From contig CATNEN010000034.1 in the NCBI GenBank assembly GCA_950097015.1, forward strand, positions 3,720,001-3,784,000: a DNA stretch of 64,000 nucleotides, written 5' to 3'. This document shows, piece by piece, positions 1-64,000 of this stretch (position 1 is its first letter; each line of letters opens with the position of its first letter). The DNA comes from Macrostomum hystrix (Eukaryota > Animalia > Platyhelminthes). Position numbers and translations under genes: made by a program. The notes beneath the pieces are model-generated. The model did not search any database. It was not told the DNA's origin and worked only from the letters and a program-made list of their open reading frames with translations.

Positions 1-520
1 GGCCTACCATTGTCATTGAGACCAATGCAGCCTGTACAGCAATAGGCCTAGATAGTCCTATAATACGCAGTTTCAAGTTTCCACGCTTTCTATCCTTCGA
101 CATCAATCGTTAAACGTAAGGTTAGTAGCATAATACTCATACTATTCCAAAACGATTAACAATCCTAGATACTTAACTGCATAAACGCCATACAGTCTCA
201 AAGCTATTAAAACCGAAAACGAAGTAAATGACGGTTTGAAAAATTATTGCCGTATCGAAAAAACAAGTCAAACTGTTTTGTTATGCATGAACTTTTAAAT
301 AAGGAACTCAAAAAGTTAAATTTGTTTAATTAAAAGTTTTTTACTCAGCAAAAATTGTAAGTGGTAATCTTAAAAATTTTCAAATACACTTTGACTTTCA
401 TAGAACTTCAGATTCGGCTGAGCTTCATTTTCTGTATGCTGAAGTCTGATTTTATTAGTATTCATAAACGATTTTCAAAGAGGTACTGTGTGCTTAATTA
501 TATGAACTACTTTTATTTTA

Positions 521-6172
<5,652 letters not shown>

Positions 6173-8947
6173 TGGAGTTTTAAAGATTCAAATCTCATCG
6201 ATTTACAAAACTTTCTGCGCGAATCACTGATTTGATTTTTCGTTGGTTTTAGATTCGATATTTATTAACCTGTCTTACTAATAACTAAAGCAAAGGCTTT
6301 TTTAACTGAACCAATGCACTTTTTTTAGCAAAATACGCAAAGATCTTGCCTCAAATGAGCCTTTGCTTCAGTCGTTATTGTGAGTTAATGCAATCATTAT
6401 GCCACATTTATTTTCAATTTTCTCTATTAAGAGTTTTCTATATAACAGAACCTGAATTTTTATCGCGTTAATTTTTTTGAAAAACAAATTTCTCTTCCTT
6501 AAATATAAGTTTAATGAAATTTCATAAACAGTTCATTAGCCGAGGATCCGTCACGTGCTTGGGGTTGCCTGAAAGCTTTCTAAAAATAGCAACAACTCAA
6601 CAGTGTCACGAGACCGTCGTGCTTACACATGTTTTTGTACTCGAGTTGTCTTAGAATTGTCCTAGAATTGGCCTAAGTTGTATTAAACGATTAAACACAG
6701 CTTGTTTGAACTTATCCGTAATTTTTAGTTCTTTTGCGATTTTTTGTTCTATTTATAGCTTTGTGCTCATGATTTGATTGGTGTTTAATTTATAATACTG
6801 CTATGTACTAGATCGTCATAATTGTTTTTGTTTGCCGTCTCTTTGTGCTCAGTTAAAGTTTCAATCTATATTGTATATACTCTAGACTTCAACATATTTA
6901 TTGTAGGATCCGTTCTCAGTAGTATCAGCTGTGTCATAAGTGCTTACTGGCCGAGTTTGTATTAATTTTTATTACGAATGGCAATTTTTTTAAATTTCTA
7001 CTGTTCATATTATATTACTTATAGTAAGAAGCCTGTTCTCCAGCTCTAAAAGTCTCTCCTTGTCAGTTAGTTTACATACTCCTATTAACCGGTGCCCGAA
7101 ATTAGGAGTGAAAAACCTGTGTTCTTATCGATCGTATCGTATTACTAGCTAGACAACATCTGGCATATCGTATTGTAAAACCATAGATTTTCCCTTTTAA
7201 ATATAATAAATACTACCCATCAAGAATTCGTTTTTCAGTTACTTTAATCTTTCGGTGTCGTAATCAAGTTTAATGAATATTATTTGTATATTTAAATAAT
7301 AATTTGAAATGCATGTCGTTATATGTTACCTTAAACCTCCCTGGCTTGCTGTATAAGAAAAGTTGACAGAATCAGAACCGTGGTATTGCACCTTGCGCCA
7401 TCATAGCAAGTTAAATGCAATATCGCTAAACACTGCGAGCGTACATCTTTGATTATCAAGCTAACTCCCAAAATCAATTGGTAATTTCATTTTACCCTTG
7501 CATGTACTGTACACATGTACATCACGCAATAAGGGCAGCGTTGGTTGTTATTGGCTTATGAAAATTGGCTTTTACGGCTACAGTTGATTTGCAATATGGG
7601 AGTAACGTGAACGAGAATAATAATTTTTTCATGCATTAAATCATAAACGAAGTATGACGCAGCTACCTTGGCAGGTCAAATATTTAAGGTCAAATAATAA
7701 GCTAAATTAAACAAATGTCTTTGTGGTGTTCGGCATGTCTTTAATAAGGTCCTTAACTTTTAAGTAAAGCCCCTTCTTCGGTATCCCCCAATTACATAGT
7801 ACTAGAGACGCTAGAACTGTTAATGTAACTGCTTATTACAATTACAGTTTAAGTTTTATAGAAATTTGATATTTAAACTAAGAAAATTTTAAAGCTAGTA
7901 CCTAACCTAAACAAATATATGTGAACACAGTTTTACATAGTTAAAGCCATGTTTTATCCGCAAAAAATATATATATTAGCTATGGATATCATCTGTAAAT
8001 CTTTTGCTTAATTGCTAAAAATCATTCTTTCGATTGTTATACTTTGTGTTTCTAGTTTCAACATATAAATTTAATATTACATTCCGAATTATATTTTTAA
8101 TACAAAGATTTGCTATTTTTTGGGACTTCATTATTATTGATAGAATTACCTCGTTTTTGTTTTTAGACATCAGGTCTTTCAGCAGCTCTTTGAAATGTAC
8201 TACGAAAAGTCGTCTATGTATTTTCACCAGTCTTTTTTTGTCGAAATGTAGAAATAAAAATTTCTGATTGTTTTTTTGTTATGCTATATTATTGTTTCTA
8301 GCTTAAGTTAAGTGGTTGAATAATAGGCCTAATGTTTGTTAGGTGGAAAAAGATTTTTATTTTTCATCTGAATTGCAGCTTAAATGCAGTCTGTATTACA
8401 TAGATGTTTCAATCCGAAGAGTGTTGCTTGAATATGTGGAAAATGTTTAATTATTTCATCAGCAATATTTCAGCAATTATTACTGCAGTATTACAGCAGT
8501 TTAAATACTAATTTTTAGGCAGAAAAATACTGCTGTTAAATTTGTAGATATCTTTAGATGAAATGTCTGACATAAAAATAACCAGACAGTAATAATAATA
8601 ATAGTAACAATTAATAATAATAATAAATCAAACAAAAGTCATTGGAGAAACTTATAGTTAGGCCCTACCTTTATTTAAATAGACAATAAGTGGACTCATG
8701 AATGGTAGATCATATTTTAAGGCAGAAAGATGTTGTATACATTTCAGTTAAAAGAATCAGCAATAAGGAGAAAGCTTTATCATTCAAAAATATATATATA
8801 GAAAGTTGAAATGCCGTTAGTAAATAATTTTTTTAACTTTGTAGCACGGTCAACTATTTTTTTACTGTCACACAGTAGGCCGCTTTATTATAGCTATCAT
8901 GCTTCAGCTGCCATTTTTTTATATTTCAGCCGCCACTGCAGCCAGCC

Positions 8948-9358
8948 ATGTTTGACGTTGCTACCCCTGATTCTGCCATGGTAACGGTGGCAACATCATC
9001 CGATCCCAACCATCGACCGGACTTTCTTCTGACAGAGAATCCTAAAGAGTTCTGGATGTCCACCGGCCTGTTCCCCCAGGAGTTTGTCATCAGCTTCAAC
9101 GCCCAGATGGAGATAAGCAGCATCAGCCTCTCGCACGTCAACATTCAACACATGGAAGTGTACATGTGCAAGGAGCAGGACGGTGAGACCTTCGAAAGTC
9201 TTTGTGAAGAGGATCTCGACCAGACTGAAGGCAGCTTCAATACGGCCAGCATTCCGCTAAAGAAGAAGGTCAGCGTCTGGCATCTGCGATTCCTTATTAC
9301 TTCGGCCACTGATCATTTTGTTGCAGTGCAGAAAGTGAAAGTTGACGGTCGGGCCTGA
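8948..9358 (+). CDS. IFT25: Intraflagellar transport protein 25 (HSPB11), single coding exon
   Basis: 136-aa ORF with ATSSDPNHRP...EFWMSTGLFPQEFVISF and LRFLITSATDHFVAVQKVKVDG, recognisable as the IFT25/HSPB11 fold. A strong U-rich acceptor (TTTTTTTATATTTCAG) ends at 8929, 18 nt upstream of the ATG. Confidence 0.88.
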   Translation: MFDVATPDSAMVTVATSSDPNHRPDFLLTENPKEFWMSTGLFPQEFVISFNAQMEISSISLSHVNIQHMEVYMCKEQDGETFESLCEEDLDQTEGSFNTASIPLKKKVSVWHLRFLITSATDHFVAVQKVKVDGRA

Positions 9359-9944
9359 TTTCTCTCCGGATTTGTTTATCCATGGACCATGGATCAAGGA
9401 ATATTATTTTCTGCAATCTGTCACAATTAATTTGGGTTTATGTTTAAACAAATGTACTCTGTTCTGTTGCAGCTTATTAAATTTGCATGAAGGCAGTCAA
9501 TTGGAATGTTGCATCAGCACAGACAGCTTGACATATCAACGAAACTTAATTATATTCCATGTCTGTAGTAGTAATGTGACCCAGCTATTGTGCTCTGTCT
9601 AAAAGTATAATAAACTCACATTACCTTTATTTCTTTCATTTCGGTCAAGCAACAACACTAGCTGTTAAGTGACTAGCAAATATATAATAAAAATGACACA
9701 GGCCAAAATTACAAAACAATGCTGCATTCCTAGAGTTGCACGCATGAATAAAAATGATTGCAGTGTATAGATGAATTGAAAATATTATCTGGATTTATGT
9801 CATTATGTGTTGCTCCACATTTTCGGGTTGCATTCTGATTCTGAAATGAGGCCAATATACATGCTTGTGCTATGTGTTTGATGTTCAAGCATCTAGCTTG
9901 TAAAGTATAGAGCTTCTATATATTTAAAAAAATTATATTAGAGG

Positions 9945-11080
9945 CAGAATTCCGTACAGCCGCCGGCACTCGAGCCGACAGCTCGCCCACATGAGCGCCT
10001 ACTCGGGCTATCCACGAGTTTAAGGGCTAGACCGAAGGGCAAAAGGCGTGGCGCCAAACAAGCGAAGGGTTGGAGGGCTCCCGTCCCGTTGCCACGAGGT
10101 AAAGGCGCGTTATACAATTGACCGCTTCTCAAAACTCTCAGTGGTGGACAGATCCGACGGCTCTGTTGCTGAGAGCTCCGAAGAAACGCTTGAGCTCATG
10201 CTGTTACTGCACGAGGCGGTTAAGAACAGCCGCTTCCGAGATCTCCTGTCAACTTCTCCGACGTTGTGTGGAACTGCAGAGCTACATCCCAGAGACTTGG
10301 AGGAATTAAGACCCAAGTGGTCTTCATCACCAAGCCAGGAAAAGCAGACTATCACACGGTGAAGGCAGCTCACCTCCACCTGCCTGAAGCTCATTGAGAG
10401 GTTAGCCCTGGCCCCTGTGACGCCTTCTCTCAGTTGAGCTGAAGCGTTTTCCGATCTTGTCAAAACAGCACGCCTTCAGAGCGGGCAGGTCCACTGAGAG
10501 CGCTCGATCTGCACGTTTATTGTAGGGCAAATGGAGCGAGCAATTCTTGACAGTGGGTTGGCTCTGCTGTGTTTTCTGGACATTGAGGGAGCCTTTGACA
10601 ACGTCATTTTCGAGGCTTTCAGGAGAGCCCTGCAGAGGCAAGAGCCACCCACCCTCACCTAGTTCATGATCGAAACCCGTTCTGTTTGAGGCCCACCTAA
10701 ACGGATCGACCCGCTCCGTGCATGCCGGTTTGGAAAGGGCGGTGTCCTTAACCCGATCCTGTGGAATCTTGTCATGGACGAGTTGCTCCAAGACACGCAA
10801 CCGAACCCGGTCTTGAAGGTGGGGTATGCTGACGATGTTACTGCGATTTGCGCAGGCCCGTCGGCGGGAACCATCATACCTTCAGAGCTTCATCCTTCAG
10901 GCCGGAAGGCTTAGCGAACCAATGTGGGCAAAGGCTGTCTGAGCCCAAGACCATAGCGGTACGCAATTGTTTACGAGTAGGCTGCTCATGAAAATTAAGC
11001 CTCTCAACCTCTATGGCAAGAAAATCGGCATGTAAAAGCAGGTCCGGTGCCTATAGGTCTGCTTCTGGACCGAAAGCTTA
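9945..11080 (+). mobile_element. Decayed non-LTR retrotransposon (LINE) reverse-transcriptase fragment, R1/LOA-like
   Basis: Frameshifted RT motifs in order: KPGKADY, LTSTCLKLIERL, QHAFRAGRSTESA, FLDIEGAFDNV, GGVLNPILWNLVMDELL, GYADD, GLLLDRKL. No intact ORF; the boundaries are approximate. Confidence 0.8.
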
Positions 11081-11834
11081 AAATTATTTATTAACTACTT
11101 CACAAGACGTTCAAGCTTCATTTGGCAAAATAAAAAAATTCATTATGCAATTGTAAAAAAACTAGTACTGAAAGTCTAAAGTTGGGCTCATTATTAAGAA
11201 TTAATAGCGATAAAATAACTGTAAAAATATTGTCAGTGAATTGAATCTTTATAAGTAAAGAAAATCGTATGAAGATAAAATTGTCATGTACAAAACTTTG
11301 TAACATCCAGTAGAGTTATAGAGTAGAGTTGCTCTACATCCAGTAGAGCAACACGCTATAGGCAAGATATCAAAAGAACAGCTTTACATTTGCTTCCAAT
11401 CAAAAGCTGTCACCATTTAAATCGAAAGAGTGAAAAATTTGTATCTCCGTAGTGTATTTTTCCCCCGAAAACCAGCCCTTAATTTTTTTCTAAGAAACAA
11501 AGGTTCCCGCGCCCTTTTACTCCTATAGTGGTCCTAATTGCTTCCAGCACGATCGTCAGCTTCCGCAGCTAAGATTTCCTGTGCAGCTGTACGAAGATCA
11601 ATTGTTTTACGAGGTGCATTCAAAAAGTTCTTTTCGGAGCTCAGCAAAAATTAACAAAAAACGTATGGAACAATGAAAACATATGGTTAGGTTATTCAAT
11701 GTCATTCGGTCACTCAACATATTCACCGCCAATGTCCTTGCACTTCTGCCAGCGATGCACCAGACCTCTGATGTGCTCGACGCTGTCGAATCGAATGCTC
11801 CGAAGGTGCTTCTACACAGATGGGAATAGGAAGA

Positions 11835-12022
11835 CTTCGCTGTCCTGTCATTCCACAAAAATATCATGAACATTGCTATACTGTACATTGATCCTTTAGT
11901 CCTTTTATATATTTTCAATAACTGATTTTGTCGTCTACACAGTATTTAATAGGTTGAAATAAATTCTGTTCGATAGTGCCTGAAGATGGCTAGTTTTAGC
12001 CGAAACGCGTCGCAAATAATAC
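11835..12022 (+). mobile_element. 188-bp retro-insertion (Penelope-like/retrozyme-type fragment) flanked by a 14-bp target-site duplication
   Basis: TGGGAATAGGAAGA occurs at 11821-11834 and 12023-12036. Removing one copy plus the insert restores the mariner FFLFP coding segment. The insert carries a hammerhead motif near its 3' end. Confidence 0.8.
11977..12014 (+). ncRNA. Candidate minimal type I hammerhead ribozyme
   Basis: Stem I UGC/GCA; core CUGAAGA (11980-11986) plus one extra U; stem II GGCUA-GUUU-UAGCC; GAAA; palindromic stem III ACGCGU; cleavage triplet GUC at 12009-12011. Confidence 0.7.
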
Positions 12023-13492
12023 TGGGAATAGGAAGAAGTCACAGGGTGACAAATCGGGCGAGTAGGGCGGACGAAAGAAAATTCTCTCCTTCTCGCTGGA
12101 AACGGCGCAGGTGGTTGGTGGCGGCCAGAGCACGTTGCATCTTCTGCTCACCTGTCAGCAAGTGTGGCACCCGCTTGCTGAATTTCTTCTGCAGGTTGAG
12201 ACGCTGTGTCAGAATGGTGTGCACACTGCCAACAGCCAACTGACACTCCGACATCTTCTGACAGCTCTTCGCAAGTCAGTCGCCGATCAGGTCGCCACTC
12301 CTGATCGCAATTCAGGAGCTCCTGCACTTTCTTTACCACCGTCTCGTTGGTGGCATGCAGTCATCGGTCTTCCAGAGCGGTCGTTGTCCTCGACGCTCTC
12401 TCTCAGCGAACAACCGGAACTACTTTCGAACAGTCTGTACAGTTGGTGCACTGTCACCAAACACTTGCTGAAGCTCTCTAAACATCTCCGGAGGTTTCTT
12501 TCCTTGCAGGAATTGGAACTTCATCAAGCTACGAACGTCTTGCTTTGAAAAATTATGCCATGGCCAAGAAATAGAAGGGCAGCTTAAAAAATTGCTTGTA
12601 GCTCAGACACAGTCACCAGCTAATGCTTAAAAACTCAGGAAGGTTTAGGCCATAAACTTAACTTGCAGCATTCAAAAACAAAACATTTTGTTCTGTGTGT
12701 CATTTACAAAACAATGCCAAAGGACCGAAAAAAACTTTTTGAATGCACCTCGTACTCGCGGAAATAGTCATAGACAGTAATTACAACTGCTCTTATTGAA
12801 CTTAGGGACTTAGGACTTATAAGCTGAAAAGGTCGGAATTTTCGTTCAAATGATTAGAGAACTGTTTATGTATACAAATTAATGTAGCTGCATGTAGAGC
12901 AATAGTTAATTCATGAAATATCTGGTCGACAAAAGTCCCTTTTAAACTTAGACAATGGGATCCATTAGATTTTGTTTCCCGAGTACACTACCAATCCCTC
13001 AGCTCCCGAGCTGCTTATATTCTGCAAACAGGTCTCCCTTGTGGCACGGAAAGCTAAAATAACACAGAAAAGCACGCCACGAAAAATTGGCAGACTCTTG
13101 TTTCTTTTCCTTTTGTACAAAAGTTTTTTAAGCGGCACCTTTAATGAAACTCTACGGTAAATGAATATTTAAATGAATAGCGGCACCTTTAGAAACCACA
13201 GAATATAGTAAGCCAAACTTTAGCAAACCTAATCCAAGTGAATGTCTTGTTTTAGTGCTTTCCTTAAAATAGGCACTAAATCGAACTAGCAAATAATTTC
13301 TTAATCAACTCTTACAAGCTTAATAAAAAATTAATGGTGCGGGAATAGCAGGAATCTTTAAATAATTTTATCACCAGTCATATTAGCATTTTCACTGCCC
13401 TGCAAGTTTTACTTACTGGTTCTATTTCTTAACTTCAAATTTCATATTTAACAGTTGACGTAGCTATACTGTGCAGTTAGCTGCCTAGAAAA

Positions 13493-16443
13493 ATGTCTCT
13501 TAGCTTGGCACTTTGCCTTAGTAAGGTTTCTAGCAAGTCTATTGCTGGATGCAGTCTGGCTCGTTACAAAATTCTGAGGCTTATGTCACCCGCTGTAGCT
13601 GCACGACAGGCATCATGTAAGTACCCAACAGTCATGGTAAACCATGTGCTAGTGCTAGACTGCTAGTGAATGCTGATACAGCCATACATGATAGCTAGTG
13701 ATTGCTTCCATTTAATGATAAATTACTGTTATAGCTTAAAAAAATATTGTTGTGACCCTTTTAGGCCTACTTTACTGTGGCTTTTTAGTCAAGAAGAAAA
13801 TTAACTTATATATTGTTATTAGGCCCTATTAATATAATATTGTAGTGCGTTGCCGAGTTGGCTACACTAATGAGTTCGTGTTTTTTGAGTTTGCAAAAAG
13901 GTGTGAGGGCTCTGTGCCCAAGACAAAGAGCCTTATAAAGGCCAGCATGACTTCTCCCCATATATCCAACCCACTCAGGATCGCAAACCAATGCAACTGT
14001 ATGATATGAGCAGTATACATGCGCAACCTCCCAAATCTTAGCCAGCTGTGCAACTTAGTTTTTGCTCTCATTTGTGACTTAGTTTGTTTCATTGCTCTAT
14101 TTATGACTTAGTTTGCTCTTATTTGCTCTCTTTTTCTCTCCCCTTTTTCCTTTTCTTCACGCCTTCCTTTTTTGTCCCTTGGTCCTCCCTTTGATTTTTT
14201 TGCACTTGGTCAATTGGTTTTTGCGACTTACCTTGCTTGGCCCTCGTTTCACCCAGCCAGTTCGGCCGGGTCAGCCGGGTGTTGCGCATGTATGATGAGC
14301 AGGGGTGACACATCCACCTAGACAGTGGTATGATGTCTGGGGCTGGCTGTCTGGGGTAGAATGCACTCTCCGCCACAATATTATATTATATATATCATAC
14401 ATGCGCAACACCTGGCCGACCCAGCCAAACCGGCTGGGTGAAACAAGGGCCAAGCAAGGTAAGTGGCAAAAACCAATCAACCAAGCGCAAAAAAATCAAA
14501 GGGGCGACCAAGGGACAAAAAAGGAAGGCGTGAAGAAAAGGAAAAAGGGGAGAGAAAAAGAGAGCAAGTGAGAGCAAACTAAGTCGTAAATAGAGCAATG
14601 AAACCAACTAAGTCGCAAATGAGAGCAAAAACTAAGTCGCACGGCCGGCTAAGATTTAGGAGGTTGCACATGTATGATATATATTATATATAGTTATACT
14701 TATAGGCACTAGATTAAGTAGTCTATAATATATATTTTGACAGCACTACTTAGTTATCTACTGGTATATTAAATTTAAATGTTTAAAATCTTTAAATTGA
14801 TTTTGAATCAATAAAACTTATACATTATCATGTTTTTTGCTAAAAAATATAATAGTCTGGGTTTTTGCTCTCAAGGTTTGATTTTGTACAGAAGGTGCTA
14901 TTTCAAAAGTGATAACAAATTTGGTAATTGGGATAGGCCTGATAGGGTCAATATTTATTTTGCAAAGTTTATACATAAAAATCAATAATAGTATATATTA
15001 GTATATAGAGATAACCTAAGCTTTAAATTTAAGCCATATCATAAGATTCATAAAACCCACAAGAATAGAAGTTGTTAGAACAATGTACATAAAATTTTGG
15101 CACTGAGTAGCCAAACTTAGTGCCAAAATTTTATGTATTAAATAATATAGCCCTATTATGCTTTGGTGTATTTTCTTTACTTTTGTCACAAGACAAATTG
15201 TATATTATACAACTGACTTTCTGCCTCTAAAATATATGTTTTAATCATATTTGTGACTATAATATGATTAGCAAATGGGCATCTCATTAATTAGAAACAA
15301 ACTTAAAATAGCGAAGTTTAATTGATCATTGCATAGGTCAGCCAGATTCAGAATCTTAGTAGTTTATCCTTTATAAAAATATAAATAATTATAGGAGGGC
15401 TGCAGGCAGTGGCACATCATTTAGTGACACTAGACTTGCAGCCAGCAAGGAGGCAATCCTGCCCATTTTGCTGATTCCTGAGCACACACAGATACTGTAC
15501 ACAGGCATATGCTCACACAGGTGTGTACATCAGCCCTGACTTTCTCTTTGTCAGGCAGTGTATATTTCACTGTGCCTTGGAGGTTGGCCCTCAAGGGCAT
15601 AAATTCCACAAATCAAACTTAGGGACCGTGGTGCAAGAGGCAAATGCAATAATGGCTGTCACCGACACCGACCCCCAGATTATCCTATTAGTTGATCCAC
15701 ACAGATTTAGAAGATTTTTTATCCTGTGGGCATAGGCTCTTTAGCCCAAGAAAACCGTGCTGTCCAATTTACATCTGCAATGGTCAGCACCCACAATATT
15801 TTTCACTGCCTAGCACAAAGTAAAATCTGATTTACAAATTTGTGCATATGCCTGTGTGTGCTCAAATGTTTAAAGCAGAATGGGCAGAGTTGCATCGGCT
15901 ATAAAAAAACCAGTAAATGATATATATTGAAATTGAAATGTTTTTTACATTCTAATCTGCTATCACACCAACCCTTTCTAACAACAATGCCAAGACTGGA
16001 ATCATGACTGGAAGCCTGGCCCATATCCGCGTACACCAGAGGAGCGGGAGCGCGCCGCCAAGCGCTATGGCCTGCTGCCCGAGGACTACGAGCCGTTCCC
16101 GGACGACGGCAATGCGCCCGGCGATTATCCCAACCTGCCGGCTTTTTCAGCCCACAATCGCGACCAGTTTTCCTACTTTGAGCATCGCCAGCTTACTAGA
16201 CACTTCGCCGAGCCCATGCACCTTCAGGCCGAGCTCTACCGCCTAGGCCTCTACGATCCGCACAGCTACGAGTTCCCAGCTTACTGGAGGAAGCTCGTCA
16301 AGATATTGGTAGCCCTCTTTAGCTTTTATGGCATTTTATGGCTAGGCTCTCACTTTGCCTATCATCCGGCAGTCATGGCTAAACAGTTTCCCTACGATAA
16401 GAAGGGCCAGAAGCACTACCTGTTTGAGTCGGTGGACGAGTGA
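13493..16443 (+). CDS. NDUFB8: NADH dehydrogenase (ubiquinone) 1 beta subcomplex subunit 8, 2 coding exons
   Basis: Exon 1 13493-13616 encodes a transit-peptide-like MSLSLAL...ARQAS and ends at a GTAAGT donor. Exon 2 15995-16443 joins in phase 1, giving YWNHDWKPGPYPRTPEERERAAKRYGLLPEDYEPFPDDG...GDYP, a TM segment and KQFPY...HYLFE. Confidence 0.92.
14018..14290. mobile_element. 273-bp MITE-like element, copy 1 (NDUFB8 intron)
   Basis: Ends are CATGCGCAAC...GTTGCGCATG flanked by TA; no coding capacity. Confidence 0.65.
14400..14672. mobile_element. 273-bp MITE-like element, copy 2, inverted relative to copy 1
   Basis: Ends are CATGCGCAAC...GTTGCACATG in a TA-rich site; the body is a close reverse complement of 14018-14290. 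Confidence 0.65.
15408..15895. repeat. Dispersed repeat with an internal inverted repeat (NDUFB8 intron); related copy at 52915-53105
   Basis: 15408-15620 aligns by eye with 52915-53105 (GGCACATCATTT.GTGACACTAGACT.GCAGCC, CTGCCCATTT, CAGGTGTGTACATC, GTCAGGCAG). 15453-15512 is an imperfect inverted repeat of 15844-15893. Confidence 0.6.
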
Positions 16444-17184
16444 AGTTTTTTTTACTAAAATCATAAGGACTGAAATACAGATTTCCTATTCTTTATTTAC
16501 CAATAGGGTGTCCCACGCGATGAACTTTCTACAATGTATCGATCGCTTTGCTGTTTAACTTGTATTTTTAGTGACTGTCGTGTGTAAAAGATGTTAAATT
16601 TATTAGCTCCTGGCGCGCGTCTAACAAATAAATGAGCTATTAAAAACAAGTTGGTCTGTTAGTCGAAAGTTTGTTTTAATGGTTATGAAGCTTTAATTGT
16701 TTAGGTCATAGTAAACAGAATTGTAGAAATCTTGATTATATAATTTAATATAATGAGAAACGTTAGATCTAAATAAGACAGTGTCAACTTATGTAAACGA
16801 ATATACAAGACAGCAGTCTTTATTTCTTGAATAAAAAATAAAAATAAAAATAGTAGACAACTTCTAGGATGGCAAGTGTCGAATGAACATAGACAGCTAC
16901 TTCACGATACCAAAATGAAGAATAATGCTAAATTACAAAAAAACTGAAAAGCGTGTTAGATATAAAAATGGCAGCGTGCACATTTCTTCCCTACAGTCTT
17001 TCTTCAGTAGTCCGGATCTAAGAGTCCAAGCATCTAATAGACTGATTAATCTAATTTATGATCTGTACTAAAAGTCTAATGAAATAAGGGTATTGTATTT
17101 GTCCGTGATTCTGAATAATATAAGAAAAAACGATATAGTAATAATGATAGTTCTGTCGTTAAAACTCAGATTGTCTTGGAACCT

Positions 17185-20100
17185 CTAGCCACTAAGGGCA
17201 GCCTTGGCCATAGACAACAGGTCCTCAACGGAGCGCCCGGGACAATGCCGGCCTAGATACTGAACAGACTTGTCAGCGAACAGTTCCCACTCGGCGCGAG
17301 AGCGGCTCTGGCGAGTGTACAGGTAGGCTAGCACTAGAACTGTGATCCAGGCCTCCTCCGACTGTGGGCAAGTATGAGTAGGGTTGAACGAGGCTATGCA
17401 ATTGACAATGACAGTTGGGAAAAATGAAGATTGGACCTAGCGTGCTAAAGGGCGGAAAGGAGTATAAGGCGTGGGGTGACAAGGATGGAAAGGAGGATTG
17501 GGCCTAATGTGACATGGGGCGGAAAGGAGGATTGGGCCTAATGTGACAGGGTGGAAAGGAGTACAAGGCCTAATGTGACATGGGGCGGAAAGGAGGATTG
17601 GGCCTAATGTGACAGGGTGTAAAGGAGTACAAGGCCTGATGAGACAAGGGGCGGAAAGGAGCACAAGGCCTGATGGGACAAGGGGCGGAAAGGAGCACAA
17701 GGCCTGATGGGACAAGGGGCGGAAAGGAGCACAAGGCCTGATGGGACAAGGGGCGGAAAGGAGTACAAGGCCTGATGTGACATGGAGCGGAAAGGAGTAC
17801 AAGACCTGATGTGACATGGGGCGGAAAAGAGGGTTGGGCCTAATGTGACAGGGTGTAAAGGAGTACAAGGCCTGATGGGACAAGGGGCGGAAAGGAGTAC
17901 AAGGCCTGATGGGACAAGGGGCGGAAAGGAGTACAAGGCCTGATGAGACAAGGGGCGGAAAGGAGCACAAGACCTGATGTGACATGGGGCGGAAAAGAGG
18001 GTTGGGCCTAATGTGACAGGGTGTAAAGGAGTACAAGGCCTGATGGGACAAGGGGCGGAAAGGAGTACAAGGCCTGATGTGACGAGGGGCGGAAAGGAGT
18101 ACAATGCCTGATGGGACAAGGGGCAGAAAGGAGTACAAGGCCTGTTGAGACGAGGGGCGGAAAGGAGTACAAGACCTGATGTGACATGGGGCGGAAAGGA
18201 GGATTGGGCCGAATGTGACAGGGTGGAAAGGAGTACAAGGCCTGATGAGACAAGGGGCGGAAAGGAGCACAAGGCCTGATGGGACAAGGGGCGGAAAGGA
18301 GCACAAGGCCTGATGGGACAAGGGGCGGAAAGGAGTACAAGGCCTGATGTGACATGGAGCGGAAAGGAGTACAATGCCTGATGGGACAAGGGGCGGAAAG
18401 GAGTACAAGACCTGATGTGACATGGGGCGGAAAGGAGGATTGGGCCTAATGTGACAGGGTGTAAAGGAGTACAAGGCCTGGTGTGACAAGTGGCGGAAAG
18501 GAGTACAAGGCCTGTTGACACAAGGGGTGGAAATGAAGGTTCGATTTATTGTGTGGAATGAGGCAGGAGGGGTCTTTTCACAAACCCGTTTCATAAAATC
18601 GAAAGACAGTTCCTTTTATAAACATGAAATTTCATATCGCAACTTCATGTCGCTAAAATTTCATAAACCCGAAGTTTCACTTCTATCTTTGCAGTCCAAT
18701 TAGGGAGACTACAATTAGTCCAACTTGCAAAAGCAGATTTAAAATTAAGAAAACGAACAGGAACTACTTGTTGAGTTGACTTTTAAAAATAACCTAATAC
18801 ATAATAAGCATAATTCAGCACAGATCCAGCCATGATTGTTTGCATTTGCAACTAACTACTCATGCCTCACGATTTTCGACGATTTGAAATTTCGGGTTGG
18901 TGTCCATCTACGCCCATCTAAAAGCGCCCATCTACTACTTGCCATTTCGATTTCAGGTTATGAACCAGTAGATCTATTGAATTGACAAGCGAAATCATAA
19001 TCTTTCTCTCGCCAGTGCAAAGTGGAAGAAATTGCTGTCGTTCTCACCACTCCATCTGGCTGGCTGGCCTGCAGCCTATCCTTGGTCAGACCCAACACTG
19101 TCATCAGCTCATGAGACGCTGTCCAGTGACCGTCGAACGCCTGCAATCGGGCAATGCGCAGTGTAGGCGGCTGCTGCTGCTGCTGCTGCTCCTTCAAACC
19201 AGCCGCAGATGGGAGCGACTGCTGCATCACACGAGCTCCCGACGGCGGCGGCGGTGGCGGCGGTGCAAAGGCACAGTCAGGCATGTCCATGTCCATGTCC
19301 GAAGCGAAAGCTTTGAAACTGGCTCTGGCCTTCATCTTCATGGGCCGGTCATGAGAAGCTACTAAATTCGGTGTAAAAAAACGAATTAATTTGATCTAAA
19401 CTTCAGGCACTTTAGATTGCATAAATATTAAGGATTCAGCGAATTAATTAAGTCGTTACAATTATTTTGCAAAATGTACAAACCTCCACCGGTGAGTACA
19501 GGCCGGCTTCCGCTGCCTTTTCTCTCAGACGGAGGAAATGCTCCGTCTGACGCGAAAATTGGTGCGCTCCGCAAAGTTGCTGAGCACGCAAGAGCAACGG
19601 GAGCTGCCATGCACATGTAGCTCATTTGCCCACGATCCGAGAAAGATCCGTCAGTCTAAAACAAGAATTTGAAGAATATGAATAAGGCAAATTTGAGCAC
19701 AGCAAGCTAGTTGATTCAGAATCATCGCCTAGCAACTGATTCAGAATACAAACCTACAACTCGTGGATGCCTCAGAATCTCAAGCCACTATATGTCAGAA
19801 TCCCAAGCCACTAGATGCCTCAGAATCCCAAGCCTCTAGATGTCAGAATCCCAAGCCACTATATGTCAGAATCCCAAGCCACTAGATGGCTCAGAATCCC
19901 AAGCCACTAGATGCCAGAATCCCAAGCCACTAGATGCCAGAATCCCAAGCCTCTAGATGTCAGAATCCCAAGCCACTAGATGGCTCAGAATCCCAAGCCA
20001 CTAGATGCCTCAGAATCCCAAGCCACTAGATGGCTCAGAATCCCAAGCCACTAGATGCCTCAGAATCCCAAGCCACTAGATGCCTCAGAATCCCAAGCCA

Positions 20101-23100
20101 CTAGATGGCTCAGAATCCCAAGCCACTAGATGCCAGAATCCCAAGCCACTAGATGCCAGAATCCCAAGCCTCTAGATGTCAGAATCCCAAGCCACTAGAT
20201 GGCTCAGAATCCCAAGCCACTAGATGCCTCAGAATCCCAAGCCACTAGATGGCTCAGAATCCCAAGCCACTAGATGCCTCAGAATCCCAAGCCACTAGAT
20301 GCCTCAGAATCCCAAGCCACTAGATGCCTCAGAATCCCAAGCCACTAGATGCCTCAGAACCCCAAGCCACTAGATGCCTCAGAATCCCAAGCCACTAGAT
20401 GCCTCAGAATCCCAAGCCACTATAGATGCTTCAGAATTCCAAGCCACTAGATGCTTCAGAATTCCAAGCCACTAAATGCCTCAGAATCCCAAGCCACTAG
20501 ATGTCAGAATCCCAAGCCACTAGATGCCAGAATCCCAAGCCACTAGATGCCAGAATCCCAAGCCACTAGATGCCTCAGAATCCCAAGCCACTAGATGCCT
20601 CAGAATCCCAAGCCACTAGATGCCTCAGAACCCCAAGCCACTAGATGCCTCAGAATCCCAAGCCACTAGATGCTTCAGAATCCCAAGCCACTAGAGATGC
20701 TTCAGAATTCCAAGCCACTAGATGCTTCAGAATCCCAAGCCACTAGATGCTTCAGAATCCCAAGCCACTAAATGCCTCAGAATCCCAAGCCACTAGATGT
20801 CAGAATCCCAAGCCACTAGATGCCTCAGAATCCCAAGCCACTAGATGCCAGAATCCCAAGCCACTAGATGCCAGAATCCCAAGCCACTAGATGTCAGAAT
20901 CCCAAGCCACTAGATGCCAGAATCCCAAGCCACTAGATGCCTCAGAATGCCAACTCAGCTCACCGTATCAAACACCATAACATTAGGTAGATCCTGCTCA
21001 ACGGCCGGATTATCATCGATGATTGGAACCTTGGGTTCTTCCGCGGCGTGCTTCACGGTGCGATCAACGCCAACAAATGTAGTGTAGGGACTAGACAGAC
21101 TTGTCGCTTTGCTCAGTTGCTTAATGTCTTCGGTGCGTCGGCCGTCGGCGTTGTCGTCCGACCACTCCTTGATGAGGAGGCGGGCAGCCGCCAGCTGGTA
21201 GACCGGACTGGCGCCAGGATAGGCGGCCGAGCGCAACCCCGCGCACTCCAGCTGATGCCGCCGTGCGCCAACTGATAAACCGACGCTGATACGCAGGTTG
21301 GGGTCACTCAATTTAGCCTCATCGGTGTCCACCAGCGCGAAGACGCGCAGCCGCTGAGCTGAGGGCAGGCAGTCCAGGTTCTCTGGCACTGTGCGGTGGC
21401 TCAGCGGCTGACCATTCAAGCTCAGCTGGCGGGGTAGGGCGACGCGGTTTGGTTCGATCTCGTAGTTGCGCAACAAATCAACCTTGTCTAATACTCATAG
21501 GTCACACACCTTAAGTCACTGATGCTAGGTCTCACACATTGACTCAATGAGGCTAGGTCACACACCTTGACTCACTGATGCTAGGTCACACACCTTGACT
21601 CACTGATGCTAGGTCACACACCTTGAGTCACTGATGCTAGGTCACACACATTGACTCAATGATGCTAGGTCACACACCTTGAGTCACTAGTGCTAGGTCA
21701 CACATCTTGACTTAATGATGCTAGGTCACACACCTTGACTCACTGATGCTAGGTCACACACCTGGACTCAATGATCCTAGGTCACACACCTTGACTCACT
21801 GATCCTAGGTCACACACTTTGACTCAATGATGCTAGGTCACACACCTTGAGTCACTGATGCTAGGTCACACACCCCGACTCACTCATGCTATATGACACA
21901 CCTAGGTATTTAATCAGACGTTCACCTTTAGTTCCAGTCCATTGATCGGCTCCAGTCGGTCAGTTTTGAGCAGGCCAACAACCACCCTGCGCAGCTGGGT
22001 CGAGTCGTTGTCGCGAACAAATTCGGCGCGTCCTCGACCGACTCTGGCGACACCCTTGATCAGGGCGGTGGATGCGCCGTGCCCGATGCCGACAGTGTGG
22101 ACACGACAGGCTCCGCTGGAGCAGTTACTCTGCACCAAATCCTTCACCTCCTGCACGTTGGAGACCTCGCCGTCGGTGATAAGCACAACGGAGCGCCTGA
22201 TCGGAGCACCCGACTGCTTGTCGCAGCCGCCTTCGAAAAGCCACTGAAGCGGGCGCAGGATCTCAGTGCCGCCCATGTCAGCCTCCAGGGTGGCCTGCAG
22301 AGCTAGGGCTGTGTCCAGCGAGTTCTGGTCGTACAGCTGGCTGGTCTGTTCACAAATGCGAGATGGAAATAGGAGATATTTATGTGCCAGAGAGAAATGC
22401 GATTGTTCTTGACTAACTGCATAAGCACCGCTGATCCCTACTATACGAGCCGTAGATCAAATCTCTGATCCCTATTACAGATTACAGCTCTGATCCCTAT
22501 TACAGATTACATCTCGGATTCCTATTTCAGATTACAGCTCGGATTCCCATTACAGATCCCATCTCGGATTCCTGTTACAGATCCCATCTCGGATTCCTAT
22601 TACAGATTACATCTTGGATTCCTATTACAGATTACAGCTCTGATCCCTATTACAGATTACATCTCGGATTCCTATTTCAGATTACAGCTCGGATTCCCAT
22701 TACAGATCCCATCTCGGATTCCTGTTACAGATCCCATCTCGGATTCCTATTACAGATCCCATCTCGGATTCCTATTACAGATCCCATCTCGGATTCCTAT
22801 TACAGATCCCATCTCGGATTCCCATTACAGATCCCATCTCGGATTCCTATTACAGATTACATCTTGGATTCCTATTACAGATTACATCTCGGATTCCTAT
22901 TACAGATTACATCTCGGATTCCTATTACAGATTACATCTCGGATTCCCATTACAGATCCCATCTTGGATTCCTATTACAGATTACATCTCGGATTCCTAT
23001 TACAAATCCCATCTCGGATTCCTATTACAGATCCCCTCTCGGATTCCCATTACAGATCCCATCTCGGATTCCTATTACAGATCCCATCTCGGATTCCCAT

Positions 23101-24910
23101 TACAGATCCCATCTCGGATTCCTATTACAGATTACATCTCGGATTCCCATTACAGATCCCATCTTGGATTCCTATTACAGATTACATCTCGGATTCCTAT
23201 TACAGATCCCATCTCGGATTCCTATTACAGATCCCATCTCGGATTCCTATTACAGATCCCATCTCGGATTCCTATTACAGATCCCATCTCGGATTCCTAT
23301 TACAGATCCCATCTCGGATTCCTATTACAGATTACATCTCGGATTCCTATTACAGATCCCATCTCGGATTCCTATTACAGATCCCATCTCGGATTCCCAT
23401 TACAGATCCCATCTCGGATTCCTATTACAGATTACATCTCGGATTCCTATTACAGATCCCATCTCGGATTCCTATTACAGTTACTATCTCGGATTCCTAT
23501 TACAGATCCCATCTTGGATTCCTATTACAGATCCCATCTCGGATTCCTATTACAGATCCCATCTCGGATTCCTATTACAGATCCCATCTCGGATTCCTAT
23601 TACAGTTACTATCTCGGATTCCTATTACAGATCCCATCTTGGATTCCTATTACAGATCCCATCTCGGATTCCTATTACAGATCCCATCTCGGATTCCTAT
23701 TACAGATCCTATCTCGGATTCCTATTACAGATCTTAACTCTGATCCCTAAACTGGCAGGACGTACCGGAAACAGCGGCTGAAAGTTGCTGCCAAAGCTGA
23801 TCACATTGAATCGGCAAGTGGCCGGCAGTGATTTCAGAAACAGCAGTAGTGCCTCGCTGGCAGCTCGAATGTTCGCTCCGCTCATTGAGCCGCTCCTGTC
23901 CACAACTATGATAAATTCCTTCTCCGGGCTAGAAGCGGAGGCGGAGGCGTCAGACCCCAGCTGATCGCCTAGCAGCAGTTCGCAGGAGAGCACGAAGCCG
24001 CTGCGGCCCAGAACGGATTTCTCGCCGCCGACTGGCGAGACAGCCTGGCGAGACACCAGCAGCTGCGGCAGATCCAGCGGAGTCGGATAGCGCAGCAGAA
24101 TCTCCAGATCGTCTTCCGGCGCTTCGTTACTATTCAACACAAGCTTAAATCGTCGGCTAGGCTCCTGCCATTCGATAGCGGCGCTGGTGCATTCAACAGA
24201 CTCGGCCGGAGCCTGGTCGGCCAGGGTCACCTCGACGTTGAGGCGACTGCTCAGCCAGCCGGAGCTGCCGCCTCCGGAGCTGCCGGCAGCTGACTGGACC
24301 AGCACCTCCGGCATGGTTGGCGAGTGCAGCTGCTTGCCGACCTCCTGCCAAGCGTAGGCGGAAAAAGAGCTCTATCGACAAAGCCTGATCAACTGTAGGT
24401 AGTGTAGGTGGCAAAATAGGAAGGAGGTCTCACCTGTCCGGGCGAATACCTGGGCACCAGTTTTCGCATAATAGTCAGACGACACTGGCCAATCTCGGCT
24501 TCGTCCAGTTCAATTAGCGAGGCCATCCTAATGCTCACAGTTGACCCAGCGCGCACATTACCCAGATAGCAGTTGAACACGTCGGAGGCAGAGTCGCTCT
24601 CCCCGGCCATGGCGGCTGAGAAGCCGGCCTGAACAGCGCGACGAAATGCGTCGCGGGCCTCCTGTTTGTCGCGCATCTCGCACTGAATTAGGCGGCCATT
24701 TACCGTGGCGTCGAATTCAAACAGGGCCGAAGCGTCGTCCTGCGGGAAGGCGAATGACACGTGGCTAGTGTCCTCCTTGGCCTGGCTCTGGTAGGTGAGC
24801 GAGTAGCGGGCCACAGCTAGGTTCCTGTCCACCTCGATGAGCACCGTGCTGCCAGTGAAGGCGAACAGCGCCTCGCGAGCAGGCACACCAGGGCAGCGTA
24901 AACAGTCCAT
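17185..24910 (-). CDS. VWA5A: VIT + vWA domain protein (VWA5A-like), 7 exons, about 893 aa
   Basis: Exons (descending): 24434-24910, 23766-24371, 21926-22345, 20964-21482, 19484-19655, 19048-19358, 17185-17361, all GT-AG and in frame. Features: VIT domain ([34 protein letters not shown]), [73 protein letters not shown], and C-terminal [10 protein letters not shown]...EWELFADKS. Confidence 0.85.
17450..18532. repeat. Composite minisatellite (34-bp units, GGGGCGGAAAGGAGTACAAGGCCTGATGGGACAA and variants) in VWA5A intron 6
   Basis: Tandem copies read directly, with interspersed GGAGGATTGGGCCTAATGTGACAGGGT variants. Confidence 0.93.
19766..20952. repeat. Minisatellite (23-25 bp, CAGAATCCCAAGCCACTAGATGCCT) in VWA5A intron 4
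   Basis: About 49 tandem copies, ending about 11 nt from the splice donor. Confidence 0.95.
21498..21905. repeat. Minisatellite (28 bp, GGTCACACACCTTGACTCACTGATGCTA) filling VWA5A intron 3
   Basis: About 14 tandem copies spanning nearly the whole intron. Confidence 0.93.
22462..23732. repeat. Minisatellite (25 bp, CCTATTACAGATCCCATCTCGGATT) in VWA5A intron 2
   Basis: About 50 tandem copies; this is the source of the spurious ORFs 22864-23781 and 22964-23737. Confidence 0.95.
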
Positions 24911-24961
24911 TGCAGCTGGCGGAGTGAATTGGCGATTTTGTATTCCACAGCTAGAAAACAC

Positions 24962-25368
24962 ACGCGATGCTACATCCTGACCCACACGATGCTATATCCT
25001 GACGTCCTGACGTCCTGACCCATACGATGCTACATCCTGACCCACACGATGCTATATCCTGACGTCCTGACGTCCTGACCCATACGATGCTACATCCTGA
25101 CCCACACGATGCTACATCCTGACATCCTGACCCACATGAGGCTACATTCTGATATCCTGACCCACATGATGCTACATCCTGACCCACATGATGCTACATC
25201 CTGAGCCACACGATGCTACATCCTGACATCCTGACCCATACGATGCTACATCCTGACATCCTGACCCACATGATGCTACATCCTGACATCCTGACCCACA
25301 TGATGCTACATCCTGACCCACATGATGCTACATCCTGACATCCTGACCCAGACTATGCTATATCCTGA
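24962..25368. repeat. Minisatellite (22/29 bp, TGATGCTACATCCTGACCCACA) immediately upstream of the VWA5A 5' acceptor
   Basis: Tandem copies begin about 10 nt from the TTTTCTAG acceptor near 24952. Confidence 0.9.
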
Positions 25369-25959
25369 AAATATAAGTAATATCGAAATAGAAATAAGTA
25401 AAATATAAAAAATAAACGAGAAACTTGCTACTTTTTAACAGATGTTTAAAAATATATATACGAGGTTTTAATCATGATTTATGTTCGTTAAGTTTTTGCA
25501 GTCAACTGAAAGTTAGAAAATGCAAGAGTTATTGAGTCACTCAGGGACTTATTTTAAAGACAAATTTTCCTAATAAAACGTATGATTGAAACTTAATAAA
25601 ATATCCTCCTATGAGCATTGCTAATCAGAGACAAAAATGTTTAAAAATGCAAAAGCCTTGCAAAAAATATTTAAGCTCCACGAGATTTTTGTTTTTGAAG
25701 GAAATCAAGGGAACTTAAGACTATTGAAGCTGGACCAATTGTCCAATTAGCTTTTGAAGACAAGTTCGACGCTTGAAAATGGGATTCCGGGAGAACAGTA
25801 AAACAAACAACACAAAGCGCAAACTAGGGTATTACATGAAATCATTGTGCAAACCTCAATTAATAAAACAAAACTGTTGAACACTACTCTCAATGCTAAA
25901 CACTAAACAGTAGTATTTCAATCCCAGACAAATAAGATTGGGAGTGGAACTTAGGGACC

Positions 25960-26662
25960 AGAGAGAGGGAGAGTGGAAACCAACTGGAGGATCAGAGTGA
26001 GGGAGAGTGGAAACCAACTGGAGGATCAGAGTGAGGGAGAGTGGAAACCAACTGGAGGATCAGAGTGAGGGAGAGTGGAAACCAACTGGAGGATCAGAGT
26101 GAGGGAGAGTGGAAACCAACTGGAGGATCAGAGTGAGGGAGAGTGGAAACCAACTGGAGGATCAGAGTGAGGGAGAGTGGAAACCAACTGGAGGATCAGA
26201 GAGAGGGAGAGTGGAAACCAACTTGAGGATCAGAGTGAGGGAGAGTGGAAACCAACTGGAGGATCAGAGTGAGGGAGAGTGGAAACCAACTTGAGGATCA
26301 GAGTGAGGGAGAGTGGAAACCAACTGGAGGATCAGAGTGAGGGAGAGTGGAAACCAACTGGAGGATCAGAGTGAGGGAGAGTGGAAACCAACTGGAGGAT
26401 CAGAGAGAGGGAGAGTGGAAACCAACTTGAGGATCAGAGTGAGGGAGAGTGGAAACCAACTGGAGGATCAGAGTGAGGGAGAGTGGAAACCAACTTGAGG
26501 ATCAGAGTGAGGGAGAGTGGAAACCAACTGGAGGATCAGAGTGAGGGAGAGTGGAAACCAACTGGAGGATCAGAGTGAGGGAGAGTGGAAACCAACTGGA
26601 GGATCAGAGTGAGGGAGAGTGGAAACCAACTGGATGACCTATTGAGAGAAAGTGGAAACCAA
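25960..26662. repeat. Minisatellite (34 bp, GGAGAGTGGAAACCAACTGGAGGATCAGAGTGAG) between MSH2 and VWA5A
   Basis: About 20 tandem copies. Confidence 0.95.
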
Positions 26663-26775
26663 GAAGGAGTAAGGGAAGACCATTCAAAAACGGACTAATT
26701 AAATGTAAAATAGTCTTTCATGACTTTTCAAGGAAAAATCAGCGCTACAAGCCTGAAGCACCAGTCCAAGCCCTT

Positions 26776-29700
26776 CTAGGCGGCATCTAGCTGAGCCAAT
26801 ACGCAGGCGATGAGACCATTCTCAGAGCGTCGAACAGTCTCTAGAAATTTGTCAACTCGACTGGCCCGCTCTTCGACCGGCAGACAGTCAAATTCGGCCG
26901 GATCGTCCAGTCGGGCTGACTTCAAAGCCAAGCCAACCTCATTGGCAGCGTCGGCGGCCTCCTCGGGTCTGGAGGAGCTGCGCTTGCCACTGGCGGCGAA
27001 CACGTCATAGTCGCGAGCCTGGGTTTCGGAAGAAAACGGTGGATAATCCATTCAATACATAATCCACCCTGGGAAAACCTAAATCCACAATAGATAATCC
27101 ACCCTGGGAAAACCTAAATCCACAATAGATAATCCACCCTGGGAAAACCTAAATCCACAATAGATAATCCACCCTGGGAAAACCTAAATCCACAATAGAT
27201 AATCCACCCTGGGAAAACCTAAATCCACAATAGTTAATCCACCCTGGGAAAACCTAAATCCACAATAGATAATCCACCCTGGGAAAACCTAAATCCACAA
27301 TAGATAATCCACCCTGGGAAAACCTAAATCCACAATAGATAATCCACCCTGGGAAAACCTAAATCCACAATACATAATCCACCCTGGGAAAACCTAAATC
27401 CACAATAGATAATACACCATGGGAAAACCTAAATCCACAATAGATAATCCACCCTGGGAAAACCTAAATCCACAATAGTTAATACACCATGGGAAAACCT
27501 AAATCCACAATAGATAATCCACCCTGGGAAAACCTAAATCCACAATACATAATCCACCCTGGGAAAACCTAAATCCACAATAGATAATCCACCCTGGGAA
27601 AACCTAAATCCACAATAGATAATCCACCCTGGGAAAACCTAAATCCACAATATATAATCCACCCTGGGAAAACCTAAATCCACAATAGATAATCCACCCT
27701 GGGAAAACCTAAATCCACAATAGTTAATACACCATGGGAAAACCTAAATCCACAATACATAATCCACCCTGGGAAAACCTAAATCCACAATAGATAATCC
27801 ACCCTGGGAAAACCTAAATCCACAATAGATAATCCACCCTGGGAAAACCTAAATCCACAATAGTTAATCCACCCTGGGAAAACCTAAATCCACAATAGAT
27901 AATCCACCCTGGGAAAACCTAAATCCCCAATAGTTAATCCACCCTGGGAAAACCTAAATCCACAATAGATAATCCACCCTGGGAAACCTAAATCCACAAT
28001 AGTTAATACACCATGGGAAAACCTAAATCCACAATAGATAATCCACCCTGGGAAAACCTAAATCCACAATAGATAATCCACCCTGGGAAAACCTAAATCC
28101 ACAATACATAATCCACCCTGGGAAAACCTAAATCCACAATAGTTAATACACCATGGGAAAACCTAAATCCACAATAGATAATCCACCCTGGGAAAACCTA
28201 AATCCACAATAGTTAATACACCATGGGAAAACCTAAATCCACAATAGATAATCCACCCTGGGAAAACCTAAATCCACAATAGATAATCCACCCTGGGAAA
28301 ACCTAAATCCACAATAGATAATCCACCCTGGGAAAACCTAAATCCACAATAGATAATCCACCCTGGGAAAACCTAAATCCACAATAGATAATCCACCCTG
28401 GGAAAACCCAAATCCTCAATAGTTAATACACCATGGGAAAACCTAAATCCACAATAGATAATCCACCCTGGGAAAACCTAAATCCACAATAGATAATCCA
28501 CCCTGGGAAAACCTAAATCCACAATAGTTAATACACCATGGGAAAACCTAAATCCACAATAGATAATCCACCCTGGGAAAACCTAAATCCACAATAGATA
28601 ATCCACCCTGGGAAAACCCAAATCCTCAATAGTTAATACACCATGGGAAAACCTAAATCCACAATAGATAATCCACCCTGGGAAAACCTAAATCCACAAT
28701 AGATAATCCACCCTGGGAAAACCTAAATCCACAATAGTTAATACACTATGGGAAAACCTAAATCCACAATAGATAATCCACCCTGGGAAAACCTAAATCC
28801 ACAATAGATAATCCACCCTGGGAAAACCCAAATCCTCAATAGTTAATACACCATGGGAAAACCTAAATCCACAATAGTTAATACACCATGGGAAAACCTA
28901 AATCCACAATAGTTAATACACCATGGGAAAACCTAAATCCACAATAGTTAATACACCCTGGGAAAACCTAAATCCACAATAGATAATCCACCCTGGGAAA
29001 ACCTAAATCCACAATAGATAATCCACCCTGGGAAAACCCAAATCCTCAATAGTTAATACACCATGGGAAAACCCAGTCCAGCACCATGGGAAAACCCAGT
29101 CTACCACCATGGGAAAACCCAGTACAGCACCATGGAAAACCCAGTCCAGCACCATGGGAAAACCCAGTCCAGCACCATGGAAAACCCAGTCCAGCACCAT
29201 GGGAAAACCCAGTACAGCACCATGGAAAACCCAGTCTAGCACCATGGGAAAACCCAGTCCAGCACCATGGGAAAACCCAGTGCACCACCCGAAAACGTTC
29301 CTCTGCTAACCTTTTCCGCCGCCATCTGCAGCGTCCGCTCTGGAAAGCCGGCCAGCTTGGCCACGTGCAGGCCGAGGCTCGCGTCGCAGACGCCGTCTCG
29401 CACAGCGTACAGCAGCAATAGGCTACCGTCGCGCACGCAGGCGCTGAGGCAGAGGTTGCGCACGCACGGATGCAGATCAGCCAAGGCGGCCAGCTCGTGA
29501 TAGTGCGTGGCGCACAGGCAGTAGCAGCGAAGACCGTCGGCCAGCTGTTGGGTGATGGCCCAGGCCAAGCCGAAGCCGTCGTAGGTGGAGGTGCCCCGGC
29601 CGAGTTCGTCCATGAGGACCAGAGAGTTAGGCGTGGCTGAGCGCAGAATGCCGGCTGTCTCTAGCATCTCGGCCATGAATGTGGAGACGCCCTGCTGCAG

Positions 29701-32700
29701 AGAGTCGGCCGCGCCAACTCGGCAGCTGATGAGATCGACTACGGAGATGTCGGCGCTGGCAGCTGGTACGTAGCAGCCGATTTGAGCCATGAGCACAGTA
29801 AGGGCCACCTGGCGGGCAGCAGATTAGAAGTGGGTCTTATGAAAATATGAGACAGCTAAAGCCTTAAACAACAGGTAAGGACTGAAGCCCTTTGACCTGA
29901 GAACTGAAGCCTTCCTGACCTGAGAACTGAAGCCCACCTGACCTGAGAACTGAAGCCTTCCTGACCTGAGAACTGAAGCCCTTCCTGACCTGAGATAGAT
30001 ATAGAAGGCAGCCGAAACTCACCGATCTAACAAAGGTGGACTTTCCGCCCATATTGGGCCCAGTGACCAGCAGGCAGTGCTGACCAGATTTGTCCAGCCT
30101 GGCACTGTTAGCAATGTAAGAAACGCCCTCCTGCTGCTCAACGCACGGATGCCGGCACTGGCTAATATCAATGACGCCAGTCTCCATTGGTCGGACGATT
30201 GGCCTCACAAAAGTCTCCGGAGCAGCCTGACTAGCGGTTGCCATAGCAACAAGAGCATCCAACTGGGCCAAGAGATCGCTTAGGTGAAAGATGTAGTCAA
30301 CAAAGCCAGCAGCAATTTTCAACACTTCGGTCACAATGCTGGCCTGCTGATCTTCGTATTGGCGACGAACCTCCATCCAATTGTCGTTGAGTTCAGTCAT
30401 CTTGGCGCTGCGAAATCTGACGCCGTTATTCTTTACATCCAGGATGGTGTAGCCGCGACTGTCGCGCAAGCACTTCTCGTCTTTCTTAGTGACACGACAG
30501 GCGTAGCCGTGCTGCCTGGACAGGTCCAGCTTGATCGACTTGTCCTCCTGCAGCTGCAGATCTGACACTGCCTGTGCGAAAAATGAATAAATAAAAGCGT
30601 GCACAAATTTTGCTACTGCTCTCAGCAAGCAGAGTACAGGGCATTTTTTCTCGTTTTCAGTGGTTGGTGATTAATAAAATGGGTACAAAATTTTTTCATG
30701 AACTTTACAATCAGCACTCAAATGCAGGAACTACCTAATGAGCAGTCTACCTAATGAGCAGTCTACTTGATGAGCAGTCTACCTAATGAGCATTCTACTT
30801 GATGAGCAGTCTATCTAATGAGCAGTGTACCTAATGAGCAGTCTACTTGATGATTAGTCTACATAATGAGCAGTCTAGCTAATGAGCAGTCTACCTAATG
30901 AGCAGTCTACCTAATGAGCAGTCTACTTGATGAGCAGTCTACCTAATGAGCAGTCTACTTGATGAGCAGTCTACCTAATGAGCAGTCTACTTGATGAGCA
31001 GTCTACTTGATGAGCAGTCTACCTAATGAGCAGTCTACCTAATGAGCGGTCTACTTGATGAGCAGTCTAGCTAATGAGCAGTCTAGCTAATGAGCAGTCT
31101 ACCTAATGAGCAGTCTACCTAATGAGCAGTCTACTTGATGAGCAGTCTACCTAATGAGCAGTCTACTTGATGAGCAGTCTAGCTAATGAGCAGTCTAGCT
31201 AATGAGCAGTCTACCTAATGAGCAGTGTACCTAATGAGCAGTGTACCTAATGAGCAGTCTACTTGATGAGCAGTCTACTTGATGAGCAGTCTACCTAATG
31301 AGCATTCTACTTGATGAGCAGTCTATCTAATGAGCAGTGTACCTAATGAGCAGTCTACTTGATGATTAGTCTACATAATGAGCAGTCTAGCTAATGAGCA
31401 GTCTACCTAATGAGCAGTCTACCTAATGAGCAGTCTACTTGATGAGCAGTCTACCTAATGAGCAGTCTACCTAATGAGCAGTCTACTTGATGAGCAGTCT
31501 ACCTAATGAGCAGTCTACTTGATGAGCAGTCTACCTAATGAGCAGTCTACCTAATGAGCAGTCTACTTGATGAGCAGTCTACCTAATGAGCAGTCTACTT
31601 GATGAGCAGTCTAGCTAATGAGCAGTCTAGCTAATGAGCAGTCTACCTAATGAGCAGTCTACCTAATGAGCAGTCTACTTGATGAGCAGTCTACCTAATG
31701 AGCAGTCTACTTGATGAGCAGTCTAGCTAATGAGCAGTCTAGCTAATGAGCAGTCTACTTGATGAGCAGTCTACCTAATGAGCAGTCTACTTGATGATTA
31801 GTCTACATAATGAGCAGTCTAGCTAATGAGCAGTCTACCTGATGAGCAGTCAACTTTTTCTTGATAAAGAAAAGCTTTATCAACAGTCAATTGAACAACC
31901 AATTAATGAGCAGTCAAAATGAAACACTAAAACAGTCCAATTAATTTGTGGCTCGTCGAAATTGAGATAGATAAGTTGTAATTACCTTGCGAAACTGTTT
32001 ACGAATCTGTCCCTCCAATTCGTCCAGCGTTTCCCTAATGCTACCGAGCTGTTCATCGAAGCTGGCACGAATTCTGTACTCGCCAGCCTGGTCGACGGCC
32101 TCCAAATCTAGCGTCGTCTGGACCATCTGGACCAGCTTGTTCAGATCGCGCTCGCATTCGGCTAGCGGATCGGCGAATAGTGAGCGTAGGGCGTCGGCGG
32201 ATTCGGCGGCATCGGCTAGAGCCGAGCGCAGCTGTGGCAGCCTAGAGAAGCACAGATGGAGGCGATAGACATCCTGAAGGCTGGATCGATTTCTTTGCAG
32301 TCTAACGGCCAATCGTTGCAGATCCGGACAGCGCCTAAGCCAGTCTTCGTGTAAAAATTGGCGCAAAGCCGAGTCGGACATTAGGGCGCCGACGCAGTCC
32401 AAGCGTTCGTTAATTAGGCGAACGTCTAACAGCGGCTGGCGAATCCATTGGGCTAGTAGGCGAGAGCCGGGCTGGGTGCGGCAACGGTTTAAGAGGCCGA
32501 ACAGCGAGTGAGATCTGAAGGTGGCATTGTATGTGGGGGGATATTTTATCAACCAATTAATAAAGAAGATGGGATTTAAGAGTTGTGGGATTGTTCTGAA
32601 AACATCAGAATGCTGAAGCATTCAATTTTTCCTTGTGAGTACAGTCTTAATGGCTAACTATAGATAAATTATTAGCGTTGCAAAACAAAAACCCAAAACA

Positions 32701-35700
32701 ATTTCAGGTGTATGACCTAGTGTGTTACAGGTGTATGAACTAGACTATTACAGGTGTCTGACCTAGACTATTACAGGTGTCTGACCTAGACTATTACAGG
32801 TGTCTGACCTAGACTATTACAGGTGTCTGACCTAGACTATTACAGGTGTCTGACCTAGACTATTACAGGTGTCTGACCTAGACTATTACAGTTGTCTGAC
32901 CTAGACTATTACAGGTGTCTGACCTAGACTATTACAGGTGTCTGACCTAGACTATTACAGGTGTCTGACCTAGACTATTACAGGTGTCTGACCTAGACTA
33001 TTACAGGTGTCTGACCTAGACTATTACAGGTGTCTGACCTAGACTAAAACAGGTGTCTGACCTAGACTATTACAGGTGTCTGACCTAGACTATTACAGGT
33101 GTCTGACCTAGACTAAAACAGGTGTCTGACCTAGACTATTACAGTTGTCTGACCTAGACTATTACAGGTGTATAGCCGAGAGGATTATAGGTGTATGATC
33201 TAAAATATTACATGTTTATGACTAAATTTATGATAGTCGCATGACATCAAATAATCGATATTTCCCAATGAAGAAAGTTAAGATAATGCAGTTTTTTTAC
33301 TTTCCAACACAACATAATAGACAAAATTACCTTGGCGCATCCGGTCCGGTAGGCAGCAGGTGCAACGCCCTCACAGCCGCGCCGTCCAGTTGAACAAAAT
33401 GGCCCGGACGCCAGCGCTCCAGCTGGTAGCGGCCAACAACGGCGCCGCCAGTTGAGGCGGCCTCGGCGGAGTCGCCTAGCTCTAAAAAGTGGGCCAGACT
33501 CCACAGGCTGGTTAGGCACAGCTGGCGCTCGGCGGCCACCATCTCTTTTAGGGGATTCAGCGAGCGCACGAGCCGGGCTAGCTCCTCTTCCATCGCCTCG
33601 TCGTCTGGAGGCCGGCGCATCCGGTTCGACGACTGTTGCTGCTGCTGCTGCTGGCCGGCGTTTGAGGAGCCTGACTGATTCACCATGACGCCGAGACGGC
33701 CGAGAACCTGAGAGATTTTGATAAAAAATCTAATTTAATCTCTCCGCTGTCTCGTCTCCGCCATGTCTCTTCTCTCCCGAGTCATATCTCCCCCGTGTTT
33801 CATATTTTAGTCTTTTCTCTCCTATATCTAATATTTTTCATTTCTTATCCCATGTCTCATAACTCCCGTATCTTATCTCCTCCGTGTTTAATATTTTCCA
33901 TTTCTTATCTCTCCGCTGTCTTTGTCTCCATTCTCCTTGGGCCCTCAACGTTCAACAAGCCACGCGCAGCACAGAACAATCAGAACAAAGTCGCACGAAC
34001 CTCTGCCAACCCGGTGAGCTGGCCGGGTGTGACAAGCAGGCACTCGCGGCAGCCCAACTGCAGTGCGGCCGATTCCACGTTGGCCCACGGCTGGTGATCG
34101 ATAAATACGGACACTAGCAATCTGCGATCGTTCACATCGTGATAGGCTAAGCCGACAGCCCGTCCGGCCGATTCCGGCCTGGCCGAAATGGCCAGCACGC
34201 CAGCTGAGTGACTCATCCGGTCGAATATTGAGCCGCTCTCAGAGAACAGAATCTCTTCGAATTGAGTCAGATTGCCTGGCGAGGCGCGATAGGCGACAGA
34301 CCAGGATTTGCCCCGGCCGATGGTGTACACCTGAGCAGTTTGTGAATAGGAATTGATACACCTGAACTTGGGATTCGTAAAGCGAGGATTTATGTAGCGA
34401 ACAAAGTTCAATGAATGATGTATGGAACAACTCAATGAAGGGTGGATTGATGCAGGGAAAACTGTTTAATGAAGGGTGGATTGATGCAGGGAAAAACTGT
34501 TTAATGAAGGGTGGATTGTTGCAGGGAAAAACTGTTTAATGAAGGGAGGATGGATGCAGGGAAAACTGTTCAATGAAGGGAGGATTGATGTAGGGAAAAC
34601 TGTTTAATGAAGGGAGGATTGATGCAGGGAAAACTGTTTAATGAAGGGAGGATTGATGCAGGGAAAACTGTTTATGAAGGGAGGGTTGATGCAGGGAAAA
34701 CTGTTTAATGTAGGGAGGACTGATGTAGGGAAAACTGTTTAATGAAGGGAGGATTGATGCAGGGAAAACTGTTTAATGAAGGGAGGATTGATGCAGGGAA
34801 AACTGTTTAATGAAGGGAGGATTGATGTAGGGAAAACAGTTTAATGAAGGGAGGATTGATGCAGGGAAAACTGTTTAATGAAGGGAGGATTGATGCAGGG
34901 AAAACTGTTTAATGAATGGAGGATTGATGCAGGGAAAACTGTTAATGAAGGGAGGATTGATGCAGGGAAAACTGTTAATGAAGGGAGGATTGATGCAGGG
35001 AAAACTGTTAATGAAGGGAGGATTGATGTAGGGAAAACGGTTTAATGAAGGGAGGATTGATGCAGGGAAAACTGTTTAATGAATGGAGAATTGATGCAGG
35101 GAAAACTGTTTAATGAAGGGAGGATTGATGCAGGGAAAACTGTTTAATGAAGGGAGGATTGATGTAGGGAAAACGGTTTAATGAAGGGAGGATTGATGCA
35201 GGGAAAACTGTTTAATGAATGGAGAATTGATGCAGGGAAAACTGTTTAATGAATGGAGGATTGATGTACAGAAAGGCAGTTTAATGAATGGAGAGTTGAT
35301 GCAGGGAAAACTGTTTAATGAATGGAGGATTGATGTAGAGAAAGGCAGTTTAATGAAGGGAGGATTGATGTAGCGAAAGGCAGTTTAATGAAGGGAGGAT
35401 TGATGTAGGGAAAAACTCTAATGAAAGGAGGCAGTTCTGTATAATCATGTAATTCTACGGTAAATGAAAGGAGCTTGTAAAGAAGCTATGGTTTAATGAA
35501 TTAAAAAACAAACCAAAAACCTAAAATTCACCTCCATTCGATAGCGCTTATCAATGAGGAAGGCGCGGCAGAGGTTTTCGAATGCCGATTTGTTCACAGT
35601 CACGTAGGGCTGGCGCTGTTTGCCAACAGTGTGAAACTTAAGCATAGTTGTTGACTGGAAGAACTCATCAGCAACCAGTTCTGCGTCGCCCATATGAATG

Positions 35701-35804
35701 GAATAATACTCGCCGCGATCGAAACAGCGAATCAGGGTGTCCACTTTCGGCGGCAGGGTCTGCAGGAAGGCCAATAAGCTGCCAGTTTCGTCTGTTGCCG
35801 CCAT
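26776..35804 (-). CDS. MSH2: DNA mismatch repair protein MSH2, 7 exons, about 932 aa
   Basis: Exons (descending): 35532-35804, 34001-34330, 33331-33707, 31986-32514, 30023-30571, 29311-29808, 26776-27018; total 2799 nt, in frame. Motifs: [53 protein letters not shown], Walker [74 protein letters not shown]. Confidence 0.97.
27050..29285. repeat. Minisatellite in MSH2 intron 6: 35-bp unit AATCCACCCTGGGAAAACCTAAATCCACAATAGAT, changing to a 22-23 bp unit near the donor
   Basis: About 57 copies of the 35-mer (27055-29065), then about 10 copies of AAACCCAGTCCAGCACCATGGG. Confidence 0.95.
29880..29996. repeat. Short minisatellite (22-23 bp, CTGACCTGAGAACTGAAGCCCTTC) in MSH2 intron 5
   Basis: About 5 tandem copies. 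Confidence 0.85.
30732..31850. repeat. Minisatellite (16 bp, CTACCTAATGAGCAGT / CTACTTGATGAGCAGT) in MSH2 intron 4
   Basis: About 70 tandem copies with interspersed variants. Confidence 0.95.
32705..33175. repeat. Minisatellite (23 bp, ACAGGTGTCTGACCTAGACTATT) in MSH2 intron 3
   Basis: About 20 copies with degenerate ends. Confidence 0.95.
34432..35432. repeat. Minisatellite (34 bp, AATGAAGGGAGGATTGATGCAGGGAAAACTGTTT) in MSH2 intron 1
   Basis: About 29 tandem copies. Confidence 0.95.
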
Positions 35805-36002
35805 TCTGTTGCTTTCAGTTGCTGGAAATCGTGAAAATTTTGCAGCATCTAAAAGCCACTGCTAAAGCAACAGTTGAAACTAGGAAATTAGTATTTGTTA
35901 TAAACTATCAGATAAATCCCAGAAAAACTTTGTTAAAGTCATTTTCAAGCTTAATTCCTTTGTGGTGTTGGCACAGATTTTGGCTTTTCTGTAAGCAATG
36001 GG

Positions 36003-38342
36003 GCCATTGTTAGCCATAGACTATTCTGTTAGCAATGAAGCTATTGTTAGCCATAGACTATTCTGTTAGCAATGATGCCATTGTTAGCCATAGACTATTC
36101 TGTTAGCAATGATGCCATTGTTAGCCATAGACTATTCTGTTAGCAATGATGCTATTGTTAGCCATAGACTATTCTGTTAGCAATGATGCTATTGTTAGCC
36201 ATAGACTATTCTGTTAGCAATGATGCCATTGTTAGCCATAGACTATTCTGTTAGCAATGAGGCTATTGTTAGCCATAGACTATTCTGTTAGCAATGAGGC
36301 TGTTGTTAGCCATAGACTATTCTGTAAGCAATGATGCCATTGTTAGCCATAGACTATTCTGTTAGCAATGAAACTATTGTTAGCCATAGACTATTCTGTT
36401 AGCAATGAAGCTATTGTTAGCCATAGACTATTCTGTTAGCAATGATGCCATTGTTAGCCATAGACTATTCTGTTAGCAATGAAACTATTGTTAGCCATAG
36501 ACTATTCTGTTAGCAATGAAGCTATTGTTAGCCATAGACTATTCTGTTAGCAATGATGCCATTGTTAGCCATAGACTATTCTGTTAGCAATGATGCCATT
36601 GTTAGCCATAGACTATTCTGTTAGCAATGATGCCATTGTTAGCCATAGACTGTTCTGTTAGCAATGAAGCTATTGTTAGCCATAGACTATTCTGTTAGCA
36701 ATGATGCCATTGTTAGCCATAGACTATTCTGTTAGCAATGAGGCTATTGTTAGCCATAGACTATTCTGTTAGCAATGAGGCTATTGTTAGCCATAGACTA
36801 TTCTGTTAGCAATGAAGCTATTGTTAGCCATAGACTATTCTGTTAGCAATGATGCCATTGTTAGCCATAGACTATTCTGTTAGCAATGAGGCTATTGTTA
36901 GCCATAGACTATTCTGTTAGCAATGAAGCTATTGTTAGCCATAGACTATTCTGTTAGCAATGATGCCATTGTTAGCCATAGACTATTCTGTTAGCAATGA
37001 TGCCATTGTTAGCCATAGACTATTCTGTTAGCAATGAAGCTATTGTTAGCCATAGACTATTCTGTTAGCAATGATGCCATTGTTAGCCATAGACTATTCT
37101 GTTAGCAATGAAGCTATTGTTAGCCATAGACTATTCTGTTAGCAATGATGCCATTGTTAGCCATAGACTATTCTGTTAGCAATGAGGCTATTGTTAGCCA
37201 TAGACTATTCTGTTAGCAATGAGGCTATTGTTAGCCATAGACTATTCTGTTAGCAATGAGGCTATTGTTAGCCATAGACTATTCTGTTAGCAATGAAGCT
37301 ATTGTTAGCCATAGACTATTCTGTTAGCAATGAGGCTATTGTTAGCCATAGACTATTCTGTTAGCAATGAAGCTATTGTTAGCCATAGACTGTTCTGTTA
37401 GCAATGAAGCTATTGTTAGCCGTAGACTATTCTGTTAGCAATGAAGCTATTGTTAGCCATAGACTATTCTGTTAGCAATGAAGCTATTGTTAGCCATAGA
37501 CTATTCTGTTAGCAATGAGGCTATTGTTAGCCATAGACTGTTCTGTTAGCAATGAAGCTATTGTTAGCCATAGACTATTCTGTTAGCAATGAGGCTGTTG
37601 TTAGCCATAGACTGTTCTGTTAGCAATGAAGCTATTGTTAGCCATAGACTATTCTGTTAGCAATGAGGCTATTGTTAGCCATAGACTGTTCTGTTAGCAA
37701 TGAGGCTGTTGTTAGCCATAGACTATTCTGTTAGCAATGATGCCATTGTTAGCCATAGACTATTCTGTTAGCAATGAGGCTGTTGTTAGCCATAGACTAT
37801 TCTGTTAGCAATGAGGCCATTGTTAGCCATAGACTATTCTGTTAGCAATGAAGCTATTGTTAGCCATAGACTATTCTGTTAGCAATGAGGCTGTTGTTAG
37901 CCATAGACTATTCTGTTAGCAATGAGGCTATTGTTAGCCATAGACTATTCTGTTAGCAATGATGCCATTGTTAGCCATAGACTATTCTGTTAGCAATGAA
38001 GCTATTGTTAGCCATAGACTATTCTGTTAGCAATGAGGCTGTTGTTAGCCATAGACTATTCTGTTAGCAATGAGGCCATTGTTAGCCATAGACTATTCTG
38101 TTAGCAATGAGGCCATTGTTAGCCATAGACTATTCTGTTAGCAATGAAGCTATTGTTAGCCATAGACTATTCTGTTAGCAATGAGGCTGTTGTTAGCCAT
38201 AGACTATTCTGTTAGCAATGAGGCCATTGTTAGCCATAGACTATTCTGTTAGCAATGAAGCTATTGTTAGCCATAGACTATTCTGTTAGCAATGAGGCTG
38301 TTGTTAGCCATAGACTATTCTGTTAGCAATGAGGCTGTTGTT
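36003..38342. repeat. Minisatellite (37 bp, GCCATAGACTATTCTGTTAGCAATGAAGCTATTGTTA) upstream of MSH2
   Basis: About 63 highly homogeneous copies; the unit is an internal dimer sharing CTATT(C)TGTTAGC. Confidence 0.96.
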
Positions 38343-38924
38343 AAAGATGGTCAATCTAATCAGCTCACTACACTCTCTAAAAAATAGGATATGGCACTTT
38401 GAAAGTCTTATTCGAAAAAAAGATTTGTAACTCTTTTGCTGACAGATTTCGTACAGATTTATGATAGTATAACAAATATGGCTCAATTTGGCTAAATGAA
38501 TGGTAGCTAAAGCTGTGATGCGTGTCGATTTTTGCTTTATTCACATCACGCTATAAACCGCTACAATACAAGCAAGCTCTTTAAAACAATAACAATAAGT
38601 GATAATACGACACTATTCATATTCTCTGTTTATGATTCATAACTAAACCCAAACAAAGCAATTAGCGACAAAATAAACACATTTCTGAATTATTCTAACG
38701 CACAATACATGAGTATTTATCCGCCATCGAAACGCACAAAGGAGTAAACCACAGATTGAATGCTTTAATTATATGGTGAGCAGTACTGCATACAGGAAAT
38801 ACACAAGAAACAAATTAGGAAATCAAGAAAGCATGAAAAAGCATAATTAATTATACTAGTTTATTATAGATGTAAGAGGCCATGAATATAAACCAGTCAG
38901 GTTATAAGTATTTGCAATCGTTTT

Positions 38925-39680
38925 CCATTCAGGCTTGCGGATTAGCAATCCTTTATCATTCAGGCTAGTGGATTAGCAATTCCTCAACATTCAGGCTAGT
39001 GGATTAGCAATCCCTTATCATTCAGGCTAGTGGATTAGCAATCCCTTATCATTCAGGCTAGTGGATTAGCAATCCCTTATCATTCAGGCTAGTGGATTAG
39101 CAATTCCTCAACATTCAGGCTAGTGGATTAGCAATTCCTCAACATTCAGGCTAGTGGGTTAGCAATTCCTCAACATTCAGGCTAGTGGGTTAGCAATTCC
39201 TCAACATTCAGGCTAGTGGATTAGCAATTCCTCAACATTCAACTAGTGGATTAGCAATCCCTCAACATTCAGGCTAGTGGATGAGCAATCCCTTATCATT
39301 CAGGCTAGTGGATTAGCAATCCCTCAACATTCAGGCTAGTGGATTAGCAATCCCCCAATATTCAGGCTAGTGGATTAGCAATCCCTCAACATTCAGGCTA
39401 GTGGATGAGCAATCCCTTATCATTCAGGCTAGTGGATTAGCAATCCCTTATCATTCAGGCTAGTGGATTAGCAATCCCTCAACATTCAGGCTAGTGGATT
39501 AGCAATCCCCCAATATTCAGGCTAGTGGATTAGCAATCCCTTAACATTCAGGATATGGGATTAGCAATTCCTTAGCATTCAGGCTAGCAGATTAGCAATC
39601 CCTCAGCATTCAGTCTTCTGGATTATCATTCATGTCCTTCTGGCTATCAGGTTAGCAATCCCTTTCCATTCAAACGTATG
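38925..39680. repeat. Minisatellite (31 bp, TTCAGGCTAGTGGATTAGCAATCCCTTATCA) downstream of CTNNBL1
   Basis: About 23 copies; each unit contains the hairpin GGATT-agc-AATCC. Confidence 0.93.
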
Positions 39681-39791
39681 ATTAGCAATCCTAATACTTA
39701 TTAAATTCCAGAGAGCTGGCATCCAGTTTAGCAGGCCACAGGTGAAAGCATTTAATGCAAAAGTTTATCATTATCATTAGGCGGGCTATTC

Positions 39792-42700
39792 TTATTCCGC
39801 CAATCCGAAGCGCTCTTTGAAGACTGCTAGCAGTGGCTCCAGACGGGCCTTCTCCTCGGCGTCCTCGCTGTGGGCCAAGTGCTCCTGTACAACGCCGTGA
39901 ACTGCGGCCACCGGACTAGATCGCATGTTGAACATCTGGCGAACCGGCCGAACAACGCCAGAGTCTGCTGAAGACATTGTGCACACTTGCAGAAGGATTA
40001 GGTCCACTAGCTGCAGAGTGAACAGGCCCATCTCTAGCCTGCGGGACGACAGAAATGTTATTTTTACATAATTTATCTTATTATGTGCTCTGACCTGCTC
40101 AGATGAGCTTAAATTACAGATTTTATGCTTAGATGTGCTCAAATTTTCGTCTGATCTACTTACGAGGGGTGTCCAAAAAGTAGTGATACTTTTGCTCGTA
40201 TAGCCTTACTGCATGCTTGAAAATCAGCAAGTTTGGTGTTGTTGGAAAGCGAAAAATATCAGCTTTAATTTGACTGCAAACATTTAACAAAAAGACAACC
40301 TATAACAAAGTTATGAATAGAAACACACAACAAGGTCAGCCATAGAGTTACAATGAATTTATGCATGGTGTAACAGGTCAAGAAGTTTCGACAGTTAGTA
40401 CGACTCATCATCATCAGGGAGGGAAGCTTTCTCCACATAATTACCCCCCGATTGCACGCACTTCTTCCAGCGACGAAACAAGCTTACAATCGCATCTGCG
40501 TAGATCTGTGGTGGGTCGGAACCCTTCAGTGTCCACACTTTAGACTCTTGCTTTGTCGGCGGGTCAAAATGTGGAACCCACGTCTCGTCGCCAGTAACAA
40601 TCAACTGGCGGAACTGATTCCAGCCACCGCGTTGACTTACCAGATTCAGGTTCCCTTGGCATGTCTGCTGGCGCTGCAGTCGCATATCAGCAGTGAGGAG
40701 CTTTGGGACCCAGCGGGCGCTCAGCTTAACGAAGTTCATATTGGTCAGGCATAGATGAACCGTTGATCGTGGGGTGTCGAGTCTGTCAGCAATCTCACGA
40801 ATTGTCATTCTGCAGTCTTCTTCCAGCAGATCAAGAATCCGGTCAGCCAAAGCCTTTGAGCTTGGTGTAGATGGCCTTCCTGGCCTTGGCAAGTCAGCCA
40901 AATTTGTTCTTCCTGACTCAAATTGCTCGACCCATCTGTACACCGTCATGCGACTTACTGCTTCGGCTCCGTGAATGCTGCACAGATGATGGTAAATCTC
41001 CTGTCCACTTTTCCCAATACTCCATAGTGTGTGAATTGCGTGTCGCTGTCCTTCCTTTGAGCGCACGTCCGTAACTGTCAGTTGAACAGAATCTGGTCTT
41101 GAAAAAGCAAGCACTTGTGAAAGAAAAATGAGCTGGCAGTGCAGAAGCAGGCAGGCAGGCAGAAGCAAGCTGGCAGTGCAAAGAAGACTTAGCCACAATT
41201 TTACCACAGACCAAAAAGCAACCCTCGTACGCTCGTAAAATGCTACCCCAGTATTTATTGGTTTACATTTATTGATTTGTTAAGCTCTAAAGCTTCATGA
41301 ATCTTTGAGGCAGATAAAAACTCAACAAAGTCAACCATACAGTATTTTTGTAAGTCTATGAGCAACCCTTGCTCAAATAGACAGTGATAACTTTTTTTAA
41401 AAACAACATATGAGGATGATTTTTTAGTCAAATTAAAGCTGATATTTTTCGCTTTCCAACAACACCAAACTTGCTGATTTTCAAGCATGCAGTAAGGCTA
41501 TACGAGCAAAAGTATCACTACTTTTTGGACACCCCTCGTAAGTTAAGTCCGACCTGCTCAGTCAGATGTACTCAAATTATAGTCTGACCAGCTCAGATAT
41601 TCTCAAATTATAGTCTCACATGCTCAGATATTCTTAAATTATAGTCTGACCTGCTCAAATGTGCCCGAATTTTAGACTGACCTGCTCAAATGTGCTCGAA
41701 TTTTAGACTGACCTGCTCAAATGTGCTCAAATTAAGGCTGAACTGCTCAGATTAGCTCAAATTCAGTCTGACCTGCTCAGATATGCTCAAATTATTGTAC
41801 CTAATTTTTTAAGCAATTTGAGACTCACCTCCTTAGATAAACTTCCTCTTCTAACTCCTCCTCAGTGGTGGCATTCCATAGCTCCGGCTGGCGTCTTTCA
41901 GCTAGGAGCTTCCTATCCGCGGACTTAACCAAATCGCGCCATTTAAAGTGCAGCTCAGCGAGTCGCTCAACTTTAGCGTGATCATTCTCAATGAATTTAG
42001 ACAGGACACGAGCTTTGTGAGTTGAAGATGTTGAGCAGTGACGCAAAAGGTTGTGCAATATTGAACACAGATGCTCTTCAATCTCTTGAATAGAGAAGCC
42101 GCTCTTCTTGGGCTTCGGCGGTCGCATGAAAACGGGAAATATGGTGCGCAGGCCGAGTATGTCCACAAACTTTAATGCATTCTCAGCGCCATCTGGCCCA
42201 TTCATGGCGTAGTCTAGAACCTGTGGAGTGTGCAATGGTGGTGGTGTCCTGTGGTTGAGCTTGAACGGTGAAATTTCATGAAATGAAATGAGTGTCAATA
42301 GTGACCTATTTTAACCTTTTGTAGCCCTTGAAGGTCCAGCAGTCCATCTAGATAAAGGTCGGTGACCACCGAAGACGGAGATTATGCAGACACATTTGGG
42401 TGACATGCTGATAAGTTTTAGAGGCCTGGCAAGGCCGCACTGAGGCGCAGTGCTTATTCGTGTATAGGGGTGTATGAAATACACCCCTTTTATGGGAAAA
42501 ATCTGACCTTCGACCAGAACCATTGAATATCTCGACGGTCTGAAGAGCTGGCGACTAGATTATTTTTTCAAAAGATGCGCAGCAAAAAGCTGGCCCTTGT
42601 TCTTGAGTTTAGTGTGCTTACCCGCTTGCGTTGCTCCGTTCGGGTGCAGCACAAAAGTTGTCAGGGAAATCCCCCCTTGGTAGTTCTACTGTTAAGGTAC

Positions 42701-44304
42701 ACCGTATAATACGAACACAACAATCATGCTATCAAAAAGTTTATAATGCTTCGCAGATAAGAATTAGATAACTACTAACCTTGAGAGCGGCGGGTCTAGC
42801 AACCCGCTTCTCGCGCAGAATCAGATTCATTAGCTGCAGTCCTTCGCCGCGCAGGAATCTCTCTTTATTAGCCTTGGCTAGCAAAGCGCTGCACAGACAA
42901 TTGAACAGATTCTCCATGAGTTCGCGCTCCTCAGAATCGGCCGGATCCTGGCGTTTGTAATGGAGTAGCTGGTTTAGCAGCACGTCAACACCTTTTAGCT
43001 CTCCTAGTAGCAGTCTGTTTGGCTCCGAGCTCTGCAATAGGATGGCTAGCAGTTCGCTGGCGTACAGCTTATTGGGACTGAAGCCGCGCTTGCCGATTCG
43101 CTTTAGTAGGCAGGCTAACAGGCCCTGTTTGGCCGCCATTTGTTCCAGACAGTCTGGCCGCGCCTCGCATAGGTTCTCTATGATGCCTGTAGATTGCATG
43201 GATGACAATTACATGGTTAATTACCCGTGGGGGAGTGAACTGGTCAATTACCCGCAGGAGAGTGAACAGGTTAATTTACCCGGAGAGAAGTGAACTGGTC
43301 AGTTACCCGCAGGGGAGTGAACTGGTTAATTACCCACAAGGGAGGTAAGTGGTAAAATTAATCGCGAAATGACCAGGTTTTTTTAACCTTGGAAGAATTA
43401 TCAATGCTAATTAACCGTGAAAAATCACAAGGCTAATTAACCGTATGCCTAATGAGCACTCTAATTCTTATTAATGATAACATTATCAGCAAATTGTGAC
43501 TACACTGGAGTCAGCGCAGGTAGCAAATAAGCAAGCTAAAACTACTTTGCAAAATCTATACAAGCGTCGCTAACCAAATGAGGAATGCACGCCGTCAGCC
43601 TCCTCCTTGATCGCCTCATCCAGCCTATCCAGATTCTGCACCAGCATCATCACCAGCTGAGCGTCCATCAGTCGGCCAACTAGCTGCTCGGTATCGTCCG
43701 GATTCTCAGCCAGCACATCCGTGTCTGTCATCTCTTCCAGCAGGTCAATGACAGCGATGGATATGTCCGTATTTTCGTGCAGCACCAGCTGCAGCAGGGT
43801 GTCCAGCACAGGCAGGTCGCACAGGGTCGGATAGGCAGCTGGCACAGTAGGCAGGGTGTGCAATTCCTGTAGAGCCGAATGCAGTTCCACTTCGGACTCC
43901 ATGAATTTCTCCGGGCAATCCGAGTATTTCACGCGCAGCTCGGCATTTCTAGACGCCCGCTTGTCTAGTTGAAGCATCAGCAGGCGCATTCCAGCCACGC
44001 TGTCGGCTTTCGAAGCGCCAGCCGATTCGCCAGAGTCGCCGTCATTGTCTTCGTCGTTGTCAGCCTCGAGGGCACGCAGAACGGCATCCTTATTGAGAAC
44101 AGCCGATGCCGGCAGCCTGATGGAAGACGACACCGGCGGTCGAGACGGTAGCGGAGTGCCAGTGATGCTAGCAGAGGTGGCGGCCGCGGCCACAGCCAGA
44201 CGGGCTCGCTTTCTCTCAACGTAGCCAGCGTCGGTGTTGTCAGAGAAGCGGGTGCGCCGTTGGCCGGGAGTGGCCGGCTTGTAGGCTAGAACCTCGGTGA
44301 TGTC
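39792..44304 (-). CDS. CTNNBL1: Beta-catenin-like protein 1 (Prp19/NTC spliceosome component), 4 exons; source of the initiator ATG unresolved
   Basis: Exons (descending): 43575-44304, 42780-43186, 41829-42220, 39792-40038, in frame. Motifs: DITEVLAYKP, NAELRVKYSDCPEKFMESEVEL, HENTDISIAVIDLLEEMTD, NKLYASELLAILLQ, EERELMENLFNCLCS, FLRGEGLQLMNLILREK, GLRTIFPVFM, FIENDHAKVERLAELH, YLRRLEMGLFTLQLVD. Confidence 0.95.
40163..41538 (-). mobile_element. Non-autonomous mariner with 113-bp perfect TIRs, inserted in CTNNBL1 intron 3
   Basis: TA TSD at 40161-40162 and 41539-41540. TIRs 40163-40275 and 41426-41538 are exact reverse complements by eye. ORF 40395-41207 has HTH motifs (TVYRWVEQFESG, DLPRPGRP), WVPKLL, IVTGDETWV, then jumps from KGSDPPQ to the C-terminal RRWKKCVQSGGNYVE, so the second and third catalytic Asp regions are deleted. 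Confidence 0.95.
41541..41800. repeat. Degenerate 31-bp tandem repeat (CTGACCTGCTCAAATGTGCTCGAATTTTAGA) in CTNNBL1 intron 3, continuing at about 40085-40160 on the other side of the mariner
   Basis: Related units flank both ends of the transposon, so the mariner inserted into a pre-existing array. Confidence 0.75.
43212..43345. repeat. Degenerate 27-bp tandem repeat (GTGAACTGGTCAATTACCCGCAGGAGA) in CTNNBL1 intron 1
   Basis: About 5 imperfect copies. Confidence 0.7.
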
Positions 44305-44829
44305 CTGCAATGTGTGTATTTTTAGCATTTTCACGTTAATTCTGTCGCACGGTACTAAAAGTAGTGCGAGTTATAAGCGGACTAAGGCTAATAAGTCATG
44401 AAAAAGGTCCGTTATGTAGGGGTGTAATGCTTGGTTTACAGGTTTGGCCTTTAAGCTGTCCTTATTCCTTAGGGTTGCCTAGCTTGGTCTAGTGCAGCCC
44501 AACCGCCCTCCGATTAAAATTGGTTCTCAGAAACAACAAGAATATTAGTTTACGATAGACAGTTCTTTCTCAAAACCAGAAGAAGGCAAAAAGCAATAGC
44601 TAGCATCCAAGTTATCATCATCCAAGAAATTGAGCAACTAATTGTATATTTATTACGAATTAAATTAAACAAGCTAGAATTTTACAAATCGACAAAAAAT
44701 TAAAACACTCACACATGCGAAAAATGCGTTTCGATAAAAAATATCAGGAAAAAGTTGAAACTGAGCATAATAAATAATCTAGCGAAAGCATTAGCTTGAA
44801 ATGCGGAACTGTCATGTACAATAAATAGA

Positions 44830-46876
44830 TTACTGACTATTAACCAGCGAGTTGCACTTTAGCAGGTAGTGCAGAGCGGACTCGCTCAGCTCAGTCAGGC
44901 CGACGCGACGATCGGCGTAGCGAACTAGAGAACGCCTTGAGTAGCCAACGAAAACGGCCACGCTGCGCATGAATGCGGCCCGGTCCAGAGCCTCGTCACG
45001 ACCGAACGGTCGACAGGCACGTCCCGGCGACTGGCGAAGATCACGAAGCAGACGGGTCAGAGCTGGCCGCGGCTCCAATGATGCAAACGACTGCGTAGAA
45101 GATTCTCCGTTGGACTCACCGCTGTTGCTAGGCAACAAAAGCAAACCTAGCATTAGACTTAGCCCAGCTGATGCTAAACGATCGGCAGCTTCGATGCAGC
45201 GTCGGCGTCGACGTCGGAGTCGATCGGCTAAGACGACAACGTCAGCCGTGCGAGAAATTGCTTTGAGTTGGAAGGCGCCTGCGGCAGCTCCGGCCAGCAG
45301 AGCGGCATCGATTGGCGCCGGCGTCACAGCGATCGACAGTCGGCAATTGACGTCGCCGTCGCGGAGACCAAGCAGCAACCAGTGCAGAGTATTCAACAAC
45401 TGGCCGATGTCACCGCGGCATGCGTCGACAAGAGCGACGGCCGCATCAGCTGTGAGCAGCCGACCAAGGCCCAGGCAGAGGACGCGGGCGTAGGCGGCCA
45501 CGAGAGGCCTGGTTGGCCGGCGGAGACGAAAAATTGGTGCGGCAGCATCGGCGGCGGACAGGCAGCGGACGCCGCGGCGAAACAACTCGGCATCGGCGGC
45601 TGCCAGCAGTACAGGCTTCCGGCTGACGGCACAGACGTCGGCAATTAGACGCCGCAGATTCGGCTCATCGTCGTGTGGGTTGTCAACATCGTCTAGCAGG
45701 ATTAGCCAGGCACCGCTTACTGACAGCTGTGGAACGGCAAGAGTCTTTTTAGCCTTTGTCCCCTGCATATGATAACAGATTGTCATAGAAAAACAAGCCT
45801 GTGATTCTCACATCAGCCACATCAAGTGTATCCGTCGCTTCATCCTCCGCCACAGACGGGCTTCGCCTGTCTTTCGCTTCCTTCTCCTTGCTCTCTGATG
45901 ATTCGCGGCGTCGTTTCCGCTGTACAACCTGGCAGCAGGTAGCGGCCAGTTGCAGCCGCTGTGCTAGCTGAGGCCCGTGACGCCGCTCCTCGGCTCCAAT
46001 CTCCAGCACGCGCAAGCCGGACTGGCGAGCTATTGCGCGCGCAACGCAACTCCGGCCGGGGCCTTCAATTAGCGCCATTCGACGGCCAACAGCGTTAGCC
46101 GACGCTGTCGACATCCAATCGGCCAGCTTTCGAACAGCCTCTGCGTTGCCAAGAACGCCAGAGGCGGAGCGCGGCGCGAGTAGGTCATTGAGAGCGCGTG
46201 TTTTGAACAGGCCATCCTTTTTATTAATAGAGCAATTTAAATTAGCGCGCAACTCTGTCAGATAACGACCAGCTGGCAGGCCGGGCTGCCAGGCGCGCAG
46301 TATTGTTAACTCGTCGCGAATAACGGCTGCTGCTTCAATCTCATCGGTAGGCAGGCTGTCAAGGCGAAATCGTAGCGTGGTAGCCGAGGCATCCACTGAC
46401 ACTGGCAATGCTTCGCTGTAATCATACAGCCCAGTGTCTAAATCGATCTTATCAGGCTTGTCAGATGAAAATTCGGCAGAGTCCAGCCTCATCGACTGTT
46501 TAGGAGCCAGCCAGCCAATGTGTTGACACCAGCCAGCTGGGAAAGGCCAACTACAAGAAACATAAGATTGAGAGGCCGCACCAGTGGCTCTAGTGAACTG
46601 TGGCCGAAAATCTGCATCCAGAAATGCTCGCCGACGAACTAGAGCGTCGGCGGGTAGCTGCCGACGACTGCTGAAGCTCGGCTGACTAAGCGAGTCAAGC
46701 CATTCAAATGAGCCGCCAGGCGATGACGACGGCGCATTTAAATCTATCTCTATAAGCCCGCACGGCGCGTCAGGTGCCGAGGTGACACGCGTCAAATATT
46801 TGACAATGCCACCGCTCTGTGACGAATTTTTTACTGCAGCTAAACGTTGCCGCCGTCGACGCTGTGGCTGCTGCAT
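44830..46876 (-). CDS. ATAD5: ATAD5/ELG1-like RFC large subunit (PCNA unloader), 2 exons, about 665 aa
   Basis: Exons 45812-46876 and 44830-45762, separated by a 49-nt GT-AG intron. AAA+ RFC-like blocks: LLAPRSASGVLGNAEAVRKLADWM, LIEGPGRS (degenerate Walker A), GLRVLEIGAEERRHG...AATCCQV, LILLDDVD (Walker B), SRKPVLLAA, CRGDIGQLLNTLHW. The block order matches ATAD5 from recalled family sequences; orthology was not tested. Confidence 0.7.
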
Positions 46877-49697
46877 GCCAGCTGTAGACAAGAAGTAACC
46901 TGTATAGTTCATTCTATTTGGTCTATATTATAGAAATGACACTACCTTGAAAAGGTACACAAAAGGGAGCTTGTAGTTCAGTGGCTAGAGCTTAGAATTT
47001 CTAACTGAGTGGCTTATGTCACTTAAACCCTCCATACTGTGATGTCTCAAATCTTTAGAAACACCTTTATACACAAGTGATGTATATTGTATTTGCCTAC
47101 TTTGATCAGTCAGAATTTTATAATACCATAATATAAAGCTAATTTTCAACAATTTGAGGTGTCCAGAAACATTTTTATTAATGTAGCTCTTAATTCTGTA
47201 GCAGCTAGCCATTTTAGCACGACTAGGCTCCATGAAACTAAATTATCTACTGCCAAACAGCAGTTCCTTCTTTGGGAATGAAAAGGTGCAGTTTTGCAGA
47301 ACCAGAATCTCTAGAACCTGATGCAACAGCACCAAGGAATCATATGGTCAGTGATAGTCTTACAGTGGCAGTGACAATTAACCCCCCAGAAGGACTGAGA
47401 ACTCGAGACTTTGAAACTTTTTTTAATCCTCAATCAACTTTACCTACAATCATTACAGGTTATTAAATTGGATCTAAGTTGTTGTCCCTGATATTGATTT
47501 TTGTTAAGTGGCTAGGGCCTTTCTACCACAGAAATTTAATGTGGTAATGGACTAGCCAGTTGTTACAAGACTTAAAACTCAGTGGAGAACCTCTGAGTGC
47601 AATGGCAAGGTGGCTCTATGCTAGCAACAAGCAGCAAAAGTAGCTGGCAGAGTTAGAAGCTGCCATTGTTTCATGCTGGTTGACCTTCACAGCTACTGAA
47701 TATTGTTATCCAAAGATTTAGGGCACCCAAAAATATACCATTCAATCAGCATATTTTCATAAGCAAACATTTTCCTATTTTTAGCATTAAAAGTAATCTA
47801 GCAAGGTTATACTTTAAAATCTATATTTAAGTTAACTTCATTGTTAAGTAGTCTAGTAGTAATTAACTTTTGAGTATGTTGGAGTAGTTTTGAGATAGAG
47901 TGTAGCTATTTATGTTGATATCTAAATAATAAGGTCTAGGTCTCTTATTTATTAGGGGCCTATTCCCCTATTATATGAAATGTAATTTTTTATCTATTCT
48001 ATAATCAAAGCTACCTGTTACAAAATTGACTTGGTCTAACACTTTATATAATTAAAATAATAATTATGATTGGTATCTGTTAAAAAAAATTATGTTGGGC
48101 TAGAAATAGGCCTATCTTCAGATCTTAAAAGTAGGCAAAAAATAAGCCTATTTAGACTAAGCCACCATTACTCCAAATTATTTGCATATCTCCCAATGGA
48201 ATAAATGCTGATGCCTGTCAAACAAAATACCTTTCTTGACATTTTTGGTTTTGTATAGCAATTTTGTATTACTGTCTTTTTTCAAGATAGGCCCTAGTAT
48301 TAAATGTTTAAATGATAAATTTTTACAATGCCAATCAACTTGTATTTATCTAGAAATAAGGCACGACACATGTGTAAGTAATTTATTTTGTATAGGTAAG
48401 ATTGATTATTAAAATAACCTGACCTTATACCATATTAGGTTTAATTTAAATATTGTAAAGACATGAAAATCACACCTTGATAAATGCTGCCAATCATTGT
48501 GCAGTGCCTTAAAGCAATTAACAAGTTTATTTATTATCAGCTATGTGCATCTACTATAAAGCCTAAAGGCTTACCACCTTAATCAATTTATGTAAACAAT
48601 TAAATTGTTAACTTTCCACATCATTTTATCAAGTTAGCTGTAAATGTTAGTAAATGTAGCATTTAGGTGCAACATTTTTTGAGAATATAGGCCTAGGCTA
48701 ACTAACAATAGTTACAATAGAAATTGAGCAGTATTTATAGTTTTTTGTTTGTTAATTAACATAACTAAAATGTTATTAGGCCTACTATTAAATACTAGAT
48801 CTATTGATGATAAAATAAATATGTTAGCAAGTCACAGAACAGAGGTCGTATGGCATGCTCTAGCTTTAGCTTAGTTATAGCTCATTATTGAAATATAAAT
48901 TCTTAACTGTGACACAAGTCAAGGAGAGCATTATAGCATGGGCATGGTCATAGATTGCTAAGGCCAAGCAAAAAATGATTTTGCTAACTTAGTAGGCCTA
49001 AATTCCAATTAAATAATAAAAGTAAACAGTCACAAAACAGGCCCTAACCTAAGCATAAAGCTGTCATTTGTTTATATTATTAGTGTAATATTATTATCTT
49101 CATGCTAAAATATATAATAAAATAATAACCCAAAACACAAGTAAAATCTGTGTTAGGTAAATTTTATGGCTTGCAATTGCTCAACTAGGCCTAATACTAA
49201 GTATATAGGAAAAAATAGTTGACTTTAAATGTAACATTAATGCTAATGATCGAGAGATTCGAGACTGGATTTCACAGGCTTTAGGTAGCTATGTACCTAT
49301 TAGTTTTACTTTAGGCCTAATACAATAGTACATATATACGGTGCCTGTCTATATGTAGGCAGGCATATATTGAACAGAGTTTGCACAGACACGTCGTATT
49401 ATATTTCTCGCGTAGATTTAACAAAATGTTGATTGCTTCTGGTTTCAGACTAGACTCTGTACATACAATACAAGCTAGCGCACATTAAATTCGTAAACTC
49501 GTGAGACAATTCACTGCGGCAGTAATGATGACATGACTTGAGATAAAGAGCTTTCGAAATATGAAAGTAAATTAAATTAAATAAATAAAAAAATATTTAT
49601 TTTAACAAAGAGACGAGATTTGAAAATTCGTTTTACTTTACTTACTGCTTAGCAGTCCTGACGACTGAATAGTTCAGATTGTCAGGCATGATTGATA

Positions 49698-50919
49698 CGT
49701 ATATAACATTCACCGACAGATATTCCGCTCGATATTCCGATCGATATTTTTATATGAAACTAAATGTAGCAAAACAAATGAATCACCGTGAACTACTTGG
49801 TTGGTCGCTGGAAAAAAAAGATAAAAAGGGACAAACACTTACATTTGAAAAGAGCAAGCAGATGAATGTTCTAATTGCAATTTGAACCTCTTTACGGCAT
49901 AAATGCATTACAGAACATAATAAAAACATCCAGCTACAGTTCAGGATGATCGATGAACGCCAGGGACGATGCATCAACTGTAGGCTCAGGTCTTCAAATA
50001 ACTGTCGGGATGATTGATTAACGGTCGGGACGATGCATTAACAGTCGGGACAGGCCTTTAAATAACTGTCGGGATGATTGATTAACGGTCGGGACGATGG
50101 TCCGACAGTTAATGCATCATCCCGACAGTTAATTCATCGTCCCGACAGTAAAATCACCACCTGACCCGACAGTTATTGCAACATCCCGACAGTTAATGCA
50201 TCATCCCGACAGTTAATTCATCGTCCCGACAGTAAAATCACCACCTGACCCGACAGTTATTGCAACATCCCGACAGTTAATGCATCATCCCGACAGTTAA
50301 TTCATCGTCCCGACAGTAAAATCACCACCTGACCCGACAGTTATTGCAACATCCCGACAGTTAATGCATCATCCCGACAGTTAATTCATCGTCCCGACAG
50401 TAAAATCACCACCTGACCCGACAGTTATTGCAACATCCCGACAGTTAATGCATCATCCCGACAGTTAATTCATCGTCCCGACAGTAAAATCACCACCTGA
50501 CCCGACAGTTATTGCAACATCCCGACAGTTAATGCATCATCCCGACAGTTAATTCATCGTCCCGACAGTAAAATCACCACCTGACCCGAGAGTTATTGCA
50601 ACATCCCGACAGTTAATGCATCATCCCGACAGTTCATTCATCGTCCCGACAGTTAAATCACCACCTGACCCGAAATACATCATTCATCTGTAGCAAGAGT
50701 ATTTTATGAAATAAAATGCATTTCAACTGTTTTGTTCTGGAGAAAAAATTGTTGAAAGTGATAATTATTATTAAAAACTAAATTGAGTAAAATAAAAATA
50801 AAGAGAGTTTTTGTTTTCCTTTTTTGTTCTCTTTAGCTTTTGTTTAAGTACACTACATTATCTGTCGGAATATCGATCGGAATATCGAGCGGGATATCGA
50901 GCGGGATAAGTTACACTCG
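49698..50919. mobile_element. TA-flanked non-autonomous DNA-transposon-like element with 51-bp imperfect TIRs and an internal higher-order repeat
   Basis: 49698-49748 and the reverse complement of 50869-50919 align ungapped at 40/51, with the inner 21 nt identical. TA lies at 49696-49697 and 50920-50921. No transposase ORF. Confidence 0.65.
50103..50675. repeat. 84-bp higher-order repeat built from four CGACAG-headed monomers (20, 20, 24, 20 bp)
   Basis: Period-84 starts at 50103, 50187, 50271 and onward, about 6.8 copies; the same monomer occurs inverted at about 49965-50098. Confidence 0.9.
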
Positions 50920-51547
50920 TATGATTGATAAAATAAAATCTGGCAGCGGAGTCATGGCCGAGGCAACCAAGTCCCTTAATTGGCCCTGGCCCTCGTGCAC
51001 CAGCCGACGGAGCGGAAGCGCCGAGGCCAACTGTGAAGTCAGCGAACTGTGACGCTGACTGACTGTTTTATGGCTGCCTTGCAGGTGCTGGATGTCAGCC
51101 CCCAGCTGCCTGCCCCTCCCGTCTGTTTCGGGAGCGCAAGTGCGCAAGAGGTCATTTGCTCTTGCGTATCTCTATCTATATATCTATTGAATGCTGCAGA
51201 TTGTTACTGTGGGCGCGAAATTCAGTAATGTTTGTCAGTAATGCAATATGTATATATATATATATATATTGACGAGAGTGTTCAGTATTGTTGAAGAAAG
51301 CATTCCTGAAGCTCAAAAAACACAAAAAAAAGGATTCGACATATCACAAACAAGCAAGAACGTATTGGCAAACAGGATATTAAACCCTCCCCGCCGAAAT
51401 TAGGGCACTTAACTTCGACTAGACTAACCTAAAGTCACGAATTCACAATATCTAAATCGACCCTTGCATATATTAAGCGCAATTTGCTAGCGAAAAATGA
51501 AAGAACTTTGCAACTTTAAAATAGGTCGTAAAAAGAAATTTATTGCA

Positions 51548-54500
51548 TTAGTTTATCAAGTGTTCCTGCCCATAGTACTGGTAACACGCTCTGACAGCTT
51601 CGCGTAGAGCGCTAGTGTAGCCGAGATCTCCACGCTCCCGTTCCGTTCGCCGGTCCTCTTGAATGCTAAGAAAAGGCAGCACGTCCAGCGGCCACCAGGC
51701 CGGACGTTGGTCGTTACAGCCCCAGCGAATTCGGCGACACCTTCGTCGTCTACCGCCGATATCGGAATCTTCACCGCCGCCGCCACGGTCGTTCCAGAGC
51801 CGGACTAGGCGCAGTAGCAGGCGCCGTATCGAATCGACGTCGTACTCGGCGAGGCGGGCGATTTGACCGCGTCGAATCAGTACCGGTAGTTGGACGGCAG
51901 TTTCAGCGCTGGAACGCTGCGCAGATTGACAGTCCACCAAAGGGCTCGGCTGGTCGTCCTGCAGCTGCGACACGTCTGTAACCCGACGGTGATCGCCTAT
52001 CAATAGATCAGAAGAACTCGAAGTTGCCAATCGTGGGGGCCGTTGTGGAGTCGGTTGCGGTTGTTGCTGTACGGACACTGTCGCAGGACGCGACTCAATT
52101 CTAACGATAGTATATCTGTGTGTAATTAGTGGTTGTAGTGAAAGCAATAATCAGTATTAATCTGTATTGATACGTATTAAAGTTATATTTTCTGGCGAAT
52201 TTCTAGTCAGAATTCTCTAACCTGGAAACAGCAGGTGCCGGAAGTGATAAGTTTGTTGGGGCGCGAATCCACAATGACGGCTGTCGCAACTGTGGCGCCG
52301 GTAGCTGCGTGGTTGGAGGCGGTGGAGGCGGCGGTGGCGGCAGTGGTGGTTGCACAGTTTGATCCTCCAGCGTCTCATTGTCGGTCTGCGTGCCCAGAGA
52401 TCGCCGGACTGGCTCCTGCAACATCTTTGGCTGCTTCTCCAGCTCGTGCAACTCATCGGCAAGTGCTCCGGGCAGCAGGTCAGCTGATTCGACGCCAGAT
52501 TTTCTCTTCGATTCAATCGGCGCTACCTCCGGTTGCTGGTCAGAAATGAACCCCGCTTCTGCATCAGTTTCCGGTTCCAACTGAACCGCATCAGGCACTG
52601 CGAGGAGAGGAAGTTCCAGCAGGTGCGATTGACAGTGAAATCTGTAACATCGGCGAACGACCTCGCGAAGAGCTTCGGCATGGCTGGACACGCGGTTTCG
52701 TTGCTCGTTAGTGCGCCAGTCCTGCGGAACAAATTGCGAAAAAACATTGACTAAGGCACTTAAATGATTCAAGTAAATAACCGATAAATATATTATTCTA
52801 TGCACTGAACAAACTAATTTATTACACCTGTCCTAATTGGGTCACATATGTGCAGGCGAAGCACTGCTGCACTTGTTCAGTGCATGGACTGGGGGAGGGG
52901 CGCAACAGTGCAGGTGGGCTGCGGGCAATGGCACATCATTTGGTGACACTAGACTCGCAGCCATGCAGCGTTGAGGCAATTCTGCCCATTTCGCTGACTC
53001 ATGAGCACACGCTCACCCAGGTGTGTACATCTTTCTCATCGTCAGGCAGCGTACACTTTCAAATTGCCTTGAGGTTTGGCCCTGAAGGGCGCAAATTTCA
53101 CGACAAGCCCTCAAGCCTTCTCTCCGCGGCTGCGCCCCAGATAAATGTGGCCTCGCCGCGGAATCGAGTTCCGGGACCTCAGCGGGAGAGGCAAACTCAC
53201 CGCTCTGCCACTGACTCTCTCACACCAGCATCAGGATCAGAAAAATTAACCATCTAATTTCTCTTTTGCAGTCTTCCACAGTCCTTTAAAACACTGAAAT
53301 GAGTCTCTGAAATGAAATGAAATACTTTATCGACTAATTACAACGTATAAGTATAATGAATATGCCTTTATATTTACTTAATGTTTCAACATAGTAACTT
53401 GAAAATATAACTTTCTCGTGTTGAATAAGATAGCGATAGCGGTAATATAGTTTTATTAGAAACAGGCATGTTACGACATCGATAATAAGCGTTTTAGCTC
53501 AATGCACAGTTTAATCGAGGCACCTCATGGCAATAAAGAGAAAAACTTCGAAATCTGTTGCATCGTCATGTTGAGATTCGCCATGACTGCTGCCCTGATA
53601 ATTCCTTTGAAGAATCTGTTCGGAAATCTTCGACCGATTGCTATTATGTGGCAAGCACTGGGCAAGCGAAAGTCTCCGATTTTAGAAGCAACAAACGAGC
53701 CATTGAAGTAGATTTGGCTAACAGAATCCGACCTTGACACTGCGATATCGATCCAGGTTTCGGCACTATTTGGTAGTACATTCAAAGACGTATAAAAACC
53801 GATTGGTACATTATACAACATCCTGTTAGGCTGGTCGTGCTCCCAGAAATGTGGTCCGAGCTTTGTCGAATCGCTGCAGTTAGCGGTATCAAAAAACGGC
53901 TGCACCTTGGGAAGCCTCCTCAGCCTCATTAGCCAGGTGAAACGGCCGCCGCTCACAATGTTGCCCACATCCACAGTCGACGCATACGAAGATGAGCCGT
54001 CGAATTCGGCTCCGTCCTCTGTCCACTTCACATTCTCACTGCTCAGTCGGTAGTGGCCGGCGTCAGCCTGGCACACGAGGTTGTCGAACCTGCTGTCGCC
54101 TCCGGCCAGCCACACGCCGACAAAGTGAGCAGCCAGGGACTCGGAGCAGCTCGAGAGAGACGAGACTCGGTACACAGCGCACCGACTAGCGGTTGGAGAC
54201 TCGACTGCGATAGGCTGAATGTCGCGACACACCGTCTGGTAGTGGAAGAGGCAGCAGGCAGCGGTCCGCTCACCCCACTGCGCGACCAGGTCGCCGGAAA
54301 GTGAGCTCGACCGGAACAGACAGGGGATCACACTCGGCGCCTGCCAGCAGTCGATGGCGGCGCTGCCAGTGAGGCACTGGTTGGTGAGCTTGCACCAGCG
54401 CCTTCTGCAGCCGGCTGAGACGGCAGTGAGCAGCAGGGCATACAGGTAAACAGACTTAACCGACAGCATTACAAAAGTTACTCTCAACAGAAGACAGTGA

Positions 54501-55765
54501 GCTAAAAGGCTAGAGCTACACAGCTGGATCTACTAATGAAATTTAGCAGACCCAGTATTGATTTTATGCAGCCGCCAACTGCTGAAGTGTTGAGGCCCGG
54601 TTCAAATATTAACGCAGCAGTCGCGAAGCAAGGCAGTTTAGTTTAGGCAGGAAAGACTGCACAAGGCAGCTGCTTGCCTTCCCACCAAAACAATTTTTGC
54701 CCAGCAGCCTATTGTGTTTATCACTTTACTACGTAAATAACTAACAGGGGCTTGCCTCTCCTCATTTGTATAATTCATGTTGCTGTTTGCTGTGCTGAAA
54801 TTCCAATCAATACTGTCTAAAATAGTATGATTCTGAAGGCTGCGGTATAAAAAAGCTTTTTTATAAAGCTTTAGAGGTTTTGTGCGTTCTTGTTGCTGTT
54901 CACGTGTCCTGTTGATGAGGGGTTGAGTTTTTTAGGCAGAATTTTTTTGGACGCCGCCTTGGAGAGAATGCTTGACGACGACAACAAAGAAAATCAGGAC
55001 AGATTTACATACCTGTGTGTGTGTGCATGCGTACGCATGTGTGTGCTCAGGACTTAGCAAACTGTGTATTTAATGAGTGTTTAATAGTTCTGGTTCTACG
55101 CACTGAGCATTGTACGCACCGACCTGTTTAACATTCCGCCAGGGCAGCAGATGGTCCGGCCACCATTGCGGTTTTGCAGCCAGATTATCCCAGAGCAGCT
55201 GTCCACGTCCTGTAGACAGCTTGAGCATTTCGGGAACAAATCTTCTCAGCTGGCCAACCGGCATTTCCTCCAATCGGACTTGCTCGCCTTCAACAATGAG
55301 CTCCGGCAGGGACACGCAAGGTGACGAGCTACCAAGAGCGGATGCGGAGGCCGCGGCAGTGGCCAGTAGCGACTCGCTGGTCCAAGCCGTGACTTCTGGT
55401 GCCAGAAGGCGGAGGTGGCTGCGCAAGGGCTCGCTGCCTTCCACGCTCATCTGCCATTGAAACTCATCTGCATCGTCGGCAGACGCTTGGGCGTTCTGCG
55501 GGCGACGCCGTTCCAGCAGGACCACGGCACACTGACGCATAGCGCCGCCAGCCCTGGCCAGACGGCAAGCTCGGCGGGCCAGGTCGCGAAACGCGGCCGA
55601 GGCGGCTGCGGCGGCGGCGGCGGACGTGGATTCTTTGAACTGTCGGGCATTGGCGCGGCATCGATGCTTCCCAGCACTGTTGGCGCGGTCGCCTCCAGCA
55701 TCGGCGACGAAGGCACGTTTAGACTGCAGTTGTTTTGTTTTAGTTGATGAAGAACTCGTTTCCAT
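51548..55765 (-). CDS. NRF1: NRF1/erect-wing/P3A2-family transcription factor with two copies of the DNA-binding region, 3 coding exons, about 569 aa
   Basis: Exons 55124-55765, 52222-52721, 51548-52115, in frame. Copy 1, across the first intron: LPELIVEG...QLRRFVPEMLKLSTGRGQLLW...KPQWWPDHLLPWRNVKQ|DWRTNEQRNRVSSHAEALREVVRRCY, closely matching the NRF1 DBD. Copy 2: LPVLIRRG...IRWG...RPAWWPLDVLPF...EDRRTERER...YTSALREAVRACYQYYGQEHLI. The start codon and 5' exons are uncertain. Confidence 0.8.
52915..53105. repeat. Dispersed repeat copy related to 15408-15620
   Basis: Direct-orientation similarity by eye, with indels. Confidence 0.6.
53525..54469 (-). CDS. Intronless secreted protein: signal peptide, Cys-rich N-terminal region, C-terminal concanavalin A/LamG-like domain; nested in NRF1-like intron 1
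   Basis: ATG at 54469 begins MLSVKSVYLYALLLTAVSAG (hydrophobic leader), followed by many Cys. C-terminal pattern FDGSSSY...FTWLMRL...WIDIAVSR...QIYFNG...IAIGR...FFKGII is typical of LamG/pentraxin-like folds. Exon-like GC content; ATTAAA lies shortly after the stop. Confidence 0.7.
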   Translation of the reverse strand: MLSVKSVYLYALLLTAVSAGCRRRWCKLTNQCLTGSAAIDCWQAPSVIPCLFRSSSLSGDLVAQWGERTAACCLFHYQTVCRDIQPIAVESPTASRCAVYRVSSLSSCSESLAAHFVGVWLAGGDSRFDNLVCQADAGHYRLSSENVKWTEDGAEFDGSSSYASTVDVGNIVSGGRFTWLMRLRRLPKVQPFFDTANCSDSTKLGPHFWEHDQPNRMLYNVPIGFYTSLNVLPNSAETWIDIAVSRSDSVSQIYFNGSFVASKIGDFRLPSACHIIAIGRRFPNRFFKGIIRAAVMANLNMTMQQISKFFSLLP

Positions 55766-55964
55766 AGGGTAAACCTTACAATAAGGTTAACCCTTAACCC
55801 ATCCTGGTTAATAAATAACCCCACAGCCCTCAACTGCCATTCATTCAGTAATTTGTCATGTTCAACGCCTCTCGGCATAAGGGTAAAAGCTAGACCGAGA
55901 ATTCATAATAATAAAAGGGGAGAGATATGATAAAAAACATAAACTACACATGGCTGTTAGGCAA

Positions 55965-57185
55965 CACTCCTCCTGGTCATTGGGCAACCCTTAACTCCTC
56001 CTGGTCATTGGGCAACCCTCAATCACCTCCTGGTCATCGGGCAACCCTTAACTCCTCCTGGTCATTGGGCAACCCTTAACTCCTGGTCATCGGGCAACCC
56101 TTAACTCCTCCTGGTCATCGGGCAACCCTTAACTCCTCCTGGTCATTGGGCAACCCTTAACTCGTCCTGGTCATCGGGCAACCCTTAACTGCTCCTGGTC
56201 ATCGGGCAACCCTTAACTCCTCCTGGTCATCGGGCAACCCTTAACTCCTCCTGGTCATTGGGCAACCCTTAACTCGTCCTGGTCATTGGACAACCCTTAA
56301 CTCCTCCTGGTCATTGGGCAACCCTTAACTCCTCCTGGTCATCGGGCAACCCTTAACTCCTCCTGGTCGTTGGGCAACCCTCAACTCCTCCTGGTCATTG
56401 GGCAACCCTTAACTCCTCCTGGTCATCGGGCAACCCTTAACTCCTCCTGTTCATCGGGCAACCCTCAACTCCTCCTGGTCATTGGGCAACCCTCAATCAC
56501 CTGCTGGTCATTGGGCAACCCTCAACTCCTCCTGGTCATTGGGCAACCCTTAACTCCTCCTGGTCATTGGGCATCCCTCAACTCCTCCTGGTCATAGGGC
56601 AACCCTGAACTCTTCCTGGTCATTGGGCAACCCTCAATCACCTCCTGGTCATTGGGCAACCCTCAACCACCTCCTGGTCATTGGGCAACCCTCAACCACC
56701 TCCTGGTCATCGGGCAACCCATAACTCCTCCTGGTCGTTGGGCAACCCTTAACTCCTCCTGGTCATTGGGCAACCCTTAACTCCTCCTGGTCATCGGGCA
56801 ACCCTTAACTCCTCCTGGTCGTTGGGCAACCCTCAACTCCTCCTGGTCATTGGGCAACCCTTAACTCCTCCTGGTCATCGGGCAACCCTTAACTCCTCCT
56901 GGTCATTGGGCAACCCTTAACTCCTCCTGTTCATCGGGCAACCCTCAACTCCTCCTGGTCATTGGGCAACCCTCAATCACCTCCTGGTCATTGGGCAACC
57001 CTCAACTCCTCCTGGTCATTGGGCAACCCTTAACTCCTCCTGGTCATTGGGCATCCCTCAACTCCTCCTGGTCATAGGGCAACCCTGAACTCTTCCTGGT
57101 CATTGGGCAACCCTCAACTCTTCCTGGTCATTGGGCAACCCTCAACTCTTCCTGGTCATTGGGCAACCCTCAACTACCTCCTGGC
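55965..57185. repeat. Minisatellite block 1 (29 bp, GGTCATTGGGCAACCCTTAACTCCTCCT-type) upstream of the NRF1-like CDS
   Basis: About 42 tandem copies. Confidence 0.95.
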
Positions 57186-57719
57186 CGAGCCCTTAGTAGT
57201 TTAAGAAAAATTCAGTAATAAAATTTCGACGTAGTCAGCAGCTGATTATGAATTATCAAGCTTTCGTGAGTTCACATTTCTTACTCAGAAAATCTATTTA
57301 TTGAATTTTTTGCTATGCTTTTTCTTTGATAGCACAAGAGACAAGGAGAGTGAAAAGGTTAATCAGAACTTTGAAACTTCACCAGTAGTATTTTGTCTGC
57401 AGAGATTTAGAACTTCACAAACGGATTCGCCCCACGCTTCGTTCTCTTTGGAAACTAGAAATTAGAAAACTTGCTCACAACTTTGAAATTATTCTGACTA
57501 ACATGTGAATTCCGAAAATGATAATGGCACATGTAACAGATAATATCCAGCTTTTAAATTTAAATTAACTTAACATGACAACACTGTGAGAAAGTTAAAC
57601 AAAATTTATTGCTGGAATGCAAAAATATATGGGACGAAAAAACAGGAAAAGCAAAACTAAACAATTACCTTTTTCAATTAGCATCTTGATGAACGACTTA
57701 TTGGGATTTCTATTGAATA

Positions 57720-59312
57720 ATTGAGCAACCCTCAACCACCTCCTGGTCATTGGGCAACCCTCAACTCCTCCTGGTCATTGGGCAACCCTCAACCACCTGG
57801 TCATTGGGCAACCCTCAACCACCTGGTCATTGGGCAACCCTCAACTCCTCCTGGTTATTGGGCAACCCTCAACCACCTGGTCATTGGGCAACCCTCAACT
57901 CCTCCTGGTCATTGGGCAACCCTCAACTCCTCCTGGTCATTGGGCAACCCTCAACCACCTGGTCATTGGGCAACCCTCAACTCCTCCTGGTCATTGGGCA
58001 ACCCTCAACCACCTCCTGGTCATTGGGCAACCCTCAACCACCTCCTGGTCATTGGGCAACCCTCAACCACCTCCTGGTCATTGGGCAACCCTCAACCACC
58101 TCCTGGTCATTGGGCAACCCTCAACCACCTCCTGGTCATTGGGCAACCCTCAACCACCTCCTGGTCATTGGGCAACCCATAACTCCTCCAGGTCGTTGGG
58201 CAACCCTTAACTCCTCCTGGTCATTGGACAACCCTTAACTCCTCCTGGTCATTGGGCAACCCTCAACCACCTCCTGGTCATTGGGCAACCCTCAACTCCT
58301 CCTGGTCATTTAGCAACCCTCAACCACCTCCTGGTCATTGAGCAACCCTCAACCACCTCCTGGTCATTGGGCAACCCTCAACCACCTCCTGGTAATTGGG
58401 CAACCCTCAACTCCTCCTGGTCATTGGGCAACCCTCAACCACCTGGTCATTGGGCAACCCTCAACTCCTCCTGGTCATTGGGCAACCCTCAACCACCTCC
58501 TGGTCATTGGGCAACCCTCAACTCCTCCTGGTCATTTAGCAACCCTCAACCACCTCCTGGTCATTGGGCAACCCTCAACCACCTCCTGGTCATTGGGCAA
58601 CCCTCAACCACCTCCTGGTCATTGGGCAACCCTCAACCACCTCCTGGTCATTGGGCAACCCATAACTCCTCCAGGTCGTTGGGCAACCCTTAACTCCTCC
58701 TGGTCATTGGACAACCCTTAACTCCTCCTGGTCATTGGGCAACCCTCAACCACCTCCTGGTCATTGGGCAACCCTCAACTCCTCCTGGTCATTTAGCAAC
58801 CCTCAACCACCTCCTGGTCATTGAGCAACCCTCAACCATCTCCTGGTCATTGAGCAACCCTCAACCACCTCCTGGTCATTGGGCAACCCATAACTCCTCC
58901 AGGTCGTTGGGCAACCCTTAACTCCTCCTGGTCATTGGACAACCCTTAACTCCTCCTGGTCATTGGGCAACCCTCAACCACCTCCTGGTCATTGGGCAAC
59001 CCTCAACTCCTCCTGGTCATTTAGCAACCCTCAACCACCTCCTGGTCATTGAGCAACCCTCAACCATCTCCTGGTCATTGAGCAACCCTCAACCACCTCC
59101 TGGTCATTGGGCAACCATCAAACATCTCCTGGTCATTGGGCAACCCTCAACCACCTCCTGGTCATTGAGCAACCCTCAACCACCTCCTGGTCATTGGGCA
59201 ACCCTCAACCATCTCCTGGTCATTGGGCAACCCTCAACCACCTCCTGGTCATTAGGCAACCCTCAACCACCTCCTGGTCATTGGGCAACCCTCAACCACC
59301 TCCTGGTCGTTA
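57720..59312. repeat. Minisatellite block 2 (26/29 bp, GGTCATTGGGCAACCCTCAACCACCTCCT), same family as block 1
   Basis: About 55 copies; this is the source of many spurious ORFs. Confidence 0.95.
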
Positions 59313-60404
59313 GGTTATAAGAAATTTCAGAATATTCAGCTTAAAGTACATTCGACTTGTTAAATACAAGTATATATAAACAAAAAACAATTATTAGCTT
59401 AAGTTCAGGCAAATAAAGTGCAGAAGCAGTTAGCGAATTCTAGATACTAAAAAGAAATTAGCTAAATAAAACAGAATAATATAATTAAAATGCAAACAAC
59501 TTTTTTTGACAAACACGACTGCTCGAAAGCAGCAGAAGTACAGAACAATTCAACAAATACGAGTAGACTCATAGATGTGCAATAAGCTTTGATTATAAAG
59601 TAATCATTGCTGAAGATAATTTGCAATCACTTGAATTAGTAACTTACCTATTGATGAATTACAAAGAAGACAAACAAAAAAACTGTAAAAAGCCGAATGG
59701 AAATTGAGAGTTAAATAGAATAGCAACTAATAAGTACTGGACAGAAATGAAAAACGACAATAACTATTAGAACTTTCGTTCTAGATCAAGACATTTTGGT
59801 TCGATTTTACCTAGCACAAAATTTAGTACCCGACGTGTATAGAAAAACATAAAATTAATTATGTTACAAAATCCCTTTAAGCGCGATACAGCATTATTTT
59901 TGGCACGATAAGTGCAGGGAAATAGCTTGGACACTTACTACACACCGCGCCTAGATAAGCACATTATTCAGCACAGATAGCGGAAAAAACTTTTGTAAGT
60001 ATGACAAAAAAACTATCGCCTATCATATTTTAAGCGCATGACTTATTAAATGTTTTCATAGAAAATGTATTTCCTTTATAAACTAATGATTTCAATGAAG
60101 TACTAAACAGTGTTATAGTGTGTACAGAATTTTAATTTAGAAATAGCGTGTAGATCAGCGGATAAGCGAGAATGTTCATGAACGATGCGTATAATATTAA
60201 ATTTCCTTTATCAGTAGAATATAAAGCAAAAAGTTAATAATCTTTCAAATCGGCAAGGACTTAGGCTAAAAGTACACGTATTTCCTAATCCACACTTTAG
60301 AGTTTATACTGGTTAACACACTAATTGTGGGACACAATCCACAAATTGATATATGCTGCAGGGTTCCAACAAAAACATCTGAAGATCCCAACTCGACTGT
60401 TCTG

Positions 60405-60775
60405 AGAAATCCCAGCATCCAATATTCTGAAATCCCAGCATTAAACATCCTGATATACCAGCATCCCATTTTCTGAAATCCCAGCATCCAATATCCCGAA
60501 ATCCCAGCATCCAATATCCTGAAATCCCAGCATCCAACATCCTGAAATCCCAGCTTCCAATATCCTGAAATTCCAGCGTCCAATATCCTGAAATCCCAGC
60601 ATCCAATATCCTGAAATCCCAGCATCCAATATCCTGAAATCCCAGCATCCAACATCCTGAAATCCCAGCATCCAATATCCTGAAATCCCAGCATCCAATA
60701 TCCTGAAATCCCAGCATCCAACATCCTGAAATCCCAGCATCCAACATCCTGAAATCCCAGCATCCAATATCCTAA
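60405..60775. repeat. Minisatellite (23 bp, ATCCTGAAATCCCAGCATCCAAT) just downstream of the FUT8 stop
   Basis: About 16 copies. Confidence 0.92.
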
Positions 60776-60822
60776 AATAAATGATGCAATCCATGCTTTT
60801 CAAATTCTGCAACTAAAGACAG

Positions 60823-63822
60823 TTAAACTCCGGGTCTCATTTCTGCTTTGCGCACAATGAGGTCAGCTTTGAAGGCCGGGAATAATCCGGCCTTGCCGAG
60901 TCGCCGGCTCTTGCCCAGGCTGTAGCCGTCCCAGTGATTGCCGGCCAGGCCAATCACATCGCCCGGCTCCATGTCCAGCTCAGAGGCGTCGCGCGCTTTG
61001 TGGGCAAATCTGGCCGACACTTCCAGCGGCAGTTGGCCGCCGAAATAGTACACATCGTCCAGGGAATGATAGCGGTGCGATGAGTCGTCTTGTCCAACCT
61101 AGCATGGATTCGGAATGTAAAAAGGATATGTAATTTAAAGTGGATAGGTAGTGTAATGTTATGTGATATAATGTGGATTCAAGTAAGCGGGCAGTGGGTG
61201 ATGTCGAGGGCATGAGTAAATGCCCGAGAAATGGGTAATCAGGACATAGAGTGCTTTTATTCAGTGGCTTAAGCTTCTGATCGCGAGGTCGGGAGTTCGA
61301 ATCTCAACCAAAAGGAAGCATGAGTAATCAGATGTCAGGATGTGGATAAAAAGTTTACAGTTAAGAAGGTCATAAGCCGGATGATCAAAAATCAATCAAT
61401 ACACTCCCTCCTCACCTGCATAATTTCGTAGGCCAATCGGCACACCTGGGACGAGAAGGTGCACACCAAATAATCTGTTTTACTAAGCAGCCAGACGTCG
61501 CTAATGACGCCGCGCAGTCCGCCGTCCGAGTATCGATCCCTGACGCTGGCAGAGCGGGAACTGGACACGTCAGACAGGAATGTGTAAGCCGGGTATCGCT
61601 TCACAGCTTCGTTCAACAGATTGGCATCGTCCGTGGCTAGAAATACTCGCATCTTCTCCGGCTTGCCGTGGCGCAGCTCGTAAGACTTATAGAATTCTTC
61701 AACCCAGCGCATGTACTCGCCGATGTCATGAAATGCGGCCTCGCTGCCAATTTTGTCGGTTCGGCGAACCTGTCACAAATACCACAGTTAGATATCAGGT
61801 TTCGTTAGTTTTAACTGCAAATAACAAGGACAACTAGTGGTACTTTCATCAAGTAGAACCGCAATAAAGAATTTTTATTTTGATGGTTCTATACAGTTAA
61901 GTCTTTGTTAATAGGGCCGTTATCCAGTAGCCCTTATTTAAAATTTTGCTATCGACTAATATTTATTTAGAATGCCGCTATCCAGTAGTCCTTATTTAGA
62001 ATGCCGCTATCCAGTAGTCCTTATTTAGAATGCCGCTATCCAGTAATCCTTATTTAGAATGCCGCTATCCAGTAATCCTTATTTAGAATGCCGCTATCCA
62101 GTAGTCCTTATTTAGAATGCCGCTATCCAGTAGTCCTTATTTAGAATGCCGCTATCCAGTAATCCTTATTTAGAATGCCGCTATCCAGTAATCCTTATTT
62201 AGAATGCCGCTATCCAGTAATCCTTATTTAGAATGCCGCTATCCAGTAATCCTTATTTAGAATGCCGCTATCCAGTAATCCTTATTTAGAATGCCGCTAT
62301 CCAGTAATCCTTATTTAGAATGCCGCTATCCAGTAGTCCTTATTTAGAATGCCGCTATCCAGTAATCCTTATTTAGAATGCCGCTATCCAGTAATCCTTA
62401 TTTAGAATGCCGCTATCCAGTAATCCTTATTTAGAATGCCGCTATCCATTAGTCCTTATTTAGAATGCCGCTATCCAGTAATCCTTATTTAGAATGCCGC
62501 TATCCAGTAGTCCTTATTTAGAATGCCGCTATCCAGTAGTCCTTATTTAGAATGCCGCTATCCAGTAATCCTTATTTAGAATGCCGCTATCCAGTAATCC
62601 TTATTTAGAATGCCGCTATCCAGTAATCCTTATTTAGAATGCCGCTATCCAGTAATCCTTATTTAGAATGCCGCTATCCATTAGTCCTTATTTAGAATGC
62701 CGCTATCCAGTAATCCTTATTTAGAATGCCGCTATCCAGTAGTCCTTATTTAGAATGCCGCTATCCAGTAATCCTTATTTAGAATGCCGCTATCCAGTAG
62801 TCCTTATTTAGAATGCCGCTATCCAGTAATCCTTATTTAGAATGCCGCTATCCAGTAATCCTTATTTAGAATGCCGCTATCCAGTAATCCTTATTTAGAA
62901 TGCCGCTATCCAGTAGTCCTTATTTAGAATGCCGCTATCCAGTAGTCCTTATTTAGAATGCCGCTATCCAGTAATCCTTATTTAGAATGCCGCTATCCAG
63001 TAATCCTTATTTAGAATGCCGCTATCCATTAGTCCTTATTTAGAATGCCGCTATCCAGTAATCCTTATTTAGAATGCCGCTATCCAGTAATCCTTATTTA
63101 GAATGCCGCTATCCAGTAGTCCTTATTTAGAATGCCGCTATCCATTAGTCCTTATTTAGAATGCCGCTATCCAGTAATCCTTATTTAGAATGCCGCTATC
63201 CAGTAATCCTTATTTAGAATGCCGCTATCCAGTAATCCTTATTTAGAATGCCGCTATCCATTAGTCCTTATTTAGAATGCCGCTATCCAGTAATCCTTAT
63301 TTAGAATGCCGCTATCCAGTAATCCTTATTTAGAATGCCGCTATCCAGTAGTCCTTATTTAGAATGCCGCTATCCAGTAATCCTTATTTAGAATGCCGCT
63401 ATCCAGTAATCCTTATTTAGAATGCCGCTATCCAGTAATCCTTATTTAGAATGCCGCTATCCAGTAATCCTTATTTAGAATGCCGCTATCCAGTAATCCT
63501 TATTTAGAATGCCGCTATCCATTAGTCCTTATTTAGAAGTCCGCGAGAGTTTGCTGTAAAATTCAGCTAACCTGAACTCCAACAATTGGTCTGGCAAAGC
63601 CCAGCCGTATCATATTGTCGTCCAATTGTTTTTGAAAGGCCGCATTCGGTCGCATAATGTAGCTGGATAAAACGCCGGCGAACCATACAAACGGATTGCC
63701 GTGAAGGCCGGATAATTCTTCGTGCAAATCGGCCGGTACAGCCTGCGGCAGGTAGGCCGGCTTGTGCGCCATCGCGTCAATGATTGGCACTTCAACTATT
63801 TGCGCGTTCTCTGCACCGGCGG
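60823..63822 (-). CDS. FUT8: Alpha-(1,6)-fucosyltransferase, last three exons (5' part outside the window)
   Basis: Exons 63572-63822, 61416-61769, 60823-61098, in frame. Motifs: [25 protein letters not shown]|[68 protein letters not shown], and the SH3 region [17 protein letters not shown]. Confidence 0.95.
61261..61310 (+). other. Degenerate tRNA-like (Pol III A/B box) sequence, possibly a SINE head, in a FUT8 intron
   Basis: TCAGTGGCTTAAG (A-box-like) followed by GGGAGTTCGAATCTC (B-box/T-loop). No complete cloverleaf. Confidence 0.4.
61965..63540. repeat. Minisatellite (29 bp, AGAATGCCGCTATCCAGTAATCCTTATTT) in a FUT8 intron
   Basis: About 54 nearly identical copies. Confidence 0.96.
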
Positions 63823-64000
63823 CTGATAGAAATGGAATGCGTTAGAGACAAAGGGATTATTATTGATTGATTTACAGAAAATCAAGAAATTCATCTGAAA
63901 ACCAAGACCAACTAGGTGACTGACAGGTGAGTTGAGGCTAGCTGGGTGAGATACAGACAGTGATTGACACTGACAGGTGAGTTATGGATAGGTGGGTGAC

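What the first reader, a model, noticed from the sequence alone, without database searches (positions are those of the whole stretch)
44290..44830. CTNNBL1 initiator Met appears to be missing from the genome: candidate start codon donated by a trans-spliced leader
Seen: the first exon begins at an acceptor (CATTGCAG|GAC ATC ACC GAG GTT CTA GCC TAC AAG CCG) encoding DITEVLAYKP. Established: the vertebrate CTNNBL1 N-terminus is MDVGELLSYQP, so the AG falls exactly between the conserved Met and Asp. Seen: the 525 nt up to the ATAD5-like stop contain no ATG|GT mini-exon (no ACCAT on the + strand). Established: flatworm spliced leaders end in AUG, which can act as the initiator. Inference: the SL supplies the start codon in frame. 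Alternative: an unspliced in-frame ATG at 44328 gives the extension MLKIHTLQ. The IFT25 acceptor (8929, 18 nt before its ATG) would also be in frame with an SL AUG.
Basis: partly seen in the sequence, partly recalled or inferred. Interest (0 to 1): 0.75.

Follow-up and report, generated by a model that had tools for sequence, protein, structure and literature searches.

The report
Start codon supplied by spliced leader
This flatworm's CTNNBL1 gene has no start codon of its own: RNA assemblies show the trans-spliced leader, which ends in AUG, joined directly in front of the first codon, a mechanism already known in flatworms.

Summary
The observation and the reading both hold. CTNNBL1 lies on the minus strand and has four exons. 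Its first exon starts at TTGCAG|GAC (GAC = 44304-44302).

- **Trans-splicing shown.** In three public runs of one study, intron-free contigs match the window with no mismatches. At 44305 each carries 22 foreign letters. With the ambiguous G, these equal the last 23 nt of the published 35-nt Macrostomum lignano leader, which ends ...TTATTGCATG (PMC8629364). The mature mRNA therefore reads AUG GAC AUC ACC = M-D-I-T-E-V-L-A-Y-K-P. Bilaterian orthologues start M-D-V/I-G-E-L-L-x-Y/F-Q/K-P.
- **Conserved in M. lignano.** Its orthologue has the same TTGCAG|GACATCACC junction. NCBI annotates it as "partial", starting at D. It has no in-frame ATG in the outron.
- **Coding constraint starts at GAC.** Over codons 1-42, dN is 0.022 and dS is 0.78. 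Upstream, only TTGCAG is conserved.
- **Rival starts are weak.** ATG 44328 is not conserved and no contig covers it. The first in-frame genomic ATG is codon 106, behind two out-of-frame ATGs.

Trans-splicing is shown; use of the leader AUG in translation is inferred. The mechanism is known from Schistosoma (Cheng et al. 2006). The scan found other such genes in this genome. This is a solid new example, not a new kind.

The parts
44305..44310 (-). SL trans-splice acceptor TTGCAG (AG = 44306-44305)
   Evidence: Three contigs leave the genome here and carry leader sequence. It fits the [T/C]TNCAG motif reported at M. lignano SL acceptors (PMC8629364). It is 6/6 identical in M. lignano, while the flanking outron is not conserved.
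43575..44304 (-). CTNNBL1 exon 1 (730 nt), first codon GAC = Asp2 of the protein, no ATG of its own before codon 106
   Evidence: Contigs cover 44305..43574 with 0 mismatches. Pfam PF08216 E 5e-48. ATG map. dN/dS about 0.03 over codons 1-42 against M. lignano.
42780..43186 (-). CTNNBL1 exon 2
   Evidence: Contig joint skips 43187-43574, GT..AG on the minus strand. Pfam PF08216 E 1e-49.
41829..42220 (-). CTNNBL1 exon 3
   Evidence: Contig joint skips 42221-42779, GT..AG on the minus strand. The GTGAGT donor starts at 41828.
39792..40038 (-). CTNNBL1 exon 4 coding part, with stop TAA at 39794-39792. The intron before it holds a mariner-type element.
   Evidence: tblastn of M. lignano P0093 residues 517-599 gives 90% identity at 40043-39795. 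Acceptor ccgcag|G seen. The contigs have about 316-353 further letters that lie outside the stretch laid.
44326..44328 (-). In-frame ATG inside the outron (rival start, MLKIHTLQ extension)
   Evidence: Present. It is removed by trans-splicing. No contig covers it. It is absent from M. lignano.
44311..44707 (-). Outron / intercistronic spacer between the upstream gene's transcript end and the acceptor
   Evidence: Depth is 0 in bins 44324-44701 in all four runs. It does not align with M. lignano. It contains eight out-of-frame ATGs.
44708..44832 (-). Stop codon (44832-44830) and 3' UTR of the upstream same-strand gene (weakly RFC/ATAD5/Ctf18-like)
   Evidence: ORF ends at 44830. Contigs of that gene end at 44708, 44729 and 44800.

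Best explanation
The CTNNBL1 orthologue of this Macrostomum-type flatworm has no genomic initiator codon. Its pre-mRNA carries a 3' splice site (TTGCAG, 44310-44305) with no cis donor upstream. That pre-mRNA comes either from its own promoter or from a polycistronic transcript shared with the same-strand gene about 400-525 nt upstream.

The spliceosome joins the 35-nt spliced leader, which ends in AUG, to GAC at 44304 and discards the outron. The mature mRNA has a 32-nt 5' UTR made only of leader. Its first AUG is the last three leader nucleotides, in frame with the ORF, which gives Met1-Asp2-Ile3-Thr4. This recreates the conserved metazoan CTNNBL1 N-terminus (MDVGELLSYQP type).

Shown: the leader-exon joint, its frame, the lack of any other usable AUG, and conservation of the arrangement in M. 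lignano. Inferred: that translation starts at the leader AUG.
For: -: contigs of 1869, 1906 and 1884 nt from runs X2, X3 and X4 align with 0 mismatches to 44305..43574, 43185..42777 and 42217..41828. Three GT..AG introns are removed, so the contigs derive from RNA.
- each contig has 22 unaligned letters beyond 44305. In sense orientation these read GCGAAGACTCAATTTATTGCAT. Together with G 44305 they are identical to nt 13-35 of the M. lignano leader CGGTCTCTTACTGCGAAGACTCAATTTATTGCATG (PMC8629364).
- the leader is not encoded in the window.
- in exon 1 the first ATGs are out of frame (positions 218 and 260, with 36- and 22-codon ORFs). The first in-frame ATG is codon 106.
- orthologues start M-D-[VI]-G-E-L-L, and Macrostomum aligns from the D.
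- M. lignano BOX15_Mlig001294g5 is annotated 'partial' and starts DITEVLSYKP. Its locus has catTTGCAG|GACATCACCGAGG, an in-frame TAA 99 nt upstream, and no ATG between the two. UniProt A0A1I8G9T2 also starts DITEV.
- over codons 1-42, dN is 0.022 and dS is 0.78, with differences by codon position of 3/0/16. Upstream identity is 6/6 for TTGCAG, then 4/24, 9/30 and 7/40.
- Literature: the flatworm leader AUG acts as initiator in Schistosoma (Cheng et al. 2006, cited in PMC9851317). PMC10468722 notes that the Macrostomum SL's final ATG is a start codon.
Against: - There is no protein-level or ribosome-profiling evidence.
- The leader AUG has U at -3, a weak context, although this gene gives it G at +4.
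- If the upstream gene is trans-spliced at 46882 as its contigs suggest, the leader AUG there would be out of frame with that gene's ATG. In that case the leader AUG cannot be used by every ribosome.
- All three supporting runs come from one study and are assemblies. Rare unspliced or alternatively started transcripts would not show.
- The runs are not recorded as RNA. That status is inferred from the removed introns.
Confidence: 0.9

Rival explanations
1. The protein starts at the genomic in-frame ATG at 44328 on non-trans-spliced transcripts. This would give an 8-residue extension (MLKIHTLQ) before DITEV.
For: The ATG exists, is in frame and has no stop before GAC. Contigs cannot prove that rare unspliced mRNAs are absent (caveat).
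Against: - No contig covers 44324-44701 in any run, while all three transcript contigs carry the leader.
- In M. lignano the outron has no in-frame ATG after an in-frame TAA.
- Sequence identity collapses immediately upstream of TTGCAG.
- No orthologue has such an extension.
- An in-frame ATG within 8 AT-rich codons is an unremarkable chance event.
Confidence: 0.04
2. The leader AUG is skipped and translation starts at the first in-frame genomic ATG (codon 106, MRLLMLQ). This would give a protein lacking the N-terminal 105 residues.
For: The leader AUG context is weak at -3. Leaky scanning past the leader AUG must occur in genes where it is out of frame, which is probably the case for the upstream gene.
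Against: - Two out-of-frame ATGs precede codon 106.
- Codons 1-42 are under strong purifying selection in this exact frame: dN/dS about 0.03, with 16 of 19 differences at third positions. They must therefore be translated.
- The N-terminal motif is conserved across Bilateria.
Confidence: 0.04
3. The leader-exon joint is an assembly or library artefact, and the true 5' end lies elsewhere.
For: The evidence consists of Logan contigs, not raw reads. All come from one study. Only 22-23 nt of leader are retained.
Against: - The same joint appears in three separately assembled runs.
- It falls exactly at a consensus acceptor AG.
- Every 31-mer across the joint must have been read for the contig to exist.
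- The independent M. lignano annotation, built from SL-trimmed transcripts, starts at the homologous base.
Confidence: 0.02

Closest known systems
[quoted passage not shown]
   Same: The leader ends in AUG and is joined in frame to an ORF that has no AUG of its own in the mature mRNA. The leader supplies Met1.
   Different: That work was done in Schistosoma mansoni with cDNAs and translation assays. Here the host is a free-living macrostomid, the gene is CTNNBL1, and translation itself was not tested. The junction also reproduces the ancestral Met1|Asp2 boundary to the nucleotide and is kept in two Macrostomum species.
Macrostomum lignano SL trans-splicing and operons (Ustyantsev & Berezikov 2021, PMC8629364; Wiberg et al. 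2023, PMC10468722)
   Same: The last 23 nt of the leader are identical. The acceptor fits [T/C]TNCAG. A conserved housekeeping-type gene is trans-spliced. The same-strand neighbour lies under 1 kb away, which fits their operon criterion.
   Different: In the text I read, those papers do not analyse genes that depend on the leader AUG. Wiberg et al. only remark that the final ATG is probably a start codon. The window comes from a different species or lineage than M. lignano: 80-94% amino-acid identity per exon and dS about 0.8 over the first 42 codons.
M. lignano gene BOX15_Mlig001294g5 (NCBI, 'partial') / UniProt A0A1I8G9T2
   Same: It is the orthologue, with the same four-exon layout, the same TTGCAG|GACATCACC start and the same upstream neighbour.
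   Different: It is annotated as a 5'-partial protein without Met. A third model (A0A1I8FAJ8) has a predicted N-terminal extension, MPRASTGVPL, that does not look real. The databases therefore record the symptom but not the explanation.

Membership tests
SL-donated initiator AUG (flatworm slORF) | The organism trans-splices a leader whose last three nucleotides are AUG | tested here: met
   The contig ends carry GCGAAGACTCAATTTATTGCAT plus G, equal to nt 13-35 of the published leader.
SL-donated initiator AUG (flatworm slORF) | The leader is joined to this gene's first exon at a 3' splice site, and the leader is not encoded nearby in cis | tested here: met
   The joint is at AG 44306-44305 in three runs. 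The leader has 0 matches in the window at up to 3 mismatches.
SL-donated initiator AUG (flatworm slORF) | The leader AUG is in frame with the conserved ORF, with no stop between | tested here: met
   AUG|GAC ATC ACC: the AUG directly abuts codon 2.
SL-donated initiator AUG (flatworm slORF) | The mature mRNA has no other AUG that could give the conserved N-terminus | tested here: met
   The first exon-1 ATGs are out of frame, and the first in-frame one is codon 106. Codons 1-42 are under coding constraint.
SL-donated initiator AUG (flatworm slORF) | Translation actually initiates at the leader AUG | not testable with these tools
   This needs ribosome profiling, N-terminal proteomics or a reporter assay.
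CTNNBL1 (beta-catenin-like protein 1, Pfam PF08216) | Significant match to the family profile along the protein, and to the solved human protein | tested here: met
   PF08216 E 5e-48, 1e-49 and 1e-33 for exons 1-3, in consecutive profile positions 17-426. Human CTNNBL1 chains E 1e-39.
Flatworm operon (polycistronic unit resolved by SL trans-splicing) | Adjacent same-strand genes under 1 kb apart with the downstream gene SL trans-spliced (criterion of PMC8629364) | tested here: met
   The upstream stop at 44830 and its transcript end near 44708 lie 404-525 nt from the acceptor at 44305.
Flatworm operon (polycistronic unit resolved by SL trans-splicing) | A polycistronic precursor spanning both genes exists | tested here: inconclusive
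   No contig bridges 44324-44701. Contigs drop rare precursors, so this proves nothing either way.

The most novel reading that the evidence does not exclude
The ancestral ATG of CTNNBL1 was itself converted into the acceptor. CAG now occupies the Met codon position, so the protein can be made only from trans-spliced mRNA. Because CTNNBL1 is itself a spliceosome-associated protein, this would make its synthesis a read-out of splicing capacity, that is, a feedback loop. More broadly, start-codon loss to the leader may be a frequent, selectable way in Macrostomum to keep polycistronic or unprocessed RNA untranslatable. The scan has now noted several further candidate cases in this genome.
Probability: 0.08. 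Interest if true: 0.55.

Novelty: new member of a known kind. Interest (0 to 1): 0.3.

Why it matters
- **Annotation.** This is a clean, nucleotide-exact example of a gene that cannot be annotated correctly from the genome alone. Public M. lignano models for the gene are either 'partial' without Met or carry an invented N-terminal extension. Pipelines for Macrostomum and other flatworms should add the leader AUG at in-frame trans-splice sites.
- **Evolution.** Dependence on the leader AUG is stable over a divergence of dS about 0.8, measured over the first 42 codons.
- **Not new in kind.** The mechanism was demonstrated in Schistosoma in 2006 and has been remarked on for Macrostomum, so a specialist would not be surprised.

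Tried and rejected
- **Rfam.** A scan of the whole window found no family, so no SL RNA gene is here.
- **Protein word search with exon 1.** It returned only fragments and distant orthologues. These were useful for N-termini, but the species' own full-length protein was not among them.
- **Search with the M. lignano model P0011.** It was swamped by low-complexity words and gave 3 hits. P0011 itself has no contig on record.
- **Search with P0093.** Among the best 120 hits listed, the only flatworm was M. lignano. I therefore could not ask whether planarians or parasitic flatworms keep their own ATG.
- **Full-length protein.** Exons were handled by reference one at a time.
- The loose letters at 46882 were not printed.
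- **Large representative search, structure prediction.** Not used, because the protein's identity was never in doubt.
- **Cis-spliced upstream ATG mini-exon.** Considered and rejected. There is no ATGGT or ATGGC in the 525 nt. The foreign letters are the leader. The upstream space is occupied by another gene's 3' end.
Full report
**What is there.** The feature lies on the minus strand. It reads ...cacacaTTGCAG|GAC ATC ACC GAG GTT CTA GCC TAC AAG CCG, with AG at 44306-44305 and GAC at 44304-44302. The open frame runs on to a GT donor at 43574.

- Exons 1-3 hit Pfam CTNNBL (PF08216) in consecutive profile positions 17-426, at E 5e-48, 1e-49 and 1e-33.
- Exon 1 matches human CTNNBL1 chains in the PDB at E 1e-39.
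- The 525 nt between this acceptor and the stop codon of the upstream same-strand gene (44832-44830) contain no ATGGT or ATGGC.
- The only in-frame ATG in that stretch is at 44328. It would give MLKIHTLQ before DITEV. An in-frame TAA lies at 44373.

**The decisive test.** The look-up of sequencing runs listed four runs of one 2020 study that hold 85-87% of the sampled words of 43570-44420. That share is about what exon 1 alone contributes. I laid three of them, plus a fourth run from another organism, on 41300-46950.

- The three gave contigs of 1869, 1906 and 1884 nt. These align without a single mismatch to 44305..43574, 43185..42777 and 42217..41828.
- The skipped pieces have CT..AC ends on the plus strand, which is GT..AG on the sense strand. 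The runs are not labelled as RNA, but contigs with introns removed must derive from spliced RNA.
- At 44305 every contig leaves the genome with 22 further letters, ATGCAATAAATTGAGTCTTCGC on the plus strand. In sense orientation this is GCGAAGACTCAATTTATTGCAT.
- Adding G 44305, which fits both the genomic AG and the leader, gives exactly the last 23 nt of the 35-nt M. lignano spliced leader CGGTCTCTTACTGCGAAGACTCAATTTATTGCATG (PMC8629364).
- The leader is not in the 64-kb window at up to three mismatches, so it arrives in trans.
- Depth is zero in the bins covering 44324-44701 in all four runs.

The mature mRNA thus reads ...UUAUUGCAUG|GACAUCACC. The leader's terminal AUG is in frame and directly abuts the Asp codon.

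**Is the leader AUG needed?**

- In exon 1 the first two ATGs (positions 218 and 260) are out of frame and open 36- and 22-codon ORFs. The first in-frame ATG is codon 106.
- Orthologues from nemerteans, molluscs, an annelid, a brachiopod, a bryozoan, arthropods, an echinoderm, a hemichordate and a lungfish start M-D-[VI]-G-E-L-L-x-[YF]-[QK]-P. The Macrostomum sequences align from the D, one column after the Met (alignment A1).
- The junction therefore recreates the ancestral Met1|Asp2 boundary to the nucleotide.

**Conservation in a second species.** The window is not M. lignano itself. Its orthologue is 80-94% identical per exon.

- NCBI lists the M. lignano protein BOX15_Mlig001294g5 as 'partial'. 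It begins DITEVLSYKPATPGQRR with no Met. UniProt A0A1I8G9T2 begins the same way.
- A third model, A0A1I8FAJ8, has a predicted MPRASTGVPL extension in front of DITEV. That extension looks like a gene-finder's attempt to supply a start.
- The genomic locus (L001, NIVC01000768.1) reads ...cccttacatTTGCAG|GACATCACCGAGGTTCT. It has the same upstream neighbour. An in-frame TAA lies 99 nt upstream, with no in-frame ATG after it. The rival start at 44328 thus has no counterpart there.
- Over the first 42 codons, window versus M. lignano gives dN 0.022 and dS 0.78. The 19 differences are distributed 3/0/16 over codon positions.
- Upstream of the exon, identity is 6/6 for TTGCAG and then 4/24, 9/30 and 7/40, which is chance level.

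Coding constraint therefore begins exactly at the acceptor. The N-terminal 105 residues are translated, and in the mature mRNA only the leader AUG can start them.

**Mechanism.**

- Shown: a 3' splice site matching the [T/C]TNCAG motif reported for M. lignano SL acceptors, no cis donor upstream, and the leader joined at 44304.
- Inferred: the 32 leader nucleotides before the AUG form the whole 5' UTR, and the AUG is Met1 of a protein of about 592 residues.
- The four exons are 44304-43575, 43186-42780, 42220-41829 and 40038-39795, with the stop at 39794-39792.
- The upstream gene's contigs end at 44708-44800. The intercistronic distance is therefore about 400-525 nt, which meets the under-1-kb operon criterion of PMC8629364. 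No precursor spanning both genes was seen, and contigs could not be expected to show one.

**Comparison with what is known.**

- The use of the flatworm leader's 3' AUG as initiator was demonstrated in Schistosoma mansoni (Cheng et al. 2006). As summarised in PMC9851317, that AUG is in frame in 28% of trans-spliced transcripts, and more than 40 cDNAs need it.
- All reported flatworm leaders end in AUG (PMC12582326).
- Wiberg et al. 2023 remark that the Macrostomum leader's final ATG is probably a start codon (PMC10468722).
- I found no paper that analyses leader-AUG-dependent genes in Macrostomum.
- This scan has noted other such genes in the same genome: a mitochondrial TyrRS, a thimet-type peptidase, a TPMT-like gene and MED20. 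I did not test those notes.

This is therefore a well-supported new example of a known mechanism, not a new kind.

**Caveats.**

- All supporting runs come from one study and are assemblies, so rare unspliced forms would be invisible.
- No protein-level evidence exists.
- The leader AUG has a weak -3 base.
- The neighbouring upstream gene appears to be trans-spliced at ctacAG (46883-46882). There the leader AUG would be out of frame with that gene's ATG at 46876 and would open a 14-codon overlapping ORF. If so, initiation at the leader AUG is not all-or-none.

Noticed in passing
window 46874-46912 (minus strand): Contigs of the upstream gene stop aligning at 46882, the G of tctacAG (an acceptor fitting [T/C]TNCAG), with 20 unaligned letters that were not printed. 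If these are the leader, its AUG is followed by CTGGC and then the gene's ATG at 46876. It would be out of frame and open a 14-codon overlapping uORF. That would make both genes SL trans-spliced, and it implies leaky scanning past the leader AUG.
   Followed up: partly
window 8923-8950 (plus strand): IFT25-like gene: tttcag ends at 8929, then CCGCCACTGCAGCCAGCC (18 nt, no stop), then ATG at 8948. A leader AUG joined at 8930 would be in frame and add MPPLQPA. A second possible acceptor, ctgcag ending at 8941, would also be in frame.
   Followed up: partly
window 40395-41207 (minus strand): An ORF of 270 aa that looks like a mariner/SETMAR-type transposase sits inside the last CTNNBL1 intron (41828-40039), on the same strand as the gene. 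It was not tested against any family library.
   Followed up: no
window 42245-42811: CTNNBL1 intron 2 holds a highly repeated element. Summed contig depth there is 100-890 against about 30 for the exons. There are many variant contigs, indels and loose ends in all three runs, which suggests an expressed or abundant repeat family.
   Followed up: no
window 44830-46912 (minus strand); L001 1-2338: The upstream gene has one 85-nt intron (45727-45811, GT..AG), no Pfam hit, and only faint PDB similarity to the AAA+ region of Ctf18 and ATAD5 (E 0.05-0.9). Where a Walker A loop would be expected the sequence reads GPGRSCVA, which by eye appears to lack the usual lysine. The gene is conserved as CTNNBL1's neighbour in M. 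lignano.
   Followed up: partly
L001 2590-2870: The M. lignano intergenic spacer upstream of CTNNBL1 carries a tandem array of units of roughly 40 nt (cagcctcccagatcctcagttgctg...) that is absent from the window's spacer.
   Followed up: no
P0011 (UniProt A0A1I8FAJ8): A third M. lignano CTNNBL1 model has a predicted N-terminal extension, MPRASTGVPL, and stretches that look frame-shifted. It is probably an annotation or assembly artefact caused by the missing genomic ATG.
   Followed up: partly
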